A DNA stretch of 64,000 nucleotides from a virus, in the IMG/VR virus record IMGVR_UViG_3300005856_000023, positions 65,011-129,010 of that record; one strand, given 5' to 3'. Below, piece by piece: positions 1 through 64,000 of the stretch; the stretch's first letter is position 1, and each line of letters begins with the position of its first letter. The notes under the pieces were generated by a model that was not told the origin of the DNA, ran no database searches, and was given only the letters and a program-made list of their open reading frames with translations. Both the position numbers and the translations under genes were made by a program.

Positions 1-10
1 TGTTATTTAT

Positions 11-718
11 ATGGTTAGCTGGCTTATTGGTGTTGGAGACATAGGAGATGAAACAGATTTTGCAAAAATCAGGCAATACGGATTTGTTTATGTTTTTAAA
101 TTGGGTTCAGGTAATAATCCAGTAGCAACAGAAATAAAAAACAATCTAAACGAGGTTTTATTCAAAACATTTCAGAGAATAACATTACCGGAATGGCCGC
201 AACAATTTGCTACACAAGATGTATATACACTTAGAATAGAACAACCAGTTATAACTGGTATTGGTGAGCAATTTACTGTTGAATATTTATCTGTTTTCAA
301 AAAAGTAGGAGCGGATACAGCATACAATTTTGTAGTTAATAGTTTGCTAAAATGGAAGTATTATTTGGATACATCTATTGAGAAAGGTTGGATGCCACAT
401 ACAATAGATCCCAGAGAGCGAACTGCTGTAATAGGATATGTTTTATTATCTCCTGATCTGAGTGAGATATGGGGCGGAGAAATATTCGGTGGATGTAATT
501 TAACTGAAATTGATACAGGACATAGATATACGGCGGGACAAGTAGAGTTAGCTGTAGCAAGAGCTACATTTGAATTCACTGAGAGAATTCCATTATTAAC
601 TGCGATAAGAGGACAATTAAGAGACACTCTATTTAATCCTGATATAGATTATTTAGCAGATATCCAAAGAGTTATTGAGAAAGCAAAGTCTATATTCACA
701 TTTGCAGATCAGGGATAG
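11..718 (+). CDS. Putative virion structural protein (tail-tube-like)
   Basis: 235-aa beta-rich ORF; the ITLP...FTVEY...ATFEF pattern is reminiscent of myovirus tail tube proteins. Followed by a T-tract. Family call is tentative. Confidence 0.4.
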   Translation: MVSWLIGVGDIGDETDFAKIRQYGFVYVFKLGSGNNPVATEIKNNLNEVLFKTFQRITLPEWPQQFATQDVYTLRIEQPVITGIGEQFTVEYLSVFKKVGADTAYNFVVNSLLKWKYYLDTSIEKGWMPHTIDPRERTAVIGYVLLSPDLSEIWGGEIFGGCNLTEIDTGHRYTAGQVELAVARATFEFTERIPLLTAIRGQLRDTLFNPDIDYLADIQRVIEKAKSIFTFADQG

Positions 719-728
719 TTTTTTTGCC

Positions 729-750
729 AAAAAAAGCCCCGCGAGGGGGG
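729..750 (-). terminator. Intrinsic terminator
   Basis: Minus strand reads CCCC-TCGC-GGGG-C-TTTTTTT just after the stop of 752..1054. Confidence 0.7.
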
Positions 751-751
751 A

Positions 752-1054
752 TCAAGCTTTTTTGTGCTTAGCAATCAATTCACTCAATGTAAAACCATGT
801 TGCGTGGGCTCTTGCTTGGCTTGCTTGAGTTCTTCCTTGGAGTCTTCCTTCTTGGAACCTTCTTGTTTGGAACCTTGACCAGGAATTGTTAAGATGATGA
901 TTTCTCCAACAAGCTCTAGAATCAGCTTTCTTCCCCTGGGTGGTCTTGGCGAAAATACAAACGTCTGCCCTGGATAAAGCCTACGCAATTCATCGATAAT
1001 TTGCTTTGCTCTTTCCTTGCTAACTTTGTTGGCAAAGGTAATAAAGTATACCAT
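752..1054 (-). CDS. Hypothetical protein
   Basis: 100-aa ORF with strong SD (AAGGAGGTG) and an upstream CTAAATTT motif. Confidence 0.75.
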   Translation of the reverse strand: MVYFITFANKVSKERAKQIIDELRRLYPGQTFVFSPRPPRGRKLILELVGEIIILTIPGQGSKQEGSKKEDSKEELKQAKQEPTQHGFTLSELIAKHKKA

Positions 1055-1173
1055 GTTACACCTCCTTAAAAGTTTTTCTTGTATATAAATTTAGGCAGTT
1101 TTTTAACACATTCTTAAAGTGGATTATAAGCAAAAATTTCATGAATGAACTACAACATATAATAAACTACATT
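1052..1173. repeat. ~120-bp promoter/RBS cassette, copy 1 of 3
   Basis: Near-identical to 14388..14499 and 18061..18180. Confidence 0.9.
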
Positions 1174-1554
1174 AACGAAGCAAAACAAGACCTCGGTAAA
1201 ACAAAAAAGATTATTGAACAACTACAAAATCGTATAGAGCAAATTCTCAACAAAGAGAAACTATCTACATTTGATTTACATCAACTTAGAATATTTAGTG
1301 AATTGCTTGATAGCATAAACAATAGAGAAAACAACATAAACAATGCTATCATAAAGAAGATTGAAGTATTGGTTAAATACTCAGAGCAACTTGGCATATC
1401 TGCTTCCAGCTTGGATTTGAATGAATTGTTAAAAACAGAAAAGATTAATTTGTTTGTTGATAAGGATATAACAGATCCTAAAACTTTTACTGAAGAGAGA
1501 ATAAAGAACACAATCTTTGTGAATGATGATAATGAGGAAAATTTTACTGGCTAG
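1141..1554 (+). CDS. Hypothetical coiled-coil protein
   Basis: 137-aa ORF; AGCA-N8-ATG upstream. Confidence 0.7.
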   Translation: MNELQHIINYINEAKQDLGKTKKIIEQLQNRIEQILNKEKLSTFDLHQLRIFSELLDSINNRENNINNAIIKKIEVLVKYSEQLGISASSLDLNELLKTEKINLFVDKDITDPKTFTEERIKNTIFVNDDNEENFTG

Positions 1555-1577
1555 CAACATGACTAAAATTATAGATT

Positions 1578-2795
1578 ATGGATTTGTTAAACAGCTTTGT
1601 AAACAATTGGAATACGAAAATATTTTATGCTCACAATATGAGTTCATTTGACAAGTATGTTCCTGAGAATGTATTCAAAGAATTGGGAATTGGTTATCTC
1701 ATATCATTGGGAACATATCTATCAAGTAAAGTGGATTTAAACACCTTCATAACAATTATTAAAAATCTTGAGAAATTACCGTATGCAGCTATTTATATTG
1801 ACAGTGGCGGATTTCAGTACATAAAAGGTAAACTAACAAAAAAAGATATTGATAGCCATATTAAAGTTTATTTTGAGTTAATTGACTATATAGATGCTCA
1901 ATACAAGCAACAAAACATATCCAAACCAATCTTCATATTCAGCTTGGATATTCCTGCATGCAGAGCTAACAATACAGATGATGTTGTAGATGAACAAACA
2001 AGTATTAGCGCATCATATGATGTCTACTCAGAAATTGCTAGAAGATTTAAGGAATATGAAACTCAAAGACAATTTATAATAACCGTATTACATTTTTCAC
2101 CAAGTATAGTCTATCAAAATTGGAAGCAAATATATCAACTTCCAAATTTGAATATGGCTCAGTATGTAGCAACTGGATCATCATGGTGGATGCACAAAAA
2201 GCCAATTTCAGTCGGAGCATATAATGTCTTACATTACTGTTTATTAAGAGCAAACGGATTTAAAAACATAAAATTATACCATATACTAGGAACAAAAAGC
2301 TTGGATAGGTTATATCCTTCTTATGATGTGCTAACAATGTATAACATAAGTATAACACATGATACAACACCATATACTTATTACAGACCATTACTAGTTC
2401 CCATCTACAATAAAAAGACGAATAGATATAATGTAACAAAATTGGATATACGTAGCAATAAACTACAGTTAATCAAAATTGTCGATGAATTGCTCGGAGA
2501 TAATGTTGCAAAATGGGTTGAAAGTATGTTTGATGAGTTAAATGATTTGAGCAATGTCAAGCATATAACCAAAACAAAAAACATAAAAGTAAGTAAAATG
2601 ATGTATGTATCTTTGCTTGATATTTTATCAACGTTATTGATAAACAAGGTTATTGATAAGATTGATAGAAGCATATACACAGAATTTAAAATCAACAGAG
2701 ATTATCAATTTAAATTATTGGAGTTAGCAGATCAGGACCCAGAGAAATTAGAACAATTATTATTGCCATATCTGGATAAGTTTATTGAGGATTAG
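1578..2795 (+). CDS. dpdA: TGT-fold transglycosylase, probable DpdA-like 7-deazaguanine DNA insertase
   Basis: IYIDSGGFQ, SLDIP and HILG motifs of the TGT/DpdA family; queC and queE are in the same window. Confidence 0.65.
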   Translation: MDLLNSFVNNWNTKIFYAHNMSSFDKYVPENVFKELGIGYLISLGTYLSSKVDLNTFITIIKNLEKLPYAAIYIDSGGFQYIKGKLTKKDIDSHIKVYFELIDYIDAQYKQQNISKPIFIFSLDIPACRANNTDDVVDEQTSISASYDVYSEIARRFKEYETQRQFIITVLHFSPSIVYQNWKQIYQLPNLNMAQYVATGSSWWMHKKPISVGAYNVLHYCLLRANGFKNIKLYHILGTKSLDRLYPSYDVLTMYNISITHDTTPYTYYRPLLVPIYNKKTNRYNVTKLDIRSNKLQLIKIVDELLGDNVAKWVESMFDELNDLSNVKHITKTKNIKVSKMMYVSLLDILSTLLINKVIDKIDRSIYTEFKINRDYQFKLLELADQDPEKLEQLLLPYLDKFIED

Positions 2796-2943
2796 TTTTT
2801 TTACTTTAAGATCAAAATAAAATCTGTCTAAATTTATATTAATGAGAGTAAGGCTTAAAGTTCGCAAAGGTAAATGCTCGAAGTAATCGGTTTGATCACT
2901 ATTTTGACTATTTATATTTCTTATTTTTTTGCAAAAAACTAGC

Positions 2944-4311
2944 TTACGTTGCTATAACATATCCTGCTAGTGAATCATACAATATGTTAACATTTAAACC
3001 TCCATGTGGAACAAATAAATGTTTTGTTACATCAAACTTATCATTTTTGCTATCAAGATAGAATAAGACAACTGTATCACCATCAGCATCTGCATTGTAT
3101 CCTTCCCATACCAGTTGATTCATTTGTATTGCAAATCCATCGTATGCTCCAGCTATTTTGAATTGCATTGTAGAAGGCAAATGTAATACAGGTTGTCTCA
3201 TAAGCAATACATAAACATCTTCTTTGTTTATTATCTCATCAATTATTTTTTTGATTGTTTCATCTACCTTTAAAGTTTGGTAGACATAATCAATTCTTTC
3301 AGTTATATTACTTTGTTTCTGCTCAATTAGTTTGGATATGATTTTGTCCTCTAGCAACATGAAAGCACAAATATAAGGAACAACTACTTCATTTGGTTTG
3401 ATAGCAGGATTTCCAACCAAAACAGCCCTAGTGCTTAAATCAATTCTTCTACCTAGCGTTTTACCTCTAATTGGACCTGTTTTCTTTTTTATGAAGGATG
3501 ATATTATTTTATGCTCTATTTTGTATAGTTTATGTAACATATTACCATATATAAAGTATTTTGTAGATGTTTCATCTATATCAAGTTTCTTGTTTGCAGA
3601 TAAGAGATCAAGATAATCTCTGTTGATCTCATGCAAATTTAAAACGGTTAGATTTTTACCAAATGCAATATTAATATCTCTGACTCCAGCAGGTAATACA
3701 TTAATATATTCCACAAAAGCATTGTCAAAGCTAACATTGTTTCTGATGGCTTGTACTAGTTGTATGTTATCATTCAGTTTATTATAAATGAGCGATGAAA
3801 CTTGTTCATATAAATCCAAATCCTGATCCAAATATAAACCTTTCTCCAAAGCAATTGAACCAAATTTATCAATCATTGTTTGTATGGACGCATTATATAT
3901 CTTAGCAAGTAAATGAAGCCATATACCAAAAGGAGATAAAACCTTCTTCTCAATATACAAACCAAGTGATTTATCCTGTATACCATTATTCTCATCATAA
4001 GCATACATTCCAAATAAACTTTCATACCTATGAAGTATTAACAATATTAATGGATGTGGAACAGGAACATTCAATTTAATTTTACCGATTGTGTATGCTC
4101 TCATGTATGCAGGTTTAGATTCAACATTGCAAACAGGACAAATATATTTTGGTGGGCGAATTATATTGCAAGCACAAGTATAATCATATACTGGACCAAA
4201 TATAGTCTCACTAAATATACCTAATGGATGAAATCTCCACGTTAATCCATAATTTTCTGGCTTAATATTTGATCCCTCAAATATAAGTGGTTCTGTGATA
4301 AATAAACTCAT
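2944..4311 (-). CDS. rpoC: RNA polymerase beta' N-terminal part (set 1) with catalytic loop
   Basis: IFGPxxDYxCxC...CxxC zinc finger, GRRIDLSTRAV, RQPVLH and NADADGD catalytic motif. ORF track starts at 4329; the ATG at 4311 follows the CTAAA motif. Confidence 0.9.
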   Translation of the reverse strand: MSLFITEPLIFEGSNIKPENYGLTWRFHPLGIFSETIFGPVYDYTCACNIIRPPKYICPVCNVESKPAYMRAYTIGKIKLNVPVPHPLILLILHRYESLFGMYAYDENNGIQDKSLGLYIEKKVLSPFGIWLHLLAKIYNASIQTMIDKFGSIALEKGLYLDQDLDLYEQVSSLIYNKLNDNIQLVQAIRNNVSFDNAFVEYINVLPAGVRDINIAFGKNLTVLNLHEINRDYLDLLSANKKLDIDETSTKYFIYGNMLHKLYKIEHKIISSFIKKKTGPIRGKTLGRRIDLSTRAVLVGNPAIKPNEVVVPYICAFMLLEDKIISKLIEQKQSNITERIDYVYQTLKVDETIKKIIDEIINKEDVYVLLMRQPVLHLPSTMQFKIAGAYDGFAIQMNQLVWEGYNADADGDTVVLFYLDSKNDKFDVTKHLFVPHGGLNVNILYDSLAGYVIAT

Positions 4312-4443
4312 AACAAAAAAATTTAGCATACGTGCAAATAACTACTATCTCAGTAGCAGACTATATAATAACAATTTTTGTTTAGTTTTTGATCATAGTT
4401 TTTGTTTATATAAGTATACAAAAAAATTTAGATGATTTGTTCG

Positions 4444-5010
4444 TTATCTCAAGAGCAAATTATATATCACCGTAAATATAAGTTCTTTCTCTATTCTATT
4501 CCATTGAGCTATCTCGTAAACCATATTTATCAAATCCTGATTTGCAAAATCTATGATTTTACGTTCTTTGTTATAGTGATCGTGAACATCAATACACACT
4601 CTATCTAACCCAATAAAACTAACCCCGATATTGCAGTTAAAATTGTAATTCCATATCAGAATATCATAAATACAATCTAATATAAGCTTGTTTTGTTTCT
4701 CGTGACGCCAGGTTTTGTTACTATCAAAATAACTTAAACCGAATTCTGTGGGATTGTAGTACAAACAATTATGATAATTTAAAAGAGCGATAATACTATT
4801 TACATTTTTTGGGAAATTATCTACAATCAATGACATAAGATGCAAACTGAAAGAATCTTTGAATTGATAATTATATTGCAATTTATACGCTGATTTATTA
4901 CTGGATGTTATGTAAGTGTTGTAAAATACGCCGAACTTATAAACTCGATTTTGAAAATTACCAACAGTAAAATATCTTAATTGATTTGTTCTTGTGTGAA
5001 TGAGTTTCAT
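4444..5010 (-). CDS. Hypothetical protein
   Basis: ORF 4444..5043 in the track; the ATG at 5010 has CTAAATTT at -14. Confidence 0.65.
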   Translation of the reverse strand: MKLIHTRTNQLRYFTVGNFQNRVYKFGVFYNTYITSSNKSAYKLQYNYQFKDSFSLHLMSLIVDNFPKNVNSIIALLNYHNCLYYNPTEFGLSYFDSNKTWRHEKQNKLILDCIYDILIWNYNFNCNIGVSFIGLDRVCIDVHDHYNKERKIIDFANQDLINMVYEIAQWNRIEKELIFTVIYNLLLR

Positions 5011-5312
5011 GCAAAAAAATTTAGATATGTTTTTTTTGCTCATAACAATAACATAAGATAAAGTAGCAACGACTGCGGCAAATGCTTTTCATTTGGACGA
5101 TTCTCTATCATAGGCGGAAGTGAGTTAAATTTATAATTTCGATGTAACAATTGAAATCAACACACGTAGCAAAAAATTAGACTATTTTTTGTTACTTAAT
5201 CAAAATACAAATAATCTCACTGATCAATAACATACTCGCTTTTCTTCTATCCAAACCAGATTGTTATTGCTATAGTAACGAACTTTTACTAATTTACTTA
5301 GACAGTTTTTGT

Positions 5313-7613
5313 TTATACGCTACAGCTTTCACATTCCTCTATCTCTGTTAAGCTTTTACTTCTGCAGTAATACACGGTTTTTAACCCAAGTTCCCAAGCA
5401 AGTTCATAAAGTCTTGAGAGCTTAGGTCCATCAATCTGCTCTGGGTCTATAAACAAGTTCAAAGATTGGGCTTGGTCTATCCATTTTTGCCTTTCGGCAG
5501 CAGCCCTTATTACCCACTCTTGGTCTATATTGTATGCAGACTTATAATGCCAGAAGTATTTGTCTATTTCTGGTGGAACTTGTGGGAGAATGCCAGACAT
5601 ATTTTCTTCCTTGTAGTATTTGGCAAAGATAGGATCAATGGACGGAGTGGCTCCTATTATCAGAGATGTGGAGCCTGTGGGCATCAAGGCAAGCAAGTAG
5701 GCATTTCTCAGTCCATATCTCTTGACATCCTCCGCAAGTCCTATCCAGTCTAAGTTATTGCCATTTTCTTCAGATATTTTTTGGTTTTCTTCTGGCTCTC
5801 TTCCAAAGAATATGCCTTTGCTCCAATCTGAACCTTCAAATAAAGGATAAGCTCCTCTTTCTTTTGCCAATTGCATAGAGCCTTTTATAGCATAGTAAGC
5901 TATCCTTTCAAACAAGGCATTGGCAAACCTGAGGTGTTCCTCTGACTCCCATTGGATGCCATTTTTGACCAGACAGTAGTGGTAGTTGCTTACTCCTATG
6001 CCTATGGCTCTGTAGCGTTTGTTGGTATATTCCGCTTCCTTTATGGCATAGTAGTTCATCTCTATCACATTGTCCAGCATCCTCACAAGGATAGGAACTA
6101 CCCTTTCCAAGTCCTCTTTTGTCCAAATCTTGCCAAGGTTTATAGAACCCAGATTACAAACCACCACATCTCCGGACTTTTTCACATGAGTTATAGTGCC
6201 ATCTTCTGCTACAGTTTCTGAAATATGCGTTGATACACTTTGATTTTGCACTATCTCGTGGCAAAGATTGGACGAGTAGATCATACCACAATGCTTGTTA
6301 GGGTTTAACCTGTTGGCGGTGTCCCTAAAGAATATGTAAGGCTCTCCCGTTTCAAAAATCACAGTAAGCAGTCTCTTCCATAGCTCAAAGGCATCCACTT
6401 CTTTTTTGGTGTTTGGCGGAAGTTCTCTCTCAAGCCTTTCATAAAGCTCTTCAAACTCTTGACCGTAGAAGTCCTCCAGGTTTTTGCCATCTTTTACATT
6501 CTTGCAGTAGTAGGGATCAAAGAGCGTCCACTTTTGTCTGTTTTTCAGTCTTTTCATAAACAGATCTGGTATGGATATGGCAGGATGTATGTCGTGAGCC
6601 TTCTTTCTCTCGTCTCCTACATTGGTTTTGACCTCCAGAAAGTCCAATACATCCTTATGCCATATGTCAAGGGTTATGGATGCGGAGCCTTTCCTCATGC
6701 CAAGCTGGTCCACATACACCATCACATCGTTGAGAATTTTAACCACAGGTAAAACACCAGAGCTTGCTCCTTTGAATTTCCTTATAGGAGAACCTGCAGC
6801 TCTAATTTTGCCAAGGTATATACCAAGACCTCCTGCAAACTTGGATATTTGTCCTGCCTTTTGCACATTGTCAAAGATATCATAAAGGTCATCATCTACT
6901 GTTAAAACAAAACAAGAAGAAAGTTGACTATGTGGTCTTCTTGCATTCATAAGTGTAGGAGTTGCCAGAGAGATTTCATGGTTTGATATAAGGTCATAAA
7001 AGAGTTTTGCATATTTTAGCCTTTCCTCCTTCTTTTCAGGAATAGCCAAAGTCATAGCAATAAGCATATACATCTCTTGTGGAAGCTCTATAACATTTCC
7101 ATTCTCATCCCTTACTAAATACCTATCGTAGAGTACTTTTATACCCGTATAGTTGAAAAGAAGGTCTCTGTCTGGATTTATGTAGCTGGCAAGAGTATCA
7201 AACTCTTCTTTGGAGTATTCCCTTAGCAAATACTCGCCGTATATACCTCTGTCTGTGTAGGTCTTCACAAGAGTGTAAAAGCTTTCTGTGTTGTAAGGCT
7301 TGTATTTACCATTTATCTTGTCTTTTATCTTGTAGCCTCTTATATACGCCACATCCTTATAAAGATCGTAAAGAAGAAGTCTTGCTGCCACATACTGCCA
7401 ATCTGGATTTTCTGGAGATACCTTTTCCGCGGCAGTTCTTATGAGCAGCTGCTGTATTTCTTTGGTGGTGATGTCCTCTCTGAATTGTATGCGAGCATCC
7501 ATCTCAAGCTCATAAGGATCAACTCTAAGCCCATTGCAAGCAAAATTGACAATAGATCTGATTTTATTAATTGATAATGGTTCTGTATAACCAGTTCGTT
7601 TTACAACTCTCAT
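5313..7613 (-). CDS. nrdA: Class I ribonucleotide reductase alpha subunit
   Basis: N-terminal ATP cone (VVKRTG), ATPT, SSCF, SNLCHEI, CNLGSIN, MPTGSTS, KTVYY and C-terminal CxxC. Confidence 0.97.
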
Positions 7614-7653
7614 TCTTAGTTTTGCTCAAAGCGTTCAGTAAGAACAAAAAAAG

Positions 7654-8592
7654 TTAAAGCTTTAAATTATAGCATTCTTTATATCCGATTATTTGTTCGA
7701 TAGCTTCAGCAAATTCTCTTATCTCAAATTGAGCGTGTTTATGTTTACGTAACTTTATAAAATTGTCTACAGATATTCTTGGAACTGTCCAGTAAAATCT
7801 TGTTTTCATAAATTGTGGCAAAACACCACGAGCTATCTCTTTAGCAACATCTAATTCTCTTAATAAATTGTAAGTAACTTTCATAGTTTTAACACTTGTT
7901 TGTAATAAGCTAACTAGCAAAGTATTTTGTTCATCGTCTAGATAATTATCATCTGAAGCTTGCTTATTGTTTTTTGATTGCAGTCTCAACTTTTCTGGAA
8001 TATAGAAATCCAAATCAACATCCGTATATCTTCTGCTGACTTCATTAAAAGAACCAAATCTATGTCTGAACCATTGTCTTGCAACAAACAATGGACATTC
8101 TACAATAAATGTATAGTGATCTAAGCATGTTCCAAGTTCTAGTTTGTCCAATAATTTTATCCAACCACTGCTTGTTGTTATAATTTGATCGTTTTGATCT
8201 TTATCTATTGTGTAATTATTTACATTACTTTTGTGTAAAACAAAGCTCATCGTAGTCGGTATTATTTGCTGGGCGTATTCAACTAACTTATAAGGCAATT
8301 GATCAATAAAATTAATTAATGTGCGAGCATTAAGCCATATATAACTTCCATCATAATAGATGTTAACAACAGGATAAGATATTTTTGATATGAGATTTAT
8401 ATATTCTTTTTTATTTGCTTTGAATGCAAATATAACATGTTCAAAAGGAGAAGCGTGCTTATTATCAAGCAAATATTTTATCAATTTTTTGTCTCTTTCA
8501 ACATCAATAACAGATGATAAATCTTTAGCAAATGATACTCTTGCAGCTTTAACAATACGTTGATCGCTACCCATTGAAAATAGTTGACTCAT
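7654..8592 (-). CDS. thyX: Flavin-dependent thymidylate synthase (long, tandem-domain type)
   Basis: AARVS, HASPFEH, RHRFGSFNEVSRRY and HAQFEIR motifs. Confidence 0.93.
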   Translation of the reverse strand: MSQLFSMGSDQRIVKAARVSFAKDLSSVIDVERDKKLIKYLLDNKHASPFEHVIFAFKANKKEYINLISKISYPVVNIYYDGSYIWLNARTLINFIDQLPYKLVEYAQQIIPTTMSFVLHKSNVNNYTIDKDQNDQIITTSSGWIKLLDKLELGTCLDHYTFIVECPLFVARQWFRHRFGSFNEVSRRYTDVDLDFYIPEKLRLQSKNNKQASDDNYLDDEQNTLLVSLLQTSVKTMKVTYNLLRELDVAKEIARGVLPQFMKTRFYWTVPRISVDNFIKLRKHKHAQFEIREFAEAIEQIIGYKECYNLKL

Positions 8593-8635
8593 TTGATCTT
8601 TTACGCTAATAAAAAAGCTCAAAAAATAAAAACTT

Positions 8636-10321
8636 TTATATTTTCAGCTGGCTTAATGTTAGCAATATATCTTTATCGTTTATTGTTCCTGCTATTTTAG
8701 CTAAATCCTCTAATAATTGTTCTTCTGTTTGGTGAACATTCTGAGCAACCTTTTGATAGATCAATAATTGACTGAATGCTGCTACTTCATTTACTGTTGT
8801 TTGTTCATTATCCTGATTAATATTTTCTAGCATACTATCATTCTTTATTGCATATAGAGCAATACAGTAAGCCATTAATAAGTCATCATGTTCAAGTTCA
8901 GATACAATTTTTCCTTTTCTCTTTTTAAGTGATAGTATTTGTATGGCTAGGTTTTTGCTTTTGATTGCATCTGGATTTTGATTAACAACATCATATAAAA
9001 TAGAGAACATTTTCTCTTTACTTTTTTGTGTAGTGTAGACACCCGGTTTTTGATCATTTAGATTATCTATATAAATTTTCTCTGCATATGTTTGCTGCAA
9101 AATTTCAATAATATGTGAGCCTAGATTCCTCTCTATAACCAATTTACAGTTACGAAACTGTTTAGCTATTTCTGATAATATTCTCAAAACAAATGTTACG
9201 TCTATGTTACTAGCTTGCCATTCAAATACTAAATCACCATTCTGTGGATCAACACCAACAATAGCATAGCTATCCTTACCATAAGCAGTGGCTATGTCAA
9301 CTCCAATATAAATTGGTTTTTGAAACATATACAATTCTATATCACTATACACATTTAAAGCAGTTATAACTTCTCCAAAATCATCTTTCAAAAAGTATGT
9401 TTTTTGTTTAATATTATTGTTAATCCTAACTAATTTGTTCAAAACCTCATCATCATCAATGAAACTATCGCTATCAGGTAAGAACATACATTCATAGTTT
9501 ATTAAAATCTGCCTGAGGTTTCTTGTTCTCTTATATTCCTCTTCAATGTGTTTGTTAGCTTGTTCGTCATCTAGTAAGTCTCTATAGTAGAATAGTATAG
9601 GAGTATATGCTGTTAGACCTTGTGTGCTATCATACCATAATTTGAATGCAAATCTAGCTTCATCATTAATCAAAGCAGCAGCATTAGACAATAATATTAA
9701 TGATGTTGGAAATATATTGCGCATCATACTACGTGTAGCAGCTAATCTTGTTGTTGCTAATTCCAACATTCTCCAATTATTCTTAATGTTAGCAAACTCA
9801 TCTATAATCAATATTTGAACAGTTAATTGTTTGAATAGATAGCTTGGATCTTTGTAGTGTTTATTGATACCACTAACTCTGAAAACTGAATTATTCTCAA
9901 ACAATATAACTTTGTTTTGAAACGGTTGTCTTTTGTACTCAACCTTTATAGCGGGAAACATATTATCAATGATACGCAAAACTCTGCTCTGGAAGTCCAT
10001 AGCCAATTCATCTTTTAACGATAGATAGTAGACGTGTATTCCTGGATATGCAACTAAAACATATGCTGTTAGTAAAGCAGCAGCTGTAGTTTTGCCAGCT
10101 ATCTGAGTTGAACCTAGTGCATATATATCATTAGATTGTAGTGCATTAGTTATTAACAATTTTTGAGGAACGTTTAATGTTATACGAACTTTTTTGTTAT
10201 CATCTGTTGGAGCAGGCATTAAAAACAAATTCTCTATGGTCTCAATAGGATGCTGCCTAATATATTGTAACAACAAATCTTTGTTTTGTATGTAGTTTTT
10301 TAATCCATCTATAAAATTCAT
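8636..10321 (-). CDS. Terminase large subunit
   Basis: Walker A-like QIAGKTT, Walker B ILIIDEF, RNase H nuclease YIGVDIA, VIERN and HDDLLMA. Confidence 0.9.
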   Translation of the reverse strand: MNFIDGLKNYIQNKDLLLQYIRQHPIETIENLFLMPAPTDDNKKVRITLNVPQKLLITNALQSNDIYALGSTQIAGKTTAAALLTAYVLVAYPGIHVYYLSLKDELAMDFQSRVLRIIDNMFPAIKVEYKRQPFQNKVILFENNSVFRVSGINKHYKDPSYLFKQLTVQILIIDEFANIKNNWRMLELATTRLAATRSMMRNIFPTSLILLSNAAALINDEARFAFKLWYDSTQGLTAYTPILFYYRDLLDDEQANKHIEEEYKRTRNLRQILINYECMFLPDSDSFIDDDEVLNKLVRINNNIKQKTYFLKDDFGEVITALNVYSDIELYMFQKPIYIGVDIATAYGKDSYAIVGVDPQNGDLVFEWQASNIDVTFVLRILSEIAKQFRNCKLVIERNLGSHIIEILQQTYAEKIYIDNLNDQKPGVYTTQKSKEKMFSILYDVVNQNPDAIKSKNLAIQILSLKKRKGKIVSELEHDDLLMAYCIALYAIKNDSMLENINQDNEQTTVNEVAAFSQLLIYQKVAQNVHQTEEQLLEDLAKIAGTINDKDILLTLSQLKI

Positions 10322-10370
10322 CAATTATGTGTGCTATGATATATTTTCCTTACTTCAAGCTGCTGTAAAA

Positions 10371-12071
10371 ATGCAACCTAGCAATAAGGATTTTGAAAAG
10401 CTATCCAATGTTGAAAGATTGCTTAAAGGTTTAGTTCAAAATAAGTTAGAACAACAAGACGCTGGTATATCAGAAAGATTGTTAAGAGTTTTAGAAGAAA
10501 TAGCTCCCACTCTGAAATCTGATTTGAGCAATATATTAAGAAGCACAAATCAAACAAGCATAACAATTGAAACACTAAATGGAAATCCTATATTGCAAAG
10601 AATATTTGAAATATATATGACCAATTTAGCACCTCAACTATATAATGGCGATAGATATATCATAACTCTTGATATGGAAGTAGACAAAGATATAGTATTT
10701 AACTTAGCAAAATCACTAGACTTAAACAATATAATCTATGAAGTACTATCTACACTTATAGTAGATGGAAAATGTTATGTTTGGCTAGTTGACTACAGTA
10801 ACATTGAGAAACTACTAAATGTAAACAAAGAAAGTTATGTTTATATAGAGAATACACAAGATTATGATTTTGCCTTCATGCAATTGCGAAATCTACAGAA
10901 TAGTAGCAAAAAAAACGAAAACATTAAAGTCACAATAAGCAATAATAAGTTTCACAGACACACAATGCTATATAAAGCACATATTGTTAACAAAACAAGA
11001 GTTAAAGCTCTTACTTTAGGTAAATTAACAATTGCTTATCTTGTTGTGGGTAATCCATTTACTCAAGATTTGCATACACCTATTAACAGAGAACAAAATA
11101 ATCCAGAAAGAGAGCAATTACTAAGGAATATAACAAATGCTCTTGCGAATGCTATATTTGAACACAATGAAGAAATGCTAAGGAAAATTAAACAAGATTT
11201 AGCAGATCATTTTAGTGAGAGCATCTTTTTAGTTCCTGTAAATAAGATTGTTGAGTTTAAATTTCCTAAACCTTATGATGAAGGTTTAATAAAAGACATT
11301 ATTAGTCTGAGTAACTTGTATAATTTATTGTTACAGAAGATAGCTACAGACATTGTCAACGAAAGAAAGGTATTAAATGTTACTGTGGAAGTTTCTAATC
11401 TATCTAATGCTCATGTATCACATTATCTGCAACAAGCACTCACAATGTTTAAAAGCGAATTAATTCCAGTTAATGATATTATACCAGCTCAGACATTTCC
11501 CAAATTCTTAACACCATACAACATACTTATCATACCAACAAAGAATGGACAAAAATATTTTAACATTGAAGGTTTTACACCTATGGGAGAATATAATCCA
11601 AACTTACAATCTTTATTCGATATGCTACAAAGTATTATAGGCAAGGTAGCTGGCTTACCAGCTTCACATCTAATACAAGAAACAGAAACGGCTCTATTAG
11701 GAATAGTGTCTAGCTACTTTCTAGAGAAAATAATAATGTTACAAGAACCAATTAATCAAGCACTAACAAAACTTATGTTGTACTATATGTATTTGCTAGA
11801 TAAAGATCTTTACTATATGTATGCAGAACTACTCAAAATTGAATTAACGAAACCTGTAAGTCTGATATTTAGCACACTGTCTGAGATATTTTCATCTCTA
11901 TCTACAATGCAGTCTATACAATTGCAAAAGAATGTTAATTTTGATAATCTCATAAAGCAAATACTCGGAGAAAAGTTTTATGAGATGTTAACAAAAGAAA
12001 GCATAAACCTTAATACAAATAATACTGAAGTAGACGAAACTTTTACAACTGAACAATTTCCTTATTCCTAA
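10371..12071 (+). CDS. Portal protein (T4 gp20-like)
   Basis: IVDGK, ERKV...V, IIPTKNG and GLPASHL resemble T4-like portals; divergent from terminase. AGCT-N9-ATG at 10371. Confidence 0.7.
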   Translation: MQPSNKDFEKLSNVERLLKGLVQNKLEQQDAGISERLLRVLEEIAPTLKSDLSNILRSTNQTSITIETLNGNPILQRIFEIYMTNLAPQLYNGDRYIITLDMEVDKDIVFNLAKSLDLNNIIYEVLSTLIVDGKCYVWLVDYSNIEKLLNVNKESYVYIENTQDYDFAFMQLRNLQNSSKKNENIKVTISNNKFHRHTMLYKAHIVNKTRVKALTLGKLTIAYLVVGNPFTQDLHTPINREQNNPEREQLLRNITNALANAIFEHNEEMLRKIKQDLADHFSESIFLVPVNKIVEFKFPKPYDEGLIKDIISLSNLYNLLLQKIATDIVNERKVLNVTVEVSNLSNAHVSHYLQQALTMFKSELIPVNDIIPAQTFPKFLTPYNILIIPTKNGQKYFNIEGFTPMGEYNPNLQSLFDMLQSIIGKVAGLPASHLIQETETALLGIVSSYFLEKIIMLQEPINQALTKLMLYYMYLLDKDLYYMYAELLKIELTKPVSLIFSTLSEIFSSLSTMQSIQLQKNVNFDNLIKQILGEKFYEMLTKESINLNTNNTEVDETFTTEQFPYS

Positions 12072-12089
12072 TTATTTTTTTGCAAAAAA

Positions 12090-12659
12090 TTATGGATACA
12101 ACTCAGCTGTCAGTGGAATATTAACAGATGCATTATATATAGTTGTAGAAGTGTCTATATCTAGTGCTAGTATAGGTATTCTACAATTTGGAGTATTACT
12201 TAAGTTAAATATTTTACTTTCAGATCCAGTAGATAGAACCCATTCCATGTTCGTTGTTTTGATACCATCATTACATCTTATTATATTTGTTTGTACACAG
12301 AGATAAGTTCTAAATAGAGTTGCTGTTATATTGTTTGCTGTTTTGTAACTATCTATCTCACTTTTTGTTATTGTAATTGCTTTTGGTTTAGATATTATTA
12401 GTCCAAAACTTTCACATTGTGCTAGCCCAGGTTGTATTGTAACAACAATATCATTTGGAGAAGATGTCACAACCGCAGGTAGAAATCCTTTTAATGGTCC
12501 TATGAAGTCAAAACGACCTGTAATAGCAAAACCTGGAAAGAGATACTTTATTCTATCAGGTGTATATTTATAAACCTCATCAAAGACAAATAAATAATCT
12601 TCATTATTCATTAGTTGATCTAGCGTTCTTATATCCTGTTGAACAATTGCCACAGACAT
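12090..12659 (-). CDS. Hypothetical, probably virion structural protein
   Basis: 189-aa beta-rich ORF (VTIQPGLA...IPILAL). Confidence 0.55.
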   Translation of the reverse strand: MSVAIVQQDIRTLDQLMNNEDYLFVFDEVYKYTPDRIKYLFPGFAITGRFDFIGPLKGFLPAVVTSSPNDIVVTIQPGLAQCESFGLIISKPKAITITKSEIDSYKTANNITATLFRTYLCVQTNIIRCNDGIKTTNMEWVLSTGSESKIFNLSNTPNCRIPILALDIDTSTTIYNASVNIPLTAELYP

Positions 12660-12693
12660 ATCAAATTTTTGTGCTTACAATAAACAAAAAATT

Positions 12694-13455
12694 TTATCCT
12701 ATGAATTCTTTCTCTTTAAAATCCTGTAAAATATGTAATCTGGGACTGAATATCAAATTATGTTTTGCGCAGAATAATAGTGTCTCATAACTATTGTTTA
12801 ATTGTTTTTCTCTTGTTGCTCCTTCTGGCATAACAAATATGCCAATTGCTTTATTTCTTACTTTTTCTACCAATGACAATATAAATTCCTGGGTTTGTGA
12901 ACTTTCATAAACAAATTTAAGGGAAAAGCTTATGTTGTTTACATTCATATTGTTTAACTGATCTACGAGTTTTGGATACGTATCTACATATTTATGTTGA
13001 TATCTCGTTTCTTTTGGTGATATGCTAAAATGAAATTTTATGTTATTACAATGAACAAAGTCATCTATTATAGGGTTTGTTCCATTTGTTTCTATTATGA
13101 CAAAATCTTTTCCACTATATTCATTCCATAGTTTTGATACTTCAATTATAAATGCTTGTCTATCTTCTGTCATTAAAGGTTCTCCACCAGTAAACATAAG
13201 CAAATAATCTTTTAGCTCATAACTAACATTCTGAACAGAATCAACTATATAGTTTGCTAATATGTAGTTTATCAGTTCCTCTGGACTAAAATCTTTACCT
13301 GGATTTGACCAATTCTCATAGCTATCACAAAATTTACATCTTAGATTACAACTAGCAAATCTGATTAACAATACAGGTAACCCTATATATGCTCCTTCTC
13401 CTTGCAATGTCTTGAAAATTTGATAAATACGCTGTTTATTAACTTTGGTTGTCAT
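12694..13455 (-). CDS. queE: 7-carboxy-7-deazaguanine synthase (radical SAM)
   Basis: IFKTLQGEG, CNLRCKFCDS, TGGEP, IETNGT, SISPK and SPRLH. Confidence 0.93.
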   Translation of the reverse strand: MTTKVNKQRIYQIFKTLQGEGAYIGLPVLLIRFASCNLRCKFCDSYENWSNPGKDFSPEELINYILANYIVDSVQNVSYELKDYLLMFTGGEPLMTEDRQAFIIEVSKLWNEYSGKDFVIIETNGTNPIIDDFVHCNNIKFHFSISPKETRYQHKYVDTYPKLVDQLNNMNVNNISFSLKFVYESSQTQEFILSLVEKVRNKAIGIFVMPEGATREKQLNNSYETLLFCAKHNLIFSPRLHILQDFKEKEFIG

Positions 13456-13501
13456 GCTAATAAATTTAGGTATATTGTAGCAAAAAAAACTAATCTAAAA
13501 G

Positions 13502-13864
13502 TTAATCTTTGTAGATGTTGTAATACGAGAGCAAGTCAATAAACATTAGAAAATCATTTTCGTACGCTTGGAGTTTGTAAATATACTCTCTGTGAACATA
13601 ATCATAATCGTTATACACTAGCTCTATACCTATCAAAATCCAAACACTTTCACCACTTTCCTCCGTTTTTCTATGTAAGAATTGTTCGTTACTTAGTATA
13701 TACAGCTCAGAGTATCCTCTCATGTAATCGTCATTTCTCTTAACCAGAGACGGTTCAGGTAAAAGCATCTCTTCTTCTGTTAATTCTCTATCAAGCACTT
13801 CCATAAACCAGAAAAACTTCTTTCTAAGCTCACTATAAAACTTTCCTTTTTTTGCTAAAGGCAT
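13502..13864 (-). CDS. Hypothetical protein (island)
   Basis: SD AGGAGGTG upstream; 120 aa. Confidence 0.75.
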   Translation of the reverse strand: MPLAKKGKFYSELRKKFFWFMEVLDRELTEEEMLLPEPSLVKRNDDYMRGYSELYILSNEQFLHRKTEESGESVWILIGIELVYNDYDYVHREYIYKLQAYENDFLMFIDLLSYYNIYKD

Positions 13865-13879
13865 AGCACCACCTCCTTT

Positions 13880-14386
13880 TTAGGTTTGATTATGATTTTT
13901 TTCTCTTTGGATATGCGTGTAGAATAGAGAACTTAGTGTTATGTCTTCGTATCTTTTCCAAACGAGTTTCAAAAACTCCCGTTTTGGCTTTATTGCAGAC
14001 CACGTGGGTGATCTATCTACAGCCCTTAGTACTTTTTCTATAGTTTCTTGCCTGACCATTGCAATAGGATAACTTTCTTGTTCCAGTAGTTCTCTTCTAA
14101 GATACACAATAAAAGGCAAAGGTGCAAAGGTGTAATGTCTTATGTGTATCCTAATAGAACACGTAGTAAGACTTACCCACTCCGTTAGAGGAACTGCATG
14201 AACAAGTCCCTCGTCTTCTATATGGAAAATTAGCACGTATTCTTCGGGCATCCAGAAAAGAACTCTAATTTGTCCAACCTGAACAGGGACCCTTGCTTCT
14301 TCCTTTACTTTAAGCCTTTCTGTCCCCAAACTGTCTTTATAGAATTTCAGAGAAGCCTTAAGCTCTTTTATATCCCTCATATCCAA
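13880..14386 (-). CDS. Hypothetical protein, paralog of 16828..17340
   Basis: Shares LFWMP, LVHAVPLT, WVSLTTCSI and SPTWSAIKP with its paralog; SD present. Confidence 0.8.
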   Translation of the reverse strand: MDMRDIKELKASLKFYKDSLGTERLKVKEEARVPVQVGQIRVLFWMPEEYVLIFHIEDEGLVHAVPLTEWVSLTTCSIRIHIRHYTFAPLPFIVYLRRELLEQESYPIAMVRQETIEKVLRAVDRSPTWSAIKPKREFLKLVWKRYEDITLSSLFYTHIQREKNHNQT

Positions 14387-14387
14387 C

Positions 14388-15400
14388 CACCTCCTTTAAA
14401 AGTTTTTCTTGTATACAAATTTAGATAGTTTTTTAACACATTCTTAAAGTGGATTATAAGCAAAAATTTCATGAACTACAACATATAATAAACTACATTT
14501 TACCAAAGATTTAAAGGTTCAACAACTAAAATGTAATAGTCATAGCGAAAGAAAAAGAAAAATCTATCCTTTCTGTTGCAAGGTATTACATATTTGCAAT
14601 CTACATAATCTATCAAGTAAAGTAAAGCGTTCTTCTCATCATTAGGTTTAGTCAATCTTCTCAAAAATACGTCTCCACCAAATCTCCCTGTCATCAACAT
14701 GTTCTACCACGACCTTGCCTCCTTGCTTGTTTTCAATTTGCTGGGCTTCGCCCCTGGTTTGTAACTCTTTCATGATTTCACCTCCTGTAATTTTTCTTTT
14801 ATGAGATTTATTACCTCCTCAGCCAACTCCTTTCTTTCTCTCCTTGGCATCCAATCCCAGTCTGGGTTCCCTTTAAATACAATGTTTAGGATTTCATCAG
14901 GTTCCAGCCTATCAATGTAATATTTCAACCAGTTTTTCCACAAGTCCAAAACCCACTGATCTGTATCTTTTATCTCCTTCCTTGCAATCAGTTCTTTCTT
15001 AAGAAGGTCTAACCACTCCTCCACACTTAGCCCTGCCCATTTCTCCTCCTTTCCTGCTAACTCTTCAATTCTTTCATAAATTTCCCAAGCTAACTCCTTC
15101 CTTTCCTCAGCCTCTAAATTGTTCCACTCGTCCATTCCACTCAAGAATGTGTCCATAATGGAAGCCAAACTCCACCCCCAACTCCTTTCAGGAGTAGTAT
15201 CTAACCAAATCAGTAGTCCTTTTGCCCAGTTTCTTGGCTTTCTAAGATAGTCATAGTAAAGACTGTCCCTTAGAAATTCAATAAATTGATTGACCAAAGC
15301 TTCCCTATCCATATCACCACCTCCTTTTTGGCTTTGCTGGGATACCCTCCCAGCGGGGGTTTGAACTTGCTCCTTCTTTTCCATGGCTTCACCTCCTTTT
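14388..15400. repeat. ~1-kb direct repeat, copy A (includes cassette copy 2)
   Basis: Near-identical to ~18067..19090. Confidence 0.92.
14500..14700 (-). CDS. Small hypothetical protein (identical copy at 18181..18381)
   Basis: 66-aa ORF. It overlaps an SD-led 41-aa ORF (14648..14773, MKELQTRGE...), so this may be a frameshifted or chimeric locus. Confidence 0.4.
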   Translation of the reverse strand: MLMTGRFGGDVFLRRLTKPNDEKNALLYLIDYVDCKYVIPCNRKDRFFFFFRYDYYILVVEPLNLW

Positions 15401-15411
15401 AAAGTTTTCAT
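14770..15411 (-). CDS. Hypothetical Trp/Glu-rich protein with internal repeat (copy A)
   Basis: Two ERKELA-containing modules; nearly identical to 18451..19098. Confidence 0.8.
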   Translation of the reverse strand: MKTLKGGEAMEKKEQVQTPAGRVSQQSQKGGGDMDREALVNQFIEFLRDSLYYDYLRKPRNWAKGLLIWLDTTPERSWGWSLASIMDTFLSGMDEWNNLEAEERKELAWEIYERIEELAGKEEKWAGLSVEEWLDLLKKELIARKEIKDTDQWVLDLWKNWLKYYIDRLEPDEILNIVFKGNPDWDWMPRRERKELAEEVINLIKEKLQEVKS

Positions 15412-15418
15412 AGTTTTA

Positions 15419-15447
15419 ATTATATACTTAGTCTAAAACTCTGTCAA
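15419..15447 (-). promoter_or_regulatory. Consensus sigma70 promoter
   Basis: TTGACA-N17-TATAAT, 7 nt before the ATG at 15411. An ATGAT-N4-ATCAT palindrome lies upstream (15458..15471). Confidence 0.85.
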
Positions 15448-15473
15448 GGACTTTTTTATGATTTCCATCATAA

Positions 15474-16232
15474 TTAAAGATTAAAGATAGCTTGCAAGTA
15501 TGCAAGGTAGATGCTGTCTCCTAAACCTGCCCCCACCATGAGGTTAGCCAAAAAGGACAAAAGCCCAGCCTTTGAAACCTTGACTTCCCTCCATCTTTCA
15601 TTTTCCAAGTCTATAAAAAGCTCTCCCGGAATTTCCGCCCCCATCCCTATAGTTCCAGCGTAAAGCTGATAAGCGTAGATGTGCGGGGACACGGGCAGGT
15701 TCAGCTTTGAAAGTTTTCTCACAATCTCTTCTGCCACCTCTTCCACTTGCCCCTGCAAAACCTTCCTCAACCATGAGTGATACTGAAAAATTGCAAGTTC
15801 GTTCAAGGGTAAATCGTTTCTAATGATCAGCCAGAACAAAGCTTCTCCACCGCCATATGAAGCATTCCATATCTGATCTGGTTCTCGGAAATAACAATGC
15901 CCTACTTCATGAATGATTATGTGCTCTGCCGGGTTTTCATCTCTGAATGACACCACCCCCTCTTCTATGAAAGCCACCCCGCCCGTCCTGCTGGCATAGG
16001 CGGGGAGCTTAGCAGTCTCTCTTTCAAACTCTTCTTTTGTAATAGCCTTCATCTCAAAAAGCATCTCAAGGAATGCAAGATGATCTACCGCTTCAGGATT
16101 GCGGTCTGCCACGGCAAACTCCTCTTTCCACGGGATGACTTCTACGCTTTTAGAAAATTCAACGAAGTCTTGAAATTTCCTCTTGATAAGAGGAAAGCTT
16201 GGGCATCTCACGAGGTAGTCGTAAGCTTTCAT
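15474..16232 (-). CDS. Putative zincin-type metallopeptidase
   Basis: IIHEVGH (HExxH) motif. Confidence 0.55.
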   Translation of the reverse strand: MKAYDYLVRCPSFPLIKRKFQDFVEFSKSVEVIPWKEEFAVADRNPEAVDHLAFLEMLFEMKAITKEEFERETAKLPAYASRTGGVAFIEEGVVSFRDENPAEHIIIHEVGHCYFREPDQIWNASYGGGEALFWLIIRNDLPLNELAIFQYHSWLRKVLQGQVEEVAEEIVRKLSKLNLPVSPHIYAYQLYAGTIGMGAEIPGELFIDLENERWREVKVSKAGLLSFLANLMVGAGLGDSIYLAYLQAIFNL

Positions 16233-16244
16233 CTTGTCCCCTCC

Positions 16245-16766
16245 TTATTCAAGTTCTTTCAAAAGTTCTTCATCTTCAACGGGCAATTCTTCTACTCTAC
16301 CGTCTATATGAAGTATAGTTATGCCTCTTGGCGGTGCTCCATATAGCCTCCCCGTTCTGCTCCATTTAATTTTTATTGCTTCGCTTGATGTTTCTACCAA
16401 CACGCCCTCACTCACTCCCAAAGATCCTCTTGGTGACGAATATTCCCAAAACTTATACACTTTACAGTCTTCACAATCATACACTTCTAAGCTACTATCT
16501 CCCCTATAACCACACCCTTTGATGTAATAAAAAACATTTTTATTCGTGTCGGGTTTGAGTATAAGGGTTCTATCGCTCTTTCCCTGTTCTATTCTTGCAC
16601 CTTTGGCTGGAAAGATGAACCTTCTCGCTTCAATAAGTTCTTCGCTCAGAAGCTTTCTATTGATCCATAGCAGATAAGTAGGTCTGCCGTGAGTTTCTGC
16701 ACCGATTTCCACATAATAAAACACCTTACCGTCCGCTTCCTTCTCATAAAGATATAGCTTTACCAT
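16245..16766 (-). CDS. Hypothetical protein (island)
   Basis: SD AGGAGGTG; 173 aa. Confidence 0.8.
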   Translation of the reverse strand: MVKLYLYEKEADGKVFYYVEIGAETHGRPTYLLWINRKLLSEELIEARRFIFPAKGARIEQGKSDRTLILKPDTNKNVFYYIKGCGYRGDSSLEVYDCEDCKVYKFWEYSSPRGSLGVSEGVLVETSSEAIKIKWSRTGRLYGAPPRGITILHIDGRVEELPVEDEELLKELE

Positions 16767-16827
16767 TGCATCACCTCCTTTCCCTTGTTTTAATCATCTA
16801 CTAAGTTATATATAACCCCCCCTTCCC

Positions 16828-17340
16828 TCATTTCCTGACACTCTCCCTAAGGCTATACGTGTAGAATAGAGAATTTAGTATTATGTCTTCGTATCTTTTC
16901 CAGACGAGCTTTAGAAAGTCCCTTATGGGTTTTATGGCGGACCAGGTGGGAGAGGTCTCTACGTCCTTTAAAACCTTTTCTATTGTGTCTGGACGGACTT
17001 TGTAGACGGGGACTCCCTCTTCTTCCAGAATTTCCTTTCTGATATAGACCACAAAGGGCAAGGGTGCATAGAGTTTGGGAAAGCCCACCACATACTCGGG
17101 AAGATGAATTTTGATGGAACAGGTGGTGAGGCTGACCCACACAGTCAAGGGCACCGCATGGACAAGGCCATCCTCTTCCACATGGAACACAAGGACATAT
17201 TCATTGGGCATCCAGAAGAGGTTTCTGAGCTGGCCTATCTCAACGGGTTGTCTTTTATCTTCCTTGACCCTTAACCTTTCCTCTCCTAAGCTCTCCTTGT
17301 ACAGTTTCAGAAACATTCTCAGTTCTTCCTTGTCTAACAT
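16828..17340 (-). CDS. Hypothetical protein, paralog of 13880..14386
   Basis: Clear protein similarity to the paralog, with visibly higher GC; SD present. Confidence 0.8.
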   Translation of the reverse strand: MLDKEELRMFLKLYKESLGEERLRVKEDKRQPVEIGQLRNLFWMPNEYVLVFHVEEDGLVHAVPLTVWVSLTTCSIKIHLPEYVVGFPKLYAPLPFVVYIRKEILEEEGVPVYKVRPDTIEKVLKDVETSPTWSAIKPIRDFLKLVWKRYEDIILNSLFYTYSLRESVRK

Positions 17341-17409
17341 GGCTTCACCTCCTTTTAAGTTTTTTTGCTAGGCTTAAATAACCCACCCCACTGCGGCGGT
17401 GGGATAAAA

Positions 17410-18063
17410 TTAAGGGTAATAGACATACATGTCATAGCCTTCCTCAAAACCTTCTTTCTCTAAATTCACCTTTAAATCCTCCAATAGTCCTTTTCTCTCC
17501 TGTGGTTTCAGCGTTGCAAGTTTCTCAAAGAGGTCGCCAAACTCCTTCAACCACTTCTGATAATATCTTTCTATGTATGCCCTGAAAGCCCTTTCTCCGC
17601 TCTCTAAAACATCTTCATCCTTTAGAAGCATTCTTATCACCCAAACCAACTTGTGCCATTTCTCCGCCTTTTCTTTTTCCTCCTGAGTCCAGTTCTCCTC
17701 TACCGCTACACCCGACAGTCTTCTGTCTCTCACATCTTTAAAGAGGGATAAGACCGATTCCTTGTTCCAAATCTGGATAACCTCATTGTTCCATTCGGGT
17801 TCCACATAAACCAAGTTCCCTCCTATTTCAACTCCAATATAATCCAATCTTTCTAATGCATAAGGATTATCTGGACTTACCCTTTTTACTAACCAAACAT
17901 TCCTAGCATCATCAAGTGGACAAAGCCACCAACGGATTGGCCAATACCAGTCCAAGTTTTGAATGGTAAATTTCCAGGGTACAGAAGGAACTTGTGGCTT
18001 CTCATCATACAAACGGACAAGCATAACATCTACTTCAAATTGGATTTGTTGCAACTCTTTCAT
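17410..18063 (-). CDS. Hypothetical protein (island)
   Basis: Follows cassette copy 3; SD present. Confidence 0.8.
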   Translation of the reverse strand: MKELQQIQFEVDVMLVRLYDEKPQVPSVPWKFTIQNLDWYWPIRWWLCPLDDARNVWLVKRVSPDNPYALERLDYIGVEIGGNLVYVEPEWNNEVIQIWNKESVLSLFKDVRDRRLSGVAVEENWTQEEKEKAEKWHKLVWVIRMLLKDEDVLESGERAFRAYIERYYQKWLKEFGDLFEKLATLKPQERKGLLEDLKVNLEKEGFEEGYDMYVYYP

Positions 18064-19090
18064 GTTACACCTCCTTTAAAAGTTTTTCTTGTATACAAAT
18101 TTAGACAGTTTTTTTAACACATTCTTAAAGTGGATTATAAGTAAAAATTTCATGAACTACAACATATAATAAACTACATTTTACCAAAGATTTAAAGGTT
18201 CAACAACTAAAATGTAATAGTCATAGCGAAAGAAAAAGAAAAATCTATCCTTTCTGTTGCAAGGTATTACATATTTGCAATCTACATAATCTATCAAGTA
18301 AAGTAAAGCGTTCTTCTCATCATTAGGTTTAGTCAATCTTCTCAAAAATACGTCTCCACCAAATCTCCCTGTCATCAACATGTTCTACCACGACCTTGCC
18401 TCCTTGCTTGTTTTCAATTTGCTGGGCTTCGCCCCTGGTTTGTAACTCTTTCATGATTTCACCTCCTGTAATTTTTCTTTTATGAGATTTATTACCTCCT
18501 CAGCCAACTCCTTTCTTTCTCTCCTTGGCATCCAATCCCAGTCTGGGTTCCCTTTAAATACAATGTTTAGGATTTCATCAGGTTCCAGCCTATCAATGTA
18601 ATATTTCAACCAGTTTTTCCATAGGTCCCTAACCCACTCTTCCGAATCTCTTATCTCCTTCCTTGCAATCAGTTCCTTCTTCAGAAGGTCTACCCACTCC
18701 TCCACACTTAGCCCTGCCCATTTCTCCTCCTTTCCTGCTAACTCTTCAATTCTTTCATAAATTTCCCAAGCTAACTCCTTCCTTTCCTCAGCCTCTAAAT
18801 TGTTCCACTCGTCCATTCCACTCAAGAATGTGTCCATAATGGAAGCCAAACTCCACCCCCAACTCCTTTCAGGAGTAGTATCTAACCAAATCAGTAGTCC
18901 TTTTGCCCAGTTTCTTGGCTTTCTAAGATAGTCATAGTAAAGACTGTCCCTTAGAAACTCAATAAATTGATTGAGTAGGGCTTCCCTATCCATATCAACA
19001 TCTCCTTCATCGGTTTGGCTTTGCTGGGATACACTCCCAGCGGGGGTTTGAACTTGCTCCTTCCTTTCCATGACTTTACCTCCTCTTAAG
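18061..19090. repeat. ~1-kb direct repeat, copy B (includes cassette copy 3)
   Basis: Near-identical to 14388..15400. Confidence 0.92.
18181..18381 (-). CDS. Small hypothetical protein (duplicate)
   Basis: Identical translation to 14500..14700. Confidence 0.4.
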   Translation of the reverse strand: MLMTGRFGGDVFLRRLTKPNDEKNALLYLIDYVDCKYVIPCNRKDRFFFFFRYDYYILVVEPLNLW

Positions 19091-19098
19091 GTTTTCAT
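18451..19098 (-). CDS. Hypothetical Trp/Glu-rich protein (copy B)
   Basis: Duplicate of 14770..15411; CTAAAATT at -14 from the ATG at 19098. Confidence 0.8.
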   Translation of the reverse strand: MKTLRGGKVMERKEQVQTPAGSVSQQSQTDEGDVDMDREALLNQFIEFLRDSLYYDYLRKPRNWAKGLLIWLDTTPERSWGWSLASIMDTFLSGMDEWNNLEAEERKELAWEIYERIEELAGKEEKWAGLSVEEWVDLLKKELIARKEIRDSEEWVRDLWKNWLKYYIDRLEPDEILNIVFKGNPDWDWMPRRERKELAEEVINLIKEKLQEVKS

Positions 19099-19249
19099 AA
19101 TTTTAATTTTAGACAAGTTTAGACGTAGTCAAGGTTTTTTTATGATTTTTATCATGTTTCCTTTCATGGTAGAAAAATAGCCTGCAAGTATGCAGAATAT
19201 ATGCCGTCTCCCAAGCCCGCCCCAACTATGAGATTAGCAAAGAAGGAAC

Positions 19250-19555
19250 ATACTATGCGGGCAAGCAACTTCTGAAAGAGATTGAAGATGCACTGCGAGA
19301 AGGGAAAACGGAACTTGTGAATAAAGCGGTCAAATGGTGGGTCTACGATAAGCAGCTATACAGGCTAAAAACGATTGCATGGACGGAGACTGCACATGCT
19401 TATATGAAAGCAACGGTGGAACTCATAAAGGATGAAGAAGAGATAGTGGGCTATCAGTGGAGGCTGTCAAAAAGCCATCCGAGGGCAGATATCTGCGATG
19501 TTTATGCAAACGTGGATTATGGGCTTGGTAGAGGCGTGCATCCAAAAAAAACAGT
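19250..19555 (+). pseudogene. Fragment of a phage head-morphogenesis (Mu gpF / SPP1 gp7-like) gene
   Basis: RLKTIAWTETAHAY...GYQWRLSKSHPRADICDVYA resembles the minor-capsid C-terminal domain. Truncated, and opposite to island orientation. Confidence 0.6.
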
Positions 19556-19572
19556 AACCCTTTCCTTCTTCT

Positions 19573-20337
19573 TCATACTAACTCTTCAGCTGATCTTTCA
19601 ATACATGATTTATCATACTTTAGACGGCTTCTTATGGTATCGCTCGCTGAAATTAGACATACTTCCCTGCTCCACCATGCTTCTTCTACGCAATTCTTCA
19701 ATTTCTTGTGAAGGTAGATATACCCCCACCGCTCAGGTTCATCCTCATCTATCTCCACCTTTTCTATATATTTCTTTAAAAGCAACGGGCTTATTTCATA
19801 CAGCATATTCAAAAACTCTTCTATTCTACCGCTTGAGCTTTCTATTAACTTGCTATTAATATTCTTGTTCCTGTAATCAAACCAGAAAGGATTATAAAAT
19901 GTAGTATGAGGATGGAACATTCTCGGTTCTCTTTTTACCATTAAACTTTTCCATCCATCTTGTCCATCTTGATTCTTGTGTTCTGGATGCAGTAGTTTTA
20001 TGAAATCTTCTAAATTCATCGCTTCATCTAGCTCTACACTTCTTAGCCTTATGTGATAATCATCAGGGAAAATATAAGAGGCAAGAGTGATGAAATCTTC
20101 TATACGCAGATGTCCAACGCCTTTCCAGTTGCTTTTTGTGAAATTTAGACTTAGCAACCAATCCAACAAATATTCGCGATTTAATTTCCATTTGTAAGGG
20201 TTCTTGCGCAGACTATTCCTCATAAATGTTATTTCAACATGTTTTTCTGTTAAATTAAGCTCATAATCTGGGTATTTATATTCACAGTTTGGGTCTCCAC
20301 ATCTGTGTGTTAGCAAAGATATGTTTACTTTTTTCAT
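19573..20337 (-). CDS. Hypothetical protein (island)
   Basis: SD AGGAGGTG before the ATG at 20337; N-terminal CGDPNC. Confidence 0.75.
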   Translation of the reverse strand: MKKVNISLLTHRCGDPNCEYKYPDYELNLTEKHVEITFMRNSLRKNPYKWKLNREYLLDWLLSLNFTKSNWKGVGHLRIEDFITLASYIFPDDYHIRLRSVELDEAMNLEDFIKLLHPEHKNQDGQDGWKSLMVKREPRMFHPHTTFYNPFWFDYRNKNINSKLIESSSGRIEEFLNMLYEISPLLLKKYIEKVEIDEDEPERWGYIYLHKKLKNCVEEAWWSREVCLISASDTIRSRLKYDKSCIERSAEELV

Positions 20338-20347
20338 CTCTGACACC

Positions 20348-20746
20348 TCCTTGTCTGTTAAGCTTCTTGGTAGTGAATGCTATAGCCCTCCTCTTCATAG
20401 CCTTTCAGAAAGCCCTCCATTTCCTCTCTTTTCAGCAGATGGCATGGGTAATCTCATAAACCCTAATCCTTGAGTGATAATTCCCACCATCATTATGCAT
20501 AATCCGGTCGTATTTCCAACAATCACACGGTTCTTCTACTATCACACACTCCTCTAATACTTGTAGGTTGTCTATCAACTCCGCCAAGCCCTCATCACCA
20601 TTTATCCCATACACCTCATCATACCCAAAGCTTTCCACAACCACATTGCCAAGCACTCCGCGGTCGCAATACTCTCTCATGTCCCTTTCGTATTTGCACA
20701 TGGTTTGCAACTCTTTCATGACTTCACCTCCTCTTAAGGTTTTCAT
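20348..20746 (-). pseudogene. Probably frameshifted or internally deleted hypothetical gene
   Basis: The ORF stops at 20432, but a protein-like tail (LLKREEMEGFLKGYEEEGYSIHYQEA*) continues in another frame to 20348. Confidence 0.45.
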
Positions 20747-20803
20747 AATTTTAATTTTAGACAAGTTTTAGACTTATCATGTGTAGTATGCTTAAAGTAT
20801 ATT

Positions 20804-21361
20804 TTACTCAACCTGTATAGCATAAAGATCTTTTAAGTTGCGATACATGCCCATGTAATCCAAGCCATATCCGATAATCCAGATGTTTTCATTGTCTATG
20901 GTGAACAGACTGAAATCTGGCTTGTAGACATTATCTTTAGTTACGTTTGCCAGCAATGTAGCTGTTATTATTTGTTTAGCTCCTTTATTTTGTAAATGTT
21001 CTGTTACAAAATACAATGTTTTGCCCGTTGCCACTATATCATCAAGCAATAATACAACTTGATCTTTTATATTGTGATTTATGTCTTTAATGAATTTAAT
21101 GTTTCCGGATGTGAATGAGTTTCCATAACTGCTTACTTGGATGAAATCCAAAACAACAGGTATTTTGCTGAAAGCAGATGCTACATCTATTGTGAAATAA
21201 ATTGCTCCAGTTAGTATACCGATAATGAATAGTTTATTGATATTGTTTGTAATTAATTCTCTTTCTAAGTCGTTTACAAATTCGTTAATACTTGATGTTA
21301 TTTGTTTGTTATCAATAAACAAATGAGCTAATTTACCATCAGGTAAATGTATATATGACAT
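20804..21361 (-). CDS. hpt: Hypoxanthine-guanine phosphoribosyltransferase
   Basis: VSSYG, PRPP-binding VLLLDDIVATGKTL and GYGLDY..YRNL; SD GGAGGTG before the ATG at 21361. Confidence 0.92.
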   Translation of the reverse strand: MSYIHLPDGKLAHLFIDNKQITSSINEFVNDLERELITNNINKLFIIGILTGAIYFTIDVASAFSKIPVVLDFIQVSSYGNSFTSGNIKFIKDINHNIKDQVVLLLDDIVATGKTLYFVTEHLQNKGAKQIITATLLANVTKDNVYKPDFSLFTIDNENIWIIGYGLDYMGMYRNLKDLYAIQVE

Positions 21362-21520
21362 AGTCCACCTCCTAATGCGTTTTGTAGCAATAACAATTTG
21401 TATATAACCTTCTCTAGCCAATCTCTCTATAAATCTTCTTTCTGTGAATGTTAATTTGGAGTGATATCTTGCAATACCGCAACGTACTTCAGGGAATTTG
21501 TACTTAGATTTCTAGCAAAT

Positions 21521-22144
21521 CTACTTGTAAACTAAAATCTCTTTGAGATCAATAACTTTAACACTATATGGTTGCATACTACAGAATCTATCATCAGGTT
21601 TATATGCAACATATATATACATATCATCAATAATGGTGTAATATAGAGGCATAAATGTATTTGCAATAACTAGCTTATCATTTTCTACGTCATAAACTAT
21701 TTCTACACTTGATCTTGGATATTTTTTTACTGATTGCATAAACCATTTGTTAATGTTCTCATAATCAATAGTCTCATATATATCAAGCAAAGCCTGACTA
21801 TCAATCTTAATGTTTTTGTTTATTTGTTCTGCATTTGGTATTATTCCATGATGTGCTACATAAAATCTATTGTTTGTGTAAATATTCGGTCCATTGTATG
21901 TATTTGTTTCTGTTTCTGGTATTGCTCTACTATGTAGTAATAACAACTTAGTTGGCATATATAAATCAACTAGTGTTTTGAATGTATCATAATCTTTGTT
22001 ATGTATTAAGCGAACATTAAAATCATCATCAACAATCAATGCACTGTAATTATCTCTACCTTTTGTTGGCAATATATCAAGCATATAATCAACTAAATCA
22101 GGCTCCAAATAATTCTTGCTGTAGGATAAAACTATGTTACACAT
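21521..22144 (-). CDS. Class II (Ntn) glutamine amidotransferase, Gat-QueC-type
   Basis: N-terminal Cys2 (MCNI), GRD, HSRAIPETE, HHGII and IDS; overlaps the queC stop. Confidence 0.8.
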   Translation of the reverse strand: MCNIVLSYSKNYLEPDLVDYMLDILPTKGRDNYSALIVDDDFNVRLIHNKDYDTFKTLVDLYMPTKLLLLHSRAIPETETNTYNGPNIYTNNRFYVAHHGIIPNAEQINKNIKIDSQALLDIYETIDYENINKWFMQSVKKYPRSSVEIVYDVENDKLVIANTFMPLYYTIIDDMYIYVAYKPDDRFCSMQPYSVKVIDLKEILVYK

Positions 22145-22955
22145 GGCTTGCTCCTAAGGTAAGTCCAAATTTCTCAAGTTTTTGTTCTAGTTTCTGTTTA
22201 TCCTGTAATGCTACATCCAAGAGCATTTTAACATCTTCATAACTTACCGGTTGAGAATCAAAATCTATTTCAATAGCATAATCTATTTGATCTTTAACTT
22301 TGGCTCTTTTGAATGCTTCTATTCTAAATCTACATGAGTTACATACTCCACATGCTAAGTTGTTAACAGGATAATAGCAAGATGTTGAATTTTTGAAATC
22401 TGCTCCAAGATATGCTCCAATCTTTACCAATTCTGTTTTTGTGAATCTTATTGTTGGACTTATGAAGAAGATTGGTTGCTCATAGGGATAGTATGTAGTA
22501 GCAAGAAACATTTCATTCAAATTCTCAAGAAATCTATCTGTGTTATCTGGGTATGCTCCCATTTCACTAATATTGAATGCAAATGATACTATGTTAATGT
22601 TTAATTTGCGAGCATATTGTGCTCCTATCAGTGCAAACTGTAAATTCCTGTATGGAACTAAATCTACAGGAGCCTCTCTGCCATCAGATACATCTACATC
22701 AATATCACTATTTCCATCTGTCAATTTTGAACCAAGTATTCTATCACTAATTTTATGCGTGATTAATTTTAATCCATTTGCAGAAGCAAATCTTTTTGTA
22801 GATTGTAATTCAGCTTCTAATGCTTTTTGTCCATAATCAATAAACAACAATATAGGTTCAATCTTGTAAATATGTTGTAATATGCTAACATTAACAACAG
22901 AATCTAATCCTGAACTGAATAGTACAATTGCTTTTTGGTTAGTTACGTTTGTCAT
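22137..22955 (-). CDS. queC: 7-cyano-7-deazaguanine (preQ0) synthase
   Basis: SSGLDS PP-loop, YGQ, VPYRN, YPD and SCY...CGVCNSCRFR. Confidence 0.95.
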   Translation of the reverse strand: MTNVTNQKAIVLFSSGLDSVVNVSILQHIYKIEPILLFIDYGQKALEAELQSTKRFASANGLKLITHKISDRILGSKLTDGNSDIDVDVSDGREAPVDLVPYRNLQFALIGAQYARKLNINIVSFAFNISEMGAYPDNTDRFLENLNEMFLATTYYPYEQPIFFISPTIRFTKTELVKIGAYLGADFKNSTSCYYPVNNLACGVCNSCRFRIEAFKRAKVKDQIDYAIEIDFDSQPVSYEDVKMLLDVALQDKQKLEQKLEKFGLTLGASHV

Positions 22956-22974
22956 AATGATAAATTTAGTTTAC

Positions 22975-24290
22975 CTGCTAACTATCTTAATCCAGTAAGC
23001 AATAACATTACAATAGATGTTTCAGAGTTTTGTACAATAAAATTGCTAACGATACTAGCTATGTCTTTTCTTATGATATCCTCCCTCTTTGTTTTCTTTA
23101 CAGTGAACAGAATCTAGACATGCAAACAGTATAAAACTAAATGTAAACTGCAAACGATAAGTTGTCAAAATAAATTCTCCCTCTTTTTTTGTTTGGTTTT
23201 CTAAGACTATGGACTATAAATTTAAGCACGAATGCAATCAAACTATATCATAATTGTAATAATGTAAAATGCAACTAATGATATAGAACTGCAAAAGGAA
23301 ACTTGAAGATTTCCTCCCTCTTTTTGTTTTACTGAACAGTCTATAAGTAAGTTTAGGCATAGTGAATAAAACTTTTACTACACTATAGCTAAACTATATA
23401 GTAAGTATATAGACGATATTTACTATGTATGATACACATATAAAATCAGCATACATTCATAAGCAATATTCAAAATACAGAATACAAAATATAGACAATA
23501 AGTCAAATAAGTATATAACATACTAACAGATATTATATAACTGATTTAACAATAGTATTTCTTTGTTTTGTAATACAGTATCTATATTCTGTATTCTGTT
23601 TAATTGTTACATTGTTATCTTCTTTTTCTGATAATCTATCTGTTTTACAATAACGTTATAGATAATATGTATACTGTATTGTTATTATTCCGTTCCGATA
23701 TAGTAACAATATTTATAGCTTATTTATCCTCTATACGTTATGTGTACAACATATACCAAATATATAATTTAGCATTGCATGACAAACAGTGAAATAGAAA
23801 GACAAAACAATTAACAGATCAGATACAAAACGATACAATAGTTTCTATGCAATCAAATTTTACTTTTTGTTCTTTGCAGTAGAAATTTAGCTATTGTGAT
23901 TACAGATTATAAAGAAAACTATTTTCTGTTTTTTGCAAACATATAATACCGTATTCTGTTATGCTATAGATCATAATCTGTTTACAGAGAAATATTTCTT
24001 TTTTTGTCTATTGCAATAGAATTCATTTTATTTCGATACAACTGTATTTGCAATCGGATTTAAAGAATCTTTCTGCTAACAGATATTTAGAAACAGTGTA
24101 TCATATACATTTAAAATGTTTTCTGCAAACAAATATATTAGACTTACATCTATTGTTTAGAAGTTTTAATGCAATGCAATTCAAAAACAGTAGATAAGAA
24201 AGCAATAAGATTTAAGAAATGTATTGCATACAAAAAAAGCAAAATATTCACTAAGTCCACTTTTATAGTATGTGTTATCAAATGTATATT
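22975..24290. other. Long AT-rich non-coding region (candidate small RNAs and/or origin)
   Basis: About 1.3 kb with no credible ORF in an otherwise dense genome; three GAGGGAG-containing units on the minus strand. Confidence 0.6.
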
Positions 24291-24304
24291 GTAGCTATCA
24301 TTTT

Positions 24305-24835
24305 ATGTTTTCATATGAAAGTTTTGATAGCAGCATAAAAAAGATAGATAACATCATAATCTTTTTGGAGTCTAAAGGAAATAAAACAGAAAGCACAAAT
24401 TTAAACAATAATGAAAACAGTTTGAAAAACAATGATTTAAGTTTAACGGATTTTAGTTTGAATGAACAAGAAAACAGTTTAAAAAACAACGATGATAGTT
24501 TAATAGATTTGGATGCAGAGTTAGATATAAATAAAGTTCAATCCAATATAGATGATATAAGTGCTATCAATGTAAATGATATAGATGAACAACTATATAA
24601 AGAGACATTGCTCTCAAAAATAGATTATATTGTAACTCTGATACAGATATTACATAGGAAACTAATAAATGATCTAGAGAAAAAGTATATGTTAAAATTC
24701 TTGCAAAAAGAGTTAAGTAAAATTGCAACTGCTATGAACAGCGAAACCAGTATAAACAATGTTGATGAATATCTTGATGCTATCATTCAGAAATTGGAAG
24801 CATTTATTGCAGAGCAAATAACAAAAAAAATCTAA
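24305..24835 (+). CDS. Hypothetical acidic protein
   Basis: AGCT-N8-ATG at 24305; ENSLKNND repeated twice. Confidence 0.7.
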   Translation: MFSYESFDSSIKKIDNIIIFLESKGNKTESTNLNNNENSLKNNDLSLTDFSLNEQENSLKNNDDSLIDLDAELDINKVQSNIDDISAINVNDIDEQLYKETLLSKIDYIVTLIQILHRKLINDLEKKYMLKFLQKELSKIATAMNSETSINNVDEYLDAIIQKLEAFIAEQITKKI

Positions 24836-24844
24836 TAGTACTGG

Positions 24845-25540
24845 TTAGGTTTTATTTTTGTATACGAGTTTAACTCCATCTAGTTTCTTTATATCTTCTG
24901 CGGTTAAATATTTGTTGTTTTTGGCTTGCTTTCTATCAACACCAAGATACATAGAACCGTTATTGAACTCTATTATTTTGTAGCGGTATAATAAAGGTTT
25001 TAGTTTACTTAGTTTTGCTACTAATTCTTTGTCTTGCTGTAAAGCTTTAATTTTTTGTTCTGTAGCAATAACATCAAATGATATATTGTTATTCTTTTTA
25101 GTGTTTGTTTCTGCATCCACTTTTGGTGTTTCTTCATTATTATTATTAGCAGACTCTAGGTTCAATTGTACTTGTTTGTTTTCTGTATTACTCAATATGT
25201 AAGCAATTATACTTGGTAAAACAAGGTTAGCAAAAGGAACAAATATAGTTATTGATACTGAGAGTAAAGAGACATCTGTCCATAGTTTTGTAGTTGCAGT
25301 CATAACTAAAAACCAAACAAATGCTCCAAATGATAAAGCAATAATCTTTAGAATTAATTTACGATAATAGATAGCTACAAACGAAAAGTATGCTGCTAAT
25401 AATTCTACACCTAACGATAATGGTATTGTCTGTAACGTATGCACAGCAAAATATCTATAGACATAAACCAGATCTACAAATATGAACATGAGTATTAGTG
25501 TGTATATAGTTAAGCCAGAAATCATAAAGAATTTCTGCAT
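24845..25540 (-). CDS. Membrane protein (about 4 TM helices)
   Basis: Hydrophobic N-terminal half, charged C-terminus. Confidence 0.7.
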   Translation of the reverse strand: MQKFFMISGLTIYTLILMFIFVDLVYVYRYFAVHTLQTIPLSLGVELLAAYFSFVAIYYRKLILKIIALSFGAFVWFLVMTATTKLWTDVSLLSVSITIFVPFANLVLPSIIAYILSNTENKQVQLNLESANNNNEETPKVDAETNTKKNNNISFDVIATEQKIKALQQDKELVAKLSKLKPLLYRYKIIEFNNGSMYLGVDRKQAKNNKYLTAEDIKKLDGVKLVYKNKT

Positions 25541-25566
25541 TTAGTTTAGCTAATAAAAACAAAAAA

Positions 25567-26358
25567 TTATTTGTTAAATAAACTGCATTTGCTTTGATAT
25601 TTACAAAACCTACATAGAGGGTTTTTTCTTGGTTCGTATTCTGATCTTAATACTTTATCTGTAAGCTCATTAATAGTCTCTAATACCTCCGTCTTACTTT
25701 TTTGTTCAGTATTATTCACTATCCTTACATCCATATCAGCAAATGATACATAGATAAAATATGATTTCTCTACATCAAATAGAGAGGTATAAATACTTAG
25801 TTGCCAGTTATAATCATCGTAAATATATAGATTTGATAATGGTTTGCTAGTTGTTTTTAAATCAACAATTGCATTTGATAAAATAAGATCTGGTGTTAAC
25901 TTGAGTATGAATTTATCATTTTCAAACAGATAAACACTTTCAACTTCTATTATTTTTTGATTAAAACTTAGTATGGCTTGAAATGCTTTCTTAGCTAAAT
26001 ATCCATACTCTATAGAGTCTTTAAATAACTTTTTATTCTCTATATTGTTTGTTTCTTCTAATATCTCAGCTATCGTATTATCAATAACTTCAAGCAGTAA
26101 TTGATTTGTTCTTCCATTTAAACCAAATAGATATGATCTCAATAAGAATTCAACTGCCCTATGAATAATAATTCCATGTGCTAAAGCTATATTCCTGGGT
26201 AAGTCTAGTTTTTGTTCCTTCTGATCCATGATAAATAGTTTGAAATATAATGGACATCTCTTATACGTAAGCAATGAGTTTGTTCTCCAAAATACCTTGT
26301 TATTTTCCAATATGCTAAATCCATTACTTTTTCTATCCAGCAATCTAGAGATATTCAT
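25567..26358 (-). CDS. Cas4/RecB-like PD-(D/E)xK exonuclease
   Basis: YKRCP, G..IH, PDLI..VDLKT, QLSIY and CRFCKYQSKC (Fe-S staple). CTAAATTT at -14 from the ATG at 26358. Confidence 0.85.
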   Translation of the reverse strand: MNISRLLDRKSNGFSILENNKVFWRTNSLLTYKRCPLYFKLFIMDQKEQKLDLPRNIALAHGIIIHRAVEFLLRSYLFGLNGRTNQLLLEVIDNTIAEILEETNNIENKKLFKDSIEYGYLAKKAFQAILSFNQKIIEVESVYLFENDKFILKLTPDLILSNAIVDLKTTSKPLSNLYIYDDYNWQLSIYTSLFDVEKSYFIYVSFADMDVRIVNNTEQKSKTEVLETINELTDKVLRSEYEPRKNPLCRFCKYQSKCSLFNK

Positions 26359-26431
26359 AATCTCAAATTTAGCTGTGATGTCTAAACATTCATAATCAAA
26401 CAATTTATACAACTAAACTAAAATTATAGTT

Positions 26432-27370
26432 ATGGGTTTGCTTGTTGAGAAATACAGACCAGATTCACTCGAACATGTTGTACTCCCTTATTATGTAAAG
26501 GAGAAAATAAAACAAATGATTGATAGCAAGGATATACCAAATTTGCTTTTGTATGGTCCACCAGGAACAGGTAAAACAACCATAGCCAGAATAATAATCA
26601 AAAACATTCTAACCAATGAGAAGAATGCTCTAATATTGAATGCTTCTGATGACAGAGGCATAGATGTTATACGTAACAAAATTACTCCTTTTATATCTGT
26701 TAAACCTGCAAATGATAATTTTAGGATTGTATTCATGGAAGAAGTAGGTGCACCACAGGGTGGCTTAACAATGGCAGCACAATCAGCATTATTGAATATA
26801 ATTGAAGATAAGCATACTTATGCTAGATTTATAATGACAACAAATTTTCCTGAAAGATTATTGCCATCCTTAAGATCTAGATTTGTTCAAATAAAAATAG
26901 AAGAAATGCAAAAAAATGATATGCTTGATAGATTGAGATATATATGCGAACAAGAACAAATACAATATGATGATCAACAATTAATGAGAATAATAAACAC
27001 TACATATCCGAATATGAGAAATGCTCTACAACTATTAGAAGGATGTATTGTGCAGAGAGCAAATGTTAAGTTAATTGATGATAATCTGTTAACAAAAGCA
27101 ATAGCCGAAATTTATAGTATTAATAGAATTGAACTCAGCAAACAATTCATAGTTGCATTATGGAAAAACAGAAAGAATTTCACGAAAGAAACAATCAAAA
27201 CTTTACCGTTTGTTATTGATAAAATTGAGGATATTCCTATTGAAACTGTTATGCAATTACTAGACAAGAAGGATGAACTTGAATTGATTGAGATGATGAT
27301 AGATTTAAGAAAAAAGAATAAAGATGCTAGCTTGATAGATTTGATTGCTCAGATACTTAATAGTGATTAG
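26432..27370 (+). CDS. Clamp loader subunit (RFC-small / T4 gp44-like)
   Basis: EKYRP, NLLLYGPPGTGKTT, LNASDDRGID and LRSRF. Confidence 0.92.
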   Translation: MGLLVEKYRPDSLEHVVLPYYVKEKIKQMIDSKDIPNLLLYGPPGTGKTTIARIIIKNILTNEKNALILNASDDRGIDVIRNKITPFISVKPANDNFRIVFMEEVGAPQGGLTMAAQSALLNIIEDKHTYARFIMTTNFPERLLPSLRSRFVQIKIEEMQKNDMLDRLRYICEQEQIQYDDQQLMRIINTTYPNMRNALQLLEGCIVQRANVKLIDDNLLTKAIAEIYSINRIELSKQFIVALWKNRKNFTKETIKTLPFVIDKIEDIPIETVMQLLDKKDELELIEMMIDLRKKNKDASLIDLIAQILNSD

Positions 27371-27532
27371 TTGATGCATTTAAAAATATTAGACTTTTTG
27401 AACCTTAAATCGTCAAGCTATAACTTCAGGCATGGCTTTATGCCATGCGGTTTTTACCTCTGTGTTAACTAACTCTTTACAAAAACTTCTTTACTTAGTT
27501 AACTCCCTCTTAACAATTTAGTTTAGAAGGAG

Positions 27533-28705
27533 GTGGCTGGCATGGATGCTAAGAACTTGCAAGTTAGAGATGTAATTGATAGCAAGACCGTATTTGAAAC
27601 TAAAGATGGCAAAATTGTGGAAACCTCTGCTTTTCCTTTCTGGAGGCTGGCGTTCAATGTAAAACATGAACTTTCAGATAAGACTTGGCGGTATGCTGCG
27701 GGCTGGAGTGAAGAATACCCTCTAAAGTTTGCACAGGTTCATGTGGAAAGGGACTTGGAAAAGGATGAATTTGCAAATGGCAAAGAGTTTCAGGAGTTTG
27801 TGGAAAAACTGACGAACGGGACTTTTTACGATATGAGTTTCACTTGGGCTGGGTCTGAATGGCTAAAAGGCTACTTTAAGATGGACGAACCTTTCAAAAT
27901 GGAAGTGTGGTCTTATTGGATAAAGGGAGTGCTGATAGGCTTGAGGTTCATTCGCTGGGGCAACTCCACTTACGCATCCAACATCAAAAAATTCACAATA
28001 GAAACTCCAAGCGGTGTTCTCTTTGAAAAGGAAAGACCGATGCTTAAGGCTTCTCCATATCCTCATAAAGACTGGTATATCATCCACGAGGTCTCTCAGA
28101 AAGACCTTGTAAGAAGTGCAAGGCTGAAAATGGCACATGAATACGGCAGTGCAGTGGGCTATCACACCGCAGGCTTGGCCTCAAGGCTTCTAAGGGACAA
28201 GGGCGTGCTTGGAAAGGTTCTACCTCTAAAGCCCATTGACTTTCAACCTTCTGAAAAGGGAGGCTATATTGTCAAAGGCTACGGCAAATACATAATCACA
28301 GATGCAAACAAGTTTGGCTATTACCTCATCACAGAAGAACTTGAGAGGGTAAAGTTTGCTAAACTTGTAAAAGAAGTGGATGATGTGGAAGAGGAAATAA
28401 GAGCTTGGGAGAAGATAAAGGCAGAAAGAGAGGAAGAACTAAAGGAGAAACTTCTAAAAGGAGAAGCTTATGTGGTGAGTGTTTCTTATGTGATGAATGA
28501 GAAGAAAATCACAAAATTCTACTACTTAGAAAGGGAAAACGGAAAGCTGGTTCTCAGAGTTCCCAAATGGATGGCAGGACATGTGATAGGAAAAGGAGGG
28601 CAAAGGATAAAGAGATTGCAGGAGGTCTTGGGAGAAAAGGTGTACATAGAGACTTATGATGATGGTGTGATGCCCGAAAAAATTGAGTTGAGTTTTGGGT
28701 GGTAG
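27533..28705 (+). CDS. Hypothetical protein with C-terminal KH domain
   Basis: VIGKGGQRIKRL (GxxG KH loop); SD-led, higher GC than its neighbours. Confidence 0.75.
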   Translation: MAGMDAKNLQVRDVIDSKTVFETKDGKIVETSAFPFWRLAFNVKHELSDKTWRYAAGWSEEYPLKFAQVHVERDLEKDEFANGKEFQEFVEKLTNGTFYDMSFTWAGSEWLKGYFKMDEPFKMEVWSYWIKGVLIGLRFIRWGNSTYASNIKKFTIETPSGVLFEKERPMLKASPYPHKDWYIIHEVSQKDLVRSARLKMAHEYGSAVGYHTAGLASRLLRDKGVLGKVLPLKPIDFQPSEKGGYIVKGYGKYIITDANKFGYYLITEELERVKFAKLVKEVDDVEEEIRAWEKIKAEREEELKEKLLKGEAYVVSVSYVMNEKKITKFYYLERENGKLVLRVPKWMAGHVIGKGGQRIKRLQEVLGEKVYIETYDDGVMPEKIELSFGW

Positions 28706-28709
28706 CAAG

Positions 28710-29306
28710 TTAAACTCCTTCGGGCCAGGGTTCAGTAAATGTTAATGAATCTGGAGCAGGTAAATCTTTTTTACTGGTAGCATTTTCAATCTTTTGTTTC
28801 ATTTGATGATATTGTTGTTTAACTCTGTGAACAAAGTATTGTCTGAAAGCAACCTTCATTAATTGTGTAAGCCAGTGATTAATGTAAGGATCTTGTGTTG
28901 AGCCATAAACTGCTAGTATATTGTTCAAAGCAGTAGTGAAATCAGGATAATATGCTAAAACTTGAGCTGCTATATCTGCTCTTAATTGTGTTGTATTGAT
29001 CTGTTTATATGCTAGGTAAGTTTCTCCTACTTCCTTATCAGATATATCAGATTTCTGTTTCGAATCAGGATAGTATGTATTTATATAAGCCGTTGCTCTG
29101 TTTTGTAATAATTTGATTAAGTCTGCTTTGACTTCTGCGAGTTTTTCTGCTTCTGTTTTTACTCTGATTTGTCCGTTGTCAAGAATTACATCATCAGGAG
29201 ATGATACTTCAAGTTCTATTGCTTGGACGCCTTCAGGAACCGCTTCAGGCAACAAAGCACAACAAAGTATGTTTAATTGTGGATGTATGTAAGCCCAGAC
29301 TTTCAT
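28710..29306 (-). CDS. Putative tail fibre assembly/chaperone protein
   Basis: Directly downstream of a fibre-like gene; helical, with a C-terminal IENAT...WP pattern typical of fibre chaperones. Confidence 0.5.
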   Translation of the reverse strand: MKVWAYIHPQLNILCCALLPEAVPEGVQAIELEVSSPDDVILDNGQIRVKTEAEKLAEVKADLIKLLQNRATAYINTYYPDSKQKSDISDKEVGETYLAYKQINTTQLRADIAAQVLAYYPDFTTALNNILAVYGSTQDPYINHWLTQLMKVAFRQYFVHRVKQQYHQMKQKIENATSKKDLPAPDSLTFTEPWPEGV

Positions 29307-30310
29307 TATGCTAACCTCCTGACTAAGATATAACCTGAAGTTGGTTGTGGAAAAGTAATAGTTCCGAGCGAAGTCCAGACTGTTGTACTATCTTTCCAAT
29401 CTGTAGAAAAAACTACAATAGTTGGGGTATCAATACTACTTCCATATACATCGTAAACACCCTTCACATTTTTATATTGAGTGAAATTTGTGATAAAAAA
29501 CGTACAATTAGAAAAAAGCCATCCGCATCTGAATGCTGAATAAGTAGAATAATGGTGGCCAAGATCAATAGAATTTCTATATATAGTTGCATATACAAAA
29601 GCATTTGTATATTGTGTATTATTAGGGTTTAGAAAAATTGGGTCAAAATTTGCACTTTCATCATAAGCATTACTACAAATCAAATGACATTCATAATAAG
29701 TCCCGCTTTGCGTTGCTATTCTTAACGGCACACTCGTTGCGTTGCTAAAACTTATATAAGCCTCTTCTCCAACCTGCAACTCATAATCACTCGTCGCATT
29801 AGTTAAATCAACTCTACGAAATGTATAAACATCGCTTTTCACATAAGTTGCGCTCAAATCTAAAATTCCATTCGCATTGAGAGGGACTATCACATTCGGT
29901 GCTGGAGTAAGACTTGCATGAAATCCATCAACTTTGTCCGCATTTAGCTGTGTAAGTATATAGTTTAAGTCTATAGCTGTATCCATTTCATACGAACTAA
30001 TTCTATAAATAATAACCTTATCCATATCGTATTCAGCATTAATCGGCGATGTTACATACACTTTTGAATTGCTAACCCTATAGGTTGGAGGATCTGTACT
30101 TACATTAAATATTCCAGTTTGTAAGTCATATATGACATACAACGAACTATTCGGTGGAGGTGTTGTTGGTAGATTATAAGAGTCAACTAAAGTTCGAGCT
30201 GTAACATGATTCTTATAATACAGGAGTATTCTATTATTTCGAGAATCGTAAAAGCATTTTGCTTCATAAATTTTTGCTAGAATCGGAATATCTTTTTGTA
30301 ACAAGTCCAT
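29306..30310 (-). CDS. Putative tail fibre / receptor-binding protein
   Basis: NADKVDGFHAS fibre motif followed by a beta-rich C-terminal domain. Confidence 0.65.
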   Translation of the reverse strand: MDLLQKDIPILAKIYEAKCFYDSRNNRILLYYKNHVTARTLVDSYNLPTTPPPNSSLYVIYDLQTGIFNVSTDPPTYRVSNSKVYVTSPINAEYDMDKVIIYRISSYEMDTAIDLNYILTQLNADKVDGFHASLTPAPNVIVPLNANGILDLSATYVKSDVYTFRRVDLTNATSDYELQVGEEAYISFSNATSVPLRIATQSGTYYECHLICSNAYDESANFDPIFLNPNNTQYTNAFVYATIYRNSIDLGHHYSTYSAFRCGWLFSNCTFFITNFTQYKNVKGVYDVYGSSIDTPTIVVFSTDWKDSTTVWTSLGTITFPQPTSGYILVRRLA

Positions 30311-30382
30311 AAAACGTTTAATTGCTTATTAAAACATAAAATGAAAATAATTTTTGTTTAGTTTATACAGCATTGTCTAAGT

Positions 30383-31420
30383 ATGAACAATCTTAAACAA
30401 AAACTTGAACTGGAAAAGATTAAAAAGAAGGAAAGAGAAATTAGAAAGATATTTAAACATGCTAATTTGAAAGATTTTAATGTAGACGATTTTAGTAAGA
30501 ACGTAAACAACATTCCTTATCTTCAATATGCTCTCAACTTGGAAATGTATAACGATATGCTTTTTAAAATCAAATATGTAAATAAAGATCTATCAAATCT
30601 TGTATTTACAGTAGATAAGGATTATGAAGTTGAGATTTTAACAATAAACCTTAATGGACAATTAAGATGGTCAAAAATAGTAGAAGTAAGTGTACATCTA
30701 AATTTGGATGGATATAGCATACAACTAAAAGATGAATATGCTAACAATCTAAAAATGAAACAAACTAATTTTAAAGTATCTAGTGATCATTCTTTACTTG
30801 TTTATGATGTTAGCAAACAGAAAATAATCAAAGCTACACCAAAGAAAATTTCTCGCAATCTAGACAACTATTGTTTTATTGGTTATCCAAAGAAACTATT
30901 CAACAATTATATAGAGATAGAGCGGTACGAAGATTTAGCTTTCATACCTTGTTCTTGGTTTGAATTTAAACCAGAACAAAAGTTAACTTTGTATGATATC
31001 TCAGTTGATGACTCTAATTATTGTTACTTTCATATTTCACCGGGCATATTTGTTGTAGATACTGCAATAGTGTATACACTACATACAGAAGAAGCAAAGA
31101 AAGAAGCCTTAGAAAAAATGTCACTCTCAAAAAATTTGATCTCATCAGAAAATATAAATAATTTCACATATGGTATAGATAAAAATGCTCTGTTTGGATT
31201 AATAGTTGGATCACAAACAAGTCAAGATTTGGGTTATAAATATAATCCAAAGGAATTTAAATTCAATGTTAATAGCATACAAGAGCTTAAAGAATTGCTA
31301 ACAACAAAGTTAGCAGGTAAGTACACAATCTTTGATTACGTTTATGTTGATAATAAAAAACTAACTATAGGACAAGCATTCATAGCATTAACAATTAAAG
31401 AACAGCTTGTTAAGAGATAA
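30383..31420 (+). CDS. rpoC: Split-intein C-part fused to an RNA polymerase beta' fragment (set 2)
   Basis: Hint blocks (KVSSDHSLL; LYDISV...GIFVVD), then TAIVYTLHTEEAKKEALEKMSLSKNLIS, which matches the beta' segment following NADFDGD. Confidence 0.75.
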   Translation: MNNLKQKLELEKIKKKEREIRKIFKHANLKDFNVDDFSKNVNNIPYLQYALNLEMYNDMLFKIKYVNKDLSNLVFTVDKDYEVEILTINLNGQLRWSKIVEVSVHLNLDGYSIQLKDEYANNLKMKQTNFKVSSDHSLLVYDVSKQKIIKATPKKISRNLDNYCFIGYPKKLFNNYIEIERYEDLAFIPCSWFEFKPEQKLTLYDISVDDSNYCYFHISPGIFVVDTAIVYTLHTEEAKKEALEKMSLSKNLISSENINNFTYGIDKNALFGLIVGSQTSQDLGYKYNPKEFKFNVNSIQELKELLTTKLAGKYTIFDYVYVDNKKLTIGQAFIALTIKEQLVKR

Positions 31421-31424
31421 TTTT

Positions 31425-31955
31425 TCACCATAAAACAACAATAAAGGAACTAAGTTTTTCAAGATACTCATCTAAAACTCTAAGACTTTGTATACTTGTA
31501 TTCTCTAACTCTTGTCTAATTTTTACAATAGCCTTAATTAATTCATTTGTAAATGATAAAATATCTGCTGATAATGCTTTAACACCATTTTTGTCTTGCA
31601 GATAATATGATTTTATTGCTCCTTCCAGAAAACCCTCAAGTATAAAATGATAAGTGTCGAAAATAATATCAGGGTCGTATGTTAGCAGAAAATTAAAGTT
31701 TTCATCATAAACACTATCGTTTATCTCTTTTATTATCAAGTTGTAGGAGTTAGCTGCTTTACTGAAGAAAGTTAGTTGTGGTATGTTACTCACAAAATCT
31801 AATTTATTGTAATTCTCTACAAGATATTTGCTTTTGATTTTGTTAAGTAGACTATGACCCATGGCTACAAATAGTGAGATTAGATTAACAATATTAGGAT
31901 CTAAGCCATATATTCTATCTACAGGTGTAAATAAAGGATAATTTTTTGTTTGCAT
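31425..31955 (-). CDS. Hypothetical protein
   Basis: 176-aa ORF. Confidence 0.7.
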   Translation of the reverse strand: MQTKNYPLFTPVDRIYGLDPNIVNLISLFVAMGHSLLNKIKSKYLVENYNKLDFVSNIPQLTFFSKAANSYNLIIKEINDSVYDENFNFLLTYDPDIIFDTYHFILEGFLEGAIKSYYLQDKNGVKALSADILSFTNELIKAIVKIRQELENTSIQSLRVLDEYLEKLSSFIVVLW

Positions 31956-31958
31956 AAT

Positions 31959-32513
31959 TTACTGCTTTACGTAAGGCCATAATATAGGTTTACAAAGTTG
32001 TTCAAATTGTTGTAAAGTAAAATTTTCTGCTTGTTTTAGTTTCCAAATAATAAACTCTTCAGGAATTACAAAGTCCTGATCTTCTAACAATGACCATGGA
32101 TTACCAATTACCCATTCACGAGGCAATAATAAATCCTGGTTGTGAACCTTCTCATGTATTGTTTTTGCAATTGGAATTATACCAACTTTCAAATCAAAAT
32201 GCATCTTACATACAAGATTTGCTACATCGAATGTTGTCAGTATGTTCTGCTTCTGTTTGAGTAATGTATGTGTAGCAATCAAACATATCTCATATAATGT
32301 AAGTGGATAATGATGTAACTCTACTTCTACATCCATATAATGTTCGTTAGTTATTCTACAATATTCTCCATCATATTCCTGTCTGATCATTGTTACAAAT
32401 TGTTTGTATTCTTTGCTTGCACGAAATATTCTTTCTATGTTTTTAATGTAAGTTGATTCTTGTTTCTCACTGACAAATCCATCTATGGGCAAACCATATG
32501 ATGTGACAAACAT
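31959..32513 (-). CDS. Hypothetical protein with HNH-like motif
   Basis: C...VELHHYP...HF...IHEKVH pattern. Confidence 0.55.
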   Translation of the reverse strand: MFVTSYGLPIDGFVSEKQESTYIKNIERIFRASKEYKQFVTMIRQEYDGEYCRITNEHYMDVEVELHHYPLTLYEICLIATHTLLKQKQNILTTFDVANLVCKMHFDLKVGIIPIAKTIHEKVHNQDLLLPREWVIGNPWSLLEDQDFVIPEEFIIWKLKQAENFTLQQFEQLCKPILWPYVKQ

Positions 32514-32536
32514 GACTTTTAAAAGCTCATGGAATT

Positions 32537-32971
32537 ATGGCAAACCAAAGCAGCAGACAAGATCTGAGTCGCATATACGATGATATTGTTATACTAAAAG
32601 AAAAATACGATGAACAACAACAACATATACAACAACTATTAAGTTTAAATCAAAAAGTTGATTTCTTGATTGAAGAAATGAAAAGAATATCAAAAGAACT
32701 AACAAAAGTAAGTGACATATTAGTTCAGCAAGCAACAATAAAAAAAGAGATTGAGATGTTAGATTATAGAACGAAGAATGAGATAACTAAAGATCTACAA
32801 ATTTTGAATGAGAGAATTAAGTATGTGGAATTACAAACTGAGGAAATAAAAAATAAACTAGCTCAAGGAGAGAATAAGATAAGTGATATGATAAAGACTT
32901 TGATACTCATGCTACTAGGCTTTATGGTAGGATTGTTTAGCAAAATAATTGAGAAATTTATCTCACAGTAA
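32537..32971 (+). CDS. Coiled-coil protein with C-terminal TM helix
   Basis: Heptad-rich sequence ending in LILMLLGFMVGLF. Confidence 0.65.
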   Translation: MANQSSRQDLSRIYDDIVILKEKYDEQQQHIQQLLSLNQKVDFLIEEMKRISKELTKVSDILVQQATIKKEIEMLDYRTKNEITKDLQILNERIKYVELQTEEIKNKLAQGENKISDMIKTLILMLLGFMVGLFSKIIEKFISQ

Positions 32972-32996
32972 GTTAATGACTACAGCAAACAGATAA

Positions 32997-34439
32997 ATGT
33001 TTAACTATCCTCAATCTCATTTTAAAGAGAATCTATATCAAACACGAGATTTTATATACAATTTATTTAATGATATTGCTCAGAAGTATTTAAAGGTTTA
33101 CAAAGAGATTTTAAAACAAATAAGAGAAAGACAATTAGTTATGGATGACATAAGATCTATGGTTTATGACATAGATAATAATCTAGCATCAGATGAATTA
33201 TTTATGTCTGTTTTGGAAAAAATTGTAATAAAGTTTAATGTTGTTAATCTTGTTAACATCGGAGCTGCAGAACAAACTATACAGAAATTCATACCTACTC
33301 TGAAAGCAAGAGATATTGAGTTGTATGCTCTCATATTTTCAATTTATTCAGCATTCGGATATCTAGAGTATTGGTTTATCAGACATTCTTTGGATACAAC
33401 AAAACTCAAAATAATTGAGAATATCTATGGTAATTTTGTTAACATTATATCTTTCAATCCATTTATTGAAAGAGTTATAACAGATCATCTATTTAGTGAA
33501 ACTAAACCAACACCAGAAAAGATAAAACAGCTTATAGAGAAGATATTGGGAAATGAAGTTATACTGTATCCAGTTTACATTATAAAAAATGATAGTGGAT
33601 TGTTTTACTACATAGCTGAAGAAAATGTTTACTTGCTAGCAAACAGTGAAGACAGACTTTTCATACCAAACTTTATTCCAGCTAACAAAAAGATAAAAAC
33701 AACGTATTTTGTAACATTAAATCAGGCTTATATTGATTACAACTACTTCATACAAAAAATTAAGCAACTGTTAAATTCAACTGATGTTTATAATATTGTG
33801 ATAGAGAATACAATCATATCTCTTACTCCTGTTCAACTTTTAATTGCTTTCATATGTGCGTATTTAATTATACACAATTATACAGAGACCGGAATTATAA
33901 CAACTATAGATGTTCCGAATTCAATTACATTACCTGATCCTAACTATATGGATTTAATTGAAAGTCTCGTTACAGATAACAAGAGTAGGATTTGTTTAAT
34001 TGATTTATCATCTATATTCTGGAAAGCTCTACCTAGGAACTTGGTAAATGTAATTAACAGTAATCCTATTATGAGTTATATAGCTTTACTTGGTTTTATA
34101 TCTTTATTAACAGACATAGATATAGATCTTATTAACATAATAAATGTAAGTTGGTTTAACTCCTTTGTTATGTATCCCTATAAATTATTGCACTCTCTAA
34201 ACAAATTATATTTGTCAACAGAACATGATTATATCACTATAGAAAGTTTCTATAACATAATGGAAACGACTCACGCTTCTGCTGATTATATTAGTCTTGA
34301 TGGTAATCTAATCAAAAAATATGTTAATAAAAACATCGGCTTTGATTATAGATATGCCATATTAATCAATAGCAATGTACAAACTGTTGGTGAAATTTTT
34401 AATCCGGTTTTGTTAGCTAGAGCTCTACTATCATTATAA
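32997..34439 (+). CDS. Hypothetical protein (possibly virion)
   Basis: 480-aa ORF; AGCA-N9-ATG. Confidence 0.7.
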   Translation: MFNYPQSHFKENLYQTRDFIYNLFNDIAQKYLKVYKEILKQIRERQLVMDDIRSMVYDIDNNLASDELFMSVLEKIVIKFNVVNLVNIGAAEQTIQKFIPTLKARDIELYALIFSIYSAFGYLEYWFIRHSLDTTKLKIIENIYGNFVNIISFNPFIERVITDHLFSETKPTPEKIKQLIEKILGNEVILYPVYIIKNDSGLFYYIAEENVYLLANSEDRLFIPNFIPANKKIKTTYFVTLNQAYIDYNYFIQKIKQLLNSTDVYNIVIENTIISLTPVQLLIAFICAYLIIHNYTETGIITTIDVPNSITLPDPNYMDLIESLVTDNKSRICLIDLSSIFWKALPRNLVNVINSNPIMSYIALLGFISLLTDIDIDLINIINVSWFNSFVMYPYKLLHSLNKLYLSTEHDYITIESFYNIMETTHASADYISLDGNLIKKYVNKNIGFDYRYAILINSNVQTVGEIFNPVLLARALLSL

Positions 34440-34442
34440 TTT

Positions 34443-35369
34443 TTACATTCCACCTTTTTTGAGTGAACTAATTAAATCTTGAGCTGTTTTATGTATTACT
34501 TTTGCGCGAGCACCTGTATGCATAGACTTTAGTAGACCTGTGTATGCAAATTCAGATATCGCATGAGCTGATAATACACCAAGTTGTTTTGAGTTTAGTT
34601 TCTCATATATAAGCCCAGCACAACGTTTACAAATTTTGTTATTAGGTAATGTGCAATATATAGGTGAGTACATTTTGACCTCTTTGCCCACAAATTTATC
34701 TATATTAGTTTCATCCAACAATATATCCACATCCTTTTGCTTTATGAATCTGTATAGGAATCTATGTTTATTTTTGTCTGTTATAGTTACATTTAATAAA
34801 TCTTTTGGTTCACATATTTTATTTACATCAACTTCAACGTTTAAAGCATAAATGGCTTGTCTTAGAAAGTATCCTGGTTTTTGAGTAAACATAACTCTAT
34901 CCAATATACCTTTTCTAGCAGCATTAGCATAATCAAAGAATTCACGTTGATTGATACCTTTTGCTAGAGAGTTTACTACAGGCCTGGGTATAACCTTATT
35001 TCTAACATCTACAAAGTATCCTCTGCTTATGGCTAGTTGTTTGATGTTGTTTCTTGCAGCGCCAATCTTCATAGCATACACACTTGGATTATTAAACGTA
35101 GCATATTTATCAAAATACTGTTTGCTATATTCCTCTAATTTTTTATCATAGGTATCCGGATCAACTTTATCACTTAAATCCTTTACTTCCATTATAACAT
35201 AATCCTTATAACTAGTTGTCATACCTAGCATTGTTGCTAGCTCAAATCCGATTTTTTGTAATGCAGCAATTAATTTAGCAGTTGTTTCTGGTCCATATTC
35301 ATTAAATACTTGTCTTAAAAATGTATTTAGATCTTTTTTTGATTTAAAAGTGATTTTGTTAATATCCAT
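34443..35369 (-). CDS. rpoC: RNA polymerase beta' middle fragment (set 2): bridge helix and trigger loop
   Basis: ARKGILD...PGYFLRQ, SPIYC...ICKRCAG and AISEFAYTGLLKSMHTG. Confidence 0.88.
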   Translation of the reverse strand: MDINKITFKSKKDLNTFLRQVFNEYGPETTAKLIAALQKIGFELATMLGMTTSYKDYVIMEVKDLSDKVDPDTYDKKLEEYSKQYFDKYATFNNPSVYAMKIGAARNNIKQLAISRGYFVDVRNKVIPRPVVNSLAKGINQREFFDYANAARKGILDRVMFTQKPGYFLRQAIYALNVEVDVNKICEPKDLLNVTITDKNKHRFLYRFIKQKDVDILLDETNIDKFVGKEVKMYSPIYCTLPNNKICKRCAGLIYEKLNSKQLGVLSAHAISEFAYTGLLKSMHTGARAKVIHKTAQDLISSLKKGGM

Positions 35370-35380
35370 AATTACTCAGC

Positions 35381-36262
35381 TCAAGATAACTTCAAGAGTT
35401 GTTTTTGTTCTAGTAACTGAGCAAAATCTTTATCAAAATCGGTTGCATAGAAGCCAACAAATATCGGAACTCTAGGAATACCGGCTTCTGTATAATGCAT
35501 ACTCTTTATGTTTAGCTTTTTGCCAATAAACTTTTGTTTATGTTCTGCCACAAATCTTCTTTGTTCCTCTGTCAAACCAGAACCGACATTAAATCTATGA
35601 CCCTTGTACTCACAAACAAAAGCTTTTGCTCTACTGTTTTGAATGATAACGTCCACAACTTTAACATCTATATCTACAAATAGTTTAGCTTTGATCCAGT
35701 TAGATGTTCTGCTTGGAACATAAAAGTGTCCAGCTTTCTTAAACATAGCTCCTTCAAAACCTCTATTGTAATATTGTTTAGCAATTTCCATAAAATATTT
35801 TCTACTATTTTTTGTAGCTCGTATATGTGGGACATATTTAAATCTCTTATCCTTAGTTGAGATATATTTTAATAACTTTTGTAGTTCTTGTTTACGTTCT
35901 TCATATGGAACTTCATAAACTTTGCCTTTTAGTATTGTATCTTGATCAACTATATCAAAAACATAGATTTTTATATTGTTTTGTATATGCTTTGATTTTG
36001 TTTCTGATCTAATTGACATAGTTTGCCAAACATTATTTGCAAAACTTTCACAATCTAAAACATATCCTCTTGGTATCTGTTTGATTATATCTTTGTCAAC
36101 ATCAATATATAGAGTGTTTCCATATCTGCTTATAATATTACCGTCACTAAAAATGAGAGTTCTCAATCCATCTATCTTATATTCGTAAAACCAATTGTTA
36201 TGTTCAATTGTTTTGTCTGACACATCCTGCAACAATTTACCTAATGCTATATGTACTTGCAT
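35381..36262 (-). CDS. ATP-dependent DNA ligase
   Basis: EYKIDGLR (motif I), LDCE, YVFDI, EGAMFK, WIKAK and VGSG (OB domain). Confidence 0.92.
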   Translation of the reverse strand: MQVHIALGKLLQDVSDKTIEHNNWFYEYKIDGLRTLIFSDGNIISRYGNTLYIDVDKDIIKQIPRGYVLDCESFANNVWQTMSIRSETKSKHIQNNIKIYVFDIVDQDTILKGKVYEVPYEERKQELQKLLKYISTKDKRFKYVPHIRATKNSRKYFMEIAKQYYNRGFEGAMFKKAGHFYVPSRTSNWIKAKLFVDIDVKVVDVIIQNSRAKAFVCEYKGHRFNVGSGLTEEQRRFVAEHKQKFIGKKLNIKSMHYTEAGIPRVPIFVGFYATDFDKDFAQLLEQKQLLKLS

Positions 36263-36284
36263 CAATAACGGAGCTGCTAATCAA

Positions 36285-39158
36285 ATGTTAGAGTTGGGTA
36301 TAGTATTGGGATTTGATTTTGATCAACAAGAGGGTAAAACTTTTAAAATTAAAGATTATGATTATCCTACATTTGAACAAGGTTTATACAAAGTGTTATT
36401 ACTTAGAGAACCGAAAAGAACTATTAAAGCATTTCCCATATCTACTTCTGTTTATGTGTATGGAAGAAATTTAGCTTATAGCTATCCTTACATAGCTATA
36501 GGTTCTCTTGTCTTGGTTTATATGTGGCCAGAATCAGATCTAGGTATTATAATAGGTTCTCCACAAATTATAAAAGAAGGAGAATTGCTAAGAAATATGA
36601 CAACTTTATACAAATCTATTTTGGGTAATAACATTGTTGTTACAGAACCAAGTTATTTTCACAATCAATACACTAGTGGTTTAGTTGTTGGACATCCTGA
36701 TGCTTTGTGTAATATTGGAACATTGTTTGGAGCAAAAACGAATGAATTTATTGATATCAATGTTAGTTTTGATGATTTGATTAAAAACAATATTCATTTA
36801 CTTACAGGTTTATCCAAACATTTAAATGTAGATGAAAAAGCATTGTTTGCACAAACAAGACTAAATGCTGAAATAAATAATGAACAGCCTTTTCAATTCA
36901 AAGTTCCTAACATATCTTTTCCAATAGGTTCGTCATTCTTATTACACAGAAGCAGACCCTTGTTGTTAGATTTGTTAAATCAAGATGATAAAAATTACAA
37001 TCAAATCTCTAGTGGAAGAGAATCATATATGGATCACATACTTGTACATAGCAAAGTGCATACATATAATCTGAACAATCTAATCATAAATCAGTACAAT
37101 AATACTGGCTTGTTTAATGCTAGAATTGTAGAATATAAGACTGAAGATAGTAGGATAGTTAATGTAGGTGGATCAAAAGTGGATGAATCAATTGCTTACA
37201 GCAAAAAATTCTACTACCAACCACTTGTTAGTATCAATAATGACACTATTGTGATTAGAGAAAAAGTAGAAACCTTACCCTTTGAAAAACCTTATCTACA
37301 TAGAAGAGTTAGCAAAACATTTAATTTTGAAAAAAGATTATTTGTGAAGCAGGAAAATTTTGCAAATTATTATCAATTTACAACTAGACTTGATGCAACG
37401 GAAAGGTCAATAGTTCATTCTATAATAACACAACAAACAGCAGATACCCAGTCTATAGTAGGTCTACAAGTTGAAACTAAAAATATTAGTAACAATAATA
37501 TCATACGTTCAACAATTGAGATACAAAACAATAGAATATTGCTTGTAGTTGAACAAGGTGCAGATCAATCAATAATTGAAATGACTCCTACAAAAATTAC
37601 AATACATGCAAAGCAAATAGAGATATTAGGTGAAAACATATCGATACTAAGTAGTAATCCTATCAAAGGTTATATACTTAGATCTGTGTATGCAGATCAA
37701 CGCGCACCAGGTCCATCTGTTTCTTATCATCCATATAATGTTAAGGTTTCATCTTACATACAAAATGGTAATAATACTCAAAACATACTTTCACCAACAT
37801 ACAGTAATTCAGGTACAAATTCTAAACTAAGAATTATAACGGAAACAAAATTAAAAACTATGCTACTTAACACTACAGATCAAACTATTAGAGAATTAAG
37901 TAATTTGTTTGAGTCAATAAAAAGAGAAGTTAAAAGATTAAAACCTAATAATGTAGACAACTTACTTTCGAAAATATGTAATTTATTTTCCATTTTGTCT
38001 ATGATACCAGCTGCTATAACACAACTATTGATCAATTTAGCTTCGGCTGCTTTACCTTTGTTAATAAGCCAACTATCAAGTATAGTTAATACAATCTTAA
38101 GAGTTATTGATAATGTAATAAGTTCAATTACAAATATTATTCAACGAAGTCCTATATTTCATTTACTAAAACAAATATCTAATGTTTTAGCTTCCTTTCT
38201 AGCTGCAATTTTACAATCTATAAATGCTTTACTTAATGATATTAGTTCATTACTGAGTAACATTGGCTTTAGCATTAATAATATACTAGATGTTACTCTA
38301 CCATTATTAGCACTGGCAGAATGTATTGTAAGTTACATAAGGACAATTCGTAACGAAAATCCTGCTCTTTCTATTGATCCGATAGATGATATAATTAACG
38401 ATAGCAATCCAAATAAATTAACAGACTACAAAGTCAAAATAAAAGGAAAACGTCTAGAATTAGATTCACAAACATATACCATAAATGGTTCTCATGCAAA
38501 CATAGATAGAGAACAAATGATGAGTTTAATAAACAATGAAACTGTTAATAGTTTGAATTTATATGATGGCTTAATAACTTTGCTTGAAGGTGGTATGTTG
38601 CAAATAATCAATGGTAGTTATCTAAATCTGAATGAATATAATATAACTTCTGGTATCATCAAATTTGGTTCTGGTAGAATTGGCAATATAGCAATTAATC
38701 ATGGTCATGCTAATGTCAAGTCGGGTAATATAGTTATTGATAACAATAATAGGGAAATTATAATCAATCTTTTGTTACAAGGACAGTTTGTTACCGGCGG
38801 TAGCACTGGTACTACCAGCAGTAGCAATGTTATTGAATTCACAATGGAAATACAAACAACTACAAATACAAGTGATGTTCTAACAGATTTTGTAAATCCA
38901 GATCTCTTAACTTTTAATGAAAAAGCGCTACAAGAACTATCTAGAATGATTGAGAATATTGCTCCATCTGATAAATTCGACAAAAACATAAATATACAAC
39001 CAGATGAATTAAATAATGTCTTAAAAGATATACAAAAAACTATTAATGAGTCATATAATCAAACCATAAATAAATTCAACAAAAACATAAATATACTAAC
39101 AAATGAATTAAATAATGTCTTAAAAGATATACAAAAAACTATTTCTCAAATATGTTAA
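36285..39158 (+). CDS. Putative baseplate hub/spike-associated large protein
   Basis: OB-like N-terminus (P.IGSLVLV) and beta-repeat IEMTPTKITIHAKQIEI. Start moved from 36195 to AGCT-N9-ATG. Confidence 0.5.
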   Translation: MLELGIVLGFDFDQQEGKTFKIKDYDYPTFEQGLYKVLLLREPKRTIKAFPISTSVYVYGRNLAYSYPYIAIGSLVLVYMWPESDLGIIIGSPQIIKEGELLRNMTTLYKSILGNNIVVTEPSYFHNQYTSGLVVGHPDALCNIGTLFGAKTNEFIDINVSFDDLIKNNIHLLTGLSKHLNVDEKALFAQTRLNAEINNEQPFQFKVPNISFPIGSSFLLHRSRPLLLDLLNQDDKNYNQISSGRESYMDHILVHSKVHTYNLNNLIINQYNNTGLFNARIVEYKTEDSRIVNVGGSKVDESIAYSKKFYYQPLVSINNDTIVIREKVETLPFEKPYLHRRVSKTFNFEKRLFVKQENFANYYQFTTRLDATERSIVHSIITQQTADTQSIVGLQVETKNISNNNIIRSTIEIQNNRILLVVEQGADQSIIEMTPTKITIHAKQIEILGENISILSSNPIKGYILRSVYADQRAPGPSVSYHPYNVKVSSYIQNGNNTQNILSPTYSNSGTNSKLRIITETKLKTMLLNTTDQTIRELSNLFESIKREVKRLKPNNVDNLLSKICNLFSILSMIPAAITQLLINLASAALPLLISQLSSIVNTILRVIDNVISSITNIIQRSPIFHLLKQISNVLASFLAAILQSINALLNDISSLLSNIGFSINNILDVTLPLLALAECIVSYIRTIRNENPALSIDPIDDIINDSNPNKLTDYKVKIKGKRLELDSQTYTINGSHANIDREQMMSLINNETVNSLNLYDGLITLLEGGMLQIINGSYLNLNEYNITSGIIKFGSGRIGNIAINHGHANVKSGNIVIDNNNREIIINLLLQGQFVTGGSTGTTSSSNVIEFTMEIQTTTNTSDVLTDFVNPDLLTFNEKALQELSRMIENIAPSDKFDKNINIQPDELNNVLKDIQKTINESYNQTINKFNKNINILTNELNNVLKDIQKTISQIC

Positions 39159-41899
39159 CTTTTTTGCGATTTTATATGAAAGCTATAAAGTAGTTGTTGT
39201 AACAATTGATTTGATTTTATTTTTAACTCTGCTGGCAATGTAGCTTTACCTTGCTGTATTATGTTTGGTATAACACTATCAAGAAAATCAGAAGATTCAG
39301 CATTCAACATGAACAATTCTTTCATCACTGCTGGAGCATCATGAGCTAATATTGCCCAACTATCAAACTCTCCAATTCTATGTCCACCGGATATCTTTTT
39401 ACCTTTCATTGCTTGACCAGTTAGAGCTCTCTTTGGAGCATCTGCTACAGCATGTAATACTTCATCTGTTGTATGCTCCAACCTAAACCAATACATGTAG
39501 CCAATGCTAACAGGATAGGTAGTGTAGGTTTTAAACTCAGGTAGATATAATTTTTGACTTGTGCTTATACTAAAATGTTTCTCTAGCCTTTGTATAGCAG
39601 CTTGTGTATCATCTCCATGTGATGATGGACTTGCAAATGGTGGTATAATAACAGGAATGGCCTGTATCTGTTTTGCTCTGTTGTATATCCTATTGAAATC
39701 ATAGTCGCTTAATGCATGCAATGATTTCATCAGTTTATCCAAAATATTGGAGTTAAAGTATAATACTTCATAGAATTTTATAAAAGTCTCTTTAAAGGTT
39801 TTGAGATCCTTAACAAACTTTTGATAAACATGTTTTGCTATGTAAGATACAGCAAGTTCATATAACTGTCCAATGTTAGCTCTGTTGACTACTCCTAATG
39901 GATCGCATATAACATGTACTGTTTCACCATATTCTGTTTTGGGCATTAATTCATCTGGTATGATTGCAGCAATAACTCCTTTGTTTCCATGTCTATTACA
40001 TAACTTATCTCCTAATCTAGCATGATTATATTTTGATAGCACAAAACTCAGTATAGCAATTGGTTTCTTATCGTTGTATCTAAAACCTTTTAGTTTTGAT
40101 ATATCTTCCGGTATTAAATATCTTGATTCAAAGTCACTATAGTATTTTGTATAATTTTGAACATAGGCTTTGTATTTGGTTATAAACTTATCATATATTG
40201 GTTTAAGTTCCTTTACCCTATCATCATTTATATCAACATTTAGGTAAATAGCAAAATCCAATATATCATTACCTTTGAATCTGTAGTTAATAACTCTACC
40301 TGCTACTTCTTTGAGTATTGATATTTCAGAATCTGATACAAATTCGCTATCAGATTGTTCTATTAGATGTTCGTCTTCTTCTTCCTCTACATCTTGCTTT
40401 TCATTTATTAACATTTCAACTCTGAACATTATCTCACCATCTTTAAATCTCTCACCTTTAAGCAATTTTGGATTTACTGCTACAATCTTTTGATCTTTCC
40501 AAATTGGTATATTAACTATAAAAGTCTTTTTTGTTACACTTAGTTGCTTAGCAAATGATTCAGATACCACAATACCATCTTCATATGTATAACCTTTGTA
40601 GTGCATAAATGCCGTAAGCACATTCTTTCCTAAAGATAATGTTTCTTGTTTAACATAATCTGATTCAACTAAAATTTGATCTTTTTTGAAGACATCGTTA
40701 GTTTTTATATGCATATTAACATAATATTTACCTTTACCTGTGTTTAGTATTCTTGCTCCAGTATCATAAAATACTTCCCTTCCGTCTTTATATTGAACAA
40801 CTATATATCCGTCTTCTTTCTCTATAATTTTACCATCATCTTCTGCTCGTATGGTAAATAGTCCAGATGTAAGCCTTGGTATTATTGATTCTATACCTGT
40901 TGCAACAATAGGTATTTCGCTATTCTCCAATGGAACAATTGATCTAAGTTGGTTTGTTGCTAGCAAGACTCTATTACCATCATTATGCTCGATGAAAGGT
41001 ATCATGCTCTCAAGTGGAGACAATATACTATAATGTCCTTCCAAAGCAGGTAACTCTATTCTTTTTATTTTACCTGATAAATCTGATATGTATGCTCCGA
41101 GTGTTAATCTGTTTGTCTTAGATGTGTTAGCATTCTCTGGAGTATCGTAAGCAGCTATCTTACCATAAACCGATTCATCTAAGTAACCTATGTCTGCTAC
41201 TGATGCTTCCTGTTTAATTCCATCTGGTCCTGTTAGTTTCAAAGTGAAAACTAACGATAGTTCCTCTAGTGGAGATGATGTTTCAGCTATTTGTAGCAGC
41301 TCGGGTAGACGGTATCCGAATGCTGTACTATCTGACAATTTTTGAACTATAGTTGATGGATTAAAAAATCTTGATAGTTTAGCGTCTGGTTTATCTTGTA
41401 TTTTTTGGTATAGTTTTAAGGACTTAACAAACTCTTTGTAGAAGACCTGTATTAGTAATTCTGCCCAACGTAATCTTGTATTATCTGATAGTCGTGGTTT
41501 AGATGCTTGACCAGACGCAGCTAAATACAAAGCATAAGCTACAACATCTTCTGCTTTTGTATCAATGTTATATAATCTTCTTATTAAATCCATCGTTATA
41601 CTGTCTGTTTCAAAATCTAAAGCAACTAACAATACACCTTTGTATTTATTAGCATCATGTTCTGATTTTAATAGTTTTATAGTTTCAAAAGCTGCATCAA
41701 CTAGTTTGAATTTATCCTTTTCTATACTATGTGAATCAAGTTGTTCAACAAATTTTTGAAATTCATCTGATTCAAGTAAACCTTGTATTATATCTGGATC
41801 GTATACGAACTCACTTTGTCTCTTGAAGACAAGTTTTTTACCATCAGCTAGAGGAAAACTTATAATGTTTTTTGATGTTATATTTCTCTTGCTAGACAT
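39155..41899 (-). CDS. rpoB: RNA polymerase beta C-terminal part
   Basis: HNDGNRVLLATNQ, GYTYEDGIVVSESFA, GDKLCNRHGNKGVI, PLGVVNRANIGQ and GGHRIGEFD. Confidence 0.95.
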   Translation of the reverse strand: MSSKRNITSKNIISFPLADGKKLVFKRQSEFVYDPDIIQGLLESDEFQKFVEQLDSHSIEKDKFKLVDAAFETIKLLKSEHDANKYKGVLLVALDFETDSITMDLIRRLYNIDTKAEDVVAYALYLAASGQASKPRLSDNTRLRWAELLIQVFYKEFVKSLKLYQKIQDKPDAKLSRFFNPSTIVQKLSDSTAFGYRLPELLQIAETSSPLEELSLVFTLKLTGPDGIKQEASVADIGYLDESVYGKIAAYDTPENANTSKTNRLTLGAYISDLSGKIKRIELPALEGHYSILSPLESMIPFIEHNDGNRVLLATNQLRSIVPLENSEIPIVATGIESIIPRLTSGLFTIRAEDDGKIIEKEDGYIVVQYKDGREVFYDTGARILNTGKGKYYVNMHIKTNDVFKKDQILVESDYVKQETLSLGKNVLTAFMHYKGYTYEDGIVVSESFAKQLSVTKKTFIVNIPIWKDQKIVAVNPKLLKGERFKDGEIMFRVEMLINEKQDVEEEEDEHLIEQSDSEFVSDSEISILKEVAGRVINYRFKGNDILDFAIYLNVDINDDRVKELKPIYDKFITKYKAYVQNYTKYYSDFESRYLIPEDISKLKGFRYNDKKPIAILSFVLSKYNHARLGDKLCNRHGNKGVIAAIIPDELMPKTEYGETVHVICDPLGVVNRANIGQLYELAVSYIAKHVYQKFVKDLKTFKETFIKFYEVLYFNSNILDKLMKSLHALSDYDFNRIYNRAKQIQAIPVIIPPFASPSSHGDDTQAAIQRLEKHFSISTSQKLYLPEFKTYTTYPVSIGYMYWFRLEHTTDEVLHAVADAPKRALTGQAMKGKKISGGHRIGEFDSWAILAHDAPAVMKELFMLNAESSDFLDSVIPNIIQQGKATLPAELKIKSNQLLQQLLYSFHIKSQKS

Positions 41900-41921
41900 A
41901 TTTTTGCGAGCTTTAATTTCA

Positions 41922-42581
41922 ATGGAAACAAAACTTATCTATGAGAGTGCTAGTTTTGATGTAGAAATTGAATCTGACAGGGGTAAACCAATAATCTATG
42001 CTACCTTACAAAGCTTTGATGTTCCAAACATAAATAAAAGAATTTATCCATTTGAAACAATGAAACCTGCAATAGAAAGTTTCAAACAATTAGTTGCTAA
42101 CAGAGAAGCATTTGGTGAATTTGGACATCCCTACTCAAACGATATAGAGAGACTAGTTACAATTCATCCTCAGTTTGTATCTCATATAATTAGACATGTA
42201 GAAGTTGATGAGAACAAAAAACTACTTAAAGGTGTTATCTATCCAACAGGTCCATATGGAAAGCATTTAATTGAGTTAGCACAAATGGGAGCAATAGGTT
42301 TTTCAGCTAGAGTATTAGCAAGCTGGATCAGAGAAAGTGACTACACAAAGCCAGTTCCACCTATAAGAATTATTTGTTATGATGCTGTTATAAGACCATC
42401 GCATCGTGAAGCATACATTGAAAGTATAAGATTTGAAAATGCTACAAATATAAATAATGATATGGAAGTAGAAGGAATAGCTTGTGACATAGATTGTGCA
42501 AAAGTCAAAAAATATGCTTCTCAAAAAGGACTTATAGTTCCTAATGCTAATTTCAATCTGCTCAAGATTTCCAAAAAATAA
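41922..42581 (+). CDS. Prohead protease (T4 gp21-like)
   Basis: NINKRIYP, GEFGHP, VSH, GFSAR and YDAVIRPSH. Confidence 0.88.
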   Translation: METKLIYESASFDVEIESDRGKPIIYATLQSFDVPNINKRIYPFETMKPAIESFKQLVANREAFGEFGHPYSNDIERLVTIHPQFVSHIIRHVEVDENKKLLKGVIYPTGPYGKHLIELAQMGAIGFSARVLASWIRESDYTKPVPPIRIICYDAVIRPSHREAYIESIRFENATNINNDMEVEGIACDIDCAKVKKYASQKGLIVPNANFNLLKISKK

Positions 42582-42583
42582 TT

Positions 42584-44221
42584 TTACTCTTCTGCTAATT
42601 GTTTAATACGAGATTCTACATTAATATTTTTTGTCTCATATGTAAATGATTGAGATGCTCTTTCAAACAATAATCCTAGACCTAATCTATGTGGCATAAT
42701 TTTAATTGATTCTTTTGTCATTGGAAAATCAAACTTTCTATCAAAGAAGTAAATGTTATTGTCTTTTGTTAATAGTTGAGCCATAACCAATAGCTCAATC
42801 ATAGATAGTGGAATTCTTTCTTTGTATGAGAGCATACTAAACAATACCTCTATTAACTTATAGAGATGCTTTTCATCTTCAATTACAAACTTGCTGTTTA
42901 ATATCTTCTTTAATAGTTTGATAGAGTTTACAATTGAATGATAGTTTATTGTAAACAGAGGTCCTTGATAGTTATCCACGTTCTTATCTATGAAGAGTAG
43001 ATAACCTGGTTGTAAATCAATCTCTATACTTTTATCGTTACATTTTATTATCATTTTTGTTTCATGTAATAATATATGTTTTACAGTTAAGATTTTTGTG
43101 TCAAACCTTATGTCAGCTGGCTTATCAAGTATAATGATATTTCTGTCCATTCTCAATAAATCAGGATAGGATGTTAGTAAGTTAGTAAATGTGTTTGCTA
43201 TGTTAACAGCAGAACCTGTATGAAACACTCTTAATGTTAGTTGTACTCCTCTCTCTCCTAAAGTTTGAGCAGTGATTATTCCTATCTCATCGTAATCTCT
43301 ATAATACCAATCTCCAAAACATCTTCTACAAATACCGTTATCTGTTTTGCAATGTAAAACTGATCTAAAGGGAATACTATGTCCGATTAAATGTTTATCC
43401 TCTTTTGTCAACATTTTTTCTTTGTTAGTTCTAATGTCATAATAATACCTACCAACAAGATTGTAAAAGTTTGATTCAGTTACTTTGTAGACGATATATT
43501 GATTGCTATGACAATCTTCCTCTTTGAATCTGATATGCGATAAGTTGTAAATGAATTGTCTTGTTAGATAGCCGGGTTCAAATGTTGAAACTGCTTTATC
43601 ATAGGTTGCTTTTCTAGCTCCTTCTCCAGATCTAACCAAAGATTGTAGAGATAATCCATCTAGATAGTTATCTTCAATAAATATTAGTTTTCCAGGTGCT
43701 GTCTCTATATAACCCCTGGCTAGTAACATTTGTCTTAATTGTATATCTGATGCTCTAACTCCGCTATCAACAATATTGACAAGCAAATTATTTCTTTCCT
43801 TTAAGGATGTTTTGAATTCATTGTAATACTTTTCGAGTAACAAATTTTTATTTATGATGTTCGTAGTATTTTTAATCTCCTTTATGTATTGCTTACGTAT
43901 CTCATTTAAATCTAATAAATCATCTAGTGTTATGGAAAAAGATGCAAAAGTAGATAAACAGTGTCCTAATTTATACATGTAATCTATGCATTCCAAAGTT
44001 TTATCTGGATTGTTACTATTTAACTCTATTAAATTGGATATAAATTCTGACATAGTTTTTTTGTTAAATTTTGCAGGGATATTATTTTCGTCTAGTTCTA
44101 ATCCAAAGTCTTTTATAACGTTTATTAGAAATTGTTTTAAATCAAAATCGTATTGTTCCAATTTTTGCATACATTCATTACAAAATTTTTTCATTTGCTT
44201 TAGGTAATCAACCGGTTGCAT
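42584..44221 (-). CDS. rpoC: RNA polymerase beta' C-terminal part (set 1)
   Basis: GARKATYDKAVSTFEPGYLTR, RSVLHC...ICRRCFG and AQTLGERGVQLTLRVFHTG. Confidence 0.92.
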   Translation of the reverse strand: MQPVDYLKQMKKFCNECMQKLEQYDFDLKQFLINVIKDFGLELDENNIPAKFNKKTMSEFISNLIELNSNNPDKTLECIDYMYKLGHCLSTFASFSITLDDLLDLNEIRKQYIKEIKNTTNIINKNLLLEKYYNEFKTSLKERNNLLVNIVDSGVRASDIQLRQMLLARGYIETAPGKLIFIEDNYLDGLSLQSLVRSGEGARKATYDKAVSTFEPGYLTRQFIYNLSHIRFKEEDCHSNQYIVYKVTESNFYNLVGRYYYDIRTNKEKMLTKEDKHLIGHSIPFRSVLHCKTDNGICRRCFGDWYYRDYDEIGIITAQTLGERGVQLTLRVFHTGSAVNIANTFTNLLTSYPDLLRMDRNIIILDKPADIRFDTKILTVKHILLHETKMIIKCNDKSIEIDLQPGYLLFIDKNVDNYQGPLFTINYHSIVNSIKLLKKILNSKFVIEDEKHLYKLIEVLFSMLSYKERIPLSMIELLVMAQLLTKDNNIYFFDRKFDFPMTKESIKIMPHRLGLGLLFERASQSFTYETKNINVESRIKQLAEE

Positions 44222-44266
44222 TGATATAAATTTAGATTATGTGCATACTACAAAAACAAAAAAATA

Positions 44267-47200
44267 TCATCTTAGATTGAAGTAACTATAATTTGGAGAC
44301 ATGGAGAAATTAGGATTTATTAATCCAAACCATGTAGAAAGCAAATTATTATTTACATTTTGATTTACATTAAAAGCAGATGATAGTGTTGCATTCAAAC
44401 TATCTAAACTGTTTGATATATTCTGTAGTAAAGATACCATTGTTGATGTATTTGTAGCAATTGTATTAAGTATTTGCGTATTGAGATCTACTGATGTTAC
44501 TTGAGGTGTTTGTATATTTGTAGTATTCTCATCTTTAAATGTTACTTGAGGTGTTTGTATATTTGTAGTATTCTCATCTTTAAAGAATTGGTCTCTTACG
44601 CCTTTGTATAATCCATATAAACCACCTAATATTCCTCCACCGATTGCTCCTACACCAGTTCCGAGACCTGGTATAATAGAACCAACTGCTCCACCTATTC
44701 CTGCACCTAGAGATGCCCATTCTGCTACTGAACCTAGAGTTTTTAGTAGTTTACCAGCTAAGCTATCACCTCCAACTAGATCTGCTAGTTTATCTGCTCC
44801 CCAGGATATTCCCATACCTAATAAAGCCAAAGGAGAAAATCGTCCTATCATTCTTGGTAGCCATTTAATACCACCTTTGATACCTTTTAATCCAAAATCC
44901 ATGATTTTCCCAATACCAAGTTTACGACCGATTGAACGAATGCCTCTTATTATCTTACCCAACAATCCTAGCTTACGAGCAGCTAACACTCCAGCAGTCG
45001 CTCCTACACCAAATGTAAACAAGTCTGAGTTTGATAAGTCACCTAGTATATTTCCTAGTATTGGTAATAAGAAACTACTCAGAAACATAGGTGAATTAAA
45101 ACCATAGAAAGATTGTCCTAGATTTCCTGGTTGATTTTGTTTAGAACGATTACAGACACATTCTTGTATTTGATGTAGTATTTTAGGAATATAATCATTG
45201 CTATTAGAACCATAAACATTCTCTAGCGTATCTCTTATGCTTCTTAATAACATATAATATGAATTTCTATCAACTTGTTGATCTGTAAATAGATGATACA
45301 TTCTTTCTCCATTTAACATTATTTGATTAAGTTTCAACTCAAGTTCTTCATATAGATTAGATAATATCGTATTTATATTGTTTAGTATGTTACTTAAGTC
45401 TACACCAACCTTAGAGTTAACTTCATATAGAGTAGACAATATCGTATTTATATTGTTTAGTATGTTGCTCAAGTCTGTACCAATCTTAGAGCTAACATCA
45501 TGTAGAGTAGACAATATCGTGTTTATACTGTTTAGTATGTTACTCAAGTCTATACCAACCTTAGAGTTAACTTCATGTAGAGTAGACAATATCGCGTTTA
45601 TATTGTTTAGTATGTTACTTAAGTCTATATCAACCTTAGAGCTAACATCTGTTTGTTGAGTTGCAATCTCTACTTGCTCAAATTCCAAATTTTCGTTTCC
45701 AACTAAATTAGTTTGTATCGCATTATTCGCTCTTGCAATCTTTCCTTTGCCAGTTAGTGCTCTTATAAAATGTCCAAATGTTGCATTAATTAGAGAACTA
45801 ATTCCTCTTAACAAACCAGTTCCAACTTTAAATCTACCTCCAAAGAAATCATCTATAGTAGCAGCAGTTTCCAATAAAGTCTTAGCAAATCTGTTTCTGA
45901 AATTAGCTATCTTTTCAATTGCATTTCTTAACCCTAGTGGTTCAATAAAACCTTTATTTACTGTTTCTATGAAGCGTTTGTATACATCTGTAAATCTACC
46001 AGTTAAGTATTCTGTTATTCTTCCACCTGTTATTAGTTTGTCTAGTCCTTTTGCAATTTTGGTGTATGGAGCAAAGAAACTTGTTATTATCTCTAAAATG
46101 TTTTTACTTGTTAGTTTTCTTAATGCAGATACTCCTCCTAATGCAGCAAATGCATAAATTGCTTTTCCAAGGATTGGACCTACGAAAGGTATGAGTGATG
46201 CAACAGGAGCCAATATAGTTACTACAGTGGAAGCTAACCATAGGCCGGTTAAGACTTTAAGACTTTGACCTAGGCCGTAGGATATATTGGCTATAATGTA
46301 TCTAAATCTATTACCAGCTACTGCTCTAGTTGCTATATCTCTAAGTAATTGATAGTAATCCTTATATCCAAATACATCTGCTAGTAATCCACCTGGAGCA
46401 GCAAGCTCGATTATCTCACCAATAGAACCACCTGTTAATAGTTTTTGTTGTTGTTCCGCAATCCTACTGAGTTTATGAGACTGAGCTAAAACATCTGATA
46501 CATAATCTATGACAGATTCATAATCTCCTATTGTGAGCATAAACAATATCCTACCATAAACAGTTGATGCAATATTAGGAGGTATAGCTCCTGCTCTGAC
46601 CATTCCTATTAATTGTTGTAGATACGGTACTATTTTTGCTCTATGTCCCAGTTGTTCAAATCTATATTGTAACAATTCTTTTTCAAATGTATCAAGTAAA
46701 CCAAAATCAACTGGTTGAAATTCACCAAGAATCTTTTCCAATTCGTTAATGGTATTTTTAAGGTTAATTGCGGAACCAAATCTATAAGATATTGATGTAA
46801 GCCAATCTTTAACCAAATCAAAATTAGTTCCTTCTCTTAAAGCTTTTACAACAGTTTCTATTTCTGTTTGCGGTTTAGATGTAAATACTTCTATCAACTT
46901 ATTCAATTCAGGTTTTTTGATTTTGCCTTCCATATCAACAATTAATCCTGGATTGATTAACAACATCTGCAGCATAGATTGGAAACGAGGATAAAAATTA
47001 GCATCTGTTAGGTTAAACCCTCTTTTATTCAACTCCTCTATTAGTGTATTTATTGCAATCTGTCTAGTACTTAAGTAGTCTTTTTCCAATAGTTGAGCAA
47101 ATCTATCGTTAATAAAGAATGATAATATTGGCGTAAGAAATTTAAATCTTGCTAGTCTAAACAATCTGCTTTGTCCAGCTATATTTAATTCCTCCATTAA

Positions 47201-48031
47201 ATATTTTTCGATGACTCGTTCTACATTTAATCTTCTAATAATATCTTGTTCTGTTAAACCTATTCCAAGATTAACTTTACTCAAAATATTTATCGTAGAT
47301 TTTCGTTGTTCTCTTTTTGTAGACTGATCTTCAGATTCAAGATTAACTTTACTCAAAATATTTATCGTAGATTTTCTTTGTTCTCTTTTTGTAGACTGAT
47401 CTTCAGATTGTTGAGCAACAAAACCTGCACATCCACAACCTCTAAATGGTAAGAAATATCTATACATTGCTGATTGTATAGCAGTTATTCTAGCTACATT
47501 TCTGCTAATTGAATCAAGATAAGTTATTGTAGCTTGATAAAAATCTTTACCTTTAAATCTGGTTCTATCTGTTACAGCAAAAACATCATCCAATTCTTCA
47601 ATAAACTCATTTAGCATTTTATTTAACTGACTTCTATTTAACTTAAAGAATTGCTCTAGCCAATTACGAGTTTGTGCTTCGTATCTTCTACCAAGTTCTG
47701 TTGAACTTCTAAGTACTCTAATAATTTCAGTTTGTAAATCACGGGCATTTGGAAATTTTCGTAAGAATATATCTGCTATCTTGGTAGATATCTTCCTTGT
47801 AATCTTCTCTATAAAGTTATCTTTAAATACCGACTCTTCTAATTTTTGTCGCTCTTCAAAAGTTTTTTGTAATTGTGATACTGCTTGCTGTAATTTTATT
47901 TGTAGTTCTGTTTCTCTTTGTGCCCTTATAAGAGATTGTTCAACAGTTATTCTTGTTTGTCTCTCTATATTTTTAAGTGTCTCTAGAATATTTTGTAGTA
48001 TGTTATTATTGTTATCGTAAACAGTAGCCAT
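44267..48031 (-). CDS. Tape-measure-like protein
   Basis: 1254 aa, helical, with hydrophobic and glycine-zipper segments and internal tandem repeats. Confidence 0.6.
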   Translation of the reverse strand: MATVYDNNNNILQNILETLKNIERQTRITVEQSLIRAQRETELQIKLQQAVSQLQKTFEERQKLEESVFKDNFIEKITRKISTKIADIFLRKFPNARDLQTEIIRVLRSSTELGRRYEAQTRNWLEQFFKLNRSQLNKMLNEFIEELDDVFAVTDRTRFKGKDFYQATITYLDSISRNVARITAIQSAMYRYFLPFRGCGCAGFVAQQSEDQSTKREQRKSTINILSKVNLESEDQSTKREQRKSTINILSKVNLGIGLTEQDIIRRLNVERVIEKYLMEELNIAGQSRLFRLARFKFLTPILSFFINDRFAQLLEKDYLSTRQIAINTLIEELNKRGFNLTDANFYPRFQSMLQMLLINPGLIVDMEGKIKKPELNKLIEVFTSKPQTEIETVVKALREGTNFDLVKDWLTSISYRFGSAINLKNTINELEKILGEFQPVDFGLLDTFEKELLQYRFEQLGHRAKIVPYLQQLIGMVRAGAIPPNIASTVYGRILFMLTIGDYESVIDYVSDVLAQSHKLSRIAEQQQKLLTGGSIGEIIELAAPGGLLADVFGYKDYYQLLRDIATRAVAGNRFRYIIANISYGLGQSLKVLTGLWLASTVVTILAPVASLIPFVGPILGKAIYAFAALGGVSALRKLTSKNILEIITSFFAPYTKIAKGLDKLITGGRITEYLTGRFTDVYKRFIETVNKGFIEPLGLRNAIEKIANFRNRFAKTLLETAATIDDFFGGRFKVGTGLLRGISSLINATFGHFIRALTGKGKIARANNAIQTNLVGNENLEFEQVEIATQQTDVSSKVDIDLSNILNNINAILSTLHEVNSKVGIDLSNILNSINTILSTLHDVSSKIGTDLSNILNNINTILSTLYEVNSKVGVDLSNILNNINTILSNLYEELELKLNQIMLNGERMYHLFTDQQVDRNSYYMLLRSIRDTLENVYGSNSNDYIPKILHQIQECVCNRSKQNQPGNLGQSFYGFNSPMFLSSFLLPILGNILGDLSNSDLFTFGVGATAGVLAARKLGLLGKIIRGIRSIGRKLGIGKIMDFGLKGIKGGIKWLPRMIGRFSPLALLGMGISWGADKLADLVGGDSLAGKLLKTLGSVAEWASLGAGIGGAVGSIIPGLGTGVGAIGGGILGGLYGLYKGVRDQFFKDENTTNIQTPQVTFKDENTTNIQTPQVTSVDLNTQILNTIATNTSTMVSLLQNISNSLDSLNATLSSAFNVNQNVNNNLLSTWFGLINPNFSMSPNYSYFNLR
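45355..45652. repeat. 75-bp tandem repeat, about 4 copies (25-aa unit)
   Basis: Unit VxSKVGxDLSNILNNINTILSTLxE. Confidence 0.9.
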
Positions 48032-48055
48032 ATTTTGCTGATGCTACAAAAAAAG

Positions 48056-49360
48056 TTATACTCTACAGATTTCCTGTACACTAGAACGTATAATACGTTG
48101 ATAGACTTTCATTATGTAATTTAATAACACATCAGTATTGTAATCCTTAAGTAAAACTTTTGAAGCAACATGAAATATAGCAAACACTAGTAATAAGTAT
48201 TGCTCTAGATATGTTGACTGAGATATGTATTGTTTCAAGGTAGGATTATTTTTTTGTAGGAATTTTTGTAGTTTACTTATGCCGTATATAAACTTTCTTC
48301 CTCTGAATTGTATGTGGTATTGTATGTATCCTTTAGTTATGATTTTCTCCATAACATATATAACATTCATTTCCTCTACAGTTGGAAGTTTTTTTGTAAA
48401 TGTAATTGTGATGTTTTCCTTTAACAGTTTTGTTAACGCTTTACGTAAATCAGCTCTATCAATTTCATTTATTAATGCATATGAGATTAATGTTCTTGTT
48501 TTATCGTCTAGCAACATTAAAGATTTTGATTCACCATATTTTACACTTAAAACTGGTAATATGAAGTAACGATAAATAAAGTTGTCTTGTCTAATTACAT
48601 CTGCTTGATTTATATCTTGTTGTATATCAACATTCTTAACTATTTCCTTTTTAAGGATATTTGCTATAAAGTAGGTTCTAGTATCAGTTGTGCTAGCAAT
48701 TTTGTCTATATATCTAACATCATATCTTGCTTTTCTCATTATTAGCAATGACAATGATCTATTAACAACAGCTCCAATTGCTTGCAAACCAATTAGTTTG
48801 TTATCTATAAACCATCTTTTGCTAGTAAATGCAGATATTATAATGTCGTTTATTATATGTAGTATGTCATCATATTCATCAATACTTAACATATCTCTGA
48901 GTATACTGAGTATACCCTTATTGTTATAAAGTGTATTTCTCAAATTATTGCTAATGTAAGTCAACAATAATGGATTAACCTGCTTCAAGAAATTAATAGT
49001 GTAACTGTATATCTTTTTTGATTGTTCGTATTTGTCTACATCTTTGATGATTAGTGATAATAACAAAGAAAAGGGTGAAATCATTTTAAGTGTTTCTGTG
49101 TTTAATTTCAATATCAAATTACGTTTTTGCGAAGCTACGTCAATCTTGTTAATATCCTCAATGTAAGGTAGTCTGTTTTTACAGACCTCAATAAATCTAT
49201 CCAAATCATGTTTCATAATAGCATCAACCATATCATTGTCATCAGCAAAGAACATGTTAGTTATGTCAATTGCATCTGGGTAGTGTATTTTGTGTAGTTT
49301 GTTAATAGGTCCAATCAATTGATTGTTAAAATATAGTTTGTCTTCCTGTAATACAAACAT
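48056..49360 (-). CDS. Hypothetical helical protein
   Basis: 434-aa ORF; CTAAAATT at -14. Confidence 0.75.
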   Translation of the reverse strand: MFVLQEDKLYFNNQLIGPINKLHKIHYPDAIDITNMFFADDNDMVDAIMKHDLDRFIEVCKNRLPYIEDINKIDVASQKRNLILKLNTETLKMISPFSLLLSLIIKDVDKYEQSKKIYSYTINFLKQVNPLLLTYISNNLRNTLYNNKGILSILRDMLSIDEYDDILHIINDIIISAFTSKRWFIDNKLIGLQAIGAVVNRSLSLLIMRKARYDVRYIDKIASTTDTRTYFIANILKKEIVKNVDIQQDINQADVIRQDNFIYRYFILPVLSVKYGESKSLMLLDDKTRTLISYALINEIDRADLRKALTKLLKENITITFTKKLPTVEEMNVIYVMEKIITKGYIQYHIQFRGRKFIYGISKLQKFLQKNNPTLKQYISQSTYLEQYLLLVFAIFHVASKVLLKDYNTDVLLNYIMKVYQRIIRSSVQEICRV

Positions 49361-49387
49361 ACAAAAAATTTTAGTATAGTTGCATAT

Positions 49388-49699
49388 CTATTTGTTTGTA
49401 TTATCATCTTTTGGAGTTGATTCTAACTCAACTTGCTTCTCAAATTCCTTGCAAGCATTTATCACATTCCATAGTTTTAGATTTTCCTCTTTTAATTGAC
49501 TGTAATTGTATATTAGTTTATTTAAAACAACATCTAGATCATCTTTTTCTTCAATTTTTACAAGTTTAGCTCTTTCTATTTCAGGTATAGGGCATGCAAC
49601 TGGTTTGTATAAATACCTAGTTTGTATAACAGTTTGTCCACAAGATGCTAACATTATAATTGAACCTAATGTTAATATCAAAAACATGATTTTACTCAT
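49388..49699 (-). CDS. Outer-membrane spanin (lipoprotein)
   Basis: Signal peptide with lipobox LASC; overlaps the i-spanin candidate. Confidence 0.7.
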   Translation of the reverse strand: MSKIMFLILTLGSIIMLASCGQTVIQTRYLYKPVACPIPEIERAKLVKIEEKDDLDVVLNKLIYNYSQLKEENLKLWNVINACKEFEKQVELESTPKDDNTNK

Positions 49700-50096
49700 T
49701 TCTAGCTCCCTCCATTTCATTTTGTAGTTTCAATTCAATTTCTTTGAATTTTTGTAACTGAACTTCGATTCTCTTACATCTATCTTTATCTTTTGGTATC
49801 TCTATAACATAATTCTGGGATATGTTATCAAATCTTTGTATTTGTTTCTGCAACTTCTTTAAAGTAACATTATACAGTCTTAAATAATGATTGGACTTAT
49901 TTTCCAACTCCAATATTTGAGATTGTAATTCTATTTGCTTTTGTTGACAATTTATTAAATCTTGTTCAAGTTTCTTTATATACTTATACTGAGTGTAAAA
50001 CTTATACACTCCAACTGTTAGCAAAGGTAAAATAACAATTGAAAGAATAAGCATTATAGCTTTTTTTTGCAAGAACTGAACTATAAAACCAATCAT
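49692..50096 (-). CDS. Inner-membrane spanin
   Basis: N-terminal TM helix plus coiled coil, directly upstream of the lipoprotein gene. Confidence 0.65.
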   Translation of the reverse strand: MIGFIVQFLQKKAIMLILSIVILPLLTVGVYKFYTQYKYIKKLEQDLINCQQKQIELQSQILELENKSNHYLRLYNVTLKKLQKQIQRFDNISQNYVIEIPKDKDRCKRIEVQLQKFKEIELKLQNEMEGARNE

Positions 50097-50395
50097 AGCA
50101 CTAAAGCTCCTGCTATTGTTAGAGCAGCAGTATGTACTGCTCTCAATATATATTGTAATTTGTTATCCTCTACATTTCTATACAATCTGTATGAACTAAT
50201 CCATCCTACATTCATGAATACAAGAACTTTGAGCAATCTCAATATCAAATTCTCTATCTCAGGTAGTAGTAAGTAATCAATATATGGAGTTATGCTAACA
50301 TAAACCTGAATAAAAACTACAATTATAATCAATAAAGTCCATTCAAATTTAAGTTCTGTAAAATAGTGTTTTAATAGGTTCCATAAATTCCTCAT
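50093..50395 (-). CDS. Putative holin
   Basis: Small protein with about 3 TM segments, preceding the spanins. Confidence 0.55.
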   Translation of the reverse strand: MRNLWNLLKHYFTELKFEWTLLIIIVVFIQVYVSITPYIDYLLLPEIENLILRLLKVLVFMNVGWISSYRLYRNVEDNKLQYILRAVHTAALTIAGALVL

Positions 50396-50437
50396 AAAAA
50401 AATCGTATGCTAATCCTATAACGAAATATAACAAAAA

Positions 50438-50971
50438 TTAATCTAATCCAATTTCTAGCGTCTTAAATTCCGGTTTATTTGTTACTTCATCATTACTATT
50501 GTTATTATTATTGTCTACATTAGGTCTTCCTACTTCCATCAATTTTATTTGATTTTTTGCAACATTCAATCCAAACATTAGAAATTCGTATAATACAATT
50601 GTTTCAATTTTTACTCCTACTTTATTCATGCTAATTAGACAATATGTATCTTCAAACTTGAAATTTATGTTTCTGTTTACATTGTCTCTCATGAAATTAA
50701 TATCACTTTTATTCTTAATAGCGTACAGTAATTTTATTATTTCCTCGAACGATAATTTGGTTGTTACTTTTGTATCAGTTTTCAATGTAGTTCCTTTGAA
50801 ATCTCCTTTGTAATCACCTTGAATAGCATTTATGAATACCATAGGTAATTGTGATTCCTTATCAATTACATATTCAAAATTAATTAATCCTTTCCTAGAC
50901 CACAGATTTAACCTCATAATGATAAATTTAGAGTAGTCGTAGATATTTCTTCTTATTAGATTCTGGTTCAT
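50438..50971 (-). CDS. Hypothetical protein
   Basis: 177 aa with a low-complexity acidic tail. Confidence 0.7.
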   Translation of the reverse strand: MNQNLIRRNIYDYSKFIIMRLNLWSRKGLINFEYVIDKESQLPMVFINAIQGDYKGDFKGTTLKTDTKVTTKLSFEEIIKLLYAIKNKSDINFMRDNVNRNINFKFEDTYCLISMNKVGVKIETIVLYEFLMFGLNVAKNQIKLMEVGRPNVDNNNNNSNDEVTNKPEFKTLEIGLD

Positions 50972-50994
50972 GAAAGTTGTCTAAATTTATAGAC

Positions 50995-51588
50995 ATGTTA
51001 GGACTGCAGGAACAGGCTACAAATGTATTGTTTTATTTGATCGTAAAATTTGTTGAGATTGGAAAAGAAGATAGACTATTCAACTATTACATGAAGATAT
51101 ATTTTGAGAACGACGGTGATGATATGACTCATGCTATACTACCATATATCGATTACTCACAAATATCATTTCTCAAAAAATTTGTGAACGATACGCATAT
51201 AGGGCTAGGATTTGTATATGGAAGCCCATATATATTGTTGGCTCATAATTTTGATAGGATAGAAATTGACATAAATTATGAACCGGATTACTACAATAAA
51301 AATCAATTACATGCAATGGAAGTGGTCAAAGAATTGCTGACAGGATTGAAGGAGTTTAAGTATGAACCAATAAAAGAATCTCTATTGAGACCCATGACAA
51401 TATATTATGAGAAAAACAAGCAAATTATGAGAGCATCAGTATACTCAGATTCATTGATAACTTTATCAAAAGAAATTAAAGAAATTGTCGAACATAATTT
51501 GGATGTAATACAAAAAAGATTTGACTATCTTAAGAACATAGAAAATCTATTGGAAGAGAATTTTAAACAAATGGTTACTCAAAAGTAA
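50995..51588 (+). CDS. Hypothetical protein
   Basis: CTAAATTT at -14 from the ATG at 50995. Confidence 0.7.
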   Translation: MLGLQEQATNVLFYLIVKFVEIGKEDRLFNYYMKIYFENDGDDMTHAILPYIDYSQISFLKKFVNDTHIGLGFVYGSPYILLAHNFDRIEIDINYEPDYYNKNQLHAMEVVKELLTGLKEFKYEPIKESLLRPMTIYYEKNKQIMRASVYSDSLITLSKEIKEIVEHNLDVIQKRFDYLKNIENLLEENFKQMVTQK

Positions 51589-51602
51589 AAAAAACATGCC
51601 AT

Positions 51603-52493
51603 TTACCTAAGTAATTTATCTATCTCTTTTTTTGTTGGTATTTTTAGCTCCTTTTTATTTTCCTCTGAGTTATATTTTTTTGTTTTAACAACCATTATTT
51701 TGTTATCATCGTCTAGTTTTACGATAGCAAATGTTACTTGACCATATTTTTTGCTTACAGTATCTATTATTAATGTTCCTTTGTCTGTTTGATAGAATTT
51801 AGCATAACCTTTTGTTATAATTTCTATTTTACCTGCTCCATACCCTTCTTTTATCTCTCCTTCAAAGTCAATCCAATATGATTCATGTATTGGTTGTGGT
51901 ATACCTAAGCTTTTGCTTTGCTCAAATGGATTGTATCTGAATGCTATGCTATAAACATAATCCTTAGCATACTCAATTCTAAAATCAAAGTGTACACCAG
52001 CTCTTTTGGCTATATGCTTATGCAGTACAAATCTATATGCAGTTGTATTTGTTTTAGTTTTGCTAATAGTTTTTGTGCTTTCCGTTTCTACGTATGATAA
52101 AGACAAAGATTCTTGTTTCAATTCTATATTTTCGTAACTAGATTCAAAATCCTCTATAAATAGTTTTGTTATACTATCTACAATATCTTTATTTTCCAAA
52201 TAGAACTGATCTAGGCTTTGCATAACATCTAGTCTATTTGATGATATATCTTCGAGCATATCAATTATTTGTTCTTTGAAATCGTTGTTTGTAACATAGT
52301 AGTTGATTAAAGATTTATCCTCATCAGATAAAGTTATATCCTTAAAAGCTAGATAAATGTAAAAAGATAGTTTATCAAGAAAGATATCATCTTCAAGTAA
52401 ATCATAAACATTGTATCTGTTAACAAAAGGTTGTAACAATAATGTTGCAACATATAGGAGTAGTTGTTCCATATTTGTTATTTGTTGTAGCAT
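51603..52493 (-). CDS. Protein with C-terminal LigD-type 3'-phosphoesterase domain
   Basis: FVLHKHIAKRAGVHFDFRIE...H..YWIDFEGEI..GYGAG. Confidence 0.8.
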   Translation of the reverse strand: MLQQITNMEQLLLYVATLLLQPFVNRYNVYDLLEDDIFLDKLSFYIYLAFKDITLSDEDKSLINYYVTNNDFKEQIIDMLEDISSNRLDVMQSLDQFYLENKDIVDSITKLFIEDFESSYENIELKQESLSLSYVETESTKTISKTKTNTTAYRFVLHKHIAKRAGVHFDFRIEYAKDYVYSIAFRYNPFEQSKSLGIPQPIHESYWIDFEGEIKEGYGAGKIEIITKGYAKFYQTDKGTLIIDTVSKKYGQVTFAIVKLDDDNKIMVVKTKKYNSEENKKELKIPTKKEIDKLLR

Positions 52494-52535
52494 TTTTTCT
52501 TTTACTGCTTTTTTTATTTGTCGCAAATAAAAAAA

Positions 52536-52928
52536 TCAAAACATATTGTAAGCAATCAAAACCTTTTTCACATAAGTTGATTTTCTTGATAATTTTTTAT
52601 TCTCACCCTTATTATAGCAATCCAAAGCTAATAATTTATCCTTAGTTTTCTCGTAGCAATATAAATAAATTTCTGCTCCCAATCTTACATTCAAATATGG
52701 ATTAAAAATTTTCTTTTTTGGTATTTTGTACTTCTTTAACCAATATTGATTGATTTGAACTAATCCATATGATTTGTTACCGACAGCAAATGAATTAAAT
52801 TTTGATTCAACATAAACTATGGATTTAAGCAATTTATAATCCATATTAACCTCATAAGCAACTTTTTTAAATAAGCTATCAAATTCACAGAAATTTAAAG
52901 AGCAAGCCAATATAACATCTATTATCAT
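52536..52928 (-). CDS. Lytic transglycosylase (SLT domain)
   Basis: VESKFN, GLVQIN and YNKG motifs. Confidence 0.88.
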   Translation of the reverse strand: MIIDVILACSLNFCEFDSLFKKVAYEVNMDYKLLKSIVYVESKFNSFAVGNKSYGLVQINQYWLKKYKIPKKKIFNPYLNVRLGAEIYLYCYEKTKDKLLALDCYNKGENKKLSRKSTYVKKVLIAYNMF

Positions 52929-53416
52929 ATACCTGTGCTCCCAAATCCTTTATCACTTCTTATTGTCTCACTTAATTCATTGGAAACAATAAGATTTGCT
53001 CTATATACTCTACTCAATATTGCTTGAGCAATTCTATCACCTCTTTGTATTGTGAATGGTGAATTGCCTAAGTTTATCAATATAACCTTTATTTCTCCTC
53101 TATAATCCCAATCTATTGTTCCTGGGCTATTTAAAACCGTTACTTTATAGTTTAGTGCCAATCCGCTTCTAGGTCTAATTTGTAATTCATAACCTCTAGG
53201 CAATTCAATCATAATACCTGTTGGTATTAATCTTGTCTCAAATGGTGGTATTATTATTCGATCTTCTATTGCAGCATACAGATCAAATCCAGCTGCTCCA
53301 TCTGTCATGTATCTTGGTATGGGTAATGTTCTAGCATGAGGTAGTACCTTGATTTTAACATCAATAGAAAATAATTTGTCAAATAGTTTGTTTAGAACTG
53401 TGCTTACTATATTCAT
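52925..53416 (-). CDS. dut: Trimeric dUTPase
   Basis: AAGFDL, RPRSGLA, GTIDWDYRGEI, RIAQ and R..KGFGSTG. Start at 53416 has the CTAAA motif at -14. Confidence 0.96.
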   Translation of the reverse strand: MNIVSTVLNKLFDKLFSIDVKIKVLPHARTLPIPRYMTDGAAGFDLYAAIEDRIIIPPFETRLIPTGIMIELPRGYELQIRPRSGLALNYKVTVLNSPGTIDWDYRGEIKVILINLGNSPFTIQRGDRIAQAILSRVYRANLIVSNELSETIRSDKGFGSTGI

Positions 53417-53561
53417 AGAGTAAATTTTAGACTTGGTGAGCAAAAAATATTGTTTATAATGACAACGAATAATCAATACTATCAAAATACTCATTGAAAA
53501 CGAAATTTATTCGTATTTGCAAAAATTATGAGGTAAAAAAAAGAAGAGAGAAAAAGGAGCT

Positions 53562-53741
53562 TTATTGAAACACAACCTCGCCAGTTGACAAATACCATGT
53601 CCACTCTACGCTTTCAATTTTGATTATCTTTTCTTTTTGTTTTAAAATCTTTTGCCAATCATCGTTTACATCGACTAATAATACATTATCAACGAAATAA
53701 ATTCTCAAAAATCTTTCATTCCTCAACTTCTCCTTGTCCAT
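53562..53741 (-). CDS. Small hypothetical protein (59 aa, not in ORF track)
   Basis: MDKEKLRNERFLRIYF...GEVVFQ*; CTAAATTT at -14 and a T-rich tract downstream. Confidence 0.6.
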   Translation of the reverse strand: MDKEKLRNERFLRIYFVDNVLLVDVNDDWQKILKQKEKIIKIESVEWTWYLSTGEVVFQ

Positions 53742-53832
53742 ATTAATAAATTTAGGCAGATGTTTATTTTGATCTTAAAGTGATTTTTTTTGTTATTGTT
53801 TTGTGAACTACTCCACCTTAATAAGAACCTTG

Positions 53833-54378
53833 TCAAGTCTTTTGCAAGATAACATCTAGCAAAGAGATTAAACTTATACTCTTGTACTCGTTATCAAGTT
53901 GATCTTTAGCTGATTTTCCGTTTGCTGTAACTAGCAAAGGTTCGTTACGTGTAAAACCTTTAATGATAGCTCTGTTTTCCAAAACAATGGGAGAAGTTGA
54001 CCAATTATAAACTGGGATCGGATTTCTTTTCTCTATCTTCAATACCTGAGATAAAGTGAGCATACCAGTACTTTGATAGAGATTAATTTTAGCCCAGAAA
54101 CTTTCGTTGTTAAGTAGTTTATGATGTAGTTGTTCAAATGTTAGTGAAGCTATACCATGTGGAACATGTATTGTAATTCGTGTATCAGCAACACCTGTTA
54201 TTAAACAACTATCTTTATTGTTTGCTTCAAAGACTAACAGATATAATTCATTAACAAATTCTACTTCTACATCAGATAACTCTTTTGTAATGTAATTTCC
54301 ATTTACAATAAATATTTTTTTGTCAAAATTCCAATATTTTTGTATGCTTTTTTGTATTTGTTCTCGCAATATCTGCAT
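53833..54378 (-). CDS. Hypothetical protein with a degenerate Hint-like segment
   Basis: CLITGVADTRITI..G..TFEQL...FTRNEPLLVTANG; AGCA-N9-ATG. Confidence 0.5.
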   Translation of the reverse strand: MQILREQIQKSIQKYWNFDKKIFIVNGNYITKELSDVEVEFVNELYLLVFEANNKDSCLITGVADTRITIHVPHGIASLTFEQLHHKLLNNESFWAKINLYQSTGMLTLSQVLKIEKRNPIPVYNWSTSPIVLENRAIIKGFTRNEPLLVTANGKSAKDQLDNEYKSISLISLLDVILQKT

Positions 54379-54426
54379 ATTCTTAGTTGCTGTTAATTGC
54401 TTTATATAACATCTAGACAAAAAATT

Positions 54427-54609
54427 TTAGAATACAAAAGGATGATTAATTTTTTGTTTAGATTGACTAGATAATTTATGTTCTAATTCTTTTTGTTTCT
54501 CTGCAATTTTAGTTGCTTGAACATGAAATATAATCATAAAACTAGCGGGTAAATTAAAAATATCTAAATCCTTAATTTCCAAAACCAGAGCATTGCTCAA
54601 AAATGTCAT
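54427..54609 (-). CDS. Small protein, possible baseplate hub assembly factor
   Basis: 60 aa, immediately downstream of the gp26-like gene. Confidence 0.4.
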   Translation of the reverse strand: MTFLSNALVLEIKDLDIFNLPASFMIIFHVQATKIAEKQKELEHKLSSQSKQKINHPFVF

Positions 54610-54620
54610 TGGACTTAATT

Positions 54621-55505
54621 TTACTGCATGAAGATGCTGAAAAAATGCTGTATAGGTTCAAATGTAATCTCATTTTGATTTCCACATTCCTGACACGTAA
54701 ACATATACTTTAAATTAATTCTTTCCTGTCGATAAGGTTCAATAGCTTTGTTGAGTTTTCTTGTTATGATTTTGACTAGACTTTCAGGTAAATCTCTTAA
54801 TGCAGATACGTTTCCGCTTGTAGCATTATACATCAGTTTAATTTTCTCCTGAGGTCCAGTTTCAAATATATATAAACTGTGAACATACTCAAAATTTGCA
54901 AAGGGAGCATTTATTACATCCTCAATATTTATACAAGCCAAGGGAAAACCAACTTTTATTCTAATATCTAGATTTTCCACATTTATATTTACATCTGTTG
55001 GTTCAAGACTCTTTTCTGGTAATTCAAAAATCAGTGGATAGATAGGTTTCTCTATCTCAAATTGCTCTCTTAGGTTTTTTATATGTTCAAGTATGTCAAT
55101 ATTGGGATTGTTGAATAAATTCAAATCATATGTGAGCACAAAATTATTTTCACTGTTGCATTTGGAGCAATATTCCTTCACTTCAATAACAGTTAATGTT
55201 GCTAGCAACTCAATTATCGGTAGTATGAGATAATGTTTTTCTTCTAGTGTGATTTTTTTACTAACTTGATCATACTCTTCTACACAATTCTCAACATAAT
55301 TATCTATGATTTTATACAGGAACTTTATTCTCTCTAGACTTTGTTCTTCCTTATCTACATTACCAGCTGTTTGCAATGCTAAAAGATTGTTCATGATATT
55401 TATTCTTTGTTTTGCTAGCGGTTCTTTTATTGTTACATATTGATTACTTTGAGGTAGATAAACTCTGACTCTCTTGCGAAGCTCTTCAAACTTACTCTTT
55501 TGCAT
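54621..55505 (-). CDS. Baseplate hub assembly protein (T4 gp26-like)
   Basis: LPQS..V.IKEP start, with CSKC and CQECG zinc-ribbon pairs. Confidence 0.65.
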   Translation of the reverse strand: MQKSKFEELRKRVRVYLPQSNQYVTIKEPLAKQRINIMNNLLALQTAGNVDKEEQSLERIKFLYKIIDNYVENCVEEYDQVSKKITLEEKHYLILPIIELLATLTVIEVKEYCSKCNSENNFVLTYDLNLFNNPNIDILEHIKNLREQFEIEKPIYPLIFELPEKSLEPTDVNINVENLDIRIKVGFPLACINIEDVINAPFANFEYVHSLYIFETGPQEKIKLMYNATSGNVSALRDLPESLVKIITRKLNKAIEPYRQERINLKYMFTCQECGNQNEITFEPIQHFFSIFMQ

Positions 55506-55598
55506 GTTTGGTATTGCTTTGTATTGTATAAAAAATAGCAAATATTTATTATGAAGGGCAAGAAGAAGAAGCAGAAAGGCGGAAAAAAGTAATCAATA

Positions 55599-56093
55599 CT
55601 ATATAACCATAATAGTACTATGACTAATCAATTTTGATAGTATAACCTCATATCTTGTGATGCGAATATGATAATTTTTATTCAATGTTGTAATATAGTC
55701 TTTAATTTTTTGTTCACTGCACAAAACAATTATTGAATCTGTGGTCATATCTTTAATCTCCGTTTGATCAAAATAATCTACTCTCAATATTCTTTTGTTT
55801 ATTTCTGCTATGTAGTTCGTTTTGAATTTTTTGTGAAATTCTATCATCAGTGATTTCTTATCTCTGCTAGCCATGATACCAAAATCACTACTCAAAATGT
55901 CATTGTATTGATCTGATTTAATGAAGTCAACTAACCTATCAAACTTTCTAACATTTGCTGATAAATATCTCATAGTTTGAAAGAAGCCATCAATTAAATC
56001 TATCTCATAGAGGTAGGGATCTTTAAATACATACACGGATGGTAAAATACCATTATCGCGGAATATATGTTTAATCAATGTATCTGATAGCAT
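55599..56093 (-). CDS. Hypothetical protein with polymerase-palm-like motifs
   Basis: YEIDLIDGF (motif A-like) and TTDSII (motif C-like). Confidence 0.45.
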   Translation of the reverse strand: MLSDTLIKHIFRDNGILPSVYVFKDPYLYEIDLIDGFFQTMRYLSANVRKFDRLVDFIKSDQYNDILSSDFGIMASRDKKSLMIEFHKKFKTNYIAEINKRILRVDYFDQTEIKDMTTDSIIVLCSEQKIKDYITTLNKNYHIRITRYEVILSKLISHSTIMVI

Positions 56094-56131
56094 ATAACTA
56101 AGTTTAGATATGTTGTATAAGCATCGTAATC

Positions 56132-57400
56132 ATGTTTAAATTGGGTAACTTTGCTTTTGTTGGTAAAGATGTATCAGACAGATATAAAGATATTGATTAC
56201 TTTTTGTATCAACAACATCTTGATGTACTAGCAACATCAAACTGGGTATTATTCAAACCATTTTATCAAAAAGATATTGACACTTCTAGATTGTATAATA
56301 AAATCAAAATGCTACTAATAGTTATGTTGCTTGCTAATGATCCCAGCTATACAAATTTAGTAAATTGGTTCAAAGGTGTAGACGGATTGCAAGTAGCTGA
56401 TTCACTTCCACATCTTATATTACAGCATTTCAAAGTTCTTGAACAATATTTAAGGGAAGGCGTAAATTTTACAGGTGTAACAAAATTTACAACAAACGGT
56501 TTCAGTAAACAATTAGCTAAGGTAAAAAACAAACTAACAAATGTAAGTAACTTAGTATACTTGGCTAGAGAACTGGATATCAGTCTGCAGTACAACAATA
56601 CACTAGAAAATGATGTAGGTATACAATTGTTAAATTTTGGTATAGAGATGGCATCGGGTATTATTGCAAATGTAGCAATATTAGCTGCTATTGGTAAATT
56701 GCTTACAGATACTATTAAGCAACTGATACCAAATCAAATATTTACTAGCTTAGATAGTGGTTTAAACAAAATAACTGACATTATTAGAAATTTAGTGTTA
56801 GCTAAACAACCAGCTTATCCTCAAGCATATGAGAGTAGCACATACTTACTATCAGTTAATATTAATATGAGATTTGTTGCAAACAGTTTCAATGAATTTA
56901 CTGAGAATATATTAGTACCTCTTATTGGTTTGTATATGATATCTGCTCCTACTTTATGGAGTGATTATTGGTCTAATAATGATGATGCTATATCTCAATT
57001 TCTTAAATCTGGAACATTTCTAAGCAGATTATTTACTGCTCCACCTTATATGTTTTCATGTCTAGTTCCAGGACAAGTTTTTATACCACTAGCCGCAGTT
57101 CAAAACATTAGTTTTACTCCATCTAAAGAGACTTTTATTTCAGGTCATCCGAAGTATGTTGATGTAAATATGACTGTCATTGATCTCGTACCTGTTTTAT
57201 TGTTTTCATCAACAACAGAAGATGGAACACCATCATTCAATCCTCTAGCAGCAGGTTTCCAAGCTCCAAGTAACTATAGAAAGCGATTCATAGAGGAGTT
57301 AATGAAACTTGAAAATGAATTTGAAGTTAAAGAGAATGCTCAAAAAATTTTAGTATTAGGTCATCCTATACTTAAAAATATAAAGCAGCAACAATACTAA
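56132..57400 (+). CDS. Probable tail/baseplate structural protein
   Basis: C-terminal PLAAVQNISFT...GHPKYVDVNMTVIDL pattern of tube/baseplate-type folds; AGCA-N8-ATG. Confidence 0.5.
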   Translation: MFKLGNFAFVGKDVSDRYKDIDYFLYQQHLDVLATSNWVLFKPFYQKDIDTSRLYNKIKMLLIVMLLANDPSYTNLVNWFKGVDGLQVADSLPHLILQHFKVLEQYLREGVNFTGVTKFTTNGFSKQLAKVKNKLTNVSNLVYLARELDISLQYNNTLENDVGIQLLNFGIEMASGIIANVAILAAIGKLLTDTIKQLIPNQIFTSLDSGLNKITDIIRNLVLAKQPAYPQAYESSTYLLSVNINMRFVANSFNEFTENILVPLIGLYMISAPTLWSDYWSNNDDAISQFLKSGTFLSRLFTAPPYMFSCLVPGQVFIPLAAVQNISFTPSKETFISGHPKYVDVNMTVIDLVPVLLFSSTTEDGTPSFNPLAAGFQAPSNYRKRFIEELMKLENEFEVKENAQKILVLGHPILKNIKQQQY

Positions 57401-57410
57401 ATTTTTTTGT

Positions 57411-59231
57411 ATGAAGTTTGATAACTGCGCTTCATGTATGTTAAGAGATCGTCCTATTGTTATGGAGGATTACATAGATAATGGATCAGATCAAACTATT
57501 ATGTTAGTTGGTGAAGCACCAGGCTACACAGAAGCAAAAACCGGTAAGCCATTTACAGGTAAATCAGGCTCCATAATTCGTAACATTATAAAACAAATCA
57601 AAAACTACAATATTGTAATAACAAATAGTGTTTTATGTCATCCAGATAAGAATGAAACTCCAAATGATACTGTGCTAACAAAATGTAGACCAAACATCAT
57701 TAATCAAATACAAAAATATTCACCTGTTAAAATTATTACACTAGGTAATAGAGGCTTGCAACAAATATGTAAAATTTACCAACTTAAGCATATTAAAGCA
57801 TCACAAAAAGGATTTATAGACACTGTTTTGGATAGGAATACTAAACAAAAGATAGAAATTTATGCAACATATCATCCAGCTTACTATTTGAGAAGTAGAG
57901 AAGAGAATATCATAAATCATATTTTGGATACATTTAAGCAAGCAACAAATAATCCAAATCTAGTCTACATAGATACAGCAAGCAAAGTAGAAGCAGCAAA
58001 ACAATTAGAGTTCTTACAATCAGAATATGATAGTGCTAAGAATTTAGATTTGGATATTGATTTAGATGGATATGATATAATATCCTGCTTTGAACATGAA
58101 AATTATATGTTGTTATGTTTATACAAACCTGAAGCAGGCAAAAAAATTATCGGATTACCAATTCAAACTTTTGTACATAATTTTGATGCAGACAAAAAAT
58201 TCAATTTCGCTACATTTGTAACAGGAGATAAAAAAGAACTCAGAATTGTTAGCAGAAATTACAATAAAATACTTAGTGACTACATAAAAAATATAAATGG
58301 CAAAAGTTCTTCATTTGGAGTTATAGAGGGCAGTTTAGTTCAGAATTTTGCGTTATTCCTATCAATATCTAGAAATAGATCGTTTCACAAACCCAGTTAT
58401 ATATACTTGGATATAGAAGTTTTAAACAATGAAGGAGAATTTCCAGATCCAGTTGTAGCTGATAGACCCATCATATGTTACAGTTATATGGATAACAATA
58501 AGAACAAAATATATAGTTGTTACTTGCAAACAAAACATATAGATTTACAAACAGTAAAAAAATATTTACCAGAACAAGTTAGTCAAGAAATTGAATTGAT
58601 TGCTTTCGAAAATGAAAAGGATTTAGTTGTTCATATAACCAATAAGATAAAAGATGAGTTTGCTTTGTATGTTGGTTGGAATGTTGGCTTTGACGTATCA
58701 TACATTATAAACAGATACATAAAGCTAACAAACGATAGTTCCATTATTCCCTGTAAAGTGAATGATGAAAAGAATGTGGGTATAGATTGTGATTTAGTCT
58801 ATGGTGCAACAATAGATTTGTTAAAGATGTATCGCAATATAAAACCAGATCTAACATCTTACTCTTTGGATAATGTCTCAAAATTAGAATTAAAATCCAG
58901 CAAAGTAAAAATAAACAAATCCTTAAAACAAATCTGGGATGAAGATCCAAGCTTAGTTATTGCATACAACATATATGACACTATTCTGGTTAGCATGATA
59001 GATGAAAAATACAAGTTTGTAGACCAATATCACTATTTGAGATCTTTGTATGAATTACCTTTTAACGAGAAATTTGTTAACAGTAAAGTTTTAGCTACAA
59101 CTATTAAGTTGATTGCAATTGCTCTGAGACATAATCTAATTCCAACTATGTTAGCTAGCAAAACAATTGATTCATATACAGGAGCATATGTAAGAGAGTT
59201 TATAAAAGGTGTATTTAGAGTAGAATCTTAA
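57411..59231 (+). CDS. Family-4 uracil-DNA glycosylase fused to the PolB 3'-5' exonuclease half (split DNA polymerase)
   Basis: CxxC, VGEAPG, PFTGKSG and TYHPAY, then YLDIEV, GWNVGFDV, SYSLDNVS and YNIYDT. Ends shortly after YTGAYV, before polymerase motif A. Confidence 0.9.
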   Translation: MKFDNCASCMLRDRPIVMEDYIDNGSDQTIMLVGEAPGYTEAKTGKPFTGKSGSIIRNIIKQIKNYNIVITNSVLCHPDKNETPNDTVLTKCRPNIINQIQKYSPVKIITLGNRGLQQICKIYQLKHIKASQKGFIDTVLDRNTKQKIEIYATYHPAYYLRSREENIINHILDTFKQATNNPNLVYIDTASKVEAAKQLEFLQSEYDSAKNLDLDIDLDGYDIISCFEHENYMLLCLYKPEAGKKIIGLPIQTFVHNFDADKKFNFATFVTGDKKELRIVSRNYNKILSDYIKNINGKSSSFGVIEGSLVQNFALFLSISRNRSFHKPSYIYLDIEVLNNEGEFPDPVVADRPIICYSYMDNNKNKIYSCYLQTKHIDLQTVKKYLPEQVSQEIELIAFENEKDLVVHITNKIKDEFALYVGWNVGFDVSYIINRYIKLTNDSSIIPCKVNDEKNVGIDCDLVYGATIDLLKMYRNIKPDLTSYSLDNVSKLELKSSKVKINKSLKQIWDEDPSLVIAYNIYDTILVSMIDEKYKFVDQYHYLRSLYELPFNEKFVNSKVLATTIKLIAIALRHNLIPTMLASKTIDSYTGAYVREFIKGVFRVES

Positions 59232-59277
59232 TATTAGGATTTTTTTGTCTAATAACAACTGTACTAAATTTAGAGAT

Positions 59278-59481
59278 ATGAGTAATTTATCTAGGCCGTA
59301 TTACATCTTACTAAATAATAGTTCAAATGAAGTTGATTTGTCTAGCATTGTACAATTTGTTAGAAGACAACTAGGACCAAATGCTAACATAAAAGTTATA
59401 AGAAAGCAACCACAACATATTGATCCGCTATTCCGATTGAGATATAAAAGAATTACAATAGATATTTATGAAGAAGCTTAA
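59278..59481 (+). CDS. Small hypothetical protein
   Basis: CTAAATTT at -14. Confidence 0.6.
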   Translation: MSNLSRPYYILLNNSSNEVDLSSIVQFVRRQLGPNANIKVIRKQPQHIDPLFRLRYKRITIDIYEEA

Positions 59482-59493
59482 CAAAAAAACAGC

Positions 59494-60936
59494 TTAAACT
59501 ATTTCATAATCCCAACCAAATAAATTGAAGAACTTCTTTCTACCATGAACCATAAATAATATAGCAGGATTAAGTTCAACTCCAACTGTGTATATTTTTG
59601 ATGTCCGTTTTTTAGGATTATATGTTATTGTTGCAACCTGATACATTGTATGTATCCTAACTGTGTATGGTTTTACAATCGTTATTGGATCTGAGAGTAA
59701 CTGATAAGTCATTATCTTTCTACGACCATTAACATAGAAGTAATAGTTGTCAATTAACTGAGGCAGTTCAACCTCTAATATATCTTCTTGACCTCCCGGT
59801 AGCTGTATGTGAAATCTAACTTTTGAGACTAATGTAACTCTGTTACTGTTAAATGGTTTAACATGATCAATGTCAACTTTCTTAATCTTTATACCTTGAT
59901 CTTCCATAATTCTAATCATTGCAGGTATTATGGTGCTATATTGTTCAATCCTATCATTTCTTATGATTTTCTCATCTTTCTGAGTTAAAAATCTAGAGAA
60001 TGTTGGTATATGCAATTCTTTTCTCTCGAATGTTATGCTGCTAACATCAGGTATATGTTTTCTCTCTAGTGAGATATTTAATGTATGTGAAGCAGATATA
60101 AACTTTTTGAATTGATATTCTGTTTTGTTAATCGGTTTATAGTTTGTAACATTTTGATCTGCTATTGAATATAATTTGTTTGTAGTAGTTGTTTGTTTAT
60201 CTGTCTCCTGGGGAGCAAACTTTCTAAGATATTTATCCAAAATTCCTACAATCAAATAAGGTTGTCTGCTAACATTTACTAGTTTAAGTATTTGCATTTT
60301 TACATCATTATCGTAGCCTCTACTTGTAACTATTGCTATGTATATCTCCGAAAACAAACTAAGCCAATTGCTTCCATAATAGAGAATTTTACCGATAACA
60401 TCATTTCTGATATTGTTTATGTTTAGTATATTTGCTGCGAACTGAGGATCAAATATCAATACTAAAATGTTATTAGTGTTTTGTTGCAAAACAAAATGAT
60501 TCTCAATTATTTTGGTTAATGTTCTGTTTAGTTGTATGTATCTGGATTGATAATAGTTATGTAAACTGCTAAATATTAGTGTTAAGTCTATGAAGTTAGC
60601 AACAGTCAAACTAAGTGTGTTATATGCTTTCTCTGGTTCTGACACATCATCATTACTTTGTGATAGCATAGGAATTTTTGTTCTCCAATTTAAAACTGTA
60701 ATACCCTGTTGTATTAAGGCTTTACGATATTCTATGTATGCATTCTGATTAGTTATAGTTAGCTTTGGAATAACAACTGTTGGTCTTAGCCTTGGTTTTA
60801 TGTAATTGTTTATAAGTGACTTTATTGTATTATAAGTGTTAAAGGTTAAATCAAGTAGAAATATCTTTTGATTGTTAGATCGGATATAGGGTATTCTTAC
60901 AATTCTTGGCTTTTGATTACTTTTGGTAGATGGCAT
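59494..60936 (-). CDS. rpoB: RNA polymerase beta N-terminal fragment with long N-terminal extension
   Basis: ELPQLIDNYYFYVNGRRKIMTYQL matches the beta motif PxxxxxGxFxxNGxxxxxxxQL. Confidence 0.72.
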   Translation of the reverse strand: MPSTKSNQKPRIVRIPYIRSNNQKIFLLDLTFNTYNTIKSLINNYIKPRLRPTVVIPKLTITNQNAYIEYRKALIQQGITVLNWRTKIPMLSQSNDDVSEPEKAYNTLSLTVANFIDLTLIFSSLHNYYQSRYIQLNRTLTKIIENHFVLQQNTNNILVLIFDPQFAANILNINNIRNDVIGKILYYGSNWLSLFSEIYIAIVTSRGYDNDVKMQILKLVNVSRQPYLIVGILDKYLRKFAPQETDKQTTTTNKLYSIADQNVTNYKPINKTEYQFKKFISASHTLNISLERKHIPDVSSITFERKELHIPTFSRFLTQKDEKIIRNDRIEQYSTIIPAMIRIMEDQGIKIKKVDIDHVKPFNSNRVTLVSKVRFHIQLPGGQEDILEVELPQLIDNYYFYVNGRRKIMTYQLLSDPITIVKPYTVRIHTMYQVATITYNPKKRTSKIYTVGVELNPAILFMVHGRKKFFNLFGWDYEIV

Positions 60937-61169
60937 TATACATTGTTGCTGCTTGTGCTCTTGAGATCTGTAGTGTATAAAGGTTGCCCTTTACTGTAGT
61001 CTACAATACCATCAACAATGTAAGTTGGTTTGTTGTATTTTTGCTTGATTTCCTCAATCAGGTGAGCATATTTGCTTCTGACTAATATACAATCATCAAT
61101 CAATAAACCAAAAACATCATAACTAATATCAGTCTTAATAAAATCTTTGAGTATATCGCCCAGTCTCAT
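60936..61169 (-). CDS. Small hypothetical protein
   Basis: 77-aa ORF. Confidence 0.55.
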   Translation of the reverse strand: MRLGDILKDFIKTDISYDVFGLLIDDCILVRSKYAHLIEEIKQKYNKPTYIVDGIVDYSKGQPLYTTDLKSTSSNNV

Positions 61170-61208
61170 TATAGAGTATTAGTGCTCATCTAAAAAAAGT
61201 AAAAAAAA

Positions 61209-62507
61209 TTATATTGAAGCAATTACCAATCTAGGTAATGTCTCTATTTTTTGTTTTACAAGTTGCTTGTATTTTTGTTCGTGCTCTTGATATTTTTGTT
61301 CATAATTTCTGTGTTCTCTGTTTTCATTAAATCTATCTCTCCTATCTCTGTTTTGTCTGTCATCCTGTTGTTGTTGCTTTTGTTCTTTTAATGCTTTGAC
61401 TGTAATCCAATATAGTAGAACATCTCTGTAAATATACGCTAGTGCTATAACAGCAGCAAATATCAATATTTTGCTGCTAGTTATTATATTGCTTATTGTG
61501 GTTGTTACAGTGGTGAAAGCATGTTTGACAGATTCGATGAAGAATATTATGAGATATCCTACAGTAGCAAGGCTAGTAATTGCTACTACAACTAAAGCTG
61601 CTATTGCTGCTACTGGATGTGGTTTGTTTCCTGTGTTTTGTTTTGGAACAGTTTCACTGTTATTTTGTTTGTTATCATCCTGTTTTGAAGTGGTTTCACT
61701 ATTATTTTGTTCGTTATTATCCTGTTTTGGAACAGTTTCACTATTATTTTGTTGGTTATCATCCTGCTTTGGAACAGTTTCACTATTATTTTGTTCGTTA
61801 TTATTCTGTTTTGTATTTTCCTCAGTTTGTTCAACTTTAATTAATTGATATGCAAAACTATCCAATGATATGTTTTCTTTAATTAACATTTGTTGATATT
61901 TTTTAAGTTCTTGACCGTTATACACTAATGCAAAGCTTAAAACAGTTATCAGTTCCATATCATTTAATTCCATCGGTACTTGTCTAAATTTCTCTATCTT
62001 TTGATAGATTAATGATCTTCCAAATAGGAATTTAAAACCTAATCTTGCAATTAGATTTTGTCCCATTATCATTTTGGTTGATATGATTCTTGCTACTTGT
62101 TTAGAACCATGAGTATAGATGAAGAATCTTAATATTGCTAGATGCAATGCTCCGTAGTCAACAAATTTTTGTTTGTGTTCTTCTTCCTTAACCGCATTCA
62201 TCAATTTACGACGCATTGAATCATAAAACTTATTTAAGTCTCCACATTGTTTTATTATATTAACTGGTTCTTTTAAAACTTGAGTATCAACTAAATATAA
62301 TTGACCACTACTATGTTGTATAATGACTTTTGTATCTCTGCTAACAAGATTTTCTAAGTCTCCAATTTTAAAACCTCTTTCCAGGTCAAGAGTTGAAAAT
62401 TCAGCTATTGCAAAATTTTCTGGTTTAGTCTTCCTTCCAAACTCTTCTACAATTTTATCAAGATATAAAGTATACAAAGCGTTTATATTTACAGTTACAG
62501 TTGACAT
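61209..62507 (-). CDS. Membrane-associated protein with two TM helices and N/Q-rich repeats
   Basis: TM pair follows a repeat linker; start at AGCT-N10-ATG (62507). Confidence 0.7.
   Translation of the reverse strand: MSTVTVNINALYTLYLDKIVEEFGRKTKPENFAIAEFSTLDLERGFKIGDLENLVSRDTKVIIQHSSGQLYLVDTQVLKEPVNIIKQCGDLNKFYDSMRRKLMNAVKEEEHKQKFVDYGALHLAILRFFIYTHGSKQVARIISTKMIMGQNLIARLGFKFLFGRSLIYQKIEKFRQVPMELNDMELITVLSFALVYNGQELKKYQQMLIKENISLDSFAYQLIKVEQTEENTKQNNNEQNNSETVPKQDDNQQNNSETVPKQDNNEQNNSETTSKQDDNKQNNSETVPKQNTGNKPHPVAAIAALVVVAITSLATVGYLIIFFIESVKHAFTTVTTTISNIITSSKILIFAAVIALAYIYRDVLLYWITVKALKEQKQQQQDDRQNRDRRDRFNENREHRNYEQKYQEHEQKYKQLVKQKIETLPRLVIASI
61635..61812. repeat. 42-bp tandem repeat, about 4 copies
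   Basis: Unit KQD(D/N)NxQNNSETVP. Confidence 0.85.
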
Positions 62508-62530
62508 TTTACTTTGTAGCTTGTTTGTCA

Positions 62531-63724
62531 ATGTTGTTACTACAAAATAAACAAAGCTTTATTGTTAGATATACTGCAAGCAATGTCAAACAGTATGCAT
62601 CGTATATTTTGAAAAGGTTGTTTGATAGAGATGTTGAATTTATGGATTTCGAGAATAATAAAACAAGACTTGATAGAATTATATTCCTATCTGGTCAACC
62701 ATCTATAATTGGTTCATACAGTGAATTGCTAGCCAGAGGTTTACCTAAACCATTTTGTGTTGTTTTTGATGAAAAAATAATGGATAGATATGAGCAACCG
62801 TTTTTAGGTCAGTTTCATGCTTCAGGTTTTGAACAACCTTTAATAAAATTATACCTTGCTGCTAGAAATGACTCATTAATAAACTTATCTGATAACAATA
62901 CAAATGTAGCAGGTTATACGAACTTTCAGGTTGAGATTGTAGCTCACATAACTAGATTACCCTATCAAATGGATTTGGCTTTGCATTATAGTACACAGGC
63001 TCAGATGATTGAAAGTCAAACAACCATAACAAATCTATTCACAGTTGGTAGATATCACCTAATCAAAATTCCTTACATAATATATCTACCTAGAGAATTA
63101 TTCATTGCTACAGAAAATAACAATTTACTTGGTAGCATTGATTTATACAATACACTCAGAGATAATACAGAAACAGTAAAGGTTTATCCTGTTTCTGGAC
63201 AAACTAATCAAGTTGGATTAGTTATGAATATGCATGCTTACGTTAGAATAGATACTGCATCATGGACACAGAACATAATTGTTGATAGTCAGGAACAAAC
63301 TTTTAGAAGTGATTGGTCTGTATATGTTGATATGCCCTACATTAAGTTTATTGATTTGATAACTTACATTCCAATTAGAGGTGTAATTGTTAAGGTATTT
63401 CTCAAGAATGATGTAACTGCAGAACCTTTATTGGTTCCTACTAGTATTAATGATTTGACATTGTTTCATATACAAGAGATTAATATTGATACATTCTATG
63501 CTAGAGATACATTCGTGATTGATATACCTACAGACATAAACTTAAGTGATACAAAAAAGATAGAAGTTATAAACTTTAGCAGTCAGATAACAGATTCAAG
63601 CACTAACTTTATAGGAGGTATGTTAATTAAGAAATTGGAATATACATTGGATAGTAATAATAGACGTATACAGGTTTTGAACGAAGTATATCCAGGTAAA
63701 GTTAGAGTTTATTACTGGCGTTAG
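62531..63724 (+). CDS. Probable virion structural protein
   Basis: Beta-rich 397-aa ORF; AGCT-N9-ATG. Confidence 0.55.
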   Translation: MLLLQNKQSFIVRYTASNVKQYASYILKRLFDRDVEFMDFENNKTRLDRIIFLSGQPSIIGSYSELLARGLPKPFCVVFDEKIMDRYEQPFLGQFHASGFEQPLIKLYLAARNDSLINLSDNNTNVAGYTNFQVEIVAHITRLPYQMDLALHYSTQAQMIESQTTITNLFTVGRYHLIKIPYIIYLPRELFIATENNNLLGSIDLYNTLRDNTETVKVYPVSGQTNQVGLVMNMHAYVRIDTASWTQNIIVDSQEQTFRSDWSVYVDMPYIKFIDLITYIPIRGVIVKVFLKNDVTAEPLLVPTSINDLTLFHIQEINIDTFYARDTFVIDIPTDINLSDTKKIEVINFSSQITDSSTNFIGGMLIKKLEYTLDSNNRRIQVLNEVYPGKVRVYYWR

Positions 63725-64000
63725 TTTCTCGCAAATGCATTTCTTTTTTTACAAACATAGGTCTCAATTTTTCTCTCAAATAATCCAAAGAAGTAAATGC
63801 CTTTTCAAAATCACCACAGACAATATGTGCAAAGCAGCGTAATTATATTCAGGCCAAGTATGTATACTGATATGTGATTCAACCAAAACTATTGTTTTTA
63901 CCATACATTGATCCTTTGAGATAAACTTTTACAATTACACTAAATTTTTTATTATGAAGCAAGCAGACAAAATACAAAAATTTATTCATGATTTTCGTCT

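Follow-up and report, generated by a model that had tools for sequence, protein, structure and literature searches.

The reading frame at 30383-31420 and its Hint fold

In the window (the whole stretch of 64,000 nucleotides analysed here), an open reading frame extends from 30383 to 31420 on the plus strand, C1:95393-96430 (+) in record coordinates. Its start was taken as the first ATG downstream of a stop codon. The product, P0002, has 345 aa: the first 226 belong to the intein and the other 119 to RNA polymerase beta', namely those that come directly after the catalytic DFDGD loop. Its features are listed below.

30369..30371, plus strand: AGC, read directly, 11 nt before the P0002 ATG; a putative leaderless promoter-class motif
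30383..30553, plus strand: N-terminal extension of IntC, residues 1-57, mostly helical and basic at its start
30554..31060, plus strand: Hint-fold core of IntC, residues 58-226, with blocks B, F and G (from the structure match); the intein ends at Asp226
30779..30790, plus strand: block B, S133-S-D-H136 (a Thr/Ser-x-x-His motif) within KVSSDHSLL, invariant in 5/5 close homologues
30989..31006, plus strand: block F, LYDISV, with Asp205 at position F:4; D205 is invariant in close homologues
31043..31060, plus strand: block G, GIFVVD, with the terminal Asp226 (nt 31060) and a penultimate Val, not His (from the sequence and homologues)
31061..31417, plus strand: C-extein, beta' T227-R345 (119 aa), T227-AIVYTLHTEEAKKEALEKMSLSKNLIS directly after D226 (from intein-less homologues and the P0012 alignment)

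The first-pass annotation had noted the Hint-domain strings KVSSDHSLL, LYDISV and GIFVVD (ending at 31060), the absence of block A and of an N-extein, and beta' sequence from T227 on. The strings are present and a Hint fold was recovered by structure match; P0002 has no block A, N-extein, DxDGD or first-residue nucleophile, and the junction was confirmed by intein-less homologues. Residues 84-105 read EILTINLNGQLRWSKIVEVSVH. All motif residues (blocks B, F, G and T227) are kept in four homologues of 97-39% identity, which places the motifs above chance. Judged from the sequence, Thr227 is the putative +1 nucleophile of the C-extein.

The extension (residues 1-57) has no counterpart in contiguous relatives, i.e., proteins that carry the intein in one piece, and the BLASTP alignment with the contiguous relative begins only at residue 79. 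In the predicted model, it forms low-confidence helices at 2-26, 34-39 and 45-56. The net charge of the first 30 residues of P0002 is +7.

P0002 matched no Hint or intein family in Pfam or PHROG, the sole Pfam row being a sub-threshold coiled-coil-like match. An alignment-based PDB sequence-profile search for P0002 (E <= 10) returned no intein, its three rows being unrelated chance matches, and a tblastn search with P0002 of 50,697 phage records was without a match. Because neither Pfam nor the PDB sequence profiles showed a Hint domain, the motif reading needed to be confirmed by the fold. When the predicted model of P0002, which by itself is of low confidence (mean pLDDT 56), was compared with PDB structures, the top 29 matches were all inteins or Hint domains (Z 10.4-5.4; next 4.3). 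The best was 9hth_B (Z 10.4, rmsd 3.1, 138 aligned residues, model 58..227). A Hint fold had been expected for residues 70-226; it is adopted by residues ~58-226. The PDB inteins align only from their own residue ~20-30 on, hence P0002 lacks the first Hint strands.

With the model of the contiguous relative (pLDDT 81.5), inteins or Hint domains filled the top 33 rows (Z 18.8-5.2; next 2.5). In the superposition, the residue after DFDGD coincides with intein residue 1, and the terminal Asp of the family coincides with the final residue of solved inteins. The entry 9hth, which we take to be the cysteine-less split intein of Aes123 PolB1, from a phage, is the best structural match of both models; with the contiguous relative it reached Z 18.8 over 170 aligned residues at 19% identity. 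It resides in another host protein and is apparently Asn-terminated (solved variant N159A).

The homology of P0002 to inteins thus rests on fold, motifs and relatives. The alternative that GIFVVD is what remains of DFDGD in an inactive beta' barrel, and not an intein end, was dropped, the fold, the partner gene described below and the boundary superposition all being against it.

The beta' junction, the partner gene and the polymerase sets

In the intein-less homologues P0012, P0014, P0018 and P0019, the sequence DFDGD-[A/T]-M/Y-A-V...EAQ-EAK runs uninterrupted across the junction. The intein-less P0012 aligns to residues 29-97 and 293-346 of the contiguous relative, skipping 98-292. The window's own paralogue, P0001, also continues without interruption through DxDGD.

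2944..4329, minus strand: P0001, intein-less beta'-N of the other polymerase set, continuous NADADGD-TVVLFYL; Pfam Rpb1 domain 2, E 1.8e-17

The sequence quoted earlier for this paralogue (2944..4311) is real; the gene lies on the minus strand, at 2944-4329, or 2944-4311 if read from the second ATG.

A separate gene ending in DxDGD-[C/S] plus 10-30 aa had been predicted. Such a partner with an IntN was found outside the window: P0008, a beta'-N frame of 431 aa at G000:C1:16788-18083 (-). It ends in GGDFDGD, followed by a Ser-led, block-A-like tail (Ser388-Glu431) and a stop codon; at 44 aa the tail is somewhat longer than anticipated. P0008 and P0002 are separate genes with their own starts and stops, 78 kb apart on opposite strands. 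The split point falls between blocks A and B, leaving 44 aa without block B in IntN and 226 aa with B, F and G in IntC. Four more homologues, the most distant at 24% identity, share the P0008 architecture, and Ser388 is invariant in 5/5. Residues 343-423 of P0008 align to 51-132 of the contiguous relative, and residues 79-273 of P0002 to its 153-342.

The complex of P0008 and P0002 was modelled and gave an ipSAE of 0.82 (0.82, 0.83 and 0.82 in three runs; best control 0.00), a score that may partly reflect solved split inteins. Of the solved complexes, 58/80 attained the mark used for such scores, as did 2/110 mismatched pairs. The partner pLDDT was no lower than 65, and the runs had at least 64% of their contacts in common. 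In the model, the stretch 387-401 of the tail is placed next to strand 80-86, block B (130-136), block F (201-206) and residue 224 of P0002, and P0002 residues 44-61 contact tail residues 410-424. The two products are therefore predicted to bind. A join at the RNA level by an intron was dropped as a candidate, the halves being 78 kb apart on opposite strands.

It may be noted that the last 15 residues of IntN carry a charge of -1 to -3 in 5/5 proteins, and that the start of IntC carries +4 to +7 in 4/5 proteins and 0 in P0007. This is suggestive only of a charge complementarity between the two.

Two further polymerase genes of the window probably belong to the same set as P0002, the first of them as its next subunit.

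34443..35369, minus strand: beta'-C piece, 308 aa; Pfam Rpb1 domains 3 and 5, PHROG RNA polymerase families, AGC-N9 upstream
39155..41899, minus strand: beta subunit, 914 aa; Pfam Rpb2 domain 6, E 2e-37; AGC-N10-ATG upstream

The motif AGC-N9-11-ATG precedes 34/131 ORFs, compared with 3.2% of random positions. It stands before both intein halves and also before the beta and beta'-C genes of the set. The first-pass annotation had proposed splicing as a switch for activation of the polymerase; since both halves carry the same putative promoter motif, a regulatory switch is unsupported. P0001 has a different upstream motif, CTAAATTT-N7 before the second ATG at 4311. When P0001 was searched against phages by tblastn, 8 weak records were obtained and AR9 was not among them, so that the different upstream motif is the sole ground for the label 'non-virion' of set 1. 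Tentatively, the enzyme assembled from P0002 and P0008 is a virion-type polymerase and both half-genes are late genes.

An intact beta' of this second set was not found in the 129-kb record, which is ~50% complete and holds only two Rpb1 domain-2 matches. PF04997 (Rpb1 domain 1) had no match in the record.

An intein family at the catalytic loop

The family is a large one, with 104 representative proteins at E <= 0.001. Catalytic residues were counted in 106 related proteins, each count being taken over those aligned at the position concerned. All proteins with an aligned intein end (75/75) terminate in Asp. The penultimate position is taken by Q, Y, W, V, M or F, and never by His. At +1, Thr occurs in 68, Ser in 5, Cys in 1 and Gly in 1 (n=75), i.e., Thr/Ser/Cys in 74/75. 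The block B His is present in 69/71 aligned proteins and the block F Asp in 72/72. Ser/Thr/Cys follows DxDGD in 48/48 proteins, one of which is intein-less and reads DFDGDT.

A terminal Asp had been called rare; this holds for inteins at large but not for the present family, where it is the norm. Inteins with a C-terminal Asp or Gln were reportedly treated by Amitai, Dassa and Pietrokovski in 2004. The known Asp/Gln-terminated inteins likewise have a non-Asn cyclising end, but they are sporadic, in contrast to the present family with its invariant Asp and a His that is never penultimate. Asp, Gln or Glu termini and loss of the penultimate His, which is missing in about 5% of inteins, are described as accepted variants able to splice in the text of PMC4031507. 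Hence the Val-Asp end of P0002 departs from the His-Asn consensus of block G without excluding membership among inteins.

Among the relatives, this intein is found at the same beta' site in three states: contiguous, interrupted by a homing-endonuclease gene, or atypically split. The automatic architecture classes are to be taken as rough counts, because endonuclease insertions cannot be spanned by hmmalign and because some of the proteins classed as 'no N-junction' may come from truncated gene calls. A second phage record has its halves ~76 kb apart, with an IntN of 24 aa. In the relatives L007 and L008, an endonuclease gene lies between the halves at the same site. This is the layout of the fractured genes described in Dassa et al. 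[quoted passage not shown] According to the model set out there, the endonuclease is later lost and the halves are dispersed (PMC2677866), and the P0002/P0008 state corresponds to this predicted dispersed stage. It differs from the fractured genes in the distance between the halves (78 kb), in their location on opposite strands and in a cut that precedes block B instead of following it. No endonuclease family turned up among the neighbouring genes scanned. Every evolutionary stage (contiguous, endonuclease-fractured and dispersed atypically split) is represented at one insertion site. The main text of Dassa et al. 2009 (PMC2677866) contains 0 occurrences of 'RNA polymerase'.

Trans-splicing and its alternatives

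The location on two genes, the Hint fold, the junction, the conservation of catalytic residues and the predicted complex lead us to consider it likely that P0002 is the IntC of a naturally, atypically split intein of the class-1 type, with its IntN in the tail of P0008, 78 kb away, and that the two act in trans-splicing. Splicing, as opposed to association alone, is what we infer from these results. After translation, the 44-aa IntN tail (Ser388-Glu431), supplying block A only, would slot its first strands into the Hint barrel that IntC leaves incomplete. Ser388 would attack the Asp387-Ser388 bond, the N-extein would pass to Thr227, and cyclisation of Asp226 would free the intein. The expected product is a continuous beta'-N of 506 aa (387 + 119 aa), ...GGDFDGD-TAIVYTLHTEEAKKEA..., in which ligation would restore the Mg-binding loop of the double-psi barrel.

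Several observations count against splicing. In the small number of cases examined so far, Asp cyclises less well than Asn; P0002 also lacks the penultimate His. The close homologue P0004 (87% identity) has a frameshift within block G. The -1 residue is Asp (Asp387), and in many inteins Asp at this position favours premature N-terminal cleavage over splicing, as stated in the text of PMC11842431.

Alternatively, the halves could associate through the Hint fold without splicing, so that the intein is a permanent non-covalent clamp on the catalytic barrel. We regard this as unlikely. The complex model supports binding, the chemistry being outside the model, and canonical splicing is disfavoured by the terminal Asp, by the absent penultimate His and by the Asp at -1. 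However, a Hint domain of ~270 aa would then remain at the Mg-binding loop inside the active-site cleft, and contiguous family members could give no functional loop unless the intein were excised. Moreover, residues that serve the chemistry only are kept across deep divergence (position 1 in 48/48, +1 in 74/75, His in 69/71, Asp in 72/72 and terminal Asp in 75/75).

In another alternative, the element would cleave without ligation, by N-terminal cleavage promoted by Asp at -1 and/or cyclisation of Asp226, and the unjoined exteins would then assemble non-covalently as further split subunits. Such cleavage would agree with the behaviour of Asp -1 in many inteins (PMC11842431, in its text on this residue), and a beta' split over several genes is already tolerated in these phages. 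We nevertheless hold it to be very improbable, because the strictly conserved +1 nucleophile (74/75) serves ligation, not cleavage, and because no intein-less relative is broken inside the DFDGD-xMAV strand, their splits lying ~45-50 residues further on. A decaying relic of an old intein invasion, with a continuous beta' in the unsequenced half of the genome, would suit the ~50% complete record and the frameshift of P0004, but is extremely improbable, as both halves are intact and conserved (39-97% for IntC, 24-98% for the IntN-bearing beta'-N) with matching start and stop positions, carry the upstream motif of the other genes of the set, and keep the two-gene layout in a second phage.

The terminal Asp and the lost penultimate His could be, instead of drift, an adaptation to the adjoining Mg-binding Asp triad with its Asp at -1, the last splicing step being gated by metal or by beta'-beta assembly. 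We give this idea little credence. If true, the polymerase would be competent only once assembled, which would amount to post-translational activation of an enzyme that is packaged if it is of the virion type. It is also conceivable that this family accounts for interruptions of phage RNA polymerase genes at DxDxD, which Yutin et al. 2021 (PMC7886860) left to 'unknown expression mechanisms'.

Most likely, then, the catalytic loop of a large phage's own RNA polymerase is joined from two genes 78 kb apart by a split intein. If so, the Mg-binding loop of this multisubunit enzyme is completed only post-translationally, from two distant genes. Gene callers and Pfam miss the split intein, which has no Hint match, and such polymerases therefore look broken or incomplete. 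A search of main texts in the open literature found no description of an intein at the beta' DFDGD site, and the family is apparently undescribed in print. Inteins of the archaeal rPol A' and A'' are named in Goodwin et al. 2006 (PMC1635734), and 14 COG0086 inteins in Euryarchaeota are given in PMC4760082. These also reside in homologues of the largest RNA polymerase subunit, and are likened here by host protein; they are contiguous and cellular.

Among known split inteins, PolB16 OarG (Pasch et al. 2023, PMC10189870) is likewise divided near the N-terminus into a short IntN and a long IntC with blocks B, F and G. It too comes from a polymerase gene in phage-like metagenomic DNA, and, as in the P0008/P0002 pair, the first intein residue is Ser and the +1 nucleophile bears a hydroxyl, which makes the catalytic residues cysteine-free. 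It differs in the size of the halves (15 aa and 168 aa, vs 44 and 226 aa here) and in its host, a PolB DNA polymerase instead of RNA polymerase beta'. It is apparently Asn-terminated (solved variant N183A), unlike the Asp-terminated P0002, and the passages of that paper on its architecture describe no N-terminal helical extension of IntC. Natural atypically split inteins with cysteine-free catalytic residues are stated there to be few and wanted for protein ligation (PMC10189870). The present family offers many of them, with an Asp-terminus chemistry that is hardly studied. The PolB16 OarG structure, 8cpo, was among the fold matches of both the P0002 model and that of the contiguous relative.

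Genes for the two intein halves

The window spans C1:65011-129010, the latter half of the linear virus record G000 (129,010 bp; G+C ~30%; completeness ~50% by CheckV estimate), and carries pieces of two multisubunit RNA polymerases:

2944-4329, minus strand: beta'-N with Rpb1 domain 2 (Pfam)
30383-31420, plus strand: open frame of 345 aa (protein P0002)
34443-35369: beta'-C piece
39155-41899: beta subunit
42584-44221, minus strand: a further gene of beta'-C type (545 aa), detected when beta'-C proteins of relatives were used as tblastn queries

Every sequence string quoted from P0002 in the first-pass annotation was found in the protein at its place. Asp226 ends at nt 31060 and is followed, from Thr227, by beta'-like sequence. 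The paralogue quoted beside it also exists, on the minus strand. The N-terminal 226 residues of P0002 were not named by Pfam, PHROGs or a PDB sequence-profile search, nor by tblastn against 50,697 phage records. Since beta' is split again downstream, the C-extein is short (119 aa).

Homologues of P0002 formed five protein clusters, four of them full-length (97-39% identity). In these four, S133, D135, H136, Y204, D205, G221, V224, V225, D226 and T227 are invariant, as is the I-x-Y-x-x-H-x-EEAKKEA sequence after T227. The penultimate intein residue in P0002 is Val. The fifth, P0004 (258 aa, 87% identity to P0002), has lost the intein end and the C-extein through a frameshift inside block G, which is either a sequencing error or the mark of a decaying copy.

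When the whole record was searched with Pfam Rpb1 domain 2, only two genes were obtained, the window paralogue and a gene at C1:16788-18083 (minus strand). The latter encodes P0008, a beta'-N protein of 431 aa whose homology stops at GGDFDGD (Asp387); Ser388 and 43 more residues, block A-like, then precede the stop codon. A beta'-N partner ending in DxDGD plus an intein tail had been predicted and does exist, but the IntN of this phage is 44 aa long and not the 10-30 aa expected. Four homologues of P0008, down to 24% identity, end likewise, with tails of 31-52 aa and an invariant Ser. Four others (26-28% identity) are tail-less and read DFDGD-[A/T]-x-x-V...EAQ-EAK, a continuation that is the sequence resumed by P0002 at Thr227. 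In this phage the intein of P0002 is atypically split and its halves are dispersed.

Among named phages, AR9/PBS1-like and other jumbo phages come closest in their polymerase genes (22-26% identity). In AR9, P0008 is matched best by g145, which carries the annotation virion RNA polymerase beta'-N; since this match is at 22% identity (E 5e-6), assignment of the polymerase containing P0008 to the virion type is tentative. Directly upstream of the P0008 gene, outside the window, C1:18117-19673 (minus strand) encodes a family-B DNA polymerase fragment of 518 aa that includes the DTDS motif. As the fragment begins just before motif A (..DVNSLYPN..), the DNA polymerase of this phage appears, like its RNA polymerases, to be encoded in pieces.

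Hint fold, junction residues and predicted complex

P0002 was modelled with AlphaFold2 from a shallow alignment (mean pLDDT 56, mediocre overall), and the model was aligned against 48,161 PDB representatives. The 29 best matches, down to Z 5.4, were all inteins or other Hint domains, headed by the split intein of Aes123 PolB1 (9hth_B; Z 10.4, rmsd 3.1, 138 residues); the first unrelated row had Z 4.3. Because roughly the first 20-30 residues of the solved inteins find no match in P0002, the protein holds a Hint domain without its first strands, in agreement with what had been concluded from the missing block A.

In the ORFs of five loci obtained by an IMG/VR pattern scan (L004-L008), this element recurs at the identical site, in other states. 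In L005 it is a contiguous intein within a 927-aa protein that reads ...ADFDGD, then Thr...SSDHSLIVYD...GLFIQD, then TMAVYHP.... By BLASTP, P0008 residues 343-423 matched L005 51-132 and P0002 residues 79-273 matched L005 153-342. The intein-less homologue P0012 aligned to L005 29-97 and 293-346, and therefore skipped exactly the insert. A model of 231 residues of the L005 protein, built from a 28-row alignment, had pLDDT 81.5 and pTM 0.78; its 33 best PDB matches were all inteins or Hint domains (Z 18.8 to 5.2; next row 2.5). Superposition on several of the matched structures (e.g. 5o9i, 2lqm, 1dq3) places the L005 residue that follows DFDGD at intein residue 1 and the Asp preceding TMAV at the final intein position. 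Homology identifies Ser388 of P0008 as the first intein residue, Asp226 of P0002 as the last and Thr227 as +1.

The complex of P0002 residues 1-250 with P0008 residues 372-431 was predicted with a separate alignment for each. Three runs gave ipSAE values of 0.82, 0.83 and 0.82 for the pair; the best of three controls reached 0.00. The score of the pair may partly reflect resemblance to solved split inteins, since the PDB contains complexes of this kind. The pLDDT of the partner did not fall below 65, and the runs had at least 64% of their contacts in common. In calibration, 58 of 80 solved complexes and 2 of 110 mismatched pairs attained the mark for the complex score. In the model, P0008 tail residues 387-401 pair with P0002 strand 80-86 and are also in contact with block B (130-136), block F (201-206) and, beside the terminal Asp, residue 224. 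An additional N-terminal extension of P0002 (residues 1-57) sets this copy apart: mostly helical with a basic start, it is lacking in the contiguous relative, and in the model it meets the acidic end of the IntN tail; tail residues 416-424 lie against P0002 58-61 and extension helix 44-55. Mutual binding of P0002 and the P0008 tail is supported at the level of prediction.

An Asp-terminated family at the catalytic loop

The profile of the P0002 alignment was scored against 1.84 billion representative proteins, of which 104 had E ≤ 0.001 and 29 had E ≤ 1e-10. The profile matches together with P0002 and its homologues P0005 and P0007 gave 106 aligned sequences.

Residues at intein positions in the aligned family
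Intein-terminal residue: Asp in 75 of the 75 with a residue at the position; 31 without one
+1 residue: Thr 68, Ser 5, Cys 1, Gly 1
Block B His: 69 of 71
Block F Asp: 72 of 72
Penultimate residue: Gln 26, Tyr 19, Trp 13, Val 7, others 9; His never

The residue after DxDGD was Ser (35), Thr (9) or Cys (4) in all 48 motifs, which were taken from aligned family proteins and the four tail-bearing beta'-N proteins and include one from an intein-less protein that reads DFDGDT. A crude automatic sorting put 39 proteins in the atypically split form (blocks B, F and G present, N-junction lacking), although some may be truncated calls. Other family proteins are contiguous, often with a large insert. Some of the inteins lie, after DxDGD, in fused beta-beta' proteins of 2,000-3,550 aa (P0063, P0079 and others), single chains that match PHROG RNA polymerase families along their whole length. 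P0002 belongs to a large family of Asp-terminated inteins whose specialised site is the catalytic loop of the RNA polymerase of phages.

The position of the cut varies. The cut precedes block B in L004 and L006, as it does in P0002. In L007 and L008 the order is a beta'-N ending after block B, a free-standing endonuclease-like ORF, and a short IntC fused to beta'-C, the layout of the 'fractured gene' of Dassa et al. 2009 (PMC2677866). The ORFs between the halves resemble each other and are presumably homing endonucleases that fractured the gene:

L007:6227-7339: endonuclease-like, 370 aa
L008:4897-5967: endonuclease-like, 356 aa, HNH-like Cys/His-rich C-terminus

The beta'-C protein of L007 (L007:7357-10719, plus strand) has a second intein further downstream, ending in a canonical ..VHN followed by Ser; this one polymerase subunit carries two different inteins.

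In G002, the second phage record, which holds L006, the beta'-N partner ends in NADYDGD followed by Ser and a 24-aa tail, and its gene lies ~76 kb from an IntC fused to whole beta'-C (C1 ~37.5 kb and ~113.6-116.1 kb). The dispersed layout is therefore not peculiar to the phage of G000.

Split inteins, atypically split inteins (PMC10189870) and fractured genes (PMC2677866) are each known, as are inteins in archaeal RNA polymerase A'/A'' (PMC1635734, PMC4760082) and Asp-terminated inteins (PMC4031507). The atypically split PolB16 OarG intein is described as having 15 + 168 aa, with Ser1/Ser+1 (PMC10189870). Breaks at the DxDxD motif of phage RNA polymerase genes, which this intein might conceivably explain, have been ascribed to 'unknown expression mechanisms' (Yutin et al. 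2021, PMC7886860). In the full-text literature (article bodies outside subscription journals) we found no published intein at the beta' DFDGD site and no account of the P0002 family, which is apparently undescribed.

Splicing route and expression of the halves

Standard class-1 splicing in trans would be the simplest reading. An N-O shift at Ser388 would be followed by transesterification to Thr227, cyclisation of Asp226 and an O-N shift, and the product would be a 506-aa beta'-N with the DFDGD-T-A-I-V strand intact. This route is described as accepted for inteins whose last residue is Asp, Gln or Glu and for those without a penultimate His (~5%; PMC4031507). We consider it probable that the P0002/P0008 intein trans-splices.

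The halves might instead only associate, in a docking role, as the predicted complex by itself would allow. This is unlikely: residues needed for chemistry only are conserved throughout the family, and its contiguous members could not function without excision. An Asp at -1 is reported to favour premature N-terminal cleavage in many inteins (PMC11842431), and by analogy Asp387 would count against efficient splicing; cleavage as the sole activity is quite improbable. That the element is a relic is hardly to be believed.

AGC is found 9-11 nt before the ATG of both intein-half genes, of the beta'-C piece at 35369 and of the beta gene at 41899. In the intein-less paralogue, CTAAATTT lies 7 nt ahead of the second ATG; the two polymerase sets differ in upstream motif class. 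Over the whole record, 34 of 131 ORFs were preceded by AGC-N9-11-ATG, where random positions gave 3.2%; for CTAAAHTT-N5-8-ATG the count was 31 of 131. Both classes stand directly before start codons without a Shine-Dalgarno sequence (e.g. 30369-30371, 35379-35381, 4319-4326). The first-pass annotation was confirmed in its observation and supported in its interpretation except for one point, splicing as a possible switch: a timing switch is disfavoured because the same motif class precedes both halves. Judged from these upstream sequences, the shared AGC class argues for co-expression of the two halves.
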